Assembly (NCBI GenBank): GCA_963702425.1
Contig: CAVPCQ010000032.1
Span: 128,001-192,000, forward strand
Reading direction: 5' to 3'
Source: an uncultured Acidobacteriota bacterium
GTDB lineage: Bacteria; Acidobacteriota; Polarisedimenticolia; J045
Length of the DNA stretch: 64,000 nt
Every line of letters begins with the position of its first letter. Position 1 is the stretch's first letter. The notes below the pieces were generated by a model. The model made no database searches, had not been told where the DNA came from, and saw nothing but the letters and a program-made list of their open reading frames with translations. Shown piece by piece: positions 1 to 64,000 of the stretch. Both the position numbers and the translations under genes were made by a program.

Positions 1-318
1 GCCCAGCTTCTCGATCGCGGCCGTGATCGTCTCGGGCTTCACCTTGGCCGCGTCGTAGCGCACCACGGCCTTCTTCTCCGTGTGCGAAGCCTCGACGGTC
101 TCGACTCCATCGATCGCGCCGACGGTGGACTGGATCGCCTGCTCGCAGTGACCGCAGGTCATCCCTTCGACGTCGAACACGGACTCCTTCACAACTGGAC
201 CCTCCGGGCTCGCGCCGGCGACGCCGGCGGATCGATCCTGGCCGCCGCACCCGGCGGCCACGAGGAGGGCGACGATCAGGCTCGCCACGGCGAAAGTGCG
301 GACAGGAAAGCTGGACAT
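1..318 (-). CDS. Heavy-metal-associated (CopZ/MerP-like) lipoprotein, copy 1; 3' end lies outside the window
   Basis: Matches 6560..6877 (offset 6559). ATG at 318, lipobox LVAAGC, GMTCGHC motif. Confidence 0.85.
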   Translation of the reverse strand, partial: MSSFPVRTFAVASLIVALLVAAGCGGQDRSAGVAGASPEGPVVKESVFDVEGMTCGHCEQAIQSTVGAIDGVETVEASHTEKKAVVRYDAAKVKPETITAAIEKLG

Positions 319-483
319 CGAGCACTCCTCGGACGGGAGGCTAGCACCGCGGACCGGCACTGCCCACCGGATCGCCAGGAACAGTGGCCTCCGGTACCGT
401 CGCGCGGTATAAGCCGAGGTCCGGGCCCCCCTTCCTGAAGTCCGATACCGTCCGCGGTCGGCCCGAACCGCTCGAGGTCACGC

Positions 484-3400
484 ATGCCGTCGTCCCGCAT
501 CCTGCTCGCCACGCTGCTCGGCGTGGCCGTCGCTCCCGCCGCGCTCGCGATCGAATCGCCCACTGCCGGATCGCTCGCCGGGAAGACGGTCCGGCCGCCG
601 TTCGTGACCGAGCGCACGATCGACGTCGCCGACGCCGAGGCCGGGAGCCCCGGCGCGGCCGGCACGCCGGTCGCGCCCTTCCGCGCGTTCGCGGTTGCGT
701 CGGGCGGAGCGTGGACGGGGCGGCTGGTGGCGGGCAGCGGCCGCGCGGCGGCCCTGTCCGGCAGCGGACTGCCGCTCGTGCCGGGCGCCGGCAACGGCCT
801 GGCCGGAGGCGATCCGCGCGACCTCTCGCTGCTCGAGCGGCGGGTGCGCGAGCTGCTCGCGGCCCACCCCGGCCTGCTCGCGCCCGCCTTCGGCGAGCTG
901 GTCCTCTCGCCCCAGCGTTCGGCGGTGATCGACGACGGTCGGGTCGCGTTCGTCGACTTCGACTGGACGATCGGCGGAGTGCCGGTCGAGGGCGCGGGGG
1001 TGTTCGCACGCCTGAATGCGGGCAACGTGATCCAGCTCGGCACGCGCCTCCTGTCCGGCACGGCCGACGCTCCGGTCGCGCTGCTCGACGCCGCCGACGC
1101 GCGGCGGCGCCTCGGCGACTACGTCCGCGGGGGCGAGTCCGGCGACGGCGACGGGGAACTCGACCGGCAGCACGGCGAGCCGCGCCTGTTCTTCCTGCCG
1201 GTCGAGGAGGGCGCGGGCCTGCGCTACCGGCTCGTCTGGGAGGTCGCCTTCCGCCGCGCCGGCGAGCAGGCGACCTGGACCGGCCGCGTCGACGCCCACG
1301 ACGGCTCGATCGTGCAGTTCTTCGATGCCAACGCCTATGGCGAGGTGACCGGCGGCGTCTACCCGCGGACCGTGGTCGACCCCGAGGCAGTCGTACCGAT
1401 TCCGTTCGTGCAGGTCGACGGCGCGGGCGTGACCAGCGCCGCCGGCCGCTTCCCCTTCAACGGCGCGAAGGTCTCGACCGGCCTCGACGGCCGCTACTTC
1501 TCGACGAGCTGCGAGAACTGCTCGGCGCCGGCCCAGGCCTACGGCGAAACCACGCTCGGCCTGGGCTGGCTGAAGCTCGGCACCGGCGGGACCGACCAAC
1601 TGGCCAACGGGGTCTCGACGCGGGCCGAACGCAACAGCTTCTTCCACCTCAACGAGGCCCGGCTGGTCGCGAAGAAGTGGCTCAACCTGCCCTGGTTCGA
1701 CCAGACGGTGCAGTCCAACGTCAACATCGCCAGCACCTGCAACGCCTACTGGAACGGGACCGTCAACTTCTACCGTTCGGGCGGCGGCTGCAACAACACC
1801 GGCGAGATCGCCGACGTGATGCAGCACGAGTGGGGCCACGGCATCGACCAGAACACGCTGCTGGGCGACTCGGCGACCGGTGAGGGGACCGGTGACCACG
1901 TCGCCTTCCTGATGACGCACGGCTCGGTGATCGGGCCGTACTTCCGCACCAGCGGCGGCGGCGTGCGCGACGTCAACCGGCTGACCTCATCGACCGGACT
2001 GATCACGCGCGGCAACGCCGCCTCCAAGTGCCCCTCGGCCGGCTTCGGCTGCGGCGGACCGCTCGGCCTCGAGTGCCACTGCGAGGGCGAGATCTACGGG
2101 CAGACCGGCTGGGACCTGGCGCAGAGCCTGGTCGCCAAGCACGGCTATCACACCGGCTGGCTGACCTACGAGCGGATCTTCTTCGCTTCGCTGCCGCAGT
2201 CCGGCCCCTACCTGCCCAATCAGGCGAACTCGATCTACGACGCCTACCTCGCGGTGGACGACGACGACGGCAACCTCGCCAACGGCACGCCCAACGCGAA
2301 GCAGATCTACGACGCCTTCAACCTGCACGAGATCGCCGGGACGCAGCGCGCGACAACCGCCGGCTGCGCGCGGCCCGCGGAGCCGACGGTCTCGATCGCC
2401 ACCGGCTGCAACGGCGTCACGCTGAGCTGGCCGGCGGTGAGCGGCGCCACGAAGTATCGCCTGATGAAGACGATGTTCTCGCCCAACCGCGCCTTCCTGC
2501 CGCTGACGGAAGTCACCGGGACGAGCTTCGCCGACGGCGAGGTGCGCCCCGGCACGACCTACTACTACGTCGTCCAGGCGCTCACCGGTTCGGGCTGCGG
2601 CTCGACGATCGAGCAGGTCGTGTCGACGACCGGTCCGGCGCGGCCGGTCGCCGGGATCGTCTCCGTCACGACCGACGACACGCCGCGGGGGAACCGCTCC
2701 GGCACGGTCGACCCGGGCGAAGCGGTGGACATCTTCCTGACGCTGGGGAACGCGGCGCCGACGGCGGGGTCCGGCCTGGTCGGAACGATCGCCTCGAGCG
2801 CCGCCGGCGTGACGATCGACGTCGCGACGCAGCCCTTCGCCGACCTGCCTGGGAACGGGACGACCGTCAACGCGGTCGGCTTCCGGGCCTCGATCGCTTC
2901 GTCGGTCGCCTGCGGCACCTCGCTCCCCTTCACCTTCACCGTCACCGACGGCTCCGGGTGTACCGTGGACACGCAGTACTTCGCGCTGAAGACGGGCGGC
3001 GACGTGCTGCGGCGCTCGGACGGCTTCTCCGCCGACTCGGGCTGGGCCTTCGATCCGGCGACGTCGACCGCGTCGAGCGGTGCCTGGACGCGCGGCACGC
3101 CGGACGCGACGCCGTGGCAATCGGGCTCCGACTCCGACGACGCCGGCGACGGGTGCTGGTTCACGGCGCCGAACTTCAACGGCGATTCGGGAGACGACGT
3201 GGACGGCGGCGAGGTCGTGCTGCTGTCACCGGTCTTCAGCCTGGCCGGGCTCTCCGGCGCCGACCTCGCCTACCAGCGCTGGTGGGCCAGCTCCGCGCCG
3301 GGCGCAGACGCCAACGACTGGTACTGGGTCGAGGTCAGCAACAACGGCGGCTCGACCTGGCAGACGGTCGAGAAGCTCGGCAGCGGCCAGGCGGCCGCAG

Positions 3401-4819
3401 CCTGGGCGCGGGCCCGCTTCGACCTCGACGCGATCCTGCCGCTGACGGCGACCATGCGCCTGCGCGTGCGGGTCTCCGACGGCGTCGCCGCCGCCGGCAC
3501 GGTGGAAGGAGCCTTCGACGACTTCCGCGTCACCGAACCGACCTGCGACGCCACGCCGCCGTGCTTCGTGAAGCCATCGTTCGCAGGCGCCGCGTCGGCG
3601 ACGGCCGGCCCGGACTGCGCGGAGACCTCGCTGGCCTGGTCGGCCGCCGCGAGCGGCTGCTCGAACGCGAGCGTGACCTACAACGTCTACCGCTCGACCG
3701 ACCCGGGCTTCGTCCCGTCCGACGCGACGCGTGTCGCGAGCGGGCTCGCCTCGCTCTCCCTCGTCGATCGCTACCTCGTGCCCGGCACCGGCTACTACTA
3801 CGTCGTCCGGGCGCTCGACTCGCGCTCGGGCGAGGAAGCCAACCTGGTCCGGCGCGCGGCAACCGCGCCGGCGGCACCCGACACCAGGCCGCCAACCTTC
3901 TCCGGGGTCGATGGCGTCGTCGCCGGCGCAGGCTGCGGCGAGGCGCAGCTGGTGTGGGGCGCGGCACGGGAGACCTGCTCCGGCCCGGTCGTCTACGAGG
4001 TCTACCGCTCGACGACCGCGGGCTTCACCCCGGCGCCGGCCAACCTCGTCGGCCGGACCACCGCGACGTCCCTGGTGGACGCCGGCCTCGCGCCGGCGAC
4101 GACCTACTACTACGTGGTCCGCGCTGCGGACCGGCAGGGGAACGCCGACGGGAACGTCAAGCGCCGCTCGGCGCAGGCGACCGTGCTCCCGGAGCTGCTC
4201 TCGTCCGAGACCTTCGAGTCGGGGGCCGCCGGCTGGGCGCGCGCGGGCACCAACGACGCCACGACCGGGCTCTGGGAGCTGGGCGATCCGACCCAGACCG
4301 ACGCGCAACCCGGCACCTGCCCCTCCGGAAGCAACTGCTGGGCCACCGGCCTCAACAACGCGAGCCTCGGCGACAACGACATCGACGGGGGAACGACCAC
4401 GCTGCTCTCCGCGCGCTTCAGCCTGGCGGGCGCGCAGTCGCCGGCGATCCGCTACAAGCGCTACTACTCCAACAACACCGGCGCCACGCCGGGGACCGAC
4501 TCCTGGACGGTCGACCTGTCGACCGACGATGGTGCGAGCTGGTCGCCGATCGAGAACACGAGCGCTCCGACGCGGGGATGGTCTTCTCCCAGGTCGAGTT
4601 CCCGCTCGGTGCGACGGGCCCCACGGCGAACATGCGCGTGCGGTTCGTGGCCTCCGACCTGCTCGACGGGTCGCTGGTCGAGGCGGTCGTCGACGACTTC
4701 GAGCTGGTCGACCTGACGGGCGGCTGCGACGGCTGCCCGGCCCCGCCGACGGTGGGCCGGATCCTCGCGCAGCGCGACGCGTCCGACGTGGTGCTCGACT
4801 GGACGACCGACCCGGTGAG
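484..4819 (+). pseudogene. Truncated, frameshifted copy of the secreted M36/M4-like metalloprotease
   Basis: Matches 7043..11554. One-nt deletion near 4565 (agcgctcc vs agcgcctcc). Homology stops at DWTTDPVS, so the last ~57 aa are missing. Confidence 0.8.
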
Positions 4820-4838
4820 CGGACGCGCTAGGCCGCCT

Positions 4839-6479
4839 TCACGACGGCGGCCGCAACCGCAGCGGCGTCACGTAGCGCAGGGGCAGCCTGCGCGCCTTCA
4901 GCCAGTCGAGAACCTCTTCCTGCGGCCGCGGCGAGGCGAAGATCCAGAAGCGGTCCTCGCCCACGTCGGGAACCTCGACGCAGTAGACCAGGATGCCGTC
5001 CCTGGCCCACGGCATGACGGGCTGCGGAACCTGCGGCGGCAGGAAGGGCCGCCGGAAGAAGAAGTCGTTGTAGATGTCCGCGAACATCACCCGACGCGCG
5101 ACGATGTCCTCCCAGCTCGCGCGGCGCCGGTGATAGAGCACCTGGTCGCGATCGAACGGCCGGCTGGCAATCTCGGGATCGTTCAGTCCCCAGACGTCGA
5201 GATGCCACGCTCCGCTGACGTAGGGAAGCGCACCGGCCCAGCCGATCGCGATCCGGTCTGCGGGCGAAAAATAGCGCGCCAGCGCACGCCCCTGGCGGAG
5301 CATCTCGTCGGCCTGGGCTTTCATGTTGCCGGTCGAAGCGACCGCGCCGAAGCCGCGGAACGGGCGCACGAGCGTGGCGGCCTGCGAGGCGACGAGCGCC
5401 GCGGCGAGGACCACGGCGAGCGCCGTGCGACGACGCGGGACACGAGCTGCGAGCGCGTCGATCCCGGCGACGGAGAGCAGGGCCAGTGCCGGGAGCAGCG
5501 GCACGAAGAAACGGAACTCCCACGCGTCCCCGCCGACCGCGACGACCCACGCCGTCAGCGCCAGCGCCTGCGCCGCGAGCGCCGCTGCCAGCGGCCGGCG
5601 ACGCGCGGTGCCGATCACGCCCACGACCGCCAGGGGAAGCCAGAGCCAGGCGTGGGTCTGGAGCAGGAACTGGCCGAGATAGCGCGCTCCCTCGTCGAGC
5701 TGCAGACCGCCGACCTTGGCGTAGAAGGTGTTCGGGAGCGGGCGCCCGAAGTAGGCGACGCGGAAGAGCACGAGCCCCGCCAGCAGCACGGCGTGGCTCG
5801 CGCCCGACACCGCGACGACGCGCCACGCGTCGCGCGAGCGTCGGACCGTCGCGAGACCCAGACCCGCCGCCAGGTGCATCAGCGGCATCTCGGGACGCAG
5901 CAGGGTCGCAACGAAGAAGAGCAGCCCACTGACCCAGGGCCGGCGGCCGGTCCCGCTCCCATCTCCCACCTCGCGGGCCATCCGGATCGTCGCCGCGAGG
6001 GCGACGACCGTGGCCGCGGTGGTCTCCATCGCCGAAACGCCCCAGACGACCCACTGGCGCCCCAGCGCCAGCGACAGCGCCGCGGCGACGGCGAGCCAGG
6101 CTGGCAGCCCGAGGTCTCGCTCCCCGGTGCGCGTCACCAGCCACAACCCGGCGAGAGCGGCGACCAGCCCCGCGAGCTGCGAGACGACGAGGGGGTCGAG
6201 TCCCGCGGCGATCGCGCCGGCGTTCATCAGCATCCAGCCGGGCGAAGTGCTCCCCTCCACCCGGACCGGTTCGACCGTGTTCCAGACGATCCCGTGCCCG
6301 GCCGCGACGTTGGATGCGTAGCGCAGCGTGATGAAGGTGTCGTCGTTGTACCAGCGCCTCGGCCAGGCGACCGCCACGAGCAGGATGAGCACGGCGACGA
6401 GCGCGAACACCGCCGGCAGCCGGCGCCCTCTGGGGGAGGACGCCGAACTCGGCACCGAGGAGGAGGACGGGGCGCTCAT
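4839..6479 (-). CDS. Polytopic membrane protein, GT-C glycosyltransferase-like
   Basis: DDTFITLRYASNVAAGHGIVWN and VEGSTSP after the first TM helix, LLRPE, PLPNTFYAK, DVWGLND, many TM segments. ATG at 6479. Confidence 0.7.
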   Translation of the reverse strand: MSAPSSSSVPSSASSPRGRRLPAVFALVAVLILLVAVAWPRRWYNDDTFITLRYASNVAAGHGIVWNTVEPVRVEGSTSPGWMLMNAGAIAAGLDPLVVSQLAGLVAALAGLWLVTRTGERDLGLPAWLAVAAALSLALGRQWVVWGVSAMETTAATVVALAATIRMAREVGDGSGTGRRPWVSGLLFFVATLLRPEMPLMHLAAGLGLATVRRSRDAWRVVAVSGASHAVLLAGLVLFRVAYFGRPLPNTFYAKVGGLQLDEGARYLGQFLLQTHAWLWLPLAVVGVIGTARRRPLAAALAAQALALTAWVVAVGGDAWEFRFFVPLLPALALLSVAGIDALAARVPRRRTALAVVLAAALVASQAATLVRPFRGFGAVASTGNMKAQADEMLRQGRALARYFSPADRIAIGWAGALPYVSGAWHLDVWGLNDPEIASRPFDRDQVLYHRRRASWEDIVARRVMFADIYNDFFFRRPFLPPQVPQPVMPWARDGILVYCVEVPDVGEDRFWIFASPRPQEEVLDWLKARRLPLRYVTPLRLRPPS

Positions 6480-6529
6480 CGCGGATTCGTGACGGAGCGG
6501 GCGGGCATTCGGCGACGCACCGGACCGGG

Positions 6530-6877
6530 TCAGGACCCGGACCTCAGCCTGGCCGTATAGCCCAGCTTCTCGATCGCGGCCGTGATCGTCTCGGGCTTCA
6601 CCTTGGCCGCGTCGTAGCGCACCACGGCCTTCTTCTCCGTGTGCGAAGCCTCGACGGTCTCGACTCCATCGATCGCGCCGACGGTGGACTGGATCGCCTG
6701 CTCGCAGTGACCGCAGGTCATCCCTTCGACGTCGAACACGGACTCCTTCACAACTGGACCCTCCGGGCTCGCGCCGGCGACGCCGGCGGATCGATCCTGG
6801 CCGCCGCACCCGGCGGCCACGAGGAGGGCGACGATCAGGCTCGCCACGGCGAAAGTGCGGACAGGAAAGCTGGACAT
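6530..6877 (-). CDS. Heavy-metal-associated (CopZ/MerP-like) lipoprotein, copy 2
   Basis: Signal peptide with lipobox LVAAGC; HMA motif VEGMTCGHC...AIEKLGY; GAGGAG RBS upstream. Confidence 0.88.
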   Translation of the reverse strand: MSSFPVRTFAVASLIVALLVAAGCGGQDRSAGVAGASPEGPVVKESVFDVEGMTCGHCEQAIQSTVGAIDGVETVEASHTEKKAVVRYDAAKVKPETITAAIEKLGYTARLRSGS

Positions 6878-9800
6878 CGAGCACTCCTCGGACGGGAGGC
6901 TAGCACCGCGGACCGGCACTGCCCACCGGATCGCCAGGAACAGTGGCCTCCGGTACCGTCGCGCGGTATAAGCCGAGGTCCGGGCCCCCCTTCCTGAAGT
7001 CCGATACCGTCCGCGGTCGGCCCGAACCGCTCGAGGTCACGCATGCCGTCGTCCCGCACCCTGCTCGCCACGCTGCTCGCCGTGGCCGTCGCTCCCGCCG
7101 CGCTCGCGATCGAATCGCCCACTGCCGGATCGCTCGCCGGGAAGACGGTCCGGCCGGCGTTCGTGACCGAGCGCACGATCGACGTCGCCGACGCCGAGGC
7201 CGGGAGCCCCGGCGCGGCCGGCACGCCGGTCGCGCCCTTCCGCGCGTTCGCGGTTGCGTCGGGCGGAGCGTGGACGGGGCGGCTGGTGGCGGGCAGCGGC
7301 CGCGCGGCGGCCCTGTCCGGCAGCGGACTGCCGCTCGTGCCGGGCGCCGGCAACGGCCTGGCCGGAGGCGATCCGCGCGACCTCTCGCTGCTCGAGCGGC
7401 GGGTGCGCGAGCTGCTCGCGGCCCACCCCGGCCTGCTCGCGCCCGCCTTCGGCGAGCTGGTCCTCTCGCCCCAGCGTTCGGCGGTGATCGACGACGGTCG
7501 GGTCGCGTTCGTCGACTTCGACTGGACGATCGGCGGAGTGCCGGTCGAGGGCGCGGGGGTGTTCGCACGCCTGAATGCGGGCAACGTGATCCAGCTCGGC
7601 ACGCGCCTCCTGTCCGGCACGGCCGACGCTCCGGTCGCGCTGCTCGACGCCGCCGACGCGCGGCGGCGCCTCGGCGACTACGTCCGCGGGGGCGAGTCCG
7701 GCGACGGCGACGGGGAACTCGACCGGCAGCACGGCGAGCCGCGCCTGTTCTTCCTGCCGGTCGAGGAGGGCGCGGGCCTGCGCTACCGGCTCGTCTGGGA
7801 GGTCGCCTTCCGCCGCGCCGGCGAGCAGGCGACCTGGACCGGCCGCGTCGACGCCCACGACGGCTCGATCGTGCAGTTCTTCGATGCCAACGCCTATGGC
7901 GAGGTGACCGGCGGCGTCTACCCGCGGACCGTGGTCGACCCCGAGGCAGTCGTACCGATTCCGTTCGTGCAGGTCGACGGCGCGGGCGTGACCAGCGCCG
8001 CCGGCCGCTTCCCCTTCAACGGCGCGAAGGTCTCGACCGGCCTCGACGGCCGCTACTTCTCGACGAGCTGCGAGAACTGCTCGGCGCCGGCCCAGGCCTA
8101 CGGCGAAACCACGCTCGGCCTGGGCTGGCTGAAGCTCGGCACCGGCGGGACCGACCAACTGGCCAACGGGGTCTCGACGCGGGCCGAACGCAACAGCTTC
8201 TTCCACCTCAACGAGGCCCGGCTGGTCGCGAAGAAGTGGCTCAACCTGCCCTGGTTCGACCAGACGGTGCAGTCCAACGTCAACATCGCCAGCACCTGCA
8301 ACGCCTACTGGAACGGGACCGTCAACTTCTACCGTTCGGGCGGCGGCTGCAACAACACCGGCGAGATCGCCGACGTGATGCAGCACGAGTGGGGCCACGG
8401 CATCGACCAGAACACGCTGCTGGGCGACTCGGCGACCGGTGAGGGGACCGGTGACCACGTCGCCTTCCTGATGACGCACGGCTCGGTGATCGGGCCGTAC
8501 TTCCGCACCAGCGGCGGCGGCGTGCGCGACGTCAACCGGCTGACCTCATCGACCGGACTGATCACGCGCGGCAACGCCGCCTCCAAGTGCCCCTCGGCCG
8601 GCTTCGGCTGCGGCGGACCGCTCGGCCTCGAGTGCCACTGCGAGGGCGAGATCTACGGGCAGACCGGCTGGGACCTGGCGCAGAGCCTGGTCGCCAAGCA
8701 CGGCTATCACACCGGCTGGCTGACCTACGAGCGGATCTTCTTCGCTTCGCTGCCGCAGTCCGGCCCCTACCTGCCCAATCAGGCGAACTCGATCTACGAC
8801 GCCTACCTCGCGGTGGACGACGACGACGGCAACCTCGCCAACGGCACGCCCAACGCGAAGCAGATCTACGACGCCTTCAACCTGCACGAGATCGCCGGGA
8901 CGCAGCGCGCGACAACCGCCGGCTGCGCGCGGCCCGCGGAGCCGACGGTCTCGATCGCCACCGGCTGCAACGGCGTCACGCTGAGCTGGCCGGCGGTGAG
9001 CGGCGCCACGAAGTATCGCCTGATGAAGACGATGTTCTCGCCCAACCGCGCCTTCCTGCCGCTGACGGAAGTCACCGGGACGAGCTTCGCCGACGGCGAG
9101 GTGCGCCCCGGCACGACCTACTACTACGTCGTCCAGGCGATCACCGGTTCGGGCTGCGGCTCGACGATCGAGCAGGTCGTGTCGACGACCGGTCCGGCGC
9201 GGCCGGTCGCCGGGATCGTCTCCGTCACGACCGACGACACGCCGCGGGGGAACCGCTCCGGCACGGTCGACCCGGGCGAAGCGGTGGACATCTTCCTGAC
9301 GCTGGGGAACGCGGCGCCGACGGCGGGGTCCGGCCTGGTCGGAACGATCGCCTCGAGCGCCGCCGGCGTGACGATCGACGTCGCGACGCAGCCCTTCGCC
9401 GACCTGCCTGGGAACGGGACGACCGTCAACGCGGTCGGCTTCCGGGCCTCGATCGCTTCGTCGGTCGCCTGCGGCACCTCGCTCCCCTTCACCTTCACCG
9501 TCACCGACGGCTCCGGGTGTACCGTGGACACGCAGTACTTCGCGCTGAAGACGGGCGGCGACGTGCTGCGGCGCTCGGACGGCTTCTCCGCCGACTCGGG
9601 CTGGGCCTTCGATCCGGCGACGTCGACCGCGTCGAGCGGTGCCTGGACGCGCGGCACGCCGGACGCGACGCCGTGGCAATCGGGCTCCGACTCCGACGAC
9701 GCCGGCGACGGGTGCTGGTTCACGGCGCCGAACTTCAACGGCGATTCGGGCGACGACGTGGACGGCGGCGAGGTCGTGCTGCTGTCACCGGTCTTCAGCC

Positions 9801-11379
9801 TGGCCGGGCTCTCCGGCGCCGACCTCGCCTACCAGCGCTGGTGGGCCAGCTCCGCGCCGGGCGCAGACGCCAACGACTGGTACTGGGTCGAGGTCAGCAA
9901 CAACGGCGGCTCGACCTGGCAGACGGTCGAGAAGCTCGGCAGCGGCCAGGCGGCCGCAGCCTGGGCGCGGGCCCGCTTCGACCTCGACGCGATCCTGCCG
10001 CTGACGGCGACCATGCGCCTGCGCGTGCGGGTCTCCGACGGCGTCGCCGCCGCCGGCACGGTGGAAGGAGCCTTCGACGACTTCCGCGTCACCGAACCGA
10101 CCTGCGACGCCACGCCGCCGTGCTTCGTGAAGCCATCGTTCGCAGGCGCCGCGTCGGCGACGGCCGGCCCGGACTGCGCGGAGACCTCGCTGGCCTGGTC
10201 GGCCGCCGCGAGCGGCTGCTCGAACGCGAGCGTGACCTACAACGTCTACCGCTCGACCGACCCGGGCTTCGTCCCGTCCGACGCGACGCGTGTCGCGAGC
10301 GGGCTCGCCTCGCTCTCCCTCGTCGATCGCTACCTCGTGCCCGGCACCGGCTACTACTACGTCGTCCGGGCGCTCGACTCGCGCTCGGGCGAGGACGCCA
10401 ACCTGGTCCGGCGCGCGGCAACCGCGCCGGCGGCACCCGACACCAGGCCGCCAACCTTCTCCGGGGTCGATGGCGTCGTCGCCGGCGCAGGCTGCGGCGA
10501 GGCGCAGCTGGTGTGGGGCGCGGCACGGGAGACCTGCTCCGGCCCGGTCGTCTACGAGGTCTACCGCTCGACGACCGCGGGCTTCACCCCGGCGCCGGCC
10601 AACCTCGTCGGCCGGACCACCGCGACGTCCCTGGTGGACGCCGGCCTCGCGCCGGCGACGACCTACTACTACGTGGTCCGCGCTGCGGACCGGCAGGGGA
10701 ACGCCGACGGGAACGTCAAGCGCCGCTCGGCGCAGGCGACCGTGCTCCCGGAGCTGCTCTCGTCCGAGACCTTCGAGTCGGGGGCCGCCGGCTGGGCGCG
10801 CGCGGGCACCAACGACGCCACGACCGGACTCTGGGAGCTGGGCGATCCGACCCAGACCGACGCGCAGCCCGGCACCTGCCCCTCCGGAAGCAACTGCTGG
10901 GCCACCGGCCTCAACAACGCGAGCCTCGGCGACAACGACATCGACGGGGGAACGACCACGCTGCTCTCCGCGCGCTTCAGCCTGGTGGGCGCGCAGTCGC
11001 CGGCGATCCGCTACAAGCGCTACTACTCCAACAACACCGGCGCCACGCCGGGGACCGACTCCTGGACCGTCGACCTGTCGACCGACGATGGTGCGAGCTG
11101 GTCGCCGATCGAGAACACGAGCGCCTCCGACGCGGGGATGGTCTTCTCCCAGGTCGAGTTCCCGCTCGGTGCGACGGGTCCCACGGCGAACATGCGCGTG
11201 CGGTTCGTGGCCTCCGACCTGCTCGACGGGTCGCTGGTCGAGGCGGTCGTCGACGACTTCGAGCTGGTCGACCTGACGGGCGGCTGCGACGGCTGCCCGG
11301 CCCCGCCGACGGTGGGCCGCATCCTCGCGCAGCGCGACGCCTCCGACGTGGTCCTCGACTGGACGACCGACCCGGTGAG
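6560..11379. repeat. Tandem segmental duplication, copy 2
   Basis: Near-identical to 1..4819. Confidence 0.95.
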
Positions 11380-11554
11380 TGCGGGACGGTACAAGGTGTA
11401 CAGCTCCGAACAGCCGAGTTTCTCCGGCTCGTCGCTGCTCGGCACCGCCACCGCGAAGTCGTTCCGCCACGCCGGCGGGGCGGCGTACGCGGCGTTCACG
11501 GCTTACCTCGTCGCAGCGGTCGACAGTTGCGGCCAGGAGGGCCCGCAGCGCTAG
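7043..11554 (+). CDS. Secreted multidomain zinc metalloprotease (M36 fungalysin/M4-like) with FN3 and beta-sandwich domains
   Basis: Signal peptide; PepSY-like propeptide segment (VDAHDGSIV); HEWGH followed by GEGTGD; HCEGEIY; FN3 motifs (TYYYVVRA); 1503 aa. Confidence 0.85.
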   Translation: MPSSRTLLATLLAVAVAPAALAIESPTAGSLAGKTVRPAFVTERTIDVADAEAGSPGAAGTPVAPFRAFAVASGGAWTGRLVAGSGRAAALSGSGLPLVPGAGNGLAGGDPRDLSLLERRVRELLAAHPGLLAPAFGELVLSPQRSAVIDDGRVAFVDFDWTIGGVPVEGAGVFARLNAGNVIQLGTRLLSGTADAPVALLDAADARRRLGDYVRGGESGDGDGELDRQHGEPRLFFLPVEEGAGLRYRLVWEVAFRRAGEQATWTGRVDAHDGSIVQFFDANAYGEVTGGVYPRTVVDPEAVVPIPFVQVDGAGVTSAAGRFPFNGAKVSTGLDGRYFSTSCENCSAPAQAYGETTLGLGWLKLGTGGTDQLANGVSTRAERNSFFHLNEARLVAKKWLNLPWFDQTVQSNVNIASTCNAYWNGTVNFYRSGGGCNNTGEIADVMQHEWGHGIDQNTLLGDSATGEGTGDHVAFLMTHGSVIGPYFRTSGGGVRDVNRLTSSTGLITRGNAASKCPSAGFGCGGPLGLECHCEGEIYGQTGWDLAQSLVAKHGYHTGWLTYERIFFASLPQSGPYLPNQANSIYDAYLAVDDDDGNLANGTPNAKQIYDAFNLHEIAGTQRATTAGCARPAEPTVSIATGCNGVTLSWPAVSGATKYRLMKTMFSPNRAFLPLTEVTGTSFADGEVRPGTTYYYVVQAITGSGCGSTIEQVVSTTGPARPVAGIVSVTTDDTPRGNRSGTVDPGEAVDIFLTLGNAAPTAGSGLVGTIASSAAGVTIDVATQPFADLPGNGTTVNAVGFRASIASSVACGTSLPFTFTVTDGSGCTVDTQYFALKTGGDVLRRSDGFSADSGWAFDPATSTASSGAWTRGTPDATPWQSGSDSDDAGDGCWFTAPNFNGDSGDDVDGGEVVLLSPVFSLAGLSGADLAYQRWWASSAPGADANDWYWVEVSNNGGSTWQTVEKLGSGQAAAAWARARFDLDAILPLTATMRLRVRVSDGVAAAGTVEGAFDDFRVTEPTCDATPPCFVKPSFAGAASATAGPDCAETSLAWSAAASGCSNASVTYNVYRSTDPGFVPSDATRVASGLASLSLVDRYLVPGTGYYYVVRALDSRSGEDANLVRRAATAPAAPDTRPPTFSGVDGVVAGAGCGEAQLVWGAARETCSGPVVYEVYRSTTAGFTPAPANLVGRTTATSLVDAGLAPATTYYYVVRAADRQGNADGNVKRRSAQATVLPELLSSETFESGAAGWARAGTNDATTGLWELGDPTQTDAQPGTCPSGSNCWATGLNNASLGDNDIDGGTTTLLSARFSLVGAQSPAIRYKRYYSNNTGATPGTDSWTVDLSTDDGASWSPIENTSASDAGMVFSQVEFPLGATGPTANMRVRFVASDLLDGSLVEAVVDDFELVDLTGGCDGCPAPPTVGRILAQRDASDVVLDWTTDPVSAGRYKVYSSEQPSFSGSSLLGTATAKSFRHAGGAAYAAFTAYLVAAVDSCGQEGPQR

Positions 11555-11568
11555 CGAACGGGGATATC

Positions 11569-11639
11569 GTAGGGGTTGGGCTCCGTCCCAGCCCGGGCTG
11601 CGAGCCGCGAATCGGGCCGCCACGGAGGGCGGCTGCTAC
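11569..11639. repeat. Inverted pair of GTAG-type REP palindromes (REPIN/BIME-like)
   Basis: GTAG plus hairpin GGGTTGGG-ctccgt-CCCAGCCC at 11569. The opposite strand reads GTAGcaGCCGCC-ctccgt-GGCGGCccg from 11639. Confidence 0.65.
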
Positions 11640-11663
11640 GCTTCGGTGAAGAAGGGAGGACCC

Positions 11664-12206
11664 GTGACTCGTGCACGCACTCCCGCGCTCGTCCTGGCCG
11701 TCCTGTCGACCTTTCTGCTCGCCACGGGAGGACCGCCGATGAAGATCACGTCGCAGTCCTTCGGCGAAGGCCAGGAGATCCCGTCCGCCTACACCTGCCA
11801 GGGAAAGGACCTCTCCCCCGCTCTCGCGTGGGAGGGCGCTCCCGCCGGGACGAAGAGCTTCGTCCTGATCGTCGACGATCCCGATGCGCCCGACCCGAAG
11901 GCGCCGAAGATGACCTGGGTGCACTGGCTGCTCTACGACATCCCGGCCACCGCGACGGGACTGCCCGAGGCGGTCGCGCCAGCGGGGCTCCCCGCCGGCA
12001 CGCGCCAGGGTCTCAACGACTGGAAGCGGACGGGATACGGCGGCCCTTGTCCTCCGATCGGCCGGCACCGCTACTTCTTCAAGCTCCATGCGCTCGACGC
12101 GACGCTGGGCAACCTCGGCGCGGCGAGCAAGGCCGATGTCGAGCAGGCGATGAAGGGGCACGTGCTGGCGGAGGCCGTGCTGATCGGGATGTACCAGAAA
12201 CGCTGA
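11664..12206 (+). CDS. YbhB/YbcL family (PEBP/Raf kinase inhibitor-like) protein
   Basis: DDPDAP, WVHW, GYGGPCPP, HRYFFKLHALD. GTG at 11664 gives a signal-like N-terminus; alternative ATG at 11739. Confidence 0.92.
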   Translation: MTRARTPALVLAVLSTFLLATGGPPMKITSQSFGEGQEIPSAYTCQGKDLSPALAWEGAPAGTKSFVLIVDDPDAPDPKAPKMTWVHWLLYDIPATATGLPEAVAPAGLPAGTRQGLNDWKRTGYGGPCPPIGRHRYFFKLHALDATLGNLGAASKADVEQAMKGHVLAEAVLIGMYQKR

Positions 12207-12250
12207 CTGCCGGAGTCGGGCGCGGCCCGACGCTCCCGGGGAGACAGTGC

Positions 12251-13444
12251 ATGCGCGAGCCCTCGATCGAAGCCAAGGACCTCGAAACCTGGGCCTCCAT
12301 CCTGCTCGATCACTCGCTCGGCGGGATCAAGCCCGGCGAGCGCGTGATGATCAAGGGAGAGCGGATCGGCTGGCCGCTGATGGAGGTGCTGGAGCGGCGG
12401 GTGATCGAGGCCGGCGGGTTGCCGGATGTCCTGCTGGTGCCGCCCAACAACGAGCGCGGCCGGGCCTGGTCGGCGGCGATGGGGCGCCGCGGGACGCCGG
12501 AACAGGTCAGCGCAGTGCCGGCCTGGCACCGTGCGCGCTACGAGTCGATGGACAAGTACGTCGAGGTGCTCGGCGCGGAAGACCCGGCGCGGTACGCGGG
12601 TCTCACGGCGCCGCAGTTCCAGGCGATCGTCGGCGCCGACAAGCCGTACACCGACCTGCGCCTGGCGAAGCCCTGGGTGATCACGCTCTACCCTACGCCC
12701 GGTTTCGCCGCGATGGAGGGACTCGACTTCGACGAGTACACGCGCTTTCTCGTCGGGGCCTCGACGGTCGATCCGCGTCCGCTCAAGGACGCCGAAGAAG
12801 CCCTGGCCCCGCTCTTCGAGCGCGCGCAGGCGATCCGGATCGTCACCGTCGACCCGCGCAGCGGACGCGAGCTGACGCTGACGATGAGCCTCGCCCCGAG
12901 CCGGCCGACGCTCTCGTACGGCCTGCGCAACTTCCCCGACGGCGAGATCTTCACCAGCCCCGATGCGTCTTCGGTGGAAGGCGAGATCTTCGTCGACCTG
13001 CCGGTCCACTACGGTGGGCGCGACATCCGCGGAATCTTCCTGAAGTTCACGCGGGGCCGGATCGTGGAGTACTCGGCGGAAGAGGGCACAGAGCAGCTCG
13101 CCGCGATCGTCGAGACCGACGAGGGCTCGCACCGGCTGGGCGAGGTCGCGCTGGGGATGAACCCGGGGCTCGAGCGGGTGCTGAAGCACCCGCTGCTGGT
13201 CGAGAAAGTCGGCGGGACGCTGCACATCGCGATCGGCGCGTCGTACGAGAACTGCTACGTCGAGGCGCCGGGGTCGGACGACGGAAAGCAGCGGATCGCC
13301 GAGCTGTTCGCGGCCGGCGCGCTCAACCGCTCGGCCCAGCACGTCGACATCGTCGCGGACTTCCGGCCGGGCGGGTGCGGGCGCCGGGTCTTCCTCGACG
13401 AACAGGAAGTCGTGCCGAGGAACGGGGTCTGGGTCCTGAAGTAG
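12251..13444 (+). CDS. Aminopeptidase, M29 family (AmpS/AmpT-like)
   Basis: NFPDGEIFTSP, LGEVALG, EKVGGTLHIAIG, SAQHVDIV. Confidence 0.9.
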   Translation: MREPSIEAKDLETWASILLDHSLGGIKPGERVMIKGERIGWPLMEVLERRVIEAGGLPDVLLVPPNNERGRAWSAAMGRRGTPEQVSAVPAWHRARYESMDKYVEVLGAEDPARYAGLTAPQFQAIVGADKPYTDLRLAKPWVITLYPTPGFAAMEGLDFDEYTRFLVGASTVDPRPLKDAEEALAPLFERAQAIRIVTVDPRSGRELTLTMSLAPSRPTLSYGLRNFPDGEIFTSPDASSVEGEIFVDLPVHYGGRDIRGIFLKFTRGRIVEYSAEEGTEQLAAIVETDEGSHRLGEVALGMNPGLERVLKHPLLVEKVGGTLHIAIGASYENCYVEAPGSDDGKQRIAELFAAGALNRSAQHVDIVADFRPGGCGRRVFLDEQEVVPRNGVWVLK

Positions 13445-13508
13445 CGGAAAGCAGGGGACGGCGGCGGCGTTTCGCGGTATCTATGGAGCCGGAGCGGAGG
13501 CCTCGGCC

Positions 13509-14012
13509 ATGCGGACGTCCTCGATTCCCATTCTCTTCACCGCGTTCGTCCTGGCTTCCCTGGCCGGTGTGACCGTCGCCGCGGGCCAGGACACCCCGTC
13601 CCTGGCCGGCGAGTGGCGGCTGGTGGAGCAGTACTACGGCACGGGGCAGCACAATTTCGTCGAGGAGGCCGTACCGTACCGGCTCTCGCTGCGGCTCGAC
13701 GGCGCGCGCGTCGTGGGGACGGCGACGCTTGCCAGACAGACCGCCGCCTGGCCGGCCTACTTCGGCCCCGACGGCCCGCGCCCGCTGCAGGACGTGACGG
13801 TCACGCGCGACGACGACGGCCTCGGGGTGCGCGCCACCTTCCGCGTCACGCCGCCCCCGGGCGACGACACCTGGCTGTTCGTGACGGAAACGCTGCGCGC
13901 CGGCCCCGACGGGAAGCTGGCTGCGGCGGTGACGGTCGAGTTCGAGCGGATGGGTGACCGCAAAGGGGCGTTCACCTGGCGCCGCGTCTTCGTCCGGGAG
14001 GACGCGCCGTGA
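13509..14012 (+). CDS. Secreted hypothetical protein, beta-strand rich
   Basis: Signal peptide, LAGEWRLV; stop overlaps the next start (GTGA). Confidence 0.7.
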   Translation: MRTSSIPILFTAFVLASLAGVTVAAGQDTPSLAGEWRLVEQYYGTGQHNFVEEAVPYRLSLRLDGARVVGTATLARQTAAWPAYFGPDGPRPLQDVTVTRDDDGLGVRATFRVTPPPGDDTWLFVTETLRAGPDGKLAAAVTVEFERMGDRKGAFTWRRVFVREDAP

Positions 14013-16147
14013 GCGGCCGGCAGGTTCTCTTCCTGACACGCCGCGTGACGCCGGCTCTGGCCGCTCTGATCGCCTTCGGCGCGATGGCGCTCCCCGCCGC
14101 GGCGCAGACCGTCTCCGGCAGCGCCTTCAACGACCGCAACGCCAATGGCGTGCGCGACGCCGGCGAGGAGGCGATCGCCGGCGTTCCGGTCCGCGTCGCC
14201 GGCCAGCGCGACGCCGGCGGGGCGTACGACCAGAGCACGAGCACCGCCGCCAACGGCTCGTTCTCCTTCTCCCCCGGCAACGGCTGCTATGTCGTCGACC
14301 TCGAGGACCCCGCCGGCTGGCGCCGCACCTTCGCGCGCACCGACGAGTTCGCGCAGGGGACCTCCGGCTACAACCGTCCTGCGGGGGTGCGTCGCGTCGG
14401 CGCCGGGATGGCCCTGGTCGAGACGCTGCTCGGCGGCAACCTGCGCTACACCTCGATGGGCGACTCGATCGGCTGGAACTGGAACTCGTGCTTCGACACC
14501 TCGACCTTCTGGTACAGCCGCCAGGTGCGCGACCGGCTGAAGTGCGTCGCCCCCTCCGCGACCGTGGCTCTCGACGAGGCCGCGGTGAAGGGCGAGCACA
14601 CCGACCACCTGCTGATCGACGAGGCCGACCTCAACAACGTCTTCCGCGTCATCGACGCGCAGAGCAAGTTCGTGACGATCTCGATCATCGGCAACGACCT
14701 GCTCAACGCCGAGCCGCCCGACAATCCGACCCAGGAGCAGGTCAACCGCGCGGCGGCCGAGATCATCGACTCGCGCCAGAACCTGCAGGAGATCCTGTCG
14801 TCCCTCGTCGCGGGGATCCCCGGCGCGACCGTCGAGCTGAACACGCTGTACGACAACCTTGCCGACGCCTGTGCGACCGGCAACAGCACGGCGTTCCACC
14901 GCGAGTGGGTCCCGTTGGTGAACCGCGTGCTGCGCGAGGTGGCTTGGGGCCAGGCGCGGCGGGTCACGAACGCCGAGGTCTTCCTGGAGTTCTCGCACGA
15001 GGATCTGCTGAACGGCTGCACCGGCTTCCAGGGGCAGATCTGCCACCTGCTCGGCGACGACATCCACCCGACCGCGACCGGCTACGCGATCATCCGCGAG
15101 AAGGTCTGGGAGTCGATCGGTGGCGCCAACCTGGGACCGAAGGACGGCAACGCTGCGACCAGCCTGACCGGTCTCGATCACGGTTACCTGCAGCGGGTGC
15201 TGCGGCTCTATCCGACGGCATGGGAGGCGCGGAGCGGCGCACAGGTCACCGATCCCGCGGCGGCTTTCAGCGAAGCCGATGGCGGCGCGGGAGCCTCGGT
15301 CCGGCTGGGGACCGGCAGCGAGGAGTTCCGCCTGTCGGGCTTCCCCACCTGGTACGACGAGGTCGTCCCGGTCAAGGTGGTCGCCGGGATCCGCTACCGC
15401 ACCACCGGCAGCGTCACCGACGACCTCTATCGCGTCGAGGCCTCGGTGAACGACCGGTTCCGCCCGCCTGCCGGCCACCCGTACAGCGCGACCAACTGGA
15501 TCTTCTTCACGCCGCTGGTCGGCGGTGGCGGCCCGAATGCGCCGGCCGAGGCGCCCGACTACCCGAACGAGAAGATGCTCGTGCGGCCGAACGTTGCGGC
15601 CTACCGCGAGGTCAGCGCGACGTTGATGAAGAACCCGGTGCCGGCCGCGTCGGGCAAGGGCTACGACTGGCCGGCGCTCACGACCGCGGAACTCGGGACG
15701 ACGACGCTGCGCGTCGTCTCGGCGCCGCAAGCCGGCACGCCGGGCGACGACTACCGCGTCGTCGTCGATGCCGCCTGGCTGGATGTCTACGGCACGCTCA
15801 AGCCGCGGCCGGGCGAGGTCAACGGCGTGACCGTCGCGCGCCTGCCCGACGGCGGGCTCGAGATCGCCTTCGACCAGCTCGCCGGTTCCGAGCTGTACAA
15901 CGTCTACTTCGGCGACGCTGCGCTGCTGAACGCGCAGGGGCGGTACGACCACGGCAGCCGCGCGCGCTGCAACGTGGTGACGTCCGCCGCGGGGCCCGGG
16001 CGGCTGAAGACGACCGTCCCCGCGGCAGAGGTCCCGGCGATCGGCAGCTACGTCGTCGTCACCGGCCGGGCCGACGGGGTCGAGAGCCCGGCCGGGTACG
16101 CGACGAGCGGGGCGGAGCGGGATCGCGGGCAGAACGGGTGCCCGTAG
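14009..16147 (+). CDS. Secreted SGNH/GDSL hydrolase with N-terminal SdrD B-like domain and C-terminal Cys-Pro domain
   Basis: Signal peptide; VSGSAFNDRNANGVRDAGE; MGDSIG, IGNDL, DDIHP; ends GQNGCP. Confidence 0.82.
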   Translation: MSGRQVLFLTRRVTPALAALIAFGAMALPAAAQTVSGSAFNDRNANGVRDAGEEAIAGVPVRVAGQRDAGGAYDQSTSTAANGSFSFSPGNGCYVVDLEDPAGWRRTFARTDEFAQGTSGYNRPAGVRRVGAGMALVETLLGGNLRYTSMGDSIGWNWNSCFDTSTFWYSRQVRDRLKCVAPSATVALDEAAVKGEHTDHLLIDEADLNNVFRVIDAQSKFVTISIIGNDLLNAEPPDNPTQEQVNRAAAEIIDSRQNLQEILSSLVAGIPGATVELNTLYDNLADACATGNSTAFHREWVPLVNRVLREVAWGQARRVTNAEVFLEFSHEDLLNGCTGFQGQICHLLGDDIHPTATGYAIIREKVWESIGGANLGPKDGNAATSLTGLDHGYLQRVLRLYPTAWEARSGAQVTDPAAAFSEADGGAGASVRLGTGSEEFRLSGFPTWYDEVVPVKVVAGIRYRTTGSVTDDLYRVEASVNDRFRPPAGHPYSATNWIFFTPLVGGGGPNAPAEAPDYPNEKMLVRPNVAAYREVSATLMKNPVPAASGKGYDWPALTTAELGTTTLRVVSAPQAGTPGDDYRVVVDAAWLDVYGTLKPRPGEVNGVTVARLPDGGLEIAFDQLAGSELYNVYFGDAALLNAQGRYDHGSRARCNVVTSAAGPGRLKTTVPAAEVPAIGSYVVVTGRADGVESPAGYATSGAERDRGQNGCP

Positions 16148-16153
16148 CGCGGT

Positions 16154-16678
16154 TCAGCGGAGCTTGATCTCCCAGCACTTCACGTCGGTTGGATCGTCGC
16201 ACAGGTCCTTGCCGTCCTTGCTGTAGCGTGGGTCGAAGTAGTGGTCTGGGAATTTGCATGCCTGGCCAGCAGGGCAATGGTCGAAGCCCCAGTTGATTGT
16301 CGAGTCGGAATCCCAGCGGACTTGAATCTGCTTGGGATCCTCCTTCGGTACCTTGGTTTCATATCGAAGCACCATCACTGACACCGCCTTTTCGTTACAG
16401 CGGATCTCGCGGAAGGACTCGACCGTGCCGAGCATCCTCCTCCAGATCTCTGCCGGGACCGCCTCGCCGGCCACGAACTCGTAGTGTCGCGTGGTGGCGA
16501 GCAGCGAGGTGGTGACATCCGCCTCCCACTGCACCGGATAGTCCAGACGCCCTTTGGTGATCCTGATCGTCGTCTTGGTCGTAGCACGCTGGTACAACAG
16601 GATCACGACTGCTGCCGCGAGCACCACCAGAGCGGTCAGAATCCGCGGCCCGGTGACAAGCTTCCTGGGTTTCTCCAT
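16154..16678 (-). CDS. Hypothetical membrane-anchored or exported Cys-containing protein (kinase partner B)
   Basis: ATG at 16678 after GGGGAGGG; N-terminal hydrophobic helix; 5 Cys; more AT-rich than the flanks by eye. Confidence 0.7.
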   Translation of the reverse strand: MEKPRKLVTGPRILTALVVLAAAVVILLYQRATTKTTIRITKGRLDYPVQWEADVTTSLLATTRHYEFVAGEAVPAEIWRRMLGTVESFREIRCNEKAVSVMVLRYETKVPKEDPKQIQVRWDSDSTINWGFDHCPAGQACKFPDHYFDPRYSKDGKDLCDDPTDVKCWEIKLR

Positions 16679-16810
16679 GCAGCCCTCCCCCCCGGCGGGG
16701 CACGTCTCGCGCGCCCCTCTCGACACGCGAGGGCGCATGGTACACCGACTCCCGGGTGATTCTCGGGACGGACGCAGGAACACCGCGACTTCGGTCGTTG
16801 ACCGCAACGC

Positions 16811-19597
16811 CTACTTGGTCAGGAGGCTCATCCGCTCCGCCACGGCGTCGAGCCCCTGCTGCCTGGCCGCGGCCGCCGTATCCTGCGCGAGCGAACGGGC
16901 CTCCGCCCGGCGCCCCAGCGCCGCCAGCGCCTCGGCTTCTGCCGCCCGCGCGCGTACCCGGCGAGGCTCCGAGAACGTCGCCTGCGAAGCAGCCTCCCGA
17001 GCGAGGCTCAATGCGGCCCCGCGATCGCCCAACGTTCGCTGCACCGCGCTCTCCAGGATCGCCGCGTCGAGCGCGAGCGGACGCTGGCCGGTCGCGTCCG
17101 CGCGCTGCCTGAGCGCCGCGAGCCGTGCCGCGGCCTGGGCGCCGTGGCCGTCCTTCCACAGCATGAATGCGTCGACATAGTTCGCGCTCTGCGCCACCCC
17201 CGCGTTGCTGCTACCGGCGGCGCTCACCGCGGCATCCAGGTCGCCGCGCGCGGCATCCAGTTCGCCGCGCGCGGCGCGAGCGTACGCGCGTGATGCGAGG
17301 GCGAATCCCAACTGGTCGCCGTCGCCGGCTTGCTGCCAGCCCTCAACGGCGACCATGAGAGATGGCAGCGCTTCGTCATAGCGTTCCAGCGCGAGCAGCG
17401 CGTTCCCCAGAGTCGCCGACGCCTCGGCGCGGCCCGCGCCCGAGCCCTTGGGCCCCTTCTGCTCGGCCAGGATCTGCTCCATCTCGGCGAGCGCGGTGTC
17501 GGTCTTTCCCTGCTGCAGGTCGACCTCGGCCAGGTTGAGCGAGAACGTCAGCTCGTAGCCGGCGGCATCGTCCTGCTTCTGCGCCAGCGCGATCGACTCG
17601 GTCGCGGCGTGGCGGGCCTTGTCGTACTCGCCCGCCATCAGTTGCAACGCAACGAGATTTCCCCGCGCCGAAAGACTCAGGCCGAAGTCGCCGAGCAGCG
17701 TTGCCTGGCCGATCGTCTCGTGAAGCAGCGGCTCCGCCTCGGTCGGTCGGCCGGCACGAATCAACGCGACCGCGTGGCTGTTCCGTGCGACCGCGGCCAG
17801 CGACAGGTCGCCGTTCTCGGTCGCGGCGCTCTGCGCCTCAACGAAGCCCTCCATCGCTTCAGTCAGGTCACCCGACATCAGAAGCGCCGCGGACTCCTGG
17901 TAGCGCGAGTAGGCCTCCAGCGGGGGTTGCCCGGCCGCGCGGTACAGTGCGGTCGCCTGCCGGAAATGCTCGAGCGCCTCGCCTGGCTGCTTGTCGACCG
18001 CGAAGGCGATGACGCCGCGTTGAGTCTCGACCGCCGCCACCCCGGTCGGGACGGCGAGGCTGCGGAATGCCTGCTCCGCCGCCGCGAACGCCGCCTGGGC
18101 CTCGTTCCGCCGCCCGGCGGCGGCCAGTGTCGTCCCCTTGGCAAGCAACGCGTCGGCATCGAGCGGATCGCGCTCCGACTGCCGATCCAGCATGGCGAGC
18201 GCCTCGTCCATCCGGCCCTGGTCGGCCAGCGCCTCGGCGTATTCGACCTGGATCCCGGGGGTGTCGGGGAACTGCCTCGCCAGGGCCTCGGTCGCGGCCA
18301 GCACCTCGGGGCCGGACCTGAGAATCCTCGCGCGGGCCCGCTCGATCTCGAGCCCGAGCCGGCTCTTCGGATCGAGCCCCTGCTCGCGTGCCAGCGCCTG
18401 TGCATGGGCGATGACCTCGTGCGCCCTGAGCTCGTTGCCTGCGCTCCAGAGCGTCGTCGCGCGCAGGGCCTCGAAAGCGAGCAGTTTCGGGTCCTTGGCG
18501 AGCTCGGTGTCGAGCACTTCGATCGCTTCGCGGTAGCGGTGCTCCTTGCCCAACGCGCGGGCCCGGTCGAGCAGCTGCTGCTGGCCGGAGGTGAGCACCG
18601 GATCCTGCGCGCGCCGGGGCCAGTCCATCCGCGTCGCCACGATCGCGAGCGCTACCGAGGCGAGCGTCGCCAGCGCGATCCCGCCGAGCCGCCACCAGCG
18701 GCCGCCATTCCCGTGGGGCACCGTGTCCAGCGCCGCCACGAGCTCCTTGGCGCCCGGGTAGCGCCGCTCGCGCTCCTTCTCGAGCAGCCTCAGGACCACG
18801 TGGCGCAGCGGGCCGGCTTTGACGAGTTCGGCCGGCTCGACGCCGTCGCCCGGCGCCCCCGCCAGGATCGCGGCCGCCGTGCCGGCGGGCGACGCGCGGC
18901 GGAACGGGTGCACCCCGGTGAGTGCCTCGTACAGCAGGATCCCGAGCGAGAAGAGGTCGCTGCGCGGGTCGAGCCGCTCCTGTCGCAGCTGCTCCGGCGA
19001 CATGTAGCTCGGCGTGCCGACCGCGACCCCTTGCCGCGTCAGCTTCTCCACCGTCTCGCCCGTCTCGTCGTCCGGGTCCACCTGCGCGGTGAAGCGCTGC
19101 GCGATGCCGAAGTCCAGCACCTTGATATGGCCGCCCTCCGACACCATCACGTTGCTCGGCTTGAGGTCGCGGTGGACGATTCCCGCGGCGTGGATCCCGG
19201 CCAGCGCGTCGGCGATCTGATGGGCCCAGCGCGCGATCGTCCGCGGGCGGCGATCCACCGCGGCCGCCGCGTCGAGGGACTTGCCGCGCACGTGCTCCAT
19301 CACGATGTAGAGCTTCCCGCCGTCGTCGATCGCGTCGTAGACCGCGGCCACGTAGGGGTGCGTGACCGCAGCGAGGTTCGCGACCTCCTGCCGGAAGCGC
19401 TCGAGTTCCGACCGCGAGGGAACGTGATCCCCGGCGATCGACTTGATCGCCACGGTCCGGCCGAGCTGGGTGTCGCGGGCCAGGTAGACCACACCCATCC
19501 CGCCGCGGCCGATCTTCTCGATCAGCTCGTATCGCCCGACGAGGATGCCCGCCACACCGTCCGGCGCACCCCCCGCGTCCGAACTGCCCTGCGCCAT
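16811..19597 (-). CDS. Membrane Hanks-type Ser/Thr kinase with C-terminal TPR domain
   Basis: GRGGMG, VAIK, HRDLKPSN, DFG, GTPSYMSPEQ; TM helix; TPR-like repeats. Confidence 0.93.
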   Translation of the reverse strand: MAQGSSDAGGAPDGVAGILVGRYELIEKIGRGGMGVVYLARDTQLGRTVAIKSIAGDHVPSRSELERFRQEVANLAAVTHPYVAAVYDAIDDGGKLYIVMEHVRGKSLDAAAAVDRRPRTIARWAHQIADALAGIHAAGIVHRDLKPSNVMVSEGGHIKVLDFGIAQRFTAQVDPDDETGETVEKLTRQGVAVGTPSYMSPEQLRQERLDPRSDLFSLGILLYEALTGVHPFRRASPAGTAAAILAGAPGDGVEPAELVKAGPLRHVVLRLLEKERERRYPGAKELVAALDTVPHGNGGRWWRLGGIALATLASVALAIVATRMDWPRRAQDPVLTSGQQQLLDRARALGKEHRYREAIEVLDTELAKDPKLLAFEALRATTLWSAGNELRAHEVIAHAQALAREQGLDPKSRLGLEIERARARILRSGPEVLAATEALARQFPDTPGIQVEYAEALADQGRMDEALAMLDRQSERDPLDADALLAKGTTLAAAGRRNEAQAAFAAAEQAFRSLAVPTGVAAVETQRGVIAFAVDKQPGEALEHFRQATALYRAAGQPPLEAYSRYQESAALLMSGDLTEAMEGFVEAQSAATENGDLSLAAVARNSHAVALIRAGRPTEAEPLLHETIGQATLLGDFGLSLSARGNLVALQLMAGEYDKARHAATESIALAQKQDDAAGYELTFSLNLAEVDLQQGKTDTALAEMEQILAEQKGPKGSGAGRAEASATLGNALLALERYDEALPSLMVAVEGWQQAGDGDQLGFALASRAYARAARGELDAARGDLDAAVSAAGSSNAGVAQSANYVDAFMLWKDGHGAQAAARLAALRQRADATGQRPLALDAAILESAVQRTLGDRGAALSLAREAASQATFSEPRRVRARAAEAEALAALGRRAEARSLAQDTAAAARQQGLDAVAERMSLLTK

Positions 19598-19694
19598 GAC
19601 CCTCCCCACCCGGCGAGCCCGCGACCGGGCGCGAGCCGCAGGGTAGACCGCAACCTGCGGAGGATCAAACGCGCAGAGGGCGTGCGACGCCGGG

Positions 19695-20084
19695 TCAGGT
19701 GATGACCACCTCGTGCCCACCGTTCCCGTGCGGGCATGGTCCGGCGGCGATGAACTCCCCGAAGAACTCGATCGGCAGATACCCCAGGCCGCGCATCCCG
19801 GCGGGTATCCGCACCACGTTGTCCACCATCCAGGTCAGTCCGACGCCCGCGGTGAAGCTGCCCGTGATCGAGTGGACCAGGCCGTTGATGTCCCGCGTAC
19901 TGAACGAGAACGTGGTCGGGAGGGCGAGGTGCAGGCCGCAGACCTCGATGTCCAGTTGGCTGAAACTCGTGAGCGACTCGTAGTTCACGACGGTCTGCGG
20001 CGCGCACCAGACACCATCGACGCTCCACTGCGTGTCGACCGTGCCCCATCTCGCTTTGTCGATCCGGATCTTCGTCTTCGGCAT
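19695..20084 (-). CDS. Hypothetical protein (kinase partner A)
   Basis: ATG 3 nt after the kinase stop, GGAGG RBS, protein-like composition, 129 aa. Confidence 0.75.
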   Translation of the reverse strand: MPKTKIRIDKARWGTVDTQWSVDGVWCAPQTVVNYESLTSFSQLDIEVCGLHLALPTTFSFSTRDINGLVHSITGSFTAGVGLTWMVDNVVRIPAGMRGLGYLPIEFFGEFIAAGPCPHGNGGHEVVIT

Positions 20085-20087
20085 GAT

Positions 20088-22856
20088 TCACCTCCCCTTC
20101 CTGTCCCCCGGGTGATCGGTCGTTTCCTGCACGAACCCGCGCGCGGCGCGGGTCCGCTGGGTGCGGGACGCGCGCGGGTCGTCGAGGACCTGCCGCTCCA
20201 GCCGGTCCGCTGCCGCCTTGTCCCCTGCGCGGCGCCTTGCCTCGGCCTCGGCCAGCAGCGCCAGCAGCCGCAGGCCATGACGTTCGGAGCGTCCCGCGGC
20301 CGCGGCGAGTGCCGCGAGCCGCCGTGCCGCGTCGGCCGCGCGTCCCTCCGCGGCCTCGAGCTCTCCCGCCGCCAGCTCGGCGAGTTGCCCGACATTGGCG
20401 TTGCCGCCCACCGCCATCTGCAGCGCCTGGTCCACGTCGCGCCGCGCCGCGGCACGCTCGTCCAGCGCGATCAGCACCCGCGCCCGCGTCGCCAGCGCCA
20501 TGCCGAGCAGGTCGAGGTCGCCCTGCGATCCGTTCAGCTCGACCGCCGAGTCGGCCGGCGGCCGAGCCTCGGCTGGCCGACCCGCCGTCAGCCGAAGGTC
20601 TGCGAGCGCGGCCGAGAGGTACGCGACGTTGGCCAGCGCCGTCTCCCGCCGCTCCGTTGCGGCGCCGTCATCATCCCGCGCCGCCGCGTTCTCGCGTTCG
20701 AGGAGCCGCTCGATCGCCCCGATCGCCTCCGCCTCCCGCCCGCCGTACGCCGCCACGTGCGCGAGCACGACCTCGCCGGCGATCTCGTCGCTCGGCTCAT
20801 CGGCCTCGCGGGCGAGGTCGCGCAATTCGGTCGCCCAGCGCGCGGCCTCGTCCATCCGTACCTCCTCCTGTAGCAACCCGGCGAGGTTCCCGCGCGCCAT
20901 CCGCCCCATCTCCGCGTCCTCGAGCATCGCCGACTGGTCGATGACGCGGCGGAGGAGCGGCTCCGCCTCGGGGAACCGCGCGGCGCGGTAGAGAGCGACC
21001 GCCCGGCTGTTGAGCGTCAGGTTGAGCAGCGACAGGTCCCCGCCGTCGCTGGCCAGCCGTTCCGTCCCTTCGAGCAGCCGGAGCGCCCCGCTCACGTCGT
21101 TCGCCAGCAGCCGGATGTTCGCCGCGGCGGCGCTCGCACCGACCGCCAGCACATCGAGGCCGGCGTCGCGGTAGAGGCGTGCCGACTCCTCGTACTGCTG
21201 AAGCGCCGTGTCGTGGTCCCCGCGTTCGATCGCGAGCTTGGCGCGGGCCCGCGCGATCTTGGCCGCCCCGAACGGGATCTTCAGTCGATCCGCCGCGGCT
21301 GCGGCCTCGTCGAGCGACCGCGCGGCGCCGGTGAAGTCGCCGCCGTCCCCGAGGATCGCGCCCCGCAGCAGCAGTGCGTCCGGGTCGAGAGGATGCGAGG
21401 CGAGGTGGCGATTCAGGGTCGCCAGCGCCCGCTCGCCGCTCCCGGCCGCACCGCTCGTCCGCTGGGCCGCTGCCAGCTCGATCAGGACGTTCGGGGTCTC
21501 CGGGTAGAGCGACGCCGTCTGCTCGAGCGCGGCCAGCCGCTCGCGGGCGTCGCCGAGCACGACCGCGCGCACCTGCCGCACCGCCAAAGCCTCCCGACTT
21601 CGCGGATCGAGCCGCCGCCGCGCGGCCTCGGCCTCGGCCCGCCCGAGGGCCTCTCGAGCGCGCCGTTCCTGGCCCGACTCCATCAGGAGCCTCGCGCGCT
21701 CCAGCTCGAACTCGAGCAGCCGCGGCTCGTCTCGCAGTTCGTCCTCGACGAGGGCGAGAGCCTCGCGGTAGCGTCCCTCGCTGCGCAGCGACTGCGCCCG
21801 GGCCAGGAGCTGCGCCTGCCCCGCGTTCAGGGTCGCGACTTCTTTCCCCCGGTCGCGCAGCACCCACCAGGCTCCGGCGCCGGCCGCCACCGTGAGCGCG
21901 ACGGCGACGACGGCACCGATCGCGCGGCGATGCGGCTCGAGGAGGTCGAAAAGGCTCCGCAGCGGGTTCGGGCGTTCGTCGGCTGCCTCCAGCGCCCGCG
22001 CCACTTCTTCCGCCAACTGGTAGCGCTCGGCGCGCTCCTTGCGCAGCAGCCTGTGGACGATCTCGCGCAACCGCCCGGCGCGGCGCAACGTCGGCGGCTC
22101 GACGCCCCGGTTCGGCGACTCCACCAGCAGCGCGGCCGTCGTGTCGGCGCCGGTTCCGCGCTGGAAAGGATGGACTCCGGTCAGCGCCTCGTAGAGCACG
22201 AGGCCCAGCGAGAAGAGATCCGAACGGCTGTCGATATCCGCTTGCCCGCGGGCCTGCTCGGGCGACATGTAGAGCCTGGTCCCGACGATCGTCCCCTCCT
22301 GCGTCAGCTCGGCGACGGTCGTCTGGGTCTCCGTACCGTCCGCAGCGACAACGACACGCTTCGCGATGCCGAAGTCGAGCACCTTGACGTGCCCGCTCTC
22401 GGTGATCATCACGTTGCCCGGCTTGAGGTCGCGGTGGACGAGGCCGGCACCGTGAATCGCGGCCAGCGCCTCGGCAATCTGCTGGCCCCAGCGCCGAATG
22501 TCGCGGCGCGACACGCCGTCCTTGATGACGGAGGAGAGCGGTCGGCCGCGAACGTACTCCATCACCAGGAACAGGCGGTCGTCGCGCTCGACGACGTCGA
22601 GCATCTGCGCGATGTAGGGATGGGAGACGCGCAGCGTGTTCCGGATTTCATCTTCGAAGCGAGTGCGCAGCCGGGGGCTCGGCACGTGATCGGCGGGCAG
22701 CGCCTTGACGGCGACCAGGCGGGACAACTGCGTGTCCTCGGCGAGGTAGACCTCTCCCATCCCGCCGCGGCCGATGAGGCGCAGGATCGCGTAGCGGCCG
22801 ATGCGCTGTCCGACCCACGTGTCGCTCACCGCGCTCGATCGGTCCTCATCGACCAC
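20088..22856 (-). CDS. Membrane Hanks-type Ser/Thr kinase with C-terminal TPR domain
   Basis: GRGGMG, VAVK, HRDLKPGN, DFG, YMSPEQ; TM helix; TPR-like repeats. Start is GTG at 22856 or 22829; the longer track ORF is antisense shadow of the ABC genes. Confidence 0.92.
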   Translation of the reverse strand: MVDEDRSSAVSDTWVGQRIGRYAILRLIGRGGMGEVYLAEDTQLSRLVAVKALPADHVPSPRLRTRFEDEIRNTLRVSHPYIAQMLDVVERDDRLFLVMEYVRGRPLSSVIKDGVSRRDIRRWGQQIAEALAAIHGAGLVHRDLKPGNVMITESGHVKVLDFGIAKRVVVAADGTETQTTVAELTQEGTIVGTRLYMSPEQARGQADIDSRSDLFSLGLVLYEALTGVHPFQRGTGADTTAALLVESPNRGVEPPTLRRAGRLREIVHRLLRKERAERYQLAEEVARALEAADERPNPLRSLFDLLEPHRRAIGAVVAVALTVAAGAGAWWVLRDRGKEVATLNAGQAQLLARAQSLRSEGRYREALALVEDELRDEPRLLEFELERARLLMESGQERRAREALGRAEAEAARRRLDPRSREALAVRQVRAVVLGDARERLAALEQTASLYPETPNVLIELAAAQRTSGAAGSGERALATLNRHLASHPLDPDALLLRGAILGDGGDFTGAARSLDEAAAAADRLKIPFGAAKIARARAKLAIERGDHDTALQQYEESARLYRDAGLDVLAVGASAAAANIRLLANDVSGALRLLEGTERLASDGGDLSLLNLTLNSRAVALYRAARFPEAEPLLRRVIDQSAMLEDAEMGRMARGNLAGLLQEEVRMDEAARWATELRDLAREADEPSDEIAGEVVLAHVAAYGGREAEAIGAIERLLERENAAARDDDGAATERRETALANVAYLSAALADLRLTAGRPAEARPPADSAVELNGSQGDLDLLGMALATRARVLIALDERAAARRDVDQALQMAVGGNANVGQLAELAAGELEAAEGRAADAARRLAALAAAAGRSERHGLRLLALLAEAEARRRAGDKAAADRLERQVLDDPRASRTQRTRAARGFVQETTDHPGDRKGR

Positions 22857-23057
22857 GCGCCCCCCAAGCTGCCGCCCGGACGGCTCTCGCGCCGCCCGCC
22901 CGTGCGGAGTGGCCGCGGCTTCCCCCGAGGTCCGGGGCGGCCGGACGCCAAGGTTAGACCCGCAGCCGGAGGCGAAACCAGCACCCCCCGGCGGGAGGCT
23001 GCTCGGGAACCGACCCCGCACGGGCGCTCGCCTGCGGCCGGGGTATGATCCCGCCCC

Positions 23058-24035
23058 ATGTCGGTCGCCCTCTACACGAAGGACCTGCGAAAGACCTACC
23101 CGGGCAAGCCGCCGGTGGAGGCGGTACGCGGACTCGACCTGTCGGTCCCGGCCGGGATCACATTCGGCCTGCTCGGACCGAACGGAGCCGGGAAGACCAC
23201 GACCGTCGAGATCCTGGAAGGCCTTCTGGAGCCGACGGCGGGACAGGTCGAGGTCCTGGGCCTGACCTGGGCCCGGGACGCGGCGGCGCTGCGCGAGCGG
23301 ATCGGCGTCTCGCTCCAGGAGACGCAGCTCGCCGAGAAGCTGACCGTAGCGGAGACGGTCTCCCTGTTCGCGTCGTTCTACCGGCGTCCCCGCGATCCGG
23401 ACGAGCTGATCGAGCTGGTCGGCTTGCAGGAGAAGCGCGACGCGTGGGTCGTGAACCTCTCCGGCGGGCAGAAGCAGCGGCTGGCGGTGGCGACCGCGCT
23501 GGTCGGCGATCCCGAGCTGCTGTTCCTCGACGAACCGACGACGGGCCTCGACCCGCAGTCGCGGCGCCAGCTCTGGGACGTGATCCGCGAGCTGCGGAGC
23601 CGCGGCCGGACGATCCTGCTGACGACCCACTACATGGACGAGGCCGAGCGGCTGTCGGACCTGGTCGCGGTCGTCGATCACGGGAAGGTCATCGCGCTCG
23701 GCTCGCCGGCCGAGCTGATCGCGTCGCTCGGCGGAGAGCACGTGATCGAGTTCGCGGTCGAGAACGACGCGGGCGCGGCGAACGCCGCAGGCGACGCGGG
23801 GGACGGCGACGCCGGGCTGCCGCTCGAGCCGCTCCGGGGTCTCCCCTCGGTGATCGGGGTGCGGACCGAGGCGGGTAGCGTGCAGCTCACGGTCGGCGAG
23901 CCGCACCTGGCGATCCCGGCCCTGCTCGACCACCTCGACCGCGAGCGGCGCCACATGACGCGGCTGACGACGCGCCACGCCAGCCTCGAGGATGTCTTCG
24001 TCAACCTGACCGGGAGGCACCTGCGCGATGGCTAG
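23058..24035 (+). CDS. ABC-2 type exporter ATP-binding protein
   Basis: GPNGAGKTT, LSGGQ, LFLDEPT, TTHYM. Confidence 0.95.
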   Translation: MSVALYTKDLRKTYPGKPPVEAVRGLDLSVPAGITFGLLGPNGAGKTTTVEILEGLLEPTAGQVEVLGLTWARDAAALRERIGVSLQETQLAEKLTVAETVSLFASFYRRPRDPDELIELVGLQEKRDAWVVNLSGGQKQRLAVATALVGDPELLFLDEPTTGLDPQSRRQLWDVIRELRSRGRTILLTTHYMDEAERLSDLVAVVDHGKVIALGSPAELIASLGGEHVIEFAVENDAGAANAAGDAGDGDAGLPLEPLRGLPSVIGVRTEAGSVQLTVGEPHLAIPALLDHLDRERRHMTRLTTRHASLEDVFVNLTGRHLRDG

Positions 24036-25071
24036 GCGGAGCGCGTTCGCGTCGCTGTTGCTGGCGCGGCTGAAGGAGTTCGTCCGCGAGCCGGAGGTCA
24101 TCTTCTGGGTCTTCGGCTTCCCGGTGCTGCTGGCGCTCGCGCTGGGGATCGCGTTCCGCAACAAGCCGCCCGACCACGTCGCGGTCGGCGTCGTCGAGTC
24201 CGACGGGGCTGCGCGGGTGGTCGAGGCGCTGGCCGCGGCGAAGGAGTTCGACGTCGTGCGCCTCGCGCCCGACGAGGCCGCGCAGCGTCTGCGCATGGGA
24301 AAGGTCGCGCTGGTCGTCGTGCCCGGCGCGACGCTCGAGTACCGCTTCGACCCGACCCGCCCCGACTCGAGCCTCGCCCGGCGGATGGTGGACGACGCGC
24401 TGCAGCGCGCGTCCGGCCGGACCGACCCGGTCACGGTCACCGAGGTCCTGGTGGCCGAGCCGGGGGCGCGCTACATCGACTTCCTGATCCCCGGCCTGCT
24501 GGGGATGAACATCATGAGCGGCGGAATGTGGGGCGTCGGCTTCGCGCTGGTCGACATGCGCACCAAGAAGCTGCTCAAGCGGCTGGTCGCGACGCCGATG
24601 AAACGGCGCGACTTCCTGGGGGCGATGATGGGCAGCCGCGGGCTGTTCGTCGTGCTCGAGATGGTGCTGATGCTGGCGCTGGGCTGGCTGGTGTTCGGGA
24701 TGGTCGTGCGGGGGTCGCTGCTCGGCATCACGCTGCTGGCGGTGCTCGGCGCGTTCTGCTTCGCGTCGCTGGGGCTGCTCGTCGCCAGCCGGGCGAAGAA
24801 GATCGAGACCGTCACCGGCCTGATCAACCTGGTGATGCTGCCGATGTTCGTGTTCTCCGGGATCTTCTTCTCGTCCGAGCGCTTTCCGGCGGCGATCCAG
24901 CCGCTCATCAAAGCGCTGCCGCTGACGGCGCTCAACGACGCGCTGCGGGCCTCGATCCTGGAGGGGGCCGCGCTGGTCGATCCCGCGCAACTGGCCCGGG
25001 TCGGGATCCTGCTTGCCTGGGGCGGGATCTCCTTCGTCTTGGCGCTGCGCTGGTTCCGCTGGTCGTCGTAG
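24028..25071 (+). CDS. ABC-2 type exporter permease
   Basis: N-terminal TM, extracytoplasmic loop, YIDFLIPG, LKRLVATP, FSGIFF; overlaps the ATPase gene. Confidence 0.93.
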   Translation: MARRSAFASLLLARLKEFVREPEVIFWVFGFPVLLALALGIAFRNKPPDHVAVGVVESDGAARVVEALAAAKEFDVVRLAPDEAAQRLRMGKVALVVVPGATLEYRFDPTRPDSSLARRMVDDALQRASGRTDPVTVTEVLVAEPGARYIDFLIPGLLGMNIMSGGMWGVGFALVDMRTKKLLKRLVATPMKRRDFLGAMMGSRGLFVVLEMVLMLALGWLVFGMVVRGSLLGITLLAVLGAFCFASLGLLVASRAKKIETVTGLINLVMLPMFVFSGIFFSSERFPAAIQPLIKALPLTALNDALRASILEGAALVDPAQLARVGILLAWGGISFVLALRWFRWSS

Positions 25072-25094
25072 GAGCCGCCCTCCGTGGCGGCCCG
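25068..25094 (+). repeat. GTAG-type REP palindrome overlapping the permease stop codon
   Basis: GTAGGAGCCGCCCTCCGTGGCGGCCCG differs by one base from the reverse complement of 11613..11639. Confidence 0.65.
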
Positions 25095-25117
25095 AATGCC
25101 GGACGGGCTCGGCGGCC

Positions 25118-27298
25118 TCAGCAGCCGACGGTGCGGTACGTCGCTACGAGCTCGAGGGACACGCCGGGCGGTGCGGGACCGGAGAGGAGCAGGAACGTCT
25201 GGCCGACGTTCTCGTCCTCGGTGGCCTCGAGCAGGAGATCGGCCCGGCCGTCTCCGTCCAGGTCGCCGACCCAGGAAACGCTCCACGGCTCCGGGTCTCC
25301 GGAGAACCCGGTCTCGGCGGTGAAGAGCGTCTGCGTTCGCCCGGCGGAGTGGAGTTCGAGCCGGAACCCGGACTCCCCGGCCCGAACCCGCCGGATTTCG
25401 AGGTCCTCCCTCCCGTACCGGAGCGACGCGACGCCACCGCGAACCGGCGAGGCTGTCCCTTCCGTCAGCGCACGCGCTCTCAGTCCCGGCACGTTGCGCA
25501 GGAAGACCAGCGGTTCTTCGCAGTCGCGGGCCACAGCCTCCGCACCCGTCTCCTCGGACTCCGTGTCGAGAACCGCGTCGTTCACGAGCCGTACGGAGAC
25601 AGGCACCTGCTTCAGCTCCCGCTTCTCTTTCGGACCGCAGATCGCCCACCACGCGCCGTCGGCGTTCAACGGGACTTCATCTCCGTGATGCGGGCCCGGC
25701 CGCAGGATCTGCGGCGGCTCGCCTTCCAGCTTCGCTTCGCGCCAGCGGCGCCAGGTCGCGGCGTCGAGGCCGTAGTCGCGCCCGGTGAGCTCCTTCAGCG
25801 CCGCGGCGGCGGATTGCCGCTGCGCGGGCGGGCCGCCCTCCAGGCCCGCGATCAGCATCGGAACGAGAACACGCGGCGTGGGGCCGCACAGCAGGAGGGT
25901 CCTCTTGGCCGCCTCGCGGACCTCGGGCTGTTCGTCCCCCATCCCTGCGAGGAGGAACGGGACGCGGTCGCCGGGGACGGGAATCCTGTAGTCGAGCAGG
26001 ACCGTGAAGCTGCTCCGGCGGGCGGCGGGATCCGACAGCGCATCGAGCAGGGCGGTCCGGATCAACGGGTCCTTGTCCCGGTCGTAGAGGCGGCCGACGG
26101 CCCCCGCGTCCCGCGCGTTCCCGCTGGCGAGCAGGGAGCGGATGCGCTGCGTCCTCGCGGATGCGTCCAGCGACCGGAACTCCGCGAGCGCTCCTTCGTT
26201 CGCGCGCGGGGAGGTCGACACGACGCGCTCGGAGAACGGTCGCGGGTCGACGGGCACGGGCTCGCCGTACTGCACGAGCCCCGCCGCTGCGAGGTCCCGG
26301 ATCCACTCGTCGGGGTCGGCCATCGCCGCGAGGAAGACGGGGACCGCCCGTTCCCTGGGCAGCGGCCCGTAGAACAGGAAAGTGACGGTCCGGGCGCGAT
26401 CCTGGTCCGACTTGTCGGGCCGGTACTGGAAGCGGGGGTCGCCGTAATAGCTCGCCTCGGGGTCGAGGGTCCTCACGATGCTGCCAAGCCGCCGGAGCAG
26501 CGCTTCGTGGGACCGATCGATGGAGCCGTAGCTGTAGTAGCGGAGCCAGTTGGCGAGCGGAGCGGCGGCGGGCCGCGCGGCGGCGCCATACGGAAGGAGC
26601 TGCTCGCCGATCGCGACCACTCGCGCCGGCTGCGGGTAGGCGGAGCCTCGGGCCTCGAGCTCGGCCATCAGCCCGCGGACCGCGGCGGGGAGGTCGGCGG
26701 CTGGGGACGGTGGCGCCGGTCCGGCGGCGGGCGCGGCCGGGGACGGCGTGATCGGGGTTCCAGGCGGCGGCGTGATCGGCATTCCCGGCTGCTCGAGATC
26801 CGCCGCGCTGCGCGCGAACCAGCTCTGGTCTTCGAAGAGATTGGAGCGAATCCGCATCCACTCGTTGGCCAGGGAGGCCGGTGGCGCTCCGGGAGGCAGG
26901 TTCTTCGCCCCGGCCGCGAGCCGCCGGAGCTCGAGGGCCTCGAGCGCGAGAAAGCGGGAGTCGGAGAAGGACTTAACGCGGCCGGCCAGCACGTCGAGCT
27001 GCGTGGAGAGCGCATTGCGGCGCGCGGCGTCGACGGGGCCCTCCTCGAAGACGAGGCGGTCGATCTCGACGATCGCCTCCCGGAACTCGTCCGCGCTCAG
27101 TGTCACCGGCGTCGGTGCGAATGCACTGAAGTCGGCGTCTCCCTGGCAACTCGCGAGGACGAGGACCGACAGCGCCGAGAGGAGCAGGAAGCCGATGGCG
27201 GCGAGGTGCCCCGGTCCGCTGCTGCGCCGGCCCACGGGCCCGTGCCGCCTCCGGGCGCGCGGTCGATCGAGGGGAACGAGTCGCTGGCTGCGGTTCAC
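25118..27298 (-). CDS. HEAT-repeat lipoprotein with a C-terminal FG-GAP-like motif
   Basis: Lipobox VLASC; Pro-rich linker; HEAT-like units (DPDEWIRDLAA, DEQPEVREAA, ALKELTGRDYG); GDLDGDGRADLLL. Start uncertain. Confidence 0.7.
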   Translation of the reverse strand: MNRSQRLVPLDRPRARRRHGPVGRRSSGPGHLAAIGFLLLSALSVLVLASCQGDADFSAFAPTPVTLSADEFREAIVEIDRLVFEEGPVDAARRNALSTQLDVLAGRVKSFSDSRFLALEALELRRLAAGAKNLPPGAPPASLANEWMRIRSNLFEDQSWFARSAADLEQPGMPITPPPGTPITPSPAAPAAGPAPPSPAADLPAAVRGLMAELEARGSAYPQPARVVAIGEQLLPYGAAARPAAAPLANWLRYYSYGSIDRSHEALLRRLGSIVRTLDPEASYYGDPRFQYRPDKSDQDRARTVTFLFYGPLPRERAVPVFLAAMADPDEWIRDLAAAGLVQYGEPVPVDPRPFSERVVSTSPRANEGALAEFRSLDASARTQRIRSLLASGNARDAGAVGRLYDRDKDPLIRTALLDALSDPAARRSSFTVLLDYRIPVPGDRVPFLLAGMGDEQPEVREAAKRTLLLCGPTPRVLVPMLIAGLEGGPPAQRQSAAAALKELTGRDYGLDAATWRRWREAKLEGEPPQILRPGPHHGDEVPLNADGAWWAICGPKEKRELKQVPVSVRLVNDAVLDTESEETGAEAVARDCEEPLVFLRNVPGLRARALTEGTASPVRGGVASLRYGREDLEIRRVRAGESGFRLELHSAGRTQTLFTAETGFSGDPEPWSVSWVGDLDGDGRADLLLEATEDENVGQTFLLLSGPAPPGVSLELVATYRTVGC

Positions 27299-27430
27299 GA
27301 TGGTGCGAGGGTAGCACCGAGGGGGTCCGGCCCGGCGCCCGACGTCCGATCCACCGCGGGAGCACCCACGCCGGCTAACCACGCCGCGTCCCGCCATGGC
27401 GCCCCCGCTCGGGGGGCTATCCTCCAGCGC

Positions 27431-27889
27431 ATGGGGAAGGTGAGCGCCATCCTCGTTCCGCTGGCGGTCGCCCTGGTGGGTGCCATCGCCTGCGCCGCCG
27501 GCGCCTGGTTCTGGACGCTCGGGCGGGAGTTCCGGTCGCGCGGTGTCACAGCGCACGCCCTGGTGCTCGAGAAGTACCGCAAGAGCGACGAGCTCCCGCT
27601 CGAGAACTTCTACGCTCGCGTCTCGTTCACCGACGCGAATCAGCGTCCGCACGAGGTCGACGTCAAGCTCCACTCCCGCGCCTGGCGCAGCGTGCACGAG
27701 GGGGAGACGACGCTGATCACCTACCTTGCGGACGATCCGGAGAAGGTGCTCGGCGGGCCGCGGGTCGGCCGGCAGATCGTCGGCGCGCTCCTGTTCTTCT
27801 TCGTGGCCGTTTCTGCGGGGCTCACGCTCTTCGCTCTCATCGAGTTGTTCAAGGCGCTCTTCGTCCGGACGGCCGCGCCGGGCGGCTGA
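27431..27889 (+). CDS. DUF3592-like membrane protein
   Basis: TM - small beta domain (RGVTAHALV...ITYLADDP) - TM architecture. Confidence 0.7.
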   Translation: MGKVSAILVPLAVALVGAIACAAGAWFWTLGREFRSRGVTAHALVLEKYRKSDELPLENFYARVSFTDANQRPHEVDVKLHSRAWRSVHEGETTLITYLADDPEKVLGGPRVGRQIVGALLFFFVAVSAGLTLFALIELFKALFVRTAAPGG

Positions 27890-27905
27890 GTCCGGGTCAC
27901 CCGCG

Positions 27906-28583
27906 ATGCAGACGCGAGACGGAGGGGCCGTGGACCGCACGATGGTGCTCACGATCGCCGGGTTCCTGGCCGTGGCAATCGCCGTCCTCGTCATCGCGCG
28001 GATCCAGGGCAGGCGCGAGACCGCGGCGCGGGATCGGTTCATCGCGAGCCACGGGTGGGAGGAGTTGCGCGAACCGCCGGCCGACCTGCTTGCCGCGCTC
28101 GAGCTTCTCGCCCCGGTCCGGTACCAGGTGACGACGAAGGTCGTGTCGATGGAGCAGAGTCCGCGCCGGGCCTACTTCTTCGGCTATGACGTGCAGACGA
28201 GCGCCCGCGACCGTGGCACGACCGGCTACGCGTGCCTCGTCGAACACTTCGGTCCACGGCCGGACACGCCGGTGGAGATCAGCCGCCGCGTGCCGCTGAT
28301 CGAGAAGCTGACGTCGGACAGGCTCGACGTCGGCTCGCCCGGGTTCCGCGAGGGCTGGCTCGTCCTGGGCGAGCAGCCGGGCGCCGCCGCGCAACTGGTC
28401 AACGCCGACGTACAGCGCCTGATGGTCGCCCACGACGCCGGGCCCGCGTGGAAGCTGGACGTCGACTTCGTCGGTCCGTGGGTCCTCGTCGGCAGCCACT
28501 GGGCGGCAGGGCCGGAGGAGTGGGAGTACCTCGTGAAGCTGAGCCGCGGGCTAGCGGACGCCGTGGGGCCGGAGCTTCGCTAG
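27906..28583 (+). CDS. Hypothetical membrane-anchored protein
   Basis: N-terminal TM helix; protein-like composition; co-directional with the previous gene. Confidence 0.7.
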   Translation: MQTRDGGAVDRTMVLTIAGFLAVAIAVLVIARIQGRRETAARDRFIASHGWEELREPPADLLAALELLAPVRYQVTTKVVSMEQSPRRAYFFGYDVQTSARDRGTTGYACLVEHFGPRPDTPVEISRRVPLIEKLTSDRLDVGSPGFREGWLVLGEQPGAAAQLVNADVQRLMVAHDAGPAWKLDVDFVGPWVLVGSHWAAGPEEWEYLVKLSRGLADAVGPELR

Positions 28584-28654
28584 AGCTACCCCGCAGACGT
28601 CCGGCCGATGCGGCCGGCACCCGGCCGCCTTGGGCGCGTCGCCTCGGCCATCGC

Positions 28655-31600
28655 TCACGGGCAGGCGCGGCCGGAGCCCTCGATCTCGTCGTCGCGTGTC
28701 TCCTGCAGGCCGGGGCCGGTGTCGTCATAGGTCCCGCCCTGCCCGCAGCCGATCGTCCGGAACAGGTAGAAGAAGCCGTTGGCGGCCCCCGGCAGCCCGG
28801 AATCCCTGGCCTGGGTGTCAGCGCTGTCGTTCTCGAGGCAGGTCATGACCGACGCCGCGAAGTCGCCCCGCGACCTCCGCAGCTCGCCGAGGCTCCCCTT
28901 CACCACGTCATACGCCGTCGCTGCCGGTTGGCGGGGCCAGTAGAGCGTCTGCCGATCCGTGACGAGGACGAGACCTCGGGCCGGACCTGGCGCGGAGGCC
29001 CCGTCGTCCACGGTCCCGTCGCAGTCGTTGTCCTTCGCGTCGCAGAGCTCCGCGTGGCCGGGGTAGACCTCGGGATCGTGGTCGTTGCAGTCGCCGCCCC
29101 ACACCCCCATCGCGTCGGAGTCGCAGTCGACTTCGGTTCCGAAGAGCAGCACGCTGCCGGAGTCGGAACCCAGCGAGCCGTCGTCCTCGGGCGCGCCGAC
29201 CAGCAGCTCCGGATCTCCTTCGCTGGTGAGGTCGCCCGGCGCCGCGACGCTCGCGCCGGCGTGGTCCCCGCCGGCGGCCTCCGGGTCGACGAGCTGGCCG
29301 ACGAACAGCCCATCGTCGCCGGCGAACACGACGGCGCGGCCCGACTCGATCGGACCCGAGGGCGAGGCGAGCGGGGCCCCCGCGAGCAGGTCCGGGACCC
29401 CGTCCCCGCTCACGTCGGGGGTGATCGCGACGGCGCTGCCGAGCTGCTCGCCGCCGTGCGCATCCGTCGCGCGGTACTCGATCGCGCCGGTCGACTCGGT
29501 GAAGACGACGACCGTCCCGGCGCGGTTGAGCAGCGAGACCGTCGCCAGCGGGGCGCCCGCGGCGGCTTCGAGGACGCCGTCGTCGTCCAGGTCGCCCGCG
29601 GCGACCGCGAAGCCGAGGTCCCCGGTGGTCTGCTTGTCCTTCAAGGTCCTCCGGAGGGCGCCGTCGCCGCCGCGCAGCACGCGGACGGAGTCTGCGCCCG
29701 GCTCGCCGACGAGCGCATCGCCGCCGGCCGCCGCCACGGCGTAGCCGAGGCGGCCGTCCTGGAGGTTGCCGGCCTGCCGCCAGACCCGGCGACAGCCGGT
29801 CTTCCCCTCGACGGAGAAGACGTAGGCCGCCCCCGCGTTGGCCGCGGACCCGGCGTCGGCGTACGGCGCGCCGACCAGCAGGTTCGGCGAGCCGTCGCCA
29901 TCGACGTCGGGGAAGGATGCGAGGCCGGTCCCCGCGCCGAGCTGGTCGCCGGAGGCTTCGCCGAGCGCGCACTGGACGAACAGCGAGCAGTCGCTGGAGG
30001 AGAAGATGACGATCGCGCCGGCGTCGGGGCGCGGGACGGGGAAGCCCGGTACTTTGTGCCGCGGTGCCGAGACCGCCAGGTCGTCGATGCCATCGCCGTC
30101 GACGTCGTCGATCCGCGCAACAGCGGTTCCGAGTTGATCGCCCGCGGCGCCCCAGTGGGCACGGCACAGGACCTGGCCGCCAGCGCCCGAGACCACCGTC
30201 ACGCTTCCGCTGTCGGTGCCGTCGGGATCGTCGAACGGGCTGCCGATCGCGTGGTCCGGGACACCGTCGCCATCGACGTCGCCGAGCGTCGCGATGGCGG
30301 ACCCGAAGTGGTCGCTGCCGGGGTTCCCGGCCGCCGTCCGCTTCACGGCGAAGTCGGCGCGCGGCATCCCCTCGTCGACGGTCCCGTCGCAGTCGTTGTC
30401 CTTTCCATCGCAGAGTTCGACGCAGACGGGGCAGCACGCGCGGTCGCCGTCGTCGCAGTCGTCGTCGTTCGTGACGTACCCGGCAGGGACCGGGGCGTGG
30501 CAGGTGGTCAGCGACTCGTCAGGATTGCCGTAGCCGTCCTGGTCCGCATCGCGGTAGTAGGTGTAGGTAGGGAGTCCCTCATCCACCAGGTCGTCGCAGT
30601 CGTTGTCTTTGTCGTCACAGACTTCCGGGTTGCCGGGGAATCGCTCCGGGTCCTGGTCGTCGCAGTCGTCGTCGTTCGCGACCGTCCCGGCCGGGGCCGT
30701 GGTGCGACACGAGATCAGCCAGATGGCCGGATTGCCGTAGCCGTCCTGGTCCGCATCGCGGTAATAGGTGAACGTGGGGAGTCCCTCGTCCACCAGGTCG
30801 TCGCAGTCGTTGTCCTTGTCGTCACAGACTTCCGGGTTGCCGGGGAAGCGCTCCGGGTCCTGGTCGTCGCAGTCCACCCGGACGCTGTAGCCGTCTCCAT
30901 CGGAGTCGGCCACCAGTGTCGTGAAGTCTTCCTGCTGCCCGCCGTTCCAGGGGTCCGTGATCCAGCGGCCGCGCTGCAGGAACGGAGATTTCGCCGGGCT
31001 CCAACGGTTGCGGAACCGCCAGTGGTAGCCCGTTGCGGGAAGCAGTCCGTCATACTCGAACTGGACCCAGTAGTTGATCGTGGGGTAGACCTCGCTGAGT
31101 CGCGTGTCCAGTCCGTCGAAGGACACGCCGAGCGGCTTGACCTCGAACTCCAGCTGGAAGGACGTGCGCCCAAGCGGACAGCGACCGACCGAGAACAGCT
31201 CGACGCGGTCCTCGGCGTGCGACATCCCGAGCGGCGCGATCAGCCGGTCGGCATCGGGCTGCCGCTGGCGGTGCGACACGTAGAGTCCGCGACCGCCATT
31301 GCCGTAATAGACGAAGGCTACCCCCTGGTCGGTCGAGCCCGCGTCGTACTCGGCGGCACCGAGCACGAGATCGGAGTAGCCGTCCTCGTTGATGTCGCCG
31401 GACCCGATCGCGCGGCCCAGGTGCATCCCCGCCTGGTTGCCGTCCACGAACCAGTCCGAGGTCGTCGACGGCCCGGACGGCGATCCGAGGAAGCCGACGA
31501 CCGACCCGCCGCCGGCAGCTCCCTTGCTGATGTCGGGGATCCCGACCGCGAAGTCGGAGAAGCCGTCGCCATTGACGTCGCCGGCGCCTGCCACGGCCGC

Positions 31601-34600
31601 GCCGACGTGCACCGCGGCCGACTTGCCGGAGTAGAGCCAGTCATGGGTCGTCGAGGGGCCGCCGGCGGAGCCGAGGAACAGGTAGGCGACGCCGGTGTCG
31701 GGGTTCACCCCGTCCCGGTACGGCGCGCCGACCAGGATGTCGGCGTACCCGTCCCCGTTCACGTCGCCGGCGCTCGCCACCGAGCGGCCGAGCTCGCACG
31801 CGCTCTGGCTGCACTCCGTGCTCCAGACCGGTGAGGCGGCAAGCCCCGTCGCCGCGCCGAGGTAGACGTACGCCGCCCCCGCGTCGGTGCCGTAGGTGGC
31901 GCTGTTGAATTTCGCGGCGCCGACCACGAGGTCCGAGAAGCCGTCGCGATTGACGTCGCCGGCCCCGGCCACGGAGGTGCCGAAGTTCGCATTGGGTTGA
32001 GGGACCGGGGGCGACAGCGTCCAGCTCGCCGAGGTCGCCAGCCCGGAGGCCGAGCCGCGATAGACCCGGACGGCGCCCTCCGCCGGGTAGGTGCCGTTGA
32101 AGTACGGCGTACTCACGGCCAGGTCGGCAAAGCCGTCGCGGTCGACATCCCCCGCGCCGGCGATGCTCCAGCCGAAGAACGCCCCCGCCTGGTTCCCCTC
32201 CGCCGTCCAGTTCGGGGACGGCGAGAGGCCTCCCGGCAGGCCGTGGTAGACGTAGACGGCACCCTCGCTGAGCTCCGGGCCGTCATGATTGATCGCGCTG
32301 ATTGCGACATCGACGAACCCGTCGTTGTCGACGTCCCCGACCCCTGCGACGGCGTACCCGAAGTCGGCCAGAGCCTGGTCCCCCTGCGCCGTCCAGGCCG
32401 GGCTCGACGCGGGCCCGAAAGCACCCCCCAGGAAGAGATACGCGCGGCCTTCCTGGCCCCCGGCATCGAAGTCCGGCGCGCCGACGAGCAGATCGGCGAA
32501 GCCGTCGCCGTTGACGTCACCGGCAATCGCGATGGTGGAGCCGAAGCCGCTCGCGGCCTGGTACCCCGTCTTCGTCCAGCCGGCGGTGGTCGCGAGCCCC
32601 ATCGGAGAGCCGAGGAAGACGAACGCCGCCCCCTCGTTCGTCGCATCGCCGTCGAAGTAGGGCGCCCCGACGATCACGTCGCTGTACCCGTTGCCGTCCA
32701 CGTCGCCCGCGGTCGCAACGGACATGCCGAATCCCGCACCCGCCTGCTCGATGATCCCGGTCCAGCTCTCCGCCACCGGCAGGCCCGCCGCCGCGCCAAA
32801 ATACCCGAGCACGGCGCCCGTGGTGCCATTCGGGTTATCGCGTCCCTCGACGCTGACCACGACGTCGCCGTAGCCGTCGCCGTTGACGTCCCCGGCGGTG
32901 GCGACGTGGGCGCCGAGGGAGTCCTGGGCGAAGCCGTCGAGCGTCCACGCCGGCGACGTCGTCAGCCCGGAGGCCGAGCCGAGATAGGCGTAGGCGCGAC
33001 CGGCGAACGGCGCGACCGCACCATGGTTCGGCGCGCCGACCATCACGTCGGCGTAGCTGTCGCCGTTGACGTCGCCAGCCGTCGACACCGAGCTGCCGTA
33101 GTTCGCGCCTCCGTCCTCGCCGGTCGTGACCCACTGCGGGGAACCCGAGAGGCCGGTAGACGAGCCAAGGTAGACGTAGGCTCGCCCCTGGTGGGGCTCG
33201 CTCGCCATGTGATCGGGCGCGCCGACGATCACGTCGGCGAATCCGTCGTAGTTGACGTCCCCGGCGGTGCTGCCCGACGAGCCGAAGTGGTCGAGGCGTG
33301 CCTCGCCAACGACCGCCCACGAGGGGCTGACCGCGAGACCGCCCGACGATCCGTGGTAGACGAGCGCCCGGCCGCGCTCCTCCGTCCCGACCGAGTAGCG
33401 CCGCTCGCCGACGATGACGTCGCTGTAGCCGTCGCCGTTGACGTCGCCCGCGGTGGCGACGGAATACCCCAGCCACCCCTTGTAGAAGGTTCCGTCTGCG
33501 GTCCACGCCGGCGTCACTCCGAGTCCACCCGCCGACCCGAGGTAGACGAACGCACGGCCCTCCTCCTCCTGGCTGAACTCGAAACGAGGGGCTCCGACGA
33601 TGACGTCGCCGTAGCCGTCGCCGTTGACGTCGCCCGCCGTCCCGACCGACGCGCCAAACTGCGCGAACTGGTTGTTGCTCTCCGCGCTCCAGTTCGGCGT
33701 CGGCGACGGCCCGGAGGGGGATCCGAGGTACACGAACGCCCGGCCCTCGTCGACCAGGCCGTGGTCGTAGGCTTCGGCGCCGACGATCACGTCGCTGAAC
33801 CCGTCGCCGTTGACGTCCCCCGCGGTGGCTACCGACCAGCCGAACCACGCATTGGCCTGCCCCCCCTCCGCGGTCCACGCCGGAGTGGTCGCCAGGGGAT
33901 CAACCGTGACGGGGTAGGTCGCGGAGGCGTCGTCGACGACGATGCGGATCCCCCGTTCACCGCCCGAGATGAACCCCTCGAAGCGCGCTGCGAGCGGCCG
34001 GCCGCCCGCGTCGCTGACGTTCAGGCCGGCATAGTGCAGGACGGCCGGCTCGCCGCTCCGCGCGAAATCGATCGCCTGGCCGTCGGCGCTGATCCGCGGC
34101 GAGAGCGACCCTCGAAGCGCGAATTCGAGGACGAGCGGACGGCCGGCTCCGGCTGTCGCGCCGGACGGCATCGCGACGATCAGGCCGTGCTTCACGCCGC
34201 GCGCGGTATTCTCGAACCACTCGCGCGCCGCGTTGTGCTCGTAGTCGGCGCGCGCGCCTCGGATGGAGAGCCGCGGGGGCGCGACCGGCTCCGCTTCCCC
34301 GAGTCGTCCGACGCGCGCGAGGGACAGACCCCAGTCCCACGGCGGCGGATCGGCGGTGCGCGGGACGATGCGGATCCCCTCGGGGAGGAACCAGACGCGC
34401 CATCCGTGCGCGCGGTTCGGGGCCTGCCAAGCCCCGTCGATGCCCGCGAGCGGTGGCTTCTTCTGCCATGAGATGTCGTACTCCGATGCCGCGATCTGGG
34501 CCTCGACGCGGGACAACCAGCCGGCCGAAATCGACGAGTCGGGCCGCGCGGTGGGGACCGTCCCCTCCGCCGCCACGAGCTGTGTGATCCCGGCTGCGGC

Positions 34601-34702
34601 CACCAGCGCCAGTGCCACGGCGACTCCGCGCCCGGACGACGACGCGCGACACGAGCGCGACGCGCCCAACGCGCCGCGCGGCAGCAACGCGCTCCTGTTC
34701 AT
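28655..34702 (-). CDS. Giant secreted FG-GAP (integrin-alpha beta-propeller) repeat protein with Cys/Asp-rich putative metal-binding repeats
   Basis: Many AGDVNGDGYxDVIVGA units; DCDD..P...PG..EVCD.KDNDCD repeats; ends GRACP; 2015 aa. Confidence 0.92.
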   Translation of the reverse strand: MNRSALLPRGALGASRSCRASSSGRGVAVALALVAAAGITQLVAAEGTVPTARPDSSISAGWLSRVEAQIAASEYDISWQKKPPLAGIDGAWQAPNRAHGWRVWFLPEGIRIVPRTADPPPWDWGLSLARVGRLGEAEPVAPPRLSIRGARADYEHNAAREWFENTARGVKHGLIVAMPSGATAGAGRPLVLEFALRGSLSPRISADGQAIDFARSGEPAVLHYAGLNVSDAGGRPLAARFEGFISGGERGIRIVVDDASATYPVTVDPLATTPAWTAEGGQANAWFGWSVATAGDVNGDGFSDVIVGAEAYDHGLVDEGRAFVYLGSPSGPSPTPNWSAESNNQFAQFGASVGTAGDVNGDGYGDVIVGAPRFEFSQEEEGRAFVYLGSAGGLGVTPAWTADGTFYKGWLGYSVATAGDVNGDGYSDVIVGERRYSVGTEERGRALVYHGSSGGLAVSPSWAVVGEARLDHFGSSGSTAGDVNYDGFADVIVGAPDHMASEPHQGRAYVYLGSSTGLSGSPQWVTTGEDGGANYGSSVSTAGDVNGDSYADVMVGAPNHGAVAPFAGRAYAYLGSASGLTTSPAWTLDGFAQDSLGAHVATAGDVNGDGYGDVVVSVEGRDNPNGTTGAVLGYFGAAAGLPVAESWTGIIEQAGAGFGMSVATAGDVDGNGYSDVIVGAPYFDGDATNEGAAFVFLGSPMGLATTAGWTKTGYQAASGFGSTIAIAGDVNGDGFADLLVGAPDFDAGGQEGRAYLFLGGAFGPASSPAWTAQGDQALADFGYAVAGVGDVDNDGFVDVAISAINHDGPELSEGAVYVYHGLPGGLSPSPNWTAEGNQAGAFFGWSIAGAGDVDRDGFADLAVSTPYFNGTYPAEGAVRVYRGSASGLATSASWTLSPPVPQPNANFGTSVAGAGDVNRDGFSDLVVGAAKFNSATYGTDAGAAYVYLGAATGLAASPVWSTECSQSACELGRSVASAGDVNGDGYADILVGAPYRDGVNPDTGVAYLFLGSAGGPSTTHDWLYSGKSAAVHVGAAVAGAGDVNGDGFSDFAVGIPDISKGAAGGGSVVGFLGSPSGPSTTSDWFVDGNQAGMHLGRAIGSGDINEDGYSDLVLGAAEYDAGSTDQGVAFVYYGNGGRGLYVSHRQRQPDADRLIAPLGMSHAEDRVELFSVGRCPLGRTSFQLEFEVKPLGVSFDGLDTRLSEVYPTINYWVQFEYDGLLPATGYHWRFRNRWSPAKSPFLQRGRWITDPWNGGQQEDFTTLVADSDGDGYSVRVDCDDQDPERFPGNPEVCDDKDNDCDDLVDEGLPTFTYYRDADQDGYGNPAIWLISCRTTAPAGTVANDDDCDDQDPERFPGNPEVCDDKDNDCDDLVDEGLPTYTYYRDADQDGYGNPDESLTTCHAPVPAGYVTNDDDCDDGDRACCPVCVELCDGKDNDCDGTVDEGMPRADFAVKRTAAGNPGSDHFGSAIATLGDVDGDGVPDHAIGSPFDDPDGTDSGSVTVVSGAGGQVLCRAHWGAAGDQLGTAVARIDDVDGDGIDDLAVSAPRHKVPGFPVPRPDAGAIVIFSSSDCSLFVQCALGEASGDQLGAGTGLASFPDVDGDGSPNLLVGAPYADAGSAANAGAAYVFSVEGKTGCRRVWRQAGNLQDGRLGYAVAAAGGDALVGEPGADSVRVLRGGDGALRRTLKDKQTTGDLGFAVAAGDLDDDGVLEAAAGAPLATVSLLNRAGTVVVFTESTGAIEYRATDAHGGEQLGSAVAITPDVSGDGVPDLLAGAPLASPSGPIESGRAVVFAGDDGLFVGQLVDPEAAGGDHAGASVAAPGDLTSEGDPELLVGAPEDDGSLGSDSGSVLLFGTEVDCDSDAMGVWGGDCNDHDPEVYPGHAELCDAKDNDCDGTVDDGASAPGPARGLVLVTDRQTLYWPRQPAATAYDVVKGSLGELRRSRGDFAASVMTCLENDSADTQARDSGLPGAANGFFYLFRTIGCGQGGTYDDTGPGLQETRDDEIEGSGRACP
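30522..30874. repeat. Intragenic direct repeat, two copies of ~146 nt with a 207-nt period
   Basis: 30522..30667 matches 30729..30874 and encodes DCDDQDPERFPGNPEVCDDKDNDCDDLVDEGLPTxTYYRDADQDGYGNP. Confidence 0.9.
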
Positions 34703-34974
34703 GGGTTCCCCCTGACTCGCCAGCCGTGGCTCGGCGTCGCGCGGGAGTCGCGTCGGGACGATCTCGGCGCGGCCCCCGTCCCCGCGGGGCCGCCCTCCGG
34801 TCGCGCTGTGCTACGGATAGCGCCGTCGGGGCCAGCAACGCAAGGGCGGAACGACGCTTCTTTGCGAAAATGTCCGAGAGTGATGCTCGTTAAGCTCGGT
34901 TCTTCCCAGGAGCGTCTCGAACGAGCGCGCCGAGATGGCCCGAGACCGGGCGCTGCGCCCGGATCGCGGAAGCG

Positions 34975-35006
34975 CGGAGGGGGCCGCCGGATGGCGGCCC
35001 CCTCCG
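34975..35006. terminator. 14-bp GC stem-loop between the two FG-GAP genes
   Basis: CGGAGGGGGCCGCC-ggat-GGCGGCCCCCTCCG; no clear U-tract. Confidence 0.45.
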
Positions 35007-35111
35007 TCCCGCGAGGCGGCGACGGACAGGCTTGCGCTCCCATCCGCCGCCGCCGCGGGCGCCGCCCCGATGAGGGGAAGGCGTCCGCGCCGAGGGAGAC
35101 TCCTCCGCGGA

Positions 35112-38100
35112 TCAGGGGCAGGTGCGACCGGTGCGGGGCGATCCATCGCTGCGATCGCCGAGTGGGCCCTCGCCGGGGCGGGGGTTGTCCGCGCGGGTCA
35201 GGTAGAACACACCTGGCCGGCGGCGCGCTTGTGCGTCGGGTGTGGCTGGCCATGGCGTCGTCGGATTTCACGCACGTCGCCGCCATGTAGTCGGATGCGG
35301 TCGTCGCGCGCAGCGTGTCGTAGTACGTGAAGCTGCCGCCCGGATCCACCGGAGCATCCCAGTTGAGCGTGGTCCTGTCGCTGGCGAATCGGAGATTGCG
35401 GGTCTCTCCGGGTTGCGACCAGGCGCTGGGGGCGCTCTCGTTGCAGTCCTCGAAGTCGCGATGGCCGTCGCGGTCCGCATCGACGGTCAACGTCCGCAGT
35501 CGCGCCTCCTGCCAGCCGTTCCAGGGGGTCGTCAACCAGCGGCTGCGGGGCTGGAACGGGGTTGTCGCCGGGTTGTAGCGCAGCCGGACGCGCCAGTGAT
35601 AGCCGGCACTCTGGCTGTGCCCGGCGACCAGCTCGTCCAGCGTGACGCCCGAAACCCCGGTGTTCATCCAGGAGGCTTCGACGTGGGTCGCGGTCCCATC
35701 GAACAGCGTCCCGACCGGCTTGTCCTCCCACTCCAGCTTCACCTTGCCTCGCCCGAACGGCGTGCGCCCGATCAGCAGCAGGCGGAAGCCGTAACGATCC
35801 TCCGAGGTCCCGCGCAGGGCGATCTCGCCCAGGTCGTTCGAGCGCCGCTGCCGCGGCCTCAGGGAGATGCCGCCCCCGCCGGGGCCGCCGTTTCCGTAAT
35901 AGATCGCGAGGCGCCCGGCGTCCGTGCTCGCGGTGTCGTACCCGTAGGCACCGACGACGACCTCGGCGTAGCCGTCGCCGTTGAGATCGCCGGCCGACGC
36001 AACGCAGTAGCCGAACCTGTCTCCGAACTGGTTCCCCTCGTAGCTCCGGGTCGGGGAGGCCGGAAGTCCGGCAGCCGAGCCGTTGAACACGTAGGCCCAC
36101 CTGTTCATCTCGATGCCCACCGCGATGTCGGCATACCCGTCGCCGTCGACGTCGCCCGCTCCGGCAACCGAGTGGCCGAGCCTGTGGTAGTAGGACAGGT
36201 AGTTCGTGTAGGTCCAGGCCGGGTGCTCGCTCACACCGGACGAGTTCCCGTAGTACACGAACACCTTCCCCTCCTCGCCGCTCGGGCCCTCGCACCTCGG
36301 CGCGCCGACCACGATGTCGGAGTAGCCGTCGCCGTTCACGTCGCCGGCCGACGCCACGGATTCGCCGAATCCTGTGTCCGCGTTGTCGCAGGTCTCGAAC
36401 CGGGACAGGTCGCCCATGCCGGTGCGCACGCCGGAGGCCGAGCCGAAATACAGCCGCACGGGCACACTCCGCCCGCCGGCGATGAGGTCCGAGTAGCCGT
36501 CGCGGTTCACGTCGCCCGCCGAGGCCACGGAGGTGCCGTACAGATCGTCGTGATAGTTGCTGCAGTGCCAGCGGCCGTCCGCCACCGGGCCGCTCGCCGA
36601 GCCGTGGTAGACCCAGATGCAACCCTGGTCGACGTCCCAGTAGTCGTAGTACGGCGCACCCACCACGATGTCGGCATAGCCGTCGCCGTTGATGTCTCCC
36701 GCCGACGCGACCGACCATCCGTACCGGGCGTCGACATGGTTGCTCTCCGCCGTCCAGCCCGCGCTCCCCGCCAGCCCCGTCGCGGATCCGTAGTACAGGA
36801 GCACCCGGCCTTCGTTGATCTGCCCGTTGTCGTAGTAGGGATCGCCCACGAGCACGTCGCTGAACCCGTCGCCATTGACGTCGCCGGCCGACGCGACGCT
36901 CTCGCCGCCGACGCTGTTGACGGACCAGTCGGCGGTCGAGTCGGCGCCGGACGCCGAGCCGTAGTACGCCTTCGCCCCGTTGCCGCCCGGGCCGCCGGCA
37001 ATGAGATCGGCGTAGCCGTCGCCGTTGACGTCGCCCGCCGAGGCGACCGTGTAGCCCAGCTCCCCCGGGGGGCCGAAGATCTCGGTGGCGTAGAAGCCCG
37101 AGAGCCCGTTCGAGCCGCCGTGGTAGACGAACGCCGCGCCCTCGTCGAACTGCCCGTCGTCGTAGTACTGCGCCCCGACGATCACGTCGGAGATAGCCGT
37201 CACCGTTCACATCGCCGGCCGTGGCGACCGAGCGCCCGAAGAGCGCGGACGCCTGGTTCGACTCCGCCGTCCAGCTGGCGTTGCCCGCCAGCCCCCCCGC
37301 CGAGCCGAGGATCACGCTGGCCCGGCCCTCGTCGGTTTCCCCGTTGTCGTAGTACAGGGCGCTCACGATGACGTCCGCATAGCCGTCGCCGTTCACGTCG
37401 CCGGCGGTCCCCACGGAGCGGCCCAGCTCGGAGTTGGCCTGGTCGTTCTCGTAGGACCACGCCCATACCGGCGAGCCGGCTGCGCCGCCGTGGTAGACGA
37501 ACGCCCGGCCTTCGTTGACCTGGCCGTTGTCGTAGTACATCGCGCCGGCGATGATGTCGGCGTAGCCGTCGCCGTTGACGTCGCCGGCCGTCCCCACGGA
37601 TTCGCCGAGGTGCGCATCGGCCTGGTTGCACTGGCCGATCCAGCTCGCCTTGGTCTCGAGCTTGCTGCCGTCGCTTCGGAACAGGAACACACCGCCTTCG
37701 TCGGCCTCGCCGCTGTCGAAGAGCGGCGCCCCGACCACGACGTCGGAGTGGCCGTCGCCGTTGACGTCCCCCGCCGTGCCGACCGCGAAGCCGAAGAGCG
37801 CCGACGCCTGCCCGCCATAGGCCACCCAGCTCGGGGACACGGGGAAGTATCTGCCGTCGCTGTAATAGGCGAACGCCGCGCCCTCGTTGACGAAGGTGCT
37901 GTCGTAGTAGTGGGCACCGACGATGATGTCGGAGTAGCCGTCGTTCTGGACGTCCCCGGCCGTCGCGACGGTCCAGCCGAAGTAGCTCGAGGCCTGGTTG
38001 CTCTCGCCGGTCCAGCGCGCCGTGGTGCTCAGCCCTCCCGAGCTGCCGCAGTAGACGTAGGCCCGGCCTTCGTCCGTCTGCCCGTTGTCGTAGTTCGGGG

Positions 38101-39161
38101 CGCCGACGATGACGTCGGAGTACCCGTCGCCATCCATGTCCCCGACCGTAGCCACCGCAAACCCGAGGTTCGCATCGGCCTGGTTGGATTCGGTGGACCA
38201 GGCGGCCGTCGTCGCAAGCCCGGCCGCCGAGCCGTGGAACACGAAGGCCCGCCCCTCGTTCGTCTGCCCGTTGTCGTAGTAGGGCGCGCCGACGATGACG
38301 TCGGAGTAGCCGTCGCCGTTGACGTCGCCCGCGGTCGCCACCGCGTAGCCGAAGTTGGCCTGGACCTGGTTCGCCTCGCCGATCCACGACGGGGAGGTCG
38401 CGAGCGGGTCGACGTAGAGCGGGTAGCTCGCGCCGCGGTCGTCGATCAGGATCCGGATCCCGCGCGCGCCGTCCCCGCTCCAGCCCGCGAATCGCGCGGG
38501 AAGCTCGCGGTCCCTCGCGTCCGCGACCTTCAGCTGCGCGAGGTGAACGACCGGCGCCCAGTCTCCCGCCGCGAAGTCGATCGCCTGGCCGTCCTCGCTG
38601 AGCCGGGGCGAGAGCGTCCCGGTGAGCGCGAACTGCAGCACGAGCGGCCGGCCGCCGCCCGCACCGCCGACACCCTCGGGAGGCGCCGGAGATGGTGAGC
38701 CCCTGCTCGAGCCCGCGCGGGGAGTTCGTCGTACCACTCCTGGATCTCGCCGCGATCGTAGGTGATCCGGCCCTCGTGCGGTGCGAGCCGTGCGGGCGGC
38801 GCGGGTGCGAGGCGATCGTCGCGACCGGTGGCAACCAGCTCGAGCCCCCACTCCCAGGAGGGCTCCGGCGCGGTGCGTCGCACCACGCGCACGCCGCGCT
38901 CGGTGAAGTAGATGCGGAAGTCGTGGGCGCGGTTCGGCGCGTGCCACGCCGCGTCGAGGTCGGGCAGCACCGTCCGGTCCTGCCAGGTGACGAAGTACTC
39001 CGACTCACGAATCCCATTCTGGGCCTCGGAGAACCAGTCGTCGGAGGCGCCGGCGAGGGCGGAGTCGATGGTCGGCTCGCAGCGGGGTGATCCATGACGG
39101 TCTGCGCCATAACCGGCGCCGTGGCGAGAAGCACGACAGCGAGTGCGCAAGTGCGATTCAT
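35112..39161 (-). CDS. Secreted FG-GAP repeat protein, paralog of 28655..34702; at least 5 frameshifts (sequencing errors or pseudogene)
   Basis: Start MNRTCALAVVLL at 39161. Coding sense switches frame near 39085, 38727, 38690, 37193 and 35250-35215. Last segment reads VFYLTRADN...PRTGRTCP-TGA (35112). Confidence 0.85.
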
Positions 39162-39266
39162 CGTCCACCCCCGTTCCGGGCCCGGCGGACTCACGGGCCG
39201 CGAGCGCAAGATCAGGGCTGCCGGAGACTCGAGAGGACTCCCGTCCGCGGAGCACCTCAGCGATCA

Positions 39267-39296
39267 ATAGACACATAGCTGGCGGCGGCCGTTTCC
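39267..39296 (-). promoter_or_regulatory. Possible ECF-type promoter upstream of the FG-GAP gene
   Basis: Minus strand GGAAAC-N18-GTCTAT, about 105 nt upstream of 39161; resemblance only. Confidence 0.25.
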
Positions 39297-39403
39297 CCTC
39301 GCTCTCTGAGATTTCCGGTCCGCCACCGTTCGACAGACGGAGAAGGCCGGGAGGGCGTCGTCTTACCTCATCGAGCACCTTTGTTCTCCTGTAAATTGAC
39401 GCC

Positions 39404-39979
39404 GTGGGGTCCGGGGACATTCCGCGCGAGTCCGACGCTGCGGCGGGAGGCGCCGCCGAGGAGGCGTTGGCGCAGGCAGCGATCGAAACCCTCCGGTGGC
39501 GAGTCATCGCCGCCGTGCGCAGGACCTGTCCGGCCTGGCTCGCCGAACGAGCCGAGGACATCGTCCAGAACGTCCTGACGCAACTGGTCGCGCAGGCCCG
39601 GGCCAGTGAGGGGGAGAGGACCTACTCGGCTATCTACTTGGAGAAGGCGGCCTACGGAGCGACCGTGGCGGAGATTCGCCGGCACTGCCGACGGCGGGAG
39701 GAGTCCATGGAGGAACGCGAGACGGTCCTCGAGACTCCGGCGCGCTACGCCGGCCCGGAGCGCGACGCCGCCGCGCACGAGATCGCCCGAGGGATCCAGG
39801 AGTGCCTGGCGCGGCTGCTTCCATCGCGCCGGATGGCGGTCGCGCTGCACCTCTACGGCTGCACGGTTCCGGAGACGGCGCGCCGGCTCGGGTGGACCCC
39901 CAAGAAGACCGAGAACCTCGTTCTCCGGGGTCTGCACGAGCTTCGCTCCTGCCTGGCGGCGAAGGGGCTGAGGCCATGA
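39404..39979 (+). CDS. ECF-type RNA polymerase sigma factor
   Basis: Region 2 (AEDIVQNV) and region 4 (LHLYGCTVPETARRLGWTPKKTENLVLRG). Confidence 0.88.
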   Translation: MGSGDIPRESDAAAGGAAEEALAQAAIETLRWRVIAAVRRTCPAWLAERAEDIVQNVLTQLVAQARASEGERTYSAIYLEKAAYGATVAEIRRHCRRREESMEERETVLETPARYAGPERDAAAHEIARGIQECLARLLPSRRMAVALHLYGCTVPETARRLGWTPKKTENLVLRGLHELRSCLAAKGLRP

Positions 39980-40641
39980 GCGGCGACACGTACCCGATCC
40001 GCGAACTGAGCGCGGCGCTGGGGCGCGTGACACAGATCGCGGGACAGGGCGAGCGGTGCCCCGCGCCGGATCGGCTCTGGGACTCCGCGCGCGAGCAGTT
40101 GTCGCGGACCGACGACCAGGCGGTGGTCCTGCACCTCGCGGAGTGTTCCGCGTGCGCCGCCGCGTGGCGGCTCGCTCGTGACCTGGCGGGGGCGAGCGTC
40201 GTTCCCGAGACGCTCGCCGAGCGGCCTCGCGAGCGGCGGTGGAACTGGACGCCGCTGGCGGCAGCGGCGGCGCTGCTCGTGGCAATCGCCGGCGGCGGGA
40301 TCTACCTGCTCTCCCAGCGTCCCGCTGCCGCGCCGGCGTACCGGGCGCAGCAGGAGGACTGGCTGCAGCCGGCCGCGGGGATGGAAGCGCCGCTGCCGCG
40401 CGAGCGGTTCGTGCTGCGCTGGACCCCGGGCCCCGAGGGTTCCACCTACGATCTCCGCGTGACGACCGAGCGGCTGGCGTTGCTGGCGCGCGTGCAGCGG
40501 CTCGATCGCGCGACATACCAGGTCCCGCCGGAATCGCTGCAGGACGTGGCCGCTGGCGGACGGGTCCTGTGGCAAGTGACCGCGCACCTGCCGGACGGCC
40601 GCCGGACGGACTCGCAGACGTTCATCGCGCTGCTCGAGTGA
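39976..40641 (+). CDS. Putative zinc-finger (ZAS) transmembrane anti-sigma factor
   Basis: HLAECSAC (HxxxCxxC), TM helix, C-terminal Ig/FN3-like segment; ATGA overlap with the sigma gene. Confidence 0.85.
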   Translation: MSGDTYPIRELSAALGRVTQIAGQGERCPAPDRLWDSAREQLSRTDDQAVVLHLAECSACAAAWRLARDLAGASVVPETLAERPRERRWNWTPLAAAAALLVAIAGGGIYLLSQRPAAAPAYRAQQEDWLQPAAGMEAPLPRERFVLRWTPGPEGSTYDLRVTTERLALLARVQRLDRATYQVPPESLQDVAAGGRVLWQVTAHLPDGRRTDSQTFIALLE

Positions 40642-40651
40642 CGGGAGCACG

Positions 40652-43523
40652 GTGACGCGGACCGCGCGGGCTCTCTCTTCGGCCGGCGTCGCGCTGGCGC
40701 TGGCGGGGTTCCCTTCCGCGCCGCTGGCGGCCCCTCCCCACCCCTCCGAAGCCATCGCACGCTGCCAGGCCGCCGTGCGCGACCACCCGAGCGACCTCGA
40801 GGCCTACCGCTGCTTCTGGTCGGCGGCGCGCAATCTCCAGTCGTGGGACGACGCGACCCGCGCGCTCGAGGCGATGCTGACGATCGATCCGGCGAACCAC
40901 CGGGCACGGCTGTACCTCGCGGCGATCGAGGCCGACCAGGGCCGGGACCGGGCCGAGTCGCTGTACGTCCAGGCCGCCGACGGCTTTGCAGCGACGAACG
41001 ACGCGACGGGCGAAGCGTACGCCCGGCTCGCCCTGGCCTACTTCCTGCGCGCCAGGAGCCGTCTCGACGCGGCGGGTCCGCAGCTCGAACGGGCGCACCG
41101 CGCAGCCAGCTCGTCCGGTGACCGGGTGCTCCTGGGACGGGTTCTTGCAGCCCGGGCGATGCTGTGCGCGGACCGCGAGGACTACGGCTGCGCGCTCCGC
41201 CTCGAACGCGAGGCCGAGACGGCGGTCTTCCCCGACGGTCCGTCCGACATCCGGTCCGCCGTCCTCTCGGGGCTCGGGCGGGTGCACTGGGCCCTGGGAC
41301 TCTACCGGAAGGCCACGGAGTTCTACGCGCGGGAAGTCGACGTTCTGAGCGCCGCAGGCGACCAGTTCGCGGTGGTCGGCCCCCGCTACAACATCGCGCT
41401 CCTGGCGGGCGAGATGCTCGAGTCGGGGCAGCTCGAGTCCGGCAGAGTACCTGGCGCGGGTCCGGGAGGTCCTGGATGCCGCACTCCGCGTCCATCACCC
41501 GGCGATCGAGATCCGCGCGCGTCTGCTCCTGGGCGAGGCCCTCGAGGGAGCGGCAGCGATCGACCAGGCGACCCGTGCGCTCGACCGCGCGCGCCAGGTC
41601 GGCGACCGGCGCAGCGCTCGCGCGGCACTCAACCTGCTGGCCCTGCGCACCGGGGACGCCGCACCGGACGGGCGCGACGAGGCGCTGTCCTTCGTCGATC
41701 GCTCGCTTGCGGACGCGCGCGCGACGGGAGAGACGGAGGACGTGGCGCGCGGCTTGATCGTTCGCGCCGAACTGCAGTGGAAGGCGGGCGACCACGACGG
41801 GTGGACCTCCACGGCGCAGGAGGCGATGGCCGCGATCGAGAAAGTCCGCGATCTCCAGCCCGAGGGGACCGTCCGCGCCCGCGTCTTCTCGCGCTGGGCT
41901 GAGGCGTATCACCGCTTTTCCGGCTGGCTGCTGGGCGACCTTGCAGGCTCGCCGTCCCCGGCGAGCGACCTCGACCTCGCGATCCGCATCGCGGAGCGGA
42001 TGCGCGCCCGGACACTGCTCGACGAACTCGATGCTGCGCATGTGCAACCATCCGCCGGCCGGGACGGCCCTCTCGGCGGGCGGCGGGCCGATGTACTCCG
42101 GCAAGATCGGCGAGGTCCAGAAGCGTCTGCTGGCGCCGTCCCTGGCCGCCGGAGACCGGCAGTCCGCGCTCGACGAACTCGAGCGCCTGGAAGCCGAGGA
42201 GGAGGACCTCCGGGATGCCCTTGCGCGCCAGGACCCCACCTTCGCGCGGCGGCGGGCGCCGTCGATCCCGTCGCTCGCCGAGCTGCAGGCGCGGCTTGCG
42301 GGCGACCAGGCGCTGCTGCTGTATCAGCTTTCGAGGCACGGGCGCTCCGCGTGGCGGAAACTCGACGCCGGCGGCTCGTGGGTCGTGGTGATGACGCGCG
42401 ACGAGGCGCGCGCGATCGCCCTTCCCGATGAGGACGTCCTCGAAGCGCAGATCGCGGTGTTCGTCGGCCTGTTCCTCCGTCGCGACGGCTCGGAGCGCGC
42501 CGCCGCCGGGGAACTCGGCCACGCGCTGCTGGCGGCGGCACTGAACGAGGCGCCGCCCAGGGTCCGCCGCCTGGTGATCGTTCCGGACGGCGTGCTGCAC
42601 CAGCTTCCGTTCGAGGCCCTCGCCGTGGACGGATCGGGCGCGCCCGTGATCGAGCGCTACGAGGTCGCCTATGCGCCGTCGGCGGCGCTGTGGCTCCGCT
42701 GGCAGCGAGGACGACCGGCCGGCCACGACCGGGGGCGTCCGGTCGCTGGCCGATCCGCTGCTCCCGGTCGCACCAGCCGCGGCAATCCAGCGCACCGCCG
42801 ACGGCTGGCTGGAGGGGTTGCGTCTCGGCCCGCTCGGTTCGCGATGCCGCGAGGGAAGCACCGAGGAGGGCCGGGAGAGGCGGTCGCGCACGCGGTGAGG
42901 CCACGGAGAAGCGCCTGAAGACGACCTCGCTCGGGGACTTCAGCGTGATCCACCTGGCGGCGCACGCCGTGGTGGACGACGACCATCCCGAGCGCTCGGC
43001 GGTCGTCCTTGCCCCGGGGGACGGCGAGGAGGACGGCCTGCTGCAGGCGTCCGAGATCGCCGGCCTGGACCTGCGGGGGAAGGTCGTCATCCTGTCGGCG
43101 TGCCGCACCGCGTCGGGGGCAGTGCTCGAGGGCGAAGGCGTAATGGGCCTGGCGCGCGCCTTCTTCGAGGCGGGAGCCCGGGCCGTCGTCGGCAGCCTGT
43201 GGCCACTTCGGGACGACGACGCGGCGGCCCTGATGGAGCAGCTCTCGCGGGAGCTCGCGCGCGGACAGCCTGTGGCGGCAGCGCTCGCGGACGCACGGCG
43301 GGAACGTCTCGCTGCCGGCGCGCCCACCGCCGCCTGGGCGGGTTTGGTGGTCCTCGGAGACGGCGACGCGGCGCCGCTGGCCGCGCGGCGCGGCGAAGCC
43401 GGTGCAGCGCCGCGCTGGCTCTGGTGGCTGGTTCCGACCGCCGTCCTGGCCGGCGCCGGATTCCTGGCGTACCGCGTCGTGCGCCGCATCCGGAACCCGC
43501 AGGGGTGCAGCGCGACGAGGTGA
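40652..43523 (+). CDS. TPR + CHAT (caspase-like) protease with signal peptide and C-terminal TM helix; about 4 frameshifts
   Basis: AERMRARTLLD, LVIVPDGVLHQLPFEAL, IHLAAHA, ILSACRT, GLARAFFEAGARAVVGSLW, WAGLVVLG. Frame switches near 41444, 42104, 42725 and 42840-42890. Confidence 0.88.
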
Positions 43524-43626
43524 GGCGTCGCCCGGCGTCCCGAAGGACTCCGTTGGGCGGCTCGCTGTGGCAACCCGACCGACCCTGGCGGCCCGATTGA
43601 CAAGCGCCGCGGTCCGGCGCGTCTTT

Positions 43627-44241
43627 ATGGGTGTGGGCCCGCGGGAACAGGGGAAGTACGGCGCGCCACAGCCGGAGGAGGGTTCCCCCTCCCGGCCCGC
43701 CGTCGATCCGTCCGCCGGGCGCTTCCGCGAGCTGTTCGACGCCCTCGCGAGCGGCAGCGTGGACGCCCTCGCGCCGCTCTACGACCTCTTTGCGGCCGAG
43801 TTGCACGGGCTGGCCCTCTGGCGCACCGGCTCGCGCGAGGACGCGGACGACGTCGTGCAGGAGCTGTTCTGCCGCCTGGCCGAGCAGCGGCATCGCCTGC
43901 GGAAGGTCGAGAACCCGCGCGCGTTTCTCCTCGCGATCGTCCATCGGCTGGCGATCGACCGGCACCGAGCGCGCCGGCGGCGCCCCGAATCGCCGCTCGA
44001 GACTGCACTCCTCGTGGCGGCACCGGAGGTCGACCCCTCCGTCGCCGAGGACGCGCGGCGCGCGTCCCGCGCGCTGGCGCAGCTCCCGGCCCCGCAACGC
44101 GAGGCGCTCTACCTGCACCAGATGTGCGATCTCCCGTACGCCTCGGTGGGACGCATCACCGGCGTCCCGACCTTCACCGCGGCGAGCCGCTGCCGGCTGG
44201 GCCTGCGCGCGCTGCGCCGCCTCCTGGAGCTCGAGCCATGA
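43627..44241 (+). CDS. ECF-type RNA polymerase sigma factor
   Basis: DADDVVQELF, IVHRLAIDRHR, LPAPQREALYL, TAASRCRLG. Start uncertain. Confidence 0.9.
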   Translation: MGVGPREQGKYGAPQPEEGSPSRPAVDPSAGRFRELFDALASGSVDALAPLYDLFAAELHGLALWRTGSREDADDVVQELFCRLAEQRHRLRKVENPRAFLLAIVHRLAIDRHRARRRRPESPLETALLVAAPEVDPSVAEDARRASRALAQLPAPQREALYLHQMCDLPYASVGRITGVPTFTAASRCRLGLRALRRLLELEP

Positions 44242-44591
44242 CTGATCCCCGCCCCGAACGGGACCCGCTCGCCGGATTCCGTGCTCCGCCGCCCGACGCG
44301 GTCCTGCGGGCTCGCACCCTGGCCACGGCACGAGTGGCGCTGGAACGGCGCGCGGCGCCGAGCGGCTGGCGTGCCGCGCTCGCCGGCCTGCGTGCGTCCC
44401 CGGCGCTGGCCTCGCTGGTCGCCTTGCTGCTGCTCGCGCACGCGCTGCTCTTCCTGGTCCCACCGTCGCAGCGGAGCGCGATCCCGGACCGTTCCCCCTC
44501 GGCGGTCCAACTGCGGGAACTCGCTGGGGCGGCCCCCGAAGTCGCGCCGCTCCCGCAGGTCCGGCCGCTGGCCGTCCCGATCGAGTCATAG
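44238..44591 (+). CDS. Small single-TM protein, putative anti-sigma factor
   Basis: ATGA overlap with the sigma gene; one hydrophobic helix. Confidence 0.6.
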   Translation: MTDPRPERDPLAGFRAPPPDAVLRARTLATARVALERRAAPSGWRAALAGLRASPALASLVALLLLAHALLFLVPPSQRSAIPDRSPSAVQLRELAGAAPEVAPLPQVRPLAVPIES

Positions 44592-44607
44592 AGAAGCGGA
44601 GGCTCCG

Positions 44608-45759
44608 ATGTCGATCCGGTACCGACCCTCCCGCACCTTCAAGGGGGCGCTTGCGACGCTTGCCGCCTTGCTGCTGGTGCTACTGATCGCTCGGGCGATC
44701 GTGCTCTGGGAGGGGTCCGCACCACCTGCGCCGGCGCCTCGCCCGGTCGTCGCGTCCGCCGCGCCGGATCACGCGCCGCCCGCGACGGTGCCCGCGCCGC
44801 GGCGCGTCGGCCTCGCGGACATGCCGGCCCCCTTCCCCTGGACCCGCTCCACCCCGCTTCCGCAGCCGCTCCGCTTCCGGGTCGATCTCGACCTGCTCGC
44901 GCCGCTCGGCACGGGCCCGGCGAACGCGGCGATCTGGTTCCGCGACTTCGCCAAGCTGGACGGCAGCCGCAGCGCGTGGGGGAGCGAGAAGCGCGTGATC
45001 CGTCCCGTGGGCGGGATCGACGAGAGCGTCTTCCCGCCCGACGACCCGGTCCTTCTCGAAGCGGAGCCGTGGGTCGACCAGGCCACCATGCGCTTCTACC
45101 CGGACGTGTGGCCGATGGCCGGACCCGAGACGCAGATCCCGAATCTTCTCTTCGAGATCACGCTCGCGAAGTCCTGGGCGGCACGCGCGGATGCGACGCG
45201 CGACGCCGCGCTGGCAAAGGAGGACTATCGGCGTGCCGTCCGCCTGGGCCGGCTGATCCTGCAGGACGACGTCACGCTGATCTCGAACCTGGTCGGCCTG
45301 GCGTGCGTCCGGATCGGGGCCCGTGGCCTCTACGAGCAGGCGCGCCGCGAGGGGGACGCCGAGACGATGCTCGCCGCCAGCCTCGCGCTGCACGACGCCG
45401 ACTGCATTCGCCAGCTCGCCGCGGAGCGGCTCACGAAAATCACCGTAAGCAATGAGCTGCGCTGGCACTGGTCGCGTCCGCTCAGCCCGACGATCCGCGC
45501 CACGGACGAGCAGTTCGAGGCCGCACTCGCGATGGCGAAGACGGACCCCTCGCACGCCCTGCGGCTCGAGGCGCAGTGGGCGCTCATGGGTTACGTCCTC
45601 GCCGGAACTCGAATGCAGGGACGGCAGGCGCGCGAAGCGCTCGCCGAACTCTCCCACGACCCGGACTCGCTCGTCGCGGCGTCGGCACGCGCGACGCTGG
45701 AAGCGGCGGACCGAACCGGTCTGCGGGAACTGCTGCGGATGCTGAAGGCCGGGCCGTAG
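44608..45759 (+). CDS. Hypothetical membrane-anchored alpha-helical protein
   Basis: GGAGG RBS; N-terminal TM; Pro-rich linker; TLISNLVGLA helical segment; HEAT-like end. Confidence 0.75.
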   Translation: MSIRYRPSRTFKGALATLAALLLVLLIARAIVLWEGSAPPAPAPRPVVASAAPDHAPPATVPAPRRVGLADMPAPFPWTRSTPLPQPLRFRVDLDLLAPLGTGPANAAIWFRDFAKLDGSRSAWGSEKRVIRPVGGIDESVFPPDDPVLLEAEPWVDQATMRFYPDVWPMAGPETQIPNLLFEITLAKSWAARADATRDAALAKEDYRRAVRLGRLILQDDVTLISNLVGLACVRIGARGLYEQARREGDAETMLAASLALHDADCIRQLAAERLTKITVSNELRWHWSRPLSPTIRATDEQFEAALAMAKTDPSHALRLEAQWALMGYVLAGTRMQGRQAREALAELSHDPDSLVAASARATLEAADRTGLRELLRMLKAGP

Positions 45760-45768
45760 GAGAGGATC

Positions 45769-45790
45769 GGGCCGGCACGGAGGCCGGCCC
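45769..45790. terminator. Stem-loop between convergent genes
   Basis: GGGCCGGC-acggag-GCCGGCCC between stops at 45759 and 45797. Confidence 0.45.
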
Positions 45791-45796
45791 CTTGGT

Positions 45797-46378
45797 TCAG
45801 CGAGCGAGCGCCTTCTCGAGCGTCGCCGTCAGCTCAGCCGACATCGGCTCCACCGCGGGCTCGAAGCGCGCGATCACGGTGCCGTCCTTCCCCACGAGGA
45901 ACTTGGTGAAGTTCCAGCGCACCTCGCCCTTGATCCCGTCGGGCGTCTTCTCGGTCAGCACCCGGTAGAGCGGCGCGATCTCCGGCCCCTTCGCGTGGAC
46001 CTTGGCCATCATCGGGAAGCTGACTCCGTACTTCTTCCTGCAGAAGGTCGCGATCTCGGTCGCGCTGCCCGGCTCCTGGCCGCCGAAGTCGTTCGAGGGG
46101 AAGCCGACGACGACGAGGCCGCGGTCCTTGTAGGTCTCGTACAGCTTCTCCAGCCCGGCGTACTGCGGGGTGTAGCCGCACTGCGACGCGGTGTTGACGA
46201 TCAGCAGCACCTTGCCGCGGAAAGAAGTCAGGTCGACGGTGGCGCCGTCCAGCGCCTGAACGGTCTGGTCGATCACGGGAGCGCCTCCGGGGGCGGGAGC
46301 CGCGGCGAACGTCGCCGGGGCCGTGGGCAGTGCGAAGCAGGCGATGAGTGCAACAAGGAACGTGCGGCAGGAGGGCAT
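45797..46378 (-). CDS. Glutathione peroxidase family protein (Cys type, with signal peptide)
   Basis: VNTASQCGYTPQY, GFPSNDFGGQEPG, WNFTKFLV. Confidence 0.95.
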   Translation of the reverse strand: MPSCRTFLVALIACFALPTAPATFAAAPAPGGAPVIDQTVQALDGATVDLTSFRGKVLLIVNTASQCGYTPQYAGLEKLYETYKDRGLVVVGFPSNDFGGQEPGSATEIATFCRKKYGVSFPMMAKVHAKGPEIAPLYRVLTEKTPDGIKGEVRWNFTKFLVGKDGTVIARFEPAVEPMSAELTATLEKALAR

Positions 46379-46525
46379 CCTGGACTCCGGGCAGTCCCGG
46401 AAGGGGGACCGAGCCGAAGACGATAGCGCGCGGCGTGGGGTACGGCCAATCGCGCCCGGCTGACGGTGCGCGTCGACGGGGTTCGCCCGGCCGGTCCCGC
46501 GCCCGCCCGCTGGTATCATTCCGCC

Positions 46526-47242
46526 ATGGCTGCCCCGCTTCCCGACGGCGACGGCCGCTTCCTCGCCGACCTCGACGTCACGCTCGACCTGCCCCTGGCA
46601 GGGATCGGGACGCGTGCGCTGGCCCAGGCACTCGACCTGCTTCTACTCGGTGCGCTGGCCGTCGTGACGGCCTTCGCGATCGTCGCGCTTTCAGCCGGGC
46701 TGCAGTGGAGCGGGCCGTGGGTCCTGCTGCCGATCTGCGTTCTCGCGCTCCCGTGGGCCTACTTCATCGCCTTCGAGCTGGCGCTGGGAGGGCAGTCGCC
46801 GGGCAAGCGGGTCCTCGCGCTGCGCGTCGTGCGCGACGATGGCGGGGAGATCGGCCCGCTCGCGTCGATCGTCCGGAATCTCCTGCGGCCGATCGACTTT
46901 CTCCCCGCAGCCTACGGGGTCGGGCTCGTGGTGATGTTCCTGAACCGGCACCAGAAGCGGCTCGGCGACCTCGCCGCGGGGACGGTCGTGGTCCGCGAGG
47001 CACATCGCGGCGCCGTGCTCGAGTCGCACCGCTGGCCGGAGCGGTTCCGCCCGCAGGATGTCGCGCTCGTCGAGGGGTTCCTCGCGCGGGCGGCGACGCT
47101 GCTCCCCGACCGCCGCGAGGAGCTGGCCTCGCAGCTGCTGCTCTGGCTGCAGCGCGACCACGCCGAGTTCGTCGGCGCGGTCCCGCCCGGCGAGGCGGCC
47201 CGGGAGACGATCGAGCGGCTTTTCGTCGGCGGCGCGGACTGA
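46526..47242 (+). CDS. RDD family protein
   Basis: RALAQALD, GQSPGKR, RNLLRPID, KRLGDLAAGTVVV. Confidence 0.92.
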   Translation: MAAPLPDGDGRFLADLDVTLDLPLAGIGTRALAQALDLLLLGALAVVTAFAIVALSAGLQWSGPWVLLPICVLALPWAYFIAFELALGGQSPGKRVLALRVVRDDGGEIGPLASIVRNLLRPIDFLPAAYGVGLVVMFLNRHQKRLGDLAAGTVVVREAHRGAVLESHRWPERFRPQDVALVEGFLARAATLLPDRREELASQLLLWLQRDHAEFVGAVPPGEAARETIERLFVGGAD

Positions 47243-47249
47243 GGCGCGG

Positions 47250-48209
47250 ATGGACTACCGGACGTTCCTCGAACGCGGGCGCGCGGAGTGGGACGCGGCG
47301 GAGTCGCTGCTCGCCCGCACGCGCCGCGCCGGACTGGCCGGCCTGCGCCACGCCGAGCTGGAGCGGCTCGCGTCGGTCCATCGCCGGGTCGTCTCGGACT
47401 TCGCCTTTGCGCGCAGCCAATTCCCCGGGACCGCGGCCGAGGCGCGGCTGCGCGCCCTCGCCTTCGCCGGCCACCGCACCCTCGGCCGGCGCGAGGAGCC
47501 GGTGCTGCCGCAGCTCCGACACTTCTTCCTCGGCGGAGGCTACGCGCGGGTCTTCCGCGCTGCGTCTGCCGAACTCGGGATCGCGCTCGCGATCTTCCTC
47601 GGAGCCGTCCTGCTGGGCGCGACGATCACGGTCGTGCGGCCGGAGTTCGCCGCCTACTTCCTCGGCCAGGAGACGCTGGAGTCGCTGCGGGACGGGGAGT
47701 TCTGGGTCGATCGCCTCTTCCGGATGGCCCCGCCGGCGTTGCTCTCCTCGGCAATCTTCAGCAACAACATCGGTGTCGCGCTCGTGGCGTGGGCCGGCGG
47801 GGCGCTCGCCGGCCTCCCGACGGTGTACCTCCTGGCGCAGAACGGGATGATGCTCGGCAGCATCTTCGTCGCCGCAGGCCAGTCGGGAATGACGCCGCGG
47901 CTGGCGACCTTCATCGCCGCCCACGGTCCGCTGGAGCTCTCGCTGATCATCGTCGCCAGCGCCGCCGGGCTGCAGCTCGCGCGGGGGGCGATCGAGCCGG
48001 GCCTGCCGAGCCGGGCGGCGGGCTTCGCCGAAGGCGGCCGCCGCTCGGTGAAGCTGATGCTCGGAACGGTCCCGTGGTTCGTCGTGCTCGGCCTGGTCGA
48101 GGCGTTCGTCTCGCCGGCCGCGGAGATTCCCATGGCAGCGAAGTCGGCACTCGGATGGGGCCTGCTCGGACTGTTCCTGGTCTGGGCCCTGGATCGGAGG
48201 GAGAAATGA
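47250..48209 (+). CDS. SpoIIM (DUF95) family membrane protein
   Basis: IFSNNIGVA, NGMMLG, HGPLEL, VEAFVSP. Confidence 0.9.
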   Translation: MDYRTFLERGRAEWDAAESLLARTRRAGLAGLRHAELERLASVHRRVVSDFAFARSQFPGTAAEARLRALAFAGHRTLGRREEPVLPQLRHFFLGGGYARVFRAASAELGIALAIFLGAVLLGATITVVRPEFAAYFLGQETLESLRDGEFWVDRLFRMAPPALLSSAIFSNNIGVALVAWAGGALAGLPTVYLLAQNGMMLGSIFVAAGQSGMTPRLATFIAAHGPLELSLIIVASAAGLQLARGAIEPGLPSRAAGFAEGGRRSVKLMLGTVPWFVVLGLVEAFVSPAAEIPMAAKSALGWGLLGLFLVWALDRREK

Positions 48210-49057
48210 GTGAGGCACCCGGGTCACTCTCGTTCGCGGAGGTCGTCGATCGCCCGATCGGGCTGGTACGGCAGCACTTCGGCCGGCTGCTGGCGGTCCC
48301 GCTCGTCGTGGAGCTGCCGCTGGCCGTGGTCACCGCGCTCCTTCAGTCGCGCCTCGGCGGGCTCGTCGCGGATCCCGCGAACCCGACGGCGGTCTTCGAA
48401 GCGCTGGTACCGCTCTACGCGGTCATGCTGCTGACCATGGTGGTCCACATGTTCGTACGGATCGCCGTCTACCACGCCGTTGCGGCGGCGCTCGACGGCC
48501 GGTCGACCTCGATCGGCGTGGCGTACGGCGCGGCCTTCTCGCCGCGCCCCGCGCTGACGGTGATCCTGGGGGCGATCCTGGTCGCGATCGGCATGTTCTG
48601 CTGCCTGGCACCGGGACTGATCCTCTGGATCTACTTCGCCTTCGTGATCCCGATCGTGCTGTCTGAGCGACTCGCCTTCGGGGCCGCGCTGCGCCGGTCG
48701 ATGACGCTCGTCGGCTGGAACCCGACCGGGCGCTTCGCCTACACGACGCAGTTGAAGGTGGTGCTCATCGGGCTGATCTTCGTGCTCGTCACGTACTCCC
48801 TGACCCTGCTCGTCGGGATTCCCGCCTTCGGCTGGGGGATCTTCAACGGCTTCAAGATGGCCTCAGGAGGGGGGACGCTGGAGGCCGCCCCGCTCTGGCT
48901 CCTGCTCCCGGTGTCGCTGGGGCAGGCGCTCGTCACCGCGATCGTCGGCCTCTACCCGGCTGTGGCGCTCACGCTGCTGTACCGCGACACCCGTGAGCGG
49001 ATGGAGGGGTCCGCGCTCGAGGACGCGATCCGCGAGCGGCTCGGTGAGGGGCCGTGA
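48206..49057 (+). CDS. Polytopic membrane protein typical of MoxR/DUF58 operons
   Basis: About 6 TM helices; ALRRSMTLV; TLLYRDTRERMEG; overlaps both neighbours. Confidence 0.8.
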   Translation: MSEAPGSLSFAEVVDRPIGLVRQHFGRLLAVPLVVELPLAVVTALLQSRLGGLVADPANPTAVFEALVPLYAVMLLTMVVHMFVRIAVYHAVAAALDGRSTSIGVAYGAAFSPRPALTVILGAILVAIGMFCCLAPGLILWIYFAFVIPIVLSERLAFGAALRRSMTLVGWNPTGRFAYTTQLKVVLIGLIFVLVTYSLTLLVGIPAFGWGIFNGFKMASGGGTLEAAPLWLLLPVSLGQALVTAIVGLYPAVALTLLYRDTRERMEGSALEDAIRERLGEGP

Positions 49058-49692
49058 GGCGTGTCGCCGCGTTCGCGTTCCTCGCGGTGGCCGACCCGGA
49101 CACCGCGCTCCTGCGACAGGTCGCCGTGCAGGAGCGCGTCGCGACCAGCGAGAGCGTGTCGGTCGCCGAGTACCTCGTCCACCTGCGCCAGTGGCTCCTC
49201 GAACGGCTCGCCGGGGGGCTTGCGAAGAGCGGTCTTTTCGGCGTCCTGATCCGCATCCTCCCCTGGATTCTGCTGGCAGTGGTCGTCTTCGGAATCGGCT
49301 GGCAGGTCTACTGCTGGTTCCGCGATGGCGTCCCGTCCCGCGGTACGCGGCGCGACCCGCAGGCCGAAGCGCTGCCTGCGGAGACGGCGGCGACCGACCT
49401 GCGCGCGCGGCTCGACGAGTGCCTCGCGCGGGGTGACGGCCGGGGCGCGTTGGGAGCGCTGTGGCGACTCGTCGCGACCACGCTCGAGACGCGAGGTCTC
49501 GGCCGCTTCGCCGAGGAGCGCACGAATCGCGAGTTCGTGGAGACGGTGCGACAGGCCGATCCCGCCTGGGGCCGGCTGCCGCGGTTGACCGACTTCGCGC
49601 GCGCAACCGATCGCCTGCTCTACGGGCAGCACGAGGTCGGGCCGGCCGCAGTGCGCGCGCTGCTTCCCGCGGCCGAGGAGCTGCTCGCGTGA
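49054..49692 (+). CDS. DUF4129-like protein
   Basis: TM helix then RTNREF...DRLLYG. Confidence 0.8.
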   Translation: MRRVAAFAFLAVADPDTALLRQVAVQERVATSESVSVAEYLVHLRQWLLERLAGGLAKSGLFGVLIRILPWILLAVVVFGIGWQVYCWFRDGVPSRGTRRDPQAEALPAETAATDLRARLDECLARGDGRGALGALWRLVATTLETRGLGRFAEERTNREFVETVRQADPAWGRLPRLTDFARATDRLLYGQHEVGPAAVRALLPAAEELLA

Positions 49693-50810
49693 AGCGACGC
49701 ACCATCGTCCTTTCGCTGCTCGCGCTCTTCGCGCTGGCGATGGCGCTCCTCGCCGAGCGCCCGACCCCGCCGGTCTCGGTGCGGAGCCGCGCGCCGCGGG
49801 GGCTGCGCGCCGCCTTCCACTATCTCGAGCGGCGCGGTCTCGATGTCCGCGCGTGGGAGCACCCCCTCGCCCGCCTCCCCGAGCCGCCGGGGCTGCTGAT
49901 CATCGCCATGCCGCTCGCCGCCCCGCCGCTGCGCGAGGACCTCGAGGCGCTCGAGCGCTGGTCCCAGCGAGGGGGCAACACGCTGCTGCTGGCCGATCCG
50001 TCCGGTGCGGGGGCCTACGACGCGGCGCTGCTCGCCGCCTTCGGCCTGTCTCCGGTGCACGCCCAGGCCGAACCGCCGCTCGGCTGGCCCGGCTGGCGGC
50101 GCTGGCGCACCGCTGAGAGCGGATTGGCTCCCGCTCCCGCGCGCGCCGCCGCAGGGCGGACCGCCCGGCCGGTCATCCTGACGGGCGCCGCCCGCATCGG
50201 CGAACCGCCGAACACCGAGGCCTGGCTCCTCGACGACAAGGGGACGGCCTTCGTATTCGAGATCCCGCGCGGGCGCGGCCGGCTGGTCGTCGTCAACAAC
50301 GCGACGCTGCTCGCGAACGCCTGGCTGGCGCGCGACGGCAACCTCGCCTGGCTCGAGGAGATGCTCGGCGAGCTCGTCCCGGCGGGAGGGGCGGTGCTCT
50401 TCGACGAGTGGCACCAGGGGTACCGCGACGCCAGCGGGGAGACGCAGTCCGGGTCCGGCCTCGCGCTCACGCTGCTGCTCGCGCACCTCGGTTTCCTCTA
50501 CCTCGGGATCGTGTTCGTGCTGGCGCGGCCGTTCGGCCCGCGCCTGGCCGCCGAGGGCACGACCCCCGGCTCGATCGGCCGATCCCTGCTCGCCCTGGCC
50601 TCGTTGCACCGCGTCGGGCGGCACGCCGCCGAGGCCGGTCAGCTTCTGCTCGATCACGCCCGCCGCCTGGTCCCCGCGGAGCCGGGCGACGACCCGCTCC
50701 CCGAGCGCTTCGAAGGGGGAGAGGCGGAGTTCCTCGCGCTGGCCCGCATGGTCGGGGAGCGCCAGCAGCGGCGGGGTCGCCCGCCGCCCGTCCCGGAGGA
50801 TCCACGATGA
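49689..50810 (+). CDS. DUF4350-like protein
   Basis: [29 protein letters not shown]; operon position. Confidence 0.8.
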
Positions 50811-51793
50811 CGACGTTCGACGATCCATCGCCGCTCACCCCCGCCGAAGCCGCGGCTCGACTCGTCGCGCTGCGCGAGGCGCTCGCCGGCGTCGTGGTCG
50901 GCCAGGGAGCGCCGCTCGACGAGATCATGGCGGCGCTCTTCGTCGGCGGGCACGTCCTGCTCGAGGGGGTCCCCGGCGTGGCCAAGACCCTGCTCGCGCG
51001 CGCACTCGCCGCGGCGCTGGGGCTCGAGTTCCGGCGCGTGCAGTTCACCCCCGATCTGATGCCGGCGGACGTCATCGGGACGAACGTCTTCGACTTCCAG
51101 CGCGGCCTGTTCCACCTGCAGAAGGGGCCGGTCTTCACCGAGGTCCTGCTTGCCGACGAGATCAACCGCACGCCGCCGAAGACCCAGGCGGCCCTGCTCG
51201 AGGCAATGCAGGAGCGGCAGGTGACGATCGACGGGGTGAGCCATCCGCTGGCGCCCTCGTTCTTCGTGATCGCAACCCAGAACCCGCTCGAGCACGAGGG
51301 GACCTATCCGCTCCCGGAAGCCCAGCTCGACCGCTTCCTGATGAAGGTCCTCGTCGGCTACCCGGCCGCGGCGGAAGAGCTGGAGATCTACCGCCGCTTC
51401 CTCGACGGCCGCGTGCGGCTCACGTCGACCGACCTCGGGCTGCCCGCCGTGCTCGCGCCGGGGGAGTTGCCGCGCCTGCGCGCCGCGCTCGGCGGGGTGC
51501 GGGTGGAGGAGCCGCTGCTCGGCTACCTCCACGCGATCGTCGAGGCGACGCGGCGCGCGCCGCAGCTCGCGGCGGGCGCGAGCCCGCGCGCCGGGATCGC
51601 CCTGCTGGCCGCGGCCCGCGCCTGGGCGGCGATGGAAGGGCGCGACTTCGCGATCCCCGACGACTTCAAACGGATGGCCCGTCCGGTCCTGCGCCACCGG
51701 CTGATCGCGACCCCCGAGACGGAGCTCGAGGGGAAAGGGACCGAAGAGATCCTCGGGACGCTGCTCGACCGGATCGAGGTGCCGCGCGGATGA
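50807..51793 (+). CDS. MoxR family AAA+ ATPase
   Basis: [54 protein letters not shown]. Confidence 0.96.
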
Positions 51794-53097
51794 CGTTCTC
51801 CGCGCGCGCCTTCGCGCTCTGGGGCGCGGCGAGCCTGCTGCTCGTCGCCGGCTTCATCGTGGTCGACGCGGCGTACCTGGGGCTGGCGCTCGACGCGCTG
51901 GTGCTCGGGCTCGCGCTGATCGACGGCGCGCGCGCGCGGCGGCTGGCGCTCGCCGTACAGCGCGAGGCCCCTGCGATCTTCCACCAAGGGGAGGAGGCGC
52001 AGCTCGCGCTCGTCGTCGAGAACCGCGAGCCCCGGCCGCTCACGATCCGGGCCCGCGAGGCGCTCTCGACGCTGCTCGTCGAGCGGCCGCTCGACCTCGC
52101 GGCGACGATCCCCGGCCGCTCGCGCGTCCGGCTCCCCTACTCCGTCTGTCCGCTCTGGCGGGGAGCCGGAGAGCTGGCTCCGGCGACGCTCCGCGTGGCC
52201 GGCCCGTGGCGCCTGGCGTGGGGCGAGCGGCGGTTCGCGGAGGGGCAGCCGTTCAAGGTCTACCCGAAGCTGCACCTCGAACGAGACGCGGCGCTCGCGG
52301 TGAAGCGCGCGGTCGAGCACCGGCTCGGTGCGCACGAGACCGCGGTCCGCGGGATCTCGACCGAACTCTACGCGCTGCGCGAGTACCTGCCCGGCGACGA
52401 CTACCGCCGCGTCCACTGGAAGGCGACCGCCCGCCGCAATCGTCCGGTGATCCGCGAGAACACCTGGGAGCAGCACCAGCAGCTCGTCGTGATGGTCGAC
52501 TGCGGACGGCCGATGGCCGCGCTCGACGGCGCACTGGGGAAGCTCGACCACGCGCTTGCCGCAGTGATCGCCCTGCTGCGCGTCGTCGTGGCGCAGGGGG
52601 ACCAGGCGACCCTGGTGCTGTTCTCGAAGGAGATCCGCCAGATCGTGCGGCTCGACCGGAGGACCCGCTCGTTCGGGCCGCTGTTCGAGCGGATCTATCA
52701 CGAGCGGGCGGACCTGGAGGAGCCCGACTACCAGGCGGTCGCCGCGTGGTGCGCACGCCGGGTGCCGCGCCGGTCGCTGGCCGTGCTGCTGACCTCCGTG
52801 CTCGACCTGGCCAACGCCGCGGTGCTCGAGCGAGCGCTGCTCGGCCTGGCGCAGCGGCACCTGCCGCTCCTGGTGAATCTCGAGGACCCGGGGCTGATCG
52901 CCCACGCGGGCGCGGTGCCGAACGACCTCACCGCCGCCTACGCGAAGGTCTCGGCGCTCTCGCTCACCGCCGGCAACCGCGCGCTCGCCGCGCGGCTGGC
53001 CGGTGCGGGGGTCCAGGTCCTGACCACCCCGGCCGACCGGCTGGCCTTCGGCGTCGTGCAGAAGTACCTCGACCTCAAGGCGCGGCGCCGACTCTGA
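51790..53097 (+). CDS. DUF58 (VWA-like) protein
   Basis: [27 protein letters not shown]. Confidence 0.93.
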
Positions 53098-53165
53098 GCA
53101 GACGGGCGGCGGCTGTCGGACCGCCGCACCGGCAGAGTCGCGTCCCCGGGGGCAGAGGCGAGAGC

Positions 53166-55514
53166 TCAGCGCCTTCCCGGCGGCAGCAGCACGGACGCCG
53201 CCGCGTACAGCCCCACGCCGGCGAGCGCGACGTCATGGAACCCGGCGAGAATCGCCAGCGCGAGCGAGCAGACGCTGGCGAGCACGCTGGCGACGCCGTT
53301 GATCGCCCAGAACCAGGGCTTGCCGGCGTCGCCGAACCGGATCATCCCGACCGGGAACGCGAATCCCATGAGGTATCCGGGAAGCGCGAGCAGCAGCACG
53401 CTCGTCGCCACACGGGCCGGGAACCCCCAGCCCAGGCTGGCGCGGAACACGGGACCGAGGAGCAGCTCCGCGACGAGCACCGCCAGCGGCAGCAGGAACG
53501 CCCACCCGCGGCCGGCGAGGCGGGCCCGCGCGGCCGTCATGGCCCCGAGGCCGGCGCCCAGCAGCAGCGTTCCCAGGACCACCGCGGTCGCGTAGCTGGG
53601 ATGCCCGAGGTACAGGATGAAGCGCTGGATCCACGGCGCCTCGACGAACATGAACGCCAGTCCGATGGCCGCGAAGTAGGCGGTCCCGCGCCAGATGCCG
53701 GCGTGGCGCGGCAGCGCCCGCGCCAGCACGAGCGGCGCAGAGAAGGCGGCCAGCGCGAGCACGGCCATCCCCACGAGGAGCCGCCGGAGCGTGACCACCG
53801 ACTGGTCGTTGGCCGAGAGCGACGCCAGCGCGTCGCGGTTTACGTCTCCGAGCAGGCCGACGGTCTGGAAGAAGAAGGGCCGGTCGTCGGTCGGCGGCGT
53901 CAGATCGAACCCCTGCTCGCGCATCGACTCCCAGCCCGAGACGAGAACCTGCGCCAGCCGCGACTCGGCCGGCGTCTCGGCGCCCTGCGGCCAGTGCCGC
54001 ACCAGGCCGCGCGACGCGACGACCTCGTCGAGCTGCGACAGCCGTTCCGCGTCGAAGGGGCGACGGGAGACGAGCAGCGTGCCGACGCGCCCGGCCTGGA
54101 CCACCGCAAGGTGGCTCAGCGGATCGGCGACGCCTTCGCGCTCGAGCGCGAACCGGGCGAGCAGCGCGAGCCGCAGACCTTCGAGCTGACGCCGGCCCAT
54201 CATCCAGCGCGAGATCGAAACGACCCCGTCGTCCGAGAGCCGGTTCCAGTAGAGACGCAACGCCTCCTCGGTGTAGAGGTAGTTCTCGGAGAGCGCGAAG
54301 GCGCCGGCGGCCGTCGCCGCCCAGGTATCGATCAGCGAGATCTGGATCAGGTCGTACTTCTTGTCGGTGCGCGTCAGGAACGAGCGCCCCTCGGAGACGA
54401 CGGCGTTGACGTGCGGCAGGTGGTACACGTCCCCGGAGAACTCCCGGAATCGCCCCGAGACCAGGTCGACGATCTGCGGGTTGATCTCGATCGCATCGAT
54501 CTCCTGCGCGCCGGCCTCGCGGGCCGTCAGAATGTCACGACCGCCTCCCGCGCCGATGATGCAGACGGTTCGCGGCACCCGTAGCTGATAGCCCACGCTG
54601 GTCACATCGAAAAGCAGATGCTCCAGCGACTCCGGCCCGCCGCCGAGCCGCGTCACGGGCGTGCCCGCAGAGCCATCCTGTTCGATCCAGAGCTGCTCGA
54701 CCGCGTGGGGCGAAAAGCGCGTGCCGAGGCCCCAGTTGAAGGCCTCCTTCGGGTCCTTCTTCCAGAAGACCGTGTCGAAGACCGTGAGCCGGGCGGTGGC
54801 GGTCCACTTCTCGTAGAGCAGCGGACCGGTTTCCTCGTAGAGCTTGTTGTAGCGCAGCGTGTAGGGCGCCCCCCAGGCGATCGAGGCCGCGAGCGCCGCC
54901 GCGATGACCCCGGCCGCGCGACGTCGGGACGGGAACAGCACGGCCAGCGCCACGAGCGGCAGGAGCGCCGAGGCGGCGAGCAGGACCGGGGTCGCGACGA
55001 CGTTCATCAGCGGAATGACGAGCAGCGCCCCGCCCGTCGCCCCGAGCAGGTCGGCACCGTACATCCGCCCGATGGCGCGCCCGGTGACGCTCATCAGCAG
55101 CAGGCAAACGGCGGTCCCGAGAGCGAGCAGCGGCGGCAGCACGCTGACCAGCACCAGCAGCACGCGCCAACCGGCATCGGGCTGCGCTCCCAGCAGCGGC
55201 GACCGGTCCTCGCCCGCGGGCAGGAGCGCGCCCAGCTTGAAGATCGCGACGATCGAAAGCGGCACGAGAATGGCCGACACCTGGAGCGCGATGCGCAACG
55301 CGCGCGGGCGGGCGGGCCGCAGCGCGAACCAGATGCCGGGAGCGCCGAGCGCGAGCATGGCCAGCGACACCGAGAGAAAGGCGAAATGGTACCAGAGCAC
55401 GACGGAGAGGATCCGCGTGATGGCGATCTCGTAGATCAGGACGGTGCAGGAGACGAGCGCGATCGCGACCAGGAGAGACCGCTCGCCTCCGGAGACCTGT
55501 TCATCCGAGTGCAC
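53166..55514 (-). CDS. Polytopic membrane protein with a spermidine-synthase-like SAM-binding domain
   Basis: YEIAITRILSVVLWYHFAF, IIGAGGGRD, IEINP, EGRSFL, SENYLYT, WAING. Confidence 0.85.
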   Translation of the reverse strand: MHSDEQVSGGERSLLVAIALVSCTVLIYEIAITRILSVVLWYHFAFLSVSLAMLALGAPGIWFALRPARPRALRIALQVSAILVPLSIVAIFKLGALLPAGEDRSPLLGAQPDAGWRVLLVLVSVLPPLLALGTAVCLLLMSVTGRAIGRMYGADLLGATGGALLVIPLMNVVATPVLLAASALLPLVALAVLFPSRRRAAGVIAAALAASIAWGAPYTLRYNKLYEETGPLLYEKWTATARLTVFDTVFWKKDPKEAFNWGLGTRFSPHAVEQLWIEQDGSAGTPVTRLGGGPESLEHLLFDVTSVGYQLRVPRTVCIIGAGGGRDILTAREAGAQEIDAIEINPQIVDLVSGRFREFSGDVYHLPHVNAVVSEGRSFLTRTDKKYDLIQISLIDTWAATAAGAFALSENYLYTEEALRLYWNRLSDDGVVSISRWMMGRRQLEGLRLALLARFALEREGVADPLSHLAVVQAGRVGTLLVSRRPFDAERLSQLDEVVASRGLVRHWPQGAETPAESRLAQVLVSGWESMREQGFDLTPPTDDRPFFFQTVGLLGDVNRDALASLSANDQSVVTLRRLLVGMAVLALAAFSAPLVLARALPRHAGIWRGTAYFAAIGLAFMFVEAPWIQRFILYLGHPSYATAVVLGTLLLGAGLGAMTAARARLAGRGWAFLLPLAVLVAELLLGPVFRASLGWGFPARVATSVLLLALPGYLMGFAFPVGMIRFGDAGKPWFWAINGVASVLASVCSLALAILAGFHDVALAGVGLYAAASVLLPPGRR

Positions 55515-55598
55515 CGACGCATGGTGAAGGAACGATCTGCCGATGACAAGCGGCGGTTCACGACGGCGCGGCGGACGGGCCGGGACGGAGCCCGGCCC

Positions 55599-55757
55599 CT
55601 ACGGGTCTTCGGGACGATCGACCGGCGGCTTCGGCTCCCGCCCGGGGAGCTCACAGGACTGCGACATTCAGGTGGGGATCCCCATCCAGGGGAGGATCCA
55701 GCGCTGGAGCGCGAACCACGCGCCCAGGATCGCAAGAAAAAGCAGGATGTTGGTCAT
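55599..55757 (-). CDS. Candidate 52-aa membrane selenoprotein (29 aa if TGA is read as stop)
   Basis: Not in the ORF track. ATG overlaps the upstream stop (TGATG). Reads MTNILLFLAILGAWFALQRWILPWMGIPT-TGA(55668-55670)-MSQSCELPGREPKPPVDRPEDP-TAG. Confidence 0.65.
55634..55650 (-). promoter_or_regulatory. Candidate bacterial SECIS hairpin
   Basis: GCUCCC-CGGGC-GGGAGC; the loop starts 23 nt after UGA and has G at its second position. Confidence 0.45.
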
Positions 55758-56050
55758 CAGACCAGTTGCTCCACGTTGACGACGCTCGCTCTCAGGCACG
55801 GCTGGATCTCGCATTTCCCGGCGAAATCCTGCAGGTCTTTCAGGATCGCCGCAACCGCCGCTTCCGACACCCCGGGGACGACGATCACGATCGCCCCGAA
55901 GGAGACCGTTCGGGGCAGGCTCGCGCGCTCGAGGAACTTGTGGCCCACCGCGCCCGGGATCTTCAGGTAGCCTTCCGCCCCGTGGCGGTCGAGCGCGCCG
56001 ACCACCTCGTGCTCGAGGTCCTCGCTGCAGTAGATGACGAGCTGCTTCAT
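55757..56050 (-). CDS. PII-like (PG0541-type) transporter-associated protein
   Basis: 97 aa, MKQLVIYC...GAEGYLKIPGAVGHK...VVNVEQLV; ATGA overlap with the RND gene; CEIQPC motif. Confidence 0.7.
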   Translation of the reverse strand: MKQLVIYCSEDLEHEVVGALDRHGAEGYLKIPGAVGHKFLERASLPRTVSFGAIVIVVPGVSEAAVAAILKDLQDFAGKCEIQPCLRASVVNVEQLV

Positions 56051-59000
56051 TCCGCGTCTCCCGATGCCGGCGTCTCGTGCTTGGCGCGCTCGACCATGTA
56101 GTAGAGCACGGGCACGACGACCAGCGTCAAGACGGTCGAGGCCAGCGAGCCGAACATCAGGGCGATTGCCAGCCCCTGGAAGATCGGGTCGAACAGGATC
56201 ACCACCGCGCCCATGACCACCGCGCCCGCGGTCAGCACGATCGGCCGCGTCCGCACCGCCCCGGCCTCGACCAGCGCCTCGCCCAGCGTCCGCCCCTCGG
56301 CCAGCGCCAGCTCGACGAAATCGATCAAGAGGATCCCGTTGCGGACCATGATCCCGGCCAGCGCGATGAAGCCGATCATCGAAGTCGCGGTGAAGAAGGC
56401 TCCCAGCGCCCAGTGCCCCGGGACCACGCCGATCAGGCCGAGCGGAATCGCGACCATCATCACCAGTGGCACCGTGAACGATCGGAACCAGCCGATGATC
56501 AGCAGGTAGATCAGCACCAGCACGGCGGCGAAGGCGAAGCCGAGGTCGCGGAAGACCTCGTAGGTGATGTGCCACTCGCCGTCCCACTTCATCGCCGGCT
56601 TCTCTTCGGACCCCGGCTCGTCGCGGTAGTACTGCTCGACCACGCCGCCCCCGGGGACTTGCAGCTTGTCGATCTCCTTGGCCATCTTGAGGATCGCGTA
56701 GACTGGGCTCTCCTCGCGGCCGGAGACATCGGCGGTGACGTAGACGACGGGCTTCAGGTTCTTGCGGAACAGGCTGGCGTCCTCCGTCGTGCGGCGGACC
56801 GTCACCAGCTCCGACATCGGGACCATCGCCCCGCTCATCGCCGCGAGCTTGACCGCCGCGAGGGCCGCGACCGACGAACGCTCGGCCCGCGGCAGCTCGA
56901 CGCGGATCGGCACCGGCTCGGCCTCCGCGTCGCGGTGCAGCAGCCCCGCGTCCTCGCCGGCGATCAGCGCCCGCAGCGAGCGGGCAACCATCGCCGCCGG
57001 AACGCCATGGAGGGCAGCCTTCTCGCGGTCGACCTCGAAGACTTCCTTCGGCTGCGGCGCCTCGACCCACCAGTCGACGTCGACCACGGAGGGGGTCGAT
57101 TCGAAGATCCCCTTGATCCGCTCGGCCGTCGCGCGGCGGGCCTTCTCGTCCGGGCCGTAGACCTCCGCGACCAGCGTCGCCAGGACCGGCGGCCCCGGCG
57201 GGACCTCGGCGATCTTCACCGCCGCGCCGTTCTTCCTGGCGATTTCCTCCACCGCCGGGCGGATCCGCTTGGCGATGTCGTGGCTCTGGTCCTTGCGGTC
57301 GTGCTTGGGGGCCAGATTCACTTGAAGATCGGCGACATTGGCGCCGCGCCGCAGGTCGTAGTGCCGAACCAGGCCGTTGAAGTTGACCGGCGCCGACGTC
57401 CCGGCGTACAGCTCGACATCGGTCACCTCCGGCACGCTGCCCAGGTAGATCCCGATCTCGCGCGCCACGCGCGCCGTGTCCTCGAGCGTCGTCCCCTCCG
57501 GCATGTCGACCACGATCTGCAGCTCGCTCTTGTTGTCGAACGGCAGCATCTTCACCGCGACCATCTTGAGCGGGAACATCGCCACGGCGCCCGCCAACAG
57601 CAGCGCGACGCCCCCCAGGAAGCCCCAGCGGAGCGCGGGCTTCTCCATCATCGGCACGAGGATCCGGCGATAGAGGCCGTAGATCCTGGTCCGCTTGACG
57701 TCGTACTCCTCGTCGTGGGCGTGTCCGCCGCGCAGCAGCCGGTAGGCCAGCCAGGGGGCGATCGTCAGCGCGACGACCAGCGAGAAGAGCATCGCCAGCG
57801 ACGCGCCGATCGGCATCGGCGCCATGTAGGGACCCATCAGGCCGCGCACGAAGGCCATCGGCAGCAGGGCCGCGATGACGGTGAAGGTCGCCAGGATCGT
57901 CGGGTTGCCGACCTCGGAGACCGCGGTCACCGCGGCCTGCAGCGCCGGCAGCTTCTTCATCGAGAAGTGCCGGGCGACGTTCTCGACGACGATGATCGAG
58001 TCGTCGACGACGAGCCCGGTGACGAAGATCAGCGCGAAGAGGGTCACGCGGTTCAGGGTGTAGCCGAAGACGTAGTAGATGAAGAGCGTCAGGGCGAAGG
58101 TCACCGGCAGCGAGATGAAGACCACCAGCGAGCCGCGCCACCCGAGCGACAGGGCGATGAAGATCGTCACGATCACGATCGTGAGGAGCAGGTGCAGCTC
58201 CAGCTCGTCGACCTTTTCGCGCGCGGTCTCGCCGTAGTTCCGCGTCACCTCGACTTCGACGCCGCCCGGGACCAGCGTCCCCTTCAGTGCGTTGACCTTG
58301 TCGAGCGCGGCGGCGGTCACGCGGTAGGCGTCCGCCCCCTTGCGCTTGGCGAGCGACAGGGTGACCGCGTCGTAGAGGCCGGCCGGCGCCTCGATGCCGC
58401 GCGTCCGCGCCGCCGGCCCGGGCGAGAAGGCGACGTAGTCGGCCGGCTCCTCCGGGCCGTCGAGCACGGTGGCGACGTCCCGCAGGTAGATCGGCTTTCC
58501 CTCGTGTGCACCGACGACCAGCCCCTCGACGTCCTCGCGGCTCCTCAGGAACCCGCCGGTCTCGACCTTGACCTCGCGGTTCCCCTGCTCGATGCTGCCG
58601 GCCGGGGCGCTCGCGTTCTGGAACTGCAGCGCCTGGACGATCGTCCCCGGGTCGGCGTGCATCGCCGCCATCCGGCCGCCGTCGAGCTGCACCCGCACCG
58701 CGCGCCGCTGGCCGCCGATGATCTTGATCTCCGAGACGTCGTCGAGCCGCGACAGTTCCCTGCCCATCTCGGCCGCCAGCCGCCGCAGCGCGAAGCCGTC
58801 CTGGTCCTTGCGCGCGCTCCAGAGCGTCAGCCCCAGCACCGGCACGTCGTCGATCGCCCGCGTCCTGATCAGCGGCGGAGTCGCGCCGGGCGGCATCCGG
58901 TCCAGCCCCGAGACGAGCTTGTCGTAGATCTTGACCAGGCTGCGCTCCTGGTCCTCGCCCACCTTGAAGCGGACCGTGACCATCGCCACGCTGGGCATCG

Positions 59001-59271
59001 ACCCGGAGTAGACGTACTCGACCCCGGGAATCTCCGCCATCCGCTTTTCCAGCGGGATCGTGACGCGGTTCTCGACGGCCTGGGGCGAGGCGCCCGGCAG
59101 GCCGACGAAGATGTCGACCATCGGGACGACGATCTGCGGCTCCTCCTCGCGCGGCGTGAGCAGCACCGCGAACCCGCCGAGCAGGAGCGACGCCACGATC
59201 AAGAGCGGCGTCAGCTTGGAGTCGATGAAGAAGTGGGCGACCTTGCCGGCCGGCCCGAGGCTGGGGGTCAT
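56047..59271 (-). CDS. RND efflux transporter permease (AcrB/CusA superfamily)
   Basis: PREEEPQIVVP, GLVVDDSIIVVEN, RTRPIVLT; 1074 aa. Confidence 0.96.
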   Translation of the reverse strand: MTPSLGPAGKVAHFFIDSKLTPLLIVASLLLGGFAVLLTPREEEPQIVVPMVDIFVGLPGASPQAVENRVTIPLEKRMAEIPGVEYVYSGSMPSVAMVTVRFKVGEDQERSLVKIYDKLVSGLDRMPPGATPPLIRTRAIDDVPVLGLTLWSARKDQDGFALRRLAAEMGRELSRLDDVSEIKIIGGQRRAVRVQLDGGRMAAMHADPGTIVQALQFQNASAPAGSIEQGNREVKVETGGFLRSREDVEGLVVGAHEGKPIYLRDVATVLDGPEEPADYVAFSPGPAARTRGIEAPAGLYDAVTLSLAKRKGADAYRVTAAALDKVNALKGTLVPGGVEVEVTRNYGETAREKVDELELHLLLTIVIVTIFIALSLGWRGSLVVFISLPVTFALTLFIYYVFGYTLNRVTLFALIFVTGLVVDDSIIVVENVARHFSMKKLPALQAAVTAVSEVGNPTILATFTVIAALLPMAFVRGLMGPYMAPMPIGASLAMLFSLVVALTIAPWLAYRLLRGGHAHDEEYDVKRTRIYGLYRRILVPMMEKPALRWGFLGGVALLLAGAVAMFPLKMVAVKMLPFDNKSELQIVVDMPEGTTLEDTARVAREIGIYLGSVPEVTDVELYAGTSAPVNFNGLVRHYDLRRGANVADLQVNLAPKHDRKDQSHDIAKRIRPAVEEIARKNGAAVKIAEVPPGPPVLATLVAEVYGPDEKARRATAERIKGIFESTPSVVDVDWWVEAPQPKEVFEVDREKAALHGVPAAMVARSLRALIAGEDAGLLHRDAEAEPVPIRVELPRAERSSVAALAAVKLAAMSGAMVPMSELVTVRRTTEDASLFRKNLKPVVYVTADVSGREESPVYAILKMAKEIDKLQVPGGGVVEQYYRDEPGSEEKPAMKWDGEWHITYEVFRDLGFAFAAVLVLIYLLIIGWFRSFTVPLVMMVAIPLGLIGVVPGHWALGAFFTATSMIGFIALAGIMVRNGILLIDFVELALAEGRTLGEALVEAGAVRTRPIVLTAGAVVMGAVVILFDPIFQGLAIALMFGSLASTVLTLVVVPVLYYMVERAKHETPASGDAE

Positions 59272-60413
59272 CGTGTCACCTCAGCGGGCCTTGCGCCGGA
59301 ACTGGAGGGGCCGGGGTCGGACGCGCCGGAGATCGGCGCGCCGTCGGCGATCCCCGCGGGCGGCGCGCTGACGTAGCGCTCGCCGGCGGAGAGGCCCGAG
59401 AGGACCTCGACCCGGTCGCCGAGCAGCGCCCCCGGCCGCACCCAGCGCAGCCGCGCCTTGCCCGCCTCGTCCACGATCCAGACGCCCTGGAGCTGTCCGC
59501 GCTCGACCAGCGCCGCCGCCGGCACGGTCAGCGTTTCCCGCGTCCCCTTCGGGAACCGGATGCGCACGTACATCCCCGGCTTGATCGCGCCGCCGGGGTT
59601 GTCGAGCAGCAGCTTCACCGCGAAGGTCCGGCTCATCGAATCGCCGGCCGGGACGATCCGCTCGACCGTCGCCGGGACCGGCGCGCCCAGCACGTCGATC
59701 GCGACCGTCGCCGGCGCGCCTTCCGCGAGGCCGACGATCTGCGCCTCCGGCACCTGCGCCACGACCCGGACCTTCGACAGGTCGTCCACCGTGAAGAGCG
59801 GCATCCCGGGCGACGCCATGTCGCCGGCTTCGATCCGCTTCGCGGTGACGACGCCGGAGACCGGGGTCGAGACGATGGCGTAGCCGAGCATCACCTGGGC
59901 CGCCGCGAGATTCGCCTGCGCCTGCTGCACGCCGGCCCTGGCCATGTTGTAGCCGGCGGTCGCATCCTCGAGGTTCTTGGCGGTGGCGGAGCCGCGTTCG
60001 ACCAGCGCGGTCATGCGCTTGTACGTCGCCTCGGCGTTCGTCTGCTGCGCCTCGGCCATCGCGACGCCGGCCTTCGCCTGCTCGACCGCCGCCGCCAGGT
60101 CGCGGCTCTCGAGCCGCGCCAGCGCCTGCCCGGCGCGGACGGCGTCCCCCTCGCGGACCATCACGCGCTCGACGCGCCCCATGATCTTCGTGCCGGGGGA
60201 GACGCGCTCGATCGGCTCGACCGCGCCGGACACCTCGACGACATCAGCCGAGGAGGCCAGCTCGGCCACGGCGACCGGCGCCGACACGGCGGCCGGCTCG
60301 GCGGGAGGGGCGACCTCGTGCCGGCCGCCGCAGCCGGCGGAGAGCAGGACCGCGGCCAGCGCGGCGACAACGAGGACGACGGAAGCGGGTCGGGAACTCG
60401 GGCGGCGGATCAT
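59268..60413 (-). CDS. RND periplasmic adaptor (membrane fusion protein), lipoprotein
   Basis: Lipobox LSAGC; VREGDAV; TPVSGVV; IKPGMYV; EVLSGL. Alternative GTG start at 60431. Confidence 0.93.
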   Translation of the reverse strand: MIRRPSSRPASVVLVVAALAAVLLSAGCGGRHEVAPPAEPAAVSAPVAVAELASSADVVEVSGAVEPIERVSPGTKIMGRVERVMVREGDAVRAGQALARLESRDLAAAVEQAKAGVAMAEAQQTNAEATYKRMTALVERGSATAKNLEDATAGYNMARAGVQQAQANLAAAQVMLGYAIVSTPVSGVVTAKRIEAGDMASPGMPLFTVDDLSKVRVVAQVPEAQIVGLAEGAPATVAIDVLGAPVPATVERIVPAGDSMSRTFAVKLLLDNPGGAIKPGMYVRIRFPKGTRETLTVPAAALVERGQLQGVWIVDEAGKARLRWVRPGALLGDRVEVLSGLSAGERYVSAPPAGIADGAPISGASDPGPSSSGARPAEVTR

Positions 60414-60427
60414 CGGCGGTTCTCCCG

Positions 60428-61759
60428 TCACAGGCGGCCGATGGCCAGCTTCAGGCGGGCCTCGGCGAGCAGGACATCGCGGCGTGCGGAGACTTCGCGG
60501 GTGCGGGAGGAGGTCAGCGCGGTCTCGGCGGCCAGCAGCTCGACCAGCGTCGTCAGCCCCTCCTTGTAGCGGTCCTCGACGATCACGAGGCTGGCCTCCG
60601 CGGACTCGATCGCCTTGGCCGCGTGTCCGAGGCTCTCGCGCGAGGCCTTCAGATCGTAGAACGCCTGCCGCACCTCGAGACCGGCCATCTGGCGCAGGTG
60701 GTTCGCGTATTCGGTCGCCTGGCGCTGCTGCTCCTCCGCGCGGCGCACGCGGGAGCGCGTGCCGAAGCCATCGAACGCGTTCCAGGTGACGGTGCCCATC
60801 ACGGTCCAGTTGGTGCCGTCGGCGCCGATGAAGTCCTCCGCGTTCGCCTCGTAGGCCCCACCGACGCCGATTTCGGGCAGGTAGCCGGCGCGCGCCACCT
60901 TGATCATCTTCTCTGCGGCACCGGTCCGCGCGACTGCGGCCTTGAGATCGGGGCGCGCGTCGATCGCCTCCTTCGTCAGCGCGTCGAGATCGCTCTCGGT
61001 GAAGACCGGAACGTCGACGCTCGCCGGCAGCGCGTGGGGCGTGTCGAGCGGCAGCCCCATGGCGAGGTTCAGCCCGGCGCGCGCCACCGCCGCCTGGCTG
61101 TCGGCGCGGGTCAGCATGTCCCTCAGCTCCAGCTCGCGGACCTCCGCCTGGAGCAGGTCGGAGCGGACGACCATCCCGGTCTCGACCATGTCGCGCACGA
61201 GCTTGACGTGGGCTGACGCCGTCTTCAGCCCCTCGCCGGCGACGCCGCGGGTGCTCTCGGCCAGCACGGCGCCGCTGTAGGCCTCGATCACCCGCTGCGT
61301 GACCTGCTGGCGCGCCGTGTCGCGGTCGGCCGCCGCGGCCGCCGCCCCCAGCTCGGCCGCCGCGACCCCGCCGGCGATCTTCCCGCCGCTCCAGATCGGC
61401 TGCATCACGGCCAGCTTGGTGTTCCAGTTGTTGGTGGCGGGCGGCTCGTTGAGGAAGTTCGGATCAAAGTTGGCCGGGCCGAAGCGCTCCTGCGACAGGA
61501 GGTCGCTGAAGACCAGGACCGGGTTGGTGCTGCGCGACGCGAACTCCGAGAGCTGAACCCGGGGGAGGCGCCAGGAGCGGGCCTCGTCGACCTGCGCCTC
61601 GGCCGCACCAACCCCGGCGTCGGCCGCGCGCAGCAGCGGGTTCTGCTCGAGCGCGGTCGCGACGGCCTCGTCGAGCGTCAGCGGGGCGGCCTCGGCCGCA
61701 GCGGCCGGCCGGGCCAAGCCCAGCGCCAGGATTACCAGGCCAAGTACGATGCGCTTCAT
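60428..61759 (-). CDS. TolC family outer-membrane efflux protein
   Basis: MKRIVLG signal peptide; LTLDEAVATALEQNP; RPDLKAA; RYKEGL. GAGG RBS upstream. Confidence 0.93.
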   Translation of the reverse strand: MKRIVLGLVILALGLARPAAAAEAAPLTLDEAVATALEQNPLLRAADAGVGAAEAQVDEARSWRLPRVQLSEFASRSTNPVLVFSDLLSQERFGPANFDPNFLNEPPATNNWNTKLAVMQPIWSGGKIAGGVAAAELGAAAAAADRDTARQQVTQRVIEAYSGAVLAESTRGVAGEGLKTASAHVKLVRDMVETGMVVRSDLLQAEVRELELRDMLTRADSQAAVARAGLNLAMGLPLDTPHALPASVDVPVFTESDLDALTKEAIDARPDLKAAVARTGAAEKMIKVARAGYLPEIGVGGAYEANAEDFIGADGTNWTVMGTVTWNAFDGFGTRSRVRRAEEQQRQATEYANHLRQMAGLEVRQAFYDLKASRESLGHAAKAIESAEASLVIVEDRYKEGLTTLVELLAAETALTSSRTREVSARRDVLLAEARLKLAIGRL

Positions 61760-61836
61760 GGCGATGTCACCCTCGCGGGGCCCGGCGGGACCGCCGGGCC
61801 GGCGGATAGCGCAGAGATGCCGCGGCGGGGGCCGGG

Positions 61837-62914
61837 TTACAGCCAGCGGCGGGTCCGGAACCAGAGGTACATCCCGAGCGCCGCGGCCGCCATCAGGCCG
61901 AGCGCTCCGTACCAGCCCGAGACCTGCTCCTTCCCGGGGAACAGGACGTTCATCCCGCCGACGCTGGCGATGAAGGTCATCGGCATGAAGATCGTGCTGA
62001 TCAGGGTCAGGGCCTTCATCACCTCGTTCAGCTTGAGGCTGACGGCGTTCAGGTAGAGGTCGTGCACGGTGCCGACGACGTCCCGCAGGTTCTCCAGCAT
62101 GTCGATCAGCTGGATCGTGTGATCGTAGATGTCGCGGAAGTAGATTCGGGATTCGGGGCGCAGAAGCGCCGCTCTCGCCCCGCTCGAGCCAGGAGATGAC
62201 CTCGCGCATCGGCCAGACGGTCCGGCGCATCTCGATCAGCGAGCGCTTCATCGCCAGCACGCTCTCGATCGTCTCACGACTTGGATCGGAGAGGACCCGG
62301 TCCTCGAGGTCCTCGAGCTTGACGCCCAACTGCTCCGTGATGACGAAGTAGTTGTCGACGATCGTATCGAGCAGCCGGTACATGAGGTAATCGACGCTTC
62401 TCTGGCGCGCCTGGGCCTGACCCTGCGCGATGCGCGACGCGATCCCGCCGAACAACGTCGGCTGCTGCTCTTCGAAGGTGATCAGCCAGTCCTTCCCGAG
62501 CACGAAGCTGACCTGCTCGGCCACCACCTCGCCCGACTCCGCGTCGAGTGACAGGTTGCGGACCACGACGAAGAGATAGTCGCCGTAGTCGTCGCACTTG
62601 GGGCGCTGGCCGACGTTGACGATATCTTCGACGACCAGCGGGTGCAGGCCGAACATCTCCGCCACCTTCTGGATCTGCGCGACATCGTGCACCCCGTCGA
62701 TGCAGATCCAGCTCGGCCGCCCCGAGTCGCGGAACCGGGGAAGATCGGACGGCTTGACGTCCGCGTGGAGCGATGCCGTCGCGGTGTCGTAGTCGAGGAC
62801 GCTGATCCGGATCGGGCGCGCGACCTCGGCCCCGGTGTAGACGGGGGTGCCGGGGGGGAGTCCGGCCTTCTGCGCGCGGTGGCCCCGGGCAGCTTTGCGA
62901 CGGCGTCGGCTCAC
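61837..62914 (-). CDS. corA: Magnesium/cobalt transporter CorA; one frameshift near 62170
   Basis: KAGLPPGT, HPLVVEDI, QRPK, DTIVDNYF, LNEVMKALT, GMN. An extra G near 62170 splits the frame. Confidence 0.92.
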
Positions 62915-63007
62915 GGCCGGATTATCGCCGTGTCCAGTTTGACGGTCCACGGGGGCTCCCGGAGAATGGGGCGGTCCCAGTCCACACGCTCACCGGAGGA
63001 GAGACCG

Positions 63008-63424
63008 ATGGCTCAGCTCAAGGGGTCCAGGACCCACCAGAACCTCAAGGACGCGTTCGCCGGGGAGTCCCAGGCCAACCGCCGCTACCTCTACTTCGCC
63101 AAGCAGGCCGACATCGAGGGCTACCCCGAAGTTTCCGGGCTGTTCCGCGACACCGCGGAGGGCGAGACCGGCCACGCCCACGGCCACCTCGACTACCTGA
63201 GAAAGGTCGGCGATCCCGCGACCGACCTGCCGATCGTCGGCGTCGACGAGATGCTCAAGTCGGCCGTCGCGGGCGAGACCCACGAGTACACCGACATGTA
63301 CCCGGGGATGGCCAAGACCGCCCGCGAGGAAGGCTTCGCCGAGATCGCGGACTGGTTCGAGACGCTGGCCAAGGCCGAGCGCTCGCACGCCGGCAAGTTC
63401 CAGAAGGCCCTCGGTACGATCTGA
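63008..63424 (+). CDS. rbr: Rubrerythrin (short form without a rubredoxin domain)
   Basis: [38 protein letters not shown]; GGAGG RBS. Confidence 0.95.
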
Positions 63425-63450
63425 TCCACCGCACCGCGCACGACGGATCC

Positions 63451-63477
63451 GCGGGGCGGCGCACGGCGCCGCCCCGC
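63451..63477 (+). terminator. Perfect 12-bp stem-loop after rbr
   Basis: GCGGGGCGGCGC-acg-GCGCCGCCCCGC; no U-tract. Confidence 0.5.
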
Positions 63478-63509
63478 TCACCCGCCACCCGTCTTTGGGA
63501 GGCCCTCCG

Positions 63510-64000
63510 ATGAGTGACGCGAAGGACCTGGACCCGATCCGCTACGCCCCGACCGACGGCCTGACCTACAACCCGAACGAGGCCCGGTACTGGGACCCGT
63601 CCGCGCTGCAGCAGGAGGTCGACCGGATCTACGACCTCTGCCACGGCTGCCGGATGTGCTTCAAGTTCTGCCAGTCGTTCCCGACGCTCTTCGAGGCGGT
63701 CGACACGCACGGCGACGTGCGACGGCTCCCGGCCGCAACCCACCGCCGGATCGTCGACGAGTGCTTCCAGTGCAAGCTGTGCTACTCGCAGTGCCCCTAC
63801 ACCGAGGCCGAAGGCCACGAATTCAAGGTCGACTTCCCGCGCCTGATGCTGCGCGCCAAGGCGATCCGCGTCCGCAAGGAGGGGCTGGGGCTGCGCGAGA
63901 AGCTGCTCTCCGACCCCGACCGGATCGGGAAGCTGGGCGGTCTCATGCCCGGGCTCGCCAACTGGGGCAACCGCTTCCGGCCCAACCGGATCGCGATGGA
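63510..64000 (+). CDS. Fe-S oxidoreductase (GlpC/HdrD-like, rubrerythrin-associated); runs off the window end
   Basis: Manual translation: MSDAKDL...CHGCRMCFKFC...CFQCKLCYSQCPY...VDFPRLMLR. Confidence 0.9.
   Translation, partial: MSDAKDLDPIRYAPTDGLTYNPNEARYWDPSALQQEVDRIYDLCHGCRMCFKFCQSFPTLFEAVDTHGDVRRLPAATHRRIVDECFQCKLCYSQCPYTEAEGHEFKVDFPRLMLRAKAIRVRKEGLGLREKLLSDPDRIGKLGGLMPGLANWGNRFRPNRIAM

Follow-up and report, generated by a model that had tools for sequence, protein, structure and literature searches.

It is very probable that the last gene of an efflux operon in the window (the whole stretch of 64,000 nucleotides that was analysed) encodes a membrane peptide of 52 residues that includes selenocysteine (Sec, U). 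Comparison of the sequence with its relatives strongly supports the reading of this microprotein, which combines one predicted transmembrane (TM) helix, a U-x4-C motif and a SECIS-like hairpin, as a selenoprotein. The following elements were distinguished in the candidate gene:

55599..55757, minus strand: selenoprotein candidate CDS, 52 residues; ATG 55757-55755, Sec codon 30, Cys codon 35, TAG 55601-55599
55686..55754, minus strand: predicted single TM helix, residues 2-24 (TNILLFLAILGAWFALQRWILPW), from the AlphaFold2 model on alignment A4
55668..55670, minus strand: in-frame UGA, read as selenocysteine (residue 30); TGA is kept in relatives, and there are Cys homologs
55653..55655, minus strand: Cys35 codon TGT, partner in the U-x4-C motif, invariant in alignments A1 and A4
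55632..55653, minus strand: bSECIS-like hairpin; core stem 55650-55645/55639-55634 (GCUCCC/GGGAGC), loop CGGGC 55644-55640

Translation of 55757..55599 (minus strand) yields MTNILLFLAILGAWFALQRWILPWMGIPT up to the TGA and MSQSCELPGREPKPPVDRPEDP from there to the TAG; with TGA taken as U the two parts form a single read-through frame, whose product runs MTNILLFLAILGAWFALQRWILPWMGIPT-UGA-MSQSC and continues to the UAG. The A of the start codon is also the last base of the TGA stop (55759-55757) that ends the upstream PII-like gene, so that the junction reads cTGATGa. The earlier note had drawn attention to an unlisted ORF with an ATG coupled to the PII-like stop, encoding one TM helix, an in-frame TGA, MSQSC and a tail up to a TAG; the coupling is exact, on the minus strand, and the remaining elements are present in the sequence as described. 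Contigs from four public DNA runs keep both the TGA and the frame, with no other letter at the UGA site, and a synonymous TGT>TGC variant at 55653 was seen in environmental contigs; among RNA runs, none was listed as covering the stretch. The Cys35 codon of 18 relatives is TGC in 16 cases and TGT in two.

The genes of the operon overlap throughout, in the order OEP-MFP-RND-PII-like-peptide, and the candidate comes last; the other parts, with a palindrome behind it, are as follows:

60428..62950, minus strand: longest ORF, 840 aa, with a C-terminal outer-membrane efflux protein domain and a CorA-like N-terminal piece
59268..60431, minus strand: periplasmic adaptor (membrane fusion protein), 387 aa; NCBIfam RND_mfp 2.2e-69, Pfam HlyD_D23
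56047..59271, minus strand: RND permease, 1074 aa; Pfam ACR_tran 4.1e-163
55757..56050, minus strand: PII-like gene, 97 aa; NCBIfam PG0541_fam E 0.0011 and Pfam P-II E 0.041, both weak
55577..55598, minus strand: 8-bp G+C palindrome GGGCCGGG-CTCCGT-CCCGGCCC, beginning directly past the TAG stop

The 840-aa ORF, with which the operon begins (as one cistron or more), matches Pfam OEP at 1e-62 (best stretch residues 655-838) and CorA at 2.2e-32 (residues 80-259). The RND protein scores 471 bits with multidrug-type models versus 299 bits with CusA/CzcA-type models (both below the cut-offs), and with the CzcB/NccB family model the adaptor reaches 178 bits, again short of the cut-off. The RND stop overlaps the PII-like ATG (ATGA), and the PII-like stop overlaps the ATG of the peptide by 1 nt. 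The PII-like protein, whose homologs are only close relatives annotated as "hypothetical protein", carries Cys8 and a C80-x4-C85 motif (alignments A5 and A6). The pattern of the palindrome occurs at eight places in the genome versus none for a control pattern, and the summed contig depth over 55563-55604 is very high in four metagenome runs; the element is probably the 3' end of the operon or a REP-like element. Neither a sigma-70-like promoter nor a T-tract terminator was found within 55300-56200.

AlphaFold2 run on alignment A4 predicted a helix over residues 2-24 (mean pLDDT 88-90 over residues 1-20), the rest being coil. Three helix residues (W14, L22 and P23) are invariant in A1, and the hallmark of the peptide family, whose members are single-pass proteins of approximately 50-65 residues, is a [Sec or Cys]-x4-Cys motif placed directly after the helix. 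By the positive-inside rule and the charge distribution, the N-terminus may lie outside the cell, and the motif and tail at the cytoplasmic face of the membrane.

Homologs support Sec decoding. All 18 matches obtained in 61 related genomes (E<=1e-4) contain exactly one in-frame TGA, a Cys five codons further on and a hairpin in the same place; a weak match without TGA was found in genome G018 (E 0.005). The translated pattern common to these 18 relatives is W..L.RW[IV]LP..G[IV]PT-U-MS..C, and eight residues (W14, L22, P23, G26, T29, U30, C35 and R40) are invariant in A1 (17 aligned sequences). One locus (L037, of genome G028) was not used in the protein alignments because its start codon could not be located clearly. 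A profile search with A1 returned 1265 representatives at E<=0.001, of which 98 reached E<=1e-10. Among the 40 representatives that were fetched, 39 carry Cys in the Sec column and one carries Trp, while the second Cys is present in all 40; one representative (P0055) is fused to a thioredoxin domain. In a phylum-wide sample the gene was found in 105 of 401 genomes, with TGA in 103 of 106 matches. Several phyla share the peptide sequence, together with its invariant residues and the constant distance of its start codon.

These results bear on what the earlier note had proposed to look for, namely TGA or Cys in the corresponding column of homologs, conservation past it, and TAA or TAG in its place as a contrary sign. 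The codon is TGA in 18 of 18 relatives and TAA or TAG in none, and Cys takes the position in the fetched representatives as given above. Conservation extends beyond the TGA, with C35 and R40 invariant in A1 and a codon-like variability after the UGA: the values at codon positions 1, 2 and 3 are 0.92, 0.74 and 1.23 bits, compared with 0.74, 0.43 and 1.03 bits before it. The pattern 3' of the UGA thus looks like that of coding sequence.

Further loci were collected with a degenerate DNA pattern, since alignment A3 had no stretch conserved enough for a locus search. The scan gave 16 genuine loci with a Cys codon, and two of its loci were dropped as duplicates of others in the set; over all the loci collected, four (L041, L042, L078 and L121) were dropped as spurious on translation. 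As the pattern fixed G[IV]PT-x-M-[S/T/C/R]-G-x-C by construction, the informative properties of this set are the TGA:Cys ratio, the flanks and the hairpins. A homolog search with the window peptide returned five clusters of 29-residue "hypothetical proteins" only, and the read-through peptide of locus L145 as query found no protein of 34-111 residues. The ESM Atlas contained one unnamed "hypothetical protein" cluster, at 0.88, which we treat as a lead only.

The hairpin core GCUCCC-CGGGC-GGGAGC occupies 55650-55634 (minus strand) and is extended by two more outer pairs past a one-base bulge; its loop CGGGC begins 23 nt 3' of the UGA and has G in the second position, the sequence, distance and G all being those given in the earlier note. 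Loop and spacing agree with the bSECIS rule as worded in a 2026 inventory, i.e., a small apical loop 16-37 nt past the UGA with G in the first two loop positions (PMC13188914). Taken alone, the hairpin does not exceed chance: the 45-nt stretch of the window folds no better than its shuffles (z = -0.39; 68 of 200 at least as good), which bears out the earlier caveat that 6-bp hairpins are common at such a GC content. Comparatively, it does exceed chance, the TGA, the Cys and the place of the hairpin being kept across dozens of genomes.

A perfect stem of at least 6 bp, with the loop starting 21-25 nt past the codon, was present at 52 of 77 TGA-form loci but at only three of 16 Cys-form loci and at 5.3% of 5447 background positions; the count comprised 53 distinct hairpin sequences. 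Another 13 of the 77 TGA-form loci lack even a 5-bp stem in the strict position window, and several of these fold a hairpin a few bases away. In a fixed register over 78 TGA-form sequences, 66.8% of the cells pair versus 48.7 +/- 1.6 in shuffles (reached by 0 of 500) and the covariation score is 0.459 versus 0.214 (0 of 500), statistics that overstate the signal because related genomes are not independent. Slid registers gave 37.7-49.6% pairing, and double changes occur at all seven pairs. In the control set of 16 Cys-form loci the pairing was 50.0% compared with 41.8 +/- 3.9 in shuffles (11 of 500). RNAalifold applied to the ungapped 18-sequence alignment A2 recovered a 3-pair fragment only, because hairpins with 3-nt and 5-nt loops occupy two registers, and it was replaced by the per-sequence hairpin counts and fixed-register pair counts.

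The genome from which the window derives encodes the machinery for Sec insertion: (i) a tRNA-Sec with anticodon TCA (70.8 bits), (ii) selA (507 bits), (iii) selB (313 bits) and (iv) selD (340 bits), the last with an in-frame TGA of its own. All scores exceed the curated cut-offs, so that the four genes whose presence the earlier note had singled out for checking (selA, selB, selC and selD) were all found. Across genomes, selA accompanies the TGA form in 36 of 39 cases (32 of 34 plus four of five) versus four of 16 for the Cys form; the three TGA-form genomes that gave no selA match are metagenome bins of unknown completeness. The stretch 55757..55599 (minus strand) is, in all likelihood, a real gene decoded with Sec.

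The best overall explanation of these observations, which we consider quite likely to be correct in its outline, is a Sec-decoded gene for a 52-residue membrane selenoprotein, expressed as follows. Ribosomes finishing the PII-like gene would restart at the overlapping ATG and synthesize the single membrane helix (residues 2-24). SelB, carrying Sec-tRNA(Sec) and bound to the hairpin in the next codons, would meet them at UGA30, so that selenocysteine would be inserted and termination avoided. The predicted product is a helix followed by GIPT-U-MSQS-C and a short charged tail. Its Sec/Cys pair could cycle between selenol/thiol and selenenylsulfide, or hold a thiophilic ligand, and may be serviced by partners of the thioredoxin or CoA-disulfide-reductase type. 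In the lineage of the window, the gene appears to have joined an OEP-MFP-RND-PII-like efflux operon as its final, translationally coupled cistron. There the peptide may signal the redox or metal status, or pass it on, either to the pump or to the PII-like protein with its several Cys residues.

What the peptide does is suggested by heterogeneous gene neighbourhoods, none of which is universal. Among the 18 loci of related genomes, ten have the order RND, PII-like, peptide (RND identity down to 54-56%), one is divergent from an OEP-MFP-RND operon, and seven have unrelated neighbours (e.g., Usp/DUF302, photolyase/HD, histidine kinase). Outside the class of the window, an RND gene lies within the fetched flanks (<=4.5 kb, many ended by contig ends) of seven of 76 loci, in two of them upstream on the same strand. 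The same-strand neighbours in these other lineages include ArsR/SmtB regulators, CoA-disulfide-reductase-like proteins, FmdB zinc ribbon proteins and DUF302 proteins (four loci each), and thioredoxin or DsbD-like-thioredoxin genes (three loci). The ArsR/SmtB genes lie directly upstream in their four loci and are divergent in two others, and one locus (L107) neighbours a MerA-like, FAD-containing oxidoreductase. Some neighbours gave sub-threshold matches to the models of TsoR (ArsR-type) and TsoB (DsbD-like plus thioredoxin). A neighbour cluster labelled "rhodanese" was dropped, as it proved to be a mixed cluster at scattered positions with no fusion.

Since ArsR-type regulators, thioredoxins and CoA-disulfide-reductase-like proteins recur among the neighbours, the data suggest that the peptide works at the membrane surface, in thiol/selenol redox chemistry or with soft metals. 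That thiol/selenol redox chemistry is the main activity has, in our estimate, a little less than an even chance. The earlier note had suggested a redox or metal-sensing accessory of the pump; the redox or metal part remains plausible in view of the ArsR and thioredoxin neighbours, whereas the peptide family, in view of the few RND genes within the fetched flanks in other lineages, does not appear to be pump-specific.

Alternatively, the Sec-x4-Cys motif might be mainly a binding or hand-over site at the membrane for thiophilic metals or metalloids (Hg, Cu(I), As, Te or Se species), comparable to the Cys pairs of small mercury transport proteins, and not a catalytic couple; we regard this as rather unlikely. 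The ArsR/SmtB genes and the MerA-like neighbour of L107 would suit such a site, as would the efflux operon of the window, with its adaptor matching the CzcB/NccB model below cut-off and the adjacent PII-like protein with its own C-x4-C. However, no metal-specific neighbour is universal, the thioredoxin, DsbD-like and CoA-disulfide-reductase-like neighbours and the thioredoxin fusion fit redox servicing at least equally well, and the RND protein scores as multidrug-type over CusA/CzcA-type, with both scores below the cut-offs.

It is improbable that the peptide is a dedicated, AcrZ-like accessory of the RND pump, with the helix docking on the RND TM domain and the Sec/Cys pair tuning activity or substrate choice. 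Its place as last cistron of the overlapping operon, the conserved gene order in ten of the 18 related loci (with the divergent OEP-MFP-RND locus as one more) and an AcrZ-like size and single helix favour such a role, but it is opposed by the unrelated neighbours of the other seven related loci, by the scarcity, outside the class, of RND genes within the fetched flanks, above all of upstream, same-strand ones, and by the lack of any Pfam family match, even at E up to 10. Equally doubtful is the most far-reaching proposal, in which the peptides would be the first single-pass membrane selenoproteins to form a family in bacteria. They would act as an anchored selenol/thiol relay that one phylum has in about a quarter of its genomes and that several further phyla have as well, and in the lineage of the window they would pair with the Cys-rich PII-like protein (with a C-x4-C of its own) as a redox or metal switch that controls a tripartite RND pump. 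The same doubt attaches to a built-in selenium sensor, in which scarce selenium would halt translation at UGA30 and leave a peptide of 29 residues, made of the helix only, whose activity would be different and perhaps inhibitory.

An ordinary stop at the UGA, leaving a 29-residue, helix-only product and a downstream hairpin that acts as a terminator or regulatory RNA, is very improbable. TGA is the commonest stop codon in G+C-rich genomes, public gene callers end there (hence the five 29-residue clusters) and the hairpin of the window is by itself not significant. Yet more than 1000 homologs read through the column, mostly with Cys where fetched and with the next Cys kept, and TAA and TAG are absent from it in the 18 relatives. 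The five codons past the TGA vary as codons do, the Cys codon among them being invariant, selA accompanies the TGA form far more often than the Cys form, and the Cys forms mostly lack the hairpin. That no gene is present is practically negligible as an explanation, for although chance produces long open frames on either strand of G+C-rich DNA, several phyla conserve this peptide, including its invariant residues and the fixed distance of its start.

Since UGA is normally taken for a stop, wrong annotation of selenoprotein genes is routine, and in the present case gene callers skip the peptide gene or record a 29-residue stub. What has been missed would be a whole family, widespread in several environmental phyla and, unlike the usual thioredoxin-fold selenoproteins, a membrane microprotein with U-x4-C where its helix ends. 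Confirmation would make it a common member of bacterial selenoproteomes, would alter how much selenium the bacteria of soil and sediment are estimated to use, and would offer a small, tractable model for selenium at a membrane surface. The links to ArsR-type regulators, thioredoxins, CoA-disulfide-reductase-like proteins and the RND/PII-like pair suggest experiments on redox or metalloid stress. The record of the cultured strain Aquisphaera insulae JC669 (locus L145) carries the TGA form, and selA is present, which makes a selenium test practical in a cultured strain.

With the window peptide and 12 Cys forms as queries, Pfam-A and NCBIfam 20.0 contained no matching family at E<=1, and over 53 members of the peptide family no recurrent one at E<=10; a text search did not find the motif strings in the papers covered. 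The 2026 inventory comprises 119 prokaryotic selenoprotein families, and its Table 1 has no single-helix U-x4-C entry (PMC13188914). This large and widespread peptide family is therefore absent from Pfam, NCBIfam and the families of that inventory as listed in the table (PMC13188914). With the Sec-containing thioredoxin-, glutaredoxin- and peroxiredoxin-like families described there (PMC13188914), it shares the in-frame UGA, the Cys-form homologs, the in-gene bSECIS, the pairing of Sec with a nearby Cys and the occurrence only where Sec machinery exists. It differs from thioredoxin-type selenoproteins in being a single-pass microprotein without a thioredoxin fold or globular domain and in having U-x4-C, not UxxC or CxxU.

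Two further entries of Table 1 are comparable (PMC13188914). The MerT-type "putative mercuric transport protein" (PF02411, motif C/SxxU) is likewise a small membrane protein with a Cys/Sec pair and a link to metal handling and ArsR-/MerR-type regulation, but it has several helices and different motifs, and PF02411 gave no match to the peptide at E up to 10. The Tso system (NCBIfam names) consists of TsoA (LULAxC), the rhodanese/DsbD fusion TsoB and the regulator TsoR (PMC13188914); TsoA resembles the peptide in its short Sec...Cys motif and differs in the spacing (U-x3-C versus U-x4-C). Neither the TsoA model NF045695 nor any other NCBIfam model matched the peptide at E up to 10.

AcrZ, an accessory protein of AcrAB-TolC, is similar in length (approximately 50 residues) and in its one TM helix, and the window peptide is encoded beside an RND pump. 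The searches showed no sequence relation between the two, AcrZ is not known to carry a Sec/Cys motif, and most members of the peptide family are not encoded beside RND genes; Pfam includes an AcrZ model, and the peptide gave no Pfam match of any kind at E<=10, so that membership of the AcrZ family is not indicated. The eukaryotic SELENOK and SELENOS are small single-pass membrane selenoproteins of the ER that have their SECIS in the 3'-UTR; their Sec is found towards the C-terminus, not far from another redox-active residue, in a disordered segment outside the membrane. The peptide described here, for which no homology to them is claimed, is like them small and single-pass, its Sec being predicted to lie in a disordered segment outside the membrane and near a Cys.

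The peptide gene is real and, judging from comparative sequence evidence, almost certainly decoded with selenocysteine (Sec). It comes last in a translationally coupled operon with the order outer-membrane factor (OEP, with a CorA-like piece), adaptor (MFP), RND permease, PII-like gene and peptide gene, because successive genes overlap: the peptide ATG has one base in common with the TGA stop of the PII-like gene, the PII-like and RND genes overlap by ATGA, and overlaps likewise join the adaptor gene to the RND gene and to the outer-membrane-factor ORF. Everything that the earlier note had described here, namely the ORF, its overlapping ATG, the in-frame TGA and a hairpin (GCUCCC-CGGGC-GGGAGC) with its loop 23 nt beyond the UGA, is borne out by the sequence. 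The segment contains the following features:

55757..55599, minus strand: peptide gene, translation MTNILLFLAILGAWFALQRWILPWMGIPT*MSQSCELPGREPKPPVDRPEDP* (the TGA also read as U)
55757..56050, minus strand: PII-like gene (97 residues), directly upstream of the peptide gene
55577-55598, minus strand: 8-bp palindrome of G+C only, GGGCCGGG-CTCCGT-CCCGGCCC, directly after the TAG stop of the peptide gene
60428-62950, minus strand: single 840-residue frame with a CorA-like N-terminal domain (residues 80-259) and an outer-membrane efflux protein domain, possibly a fusion, a pair of genes sharing a frame or an ORF called too long
53166-55514, minus strand: next gene downstream, an ORF of 782 residues whose middle has a spermidine-synthase-like domain (Pfam 1.8e-6), the remainder without a match

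The palindrome is found 8 times in the genome, with an identical loop in 5 cases (control pattern: 0), and its summed depth in metagenome contigs is very high; it is probably either REP-like or a terminator lacking a T-tract. In four public DNA runs, contigs covering 55500-56100 retain the TGA unchanged and carry a synonymous TGT>TGC change at Cys35, along with further third-position changes; no RNA run containing this segment was found.

Searching 61 related genomes in six frames for the read-through peptide yielded 18 matches at E<=1e-4 (the unpublished genome G034 is counted in the 61-genome tallies, and its sole match is spurious). Each of the 18 contains exactly one in-frame TGA, located at the U column, and aligns beyond it, which is the conservation that the earlier note had proposed to look for. 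Two weaker loci, L041 and L042, proved spurious after translation. The translated relatives follow the pattern M.D.LL.LAI...WFAL.RWILP..GVPT-U-MS..C.LPGRE with a variable charged tail, and most have a start codon 28-30 codons ahead of U, frequently preceded by GGAG. W14, L22, P23, G26, T29, U30, C35 and R40 are invariant in the alignment of 17 sequences, from which one locus, L037, was excluded because it has no clear start codon. Cys35 is encoded by TGC in 16 relatives and by TGT in 2. Mean variability at codon positions 1, 2 and 3 is 0.74, 0.43 and 1.03 bits before U and 0.92, 0.74 and 1.23 bits after it, so that the order 3 > 1 > 2 holds on both sides.

A word-based protein search returned only five 29-residue stubs, 'hypothetical protein' or unnamed, while an exhaustive profile search with the 17-sequence alignment gave 1265 representatives at E<=0.001 (98 at E<=1e-10). 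Most of the best 150 of these have 39-118 residues, and in many the alignment runs well beyond the Sec column. Among the 40 of them fetched for a column check, the Sec column holds Cys in 39 (Trp in P0026) and the second Cys, five residues on, is present in all 40; the consensus of the Cys forms is WIVLNRWVLP.FGIPT-C-MSGAC. On sequence grounds, this is the classical Sec/Cys pair. In addition, one-genome-per-species contigs were scanned with the degenerate DNA pattern G[IV]PT-(TGA/TGC/TGT)-M-[S/T/C/R]-G-x-C, which matched at least 119 stretches. Of 80 loci fetched (63 TGA, 9 TGC, 8 TGT), two spurious ones and two duplicates were removed, leaving 60 new TGA-form and 16 Cys-form loci, whose motif residues are fixed by the pattern itself and carry no evidential value. 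Record titles place the pattern loci in Acidobacteriota (many Bryobacteraceae), Planctomycetota, KSB1, Zixiibacteriota, Armatimonadota, Latescibacterota, Akkermansiaceae, Myxococcota and others; nearly all are metagenome bins, Aquisphaera insulae JC669 (L145) being the sole cultured strain. Among 401 genomes sampled evenly from the window's phylum, 105 had a match (E<=1e-5), and a TGA was present in 103 of the 106 matches. In one genome (G028) the peptide gene, there without an obvious start codon, is convergent to an Rdx-family gene (SelW-like family, Pfam 2.6e-31; L063:6712-7071) whose longest ORF overlaps it, so that two selenium-related small genes stand tail to tail.

The earlier note had rightly cautioned against single-sequence hairpins: on its own, the window's hairpin shows no folding advantage over shuffles (z = -0.39; equalled or exceeded by 68/200). 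Comparison is more informative. Each of the 18 relatives has a hairpin of 6-10 bp, the loop of which begins 22-24 nt beyond the UGA, with differing stem sequences and the loops CGGGC, GGUC, GGU, GGA, GGG and GGC (once each CGGGA, AGGUC and CGGCGC); composition and spacing fit the bSECIS consensus as outlined in PMC13188914. Perfect stems were counted if their loop had 3-6 nt and began 21-25 nt beyond the codon:

Strict hairpin counts (stem of at least 6 bp; at least 5 bp)
TGA-form loci: 52/77; 64/77
Cys-form loci: 3/16; 3/16
Background positions of the same loci (n = 5447): 5.3%; 13.2%

The TGA forms comprise 53 distinct hairpin sequences. When all 78 TGA-form sequences, even those with hairpins in other registers, were forced into one fixed 7-pair register, 66.8% of cells paired vs 48.7 +/- 1.6 in shuffles (0/500 reached it) and the covariation score was 0.459 vs 0.214 (0/500), although these shuffle counts overstate significance because kin are not independent. 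Both-side changes occurred in all 7 pairs (122 cells). Slid registers gave 37.7-49.6% pairing, and these controls, like the contrast between TGA and Cys forms, are independent of the kinship problem. The weak residual signal of the 16 Cys forms (50.0% vs 41.8 +/- 3.9; 11/500) is consistent with a few recent Sec-to-Cys switches; in L148 (4501-4563) and L147 (112-174), Cys-form genes still with a 6-bp hairpin at the SECIS position, the hairpin may be a trace of such a switch. The location of the hairpin inside the coding sequence accounts for the conserved yet lineage-specific residues after Cys35 (ELPGRE, DVESRR, DAGSRHE and others).

The Sec machinery, whose presence the earlier note had made a point to check, was found in the window's genome (91% complete): tRNA-Sec (70.8 bits; called tRNA-SeC with anticodon TCA by ARAGORN), selA (507 bits), selB (313 bits) and selD (340 bits; G000:C16:54490-55428, L018), the last with one in-frame TGA, so that SelD is itself a selenoprotein. 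Using TIGR00474 at a threshold that matched 1 of 14 control genomes, selA was detected in 32/34 TGA-form genomes vs 4/16 Cys-form genomes; with 4 of 5 further TGA-form genomes, among them that of A. insulae JC669, the totals are 36/39 vs 4/16. Inside the window's own class this test does not discriminate, since 58/61 genomes have selA. A same-genus genome, G004, has selA in two adjacent pieces (253.6 and 204 bits; C4:1016061-1017270), either a frameshift or an assembly error, yet its peptide gene is still of the TGA form.

AlphaFold2 (53-row alignment) modelled one helix at residues 2-24 (pLDDT about 90) and the motif and tail as coil (pLDDT 60-73), so that the motif starts five residues past the membrane helix. 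Arg/Lys after the helix and an acidic residue 3 in many members suggest a putative N-out/C-in orientation. The most likely chemistry, which we predict with some reserve, is a membrane-surface selenenylsulfide/thiol couple. Among 76 loci outside the window class, recurrent same-strand neighbours, none universal, include (i) ArsR/SmtB regulators directly upstream (4 loci, plus 2 divergent), (ii) CoA-disulfide-reductase-like genes directly downstream (4; TIGR03385 345-435 bits, under its cut-off), (iii) one MerA-like oxidoreductase, (iv) thioredoxin or DsbD-like proteins fused to thioredoxin (3 loci), (v) an FmdB-type zinc ribbon (4), (vi) DUF302 (4) and (vii) Usp (3-4). Five genomes that are close relatives of one another share a histidine kinase, which is no independent evidence. 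One representative, P0055, runs on into a thioredoxin domain (Pfam 3.2e-26). Together, the neighbours and this fusion point to a probable role in thiol/selenol redox chemistry or thiophilic-ligand handling at the membrane rather than as a pump-specific subunit. A putative soft-metal site at the Sec/Cys pair, on the side of ligand handling, is the less likely reading. The PII-like protein, weakly matching PG0541_fam and Pfam P-II and with only close, unnamed recorded relatives, keeps Cys8 and C80-x4-C85 in 8/9 aligned homologs; the latter spacing equals that of U-x4-C, a lead for a possible redox or metal site shared with the peptide. The AcrZ-like pump accessory of the earlier note would hold at most locally: 10/18 window-class loci (RND identity down to 54-56%) retain the arrangement RND, PII-like gene, peptide, with one further locus divergent from an OEP-MFP-RND operon and 7 with other neighbours, but the fetched flanks of the other loci include an RND gene in 7/76, upstream on the same strand in 2/76. 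A dedicated pump role does not appear to be a family property, and even in the window's lineage this putative function is improbable.

Pfam and NCBIfam gave no model match at E<=1 for the window peptide and 12 Cys forms, nor a recurring model at E<=10 over 53 members, and within the paper collection searched, motif strings and keywords found nothing relevant to the family. Table 1 of PMC13188914 gives model accessions for 119 prokaryotic selenoprotein families, none of them a single-helix U-x4-C family, and none of the nine new families fits the peptide as they are named in PMC12013277. The supplementary tables of metagenomic selenoproteome surveys could list it under a placeholder name. The peptide thus appears to found, or belong to, an uncatalogued, widespread Sec/Cys microprotein family, whose nearest motif in that Table 1 is TsoA (LULAxC), which differs in spacing and whose model does not match.
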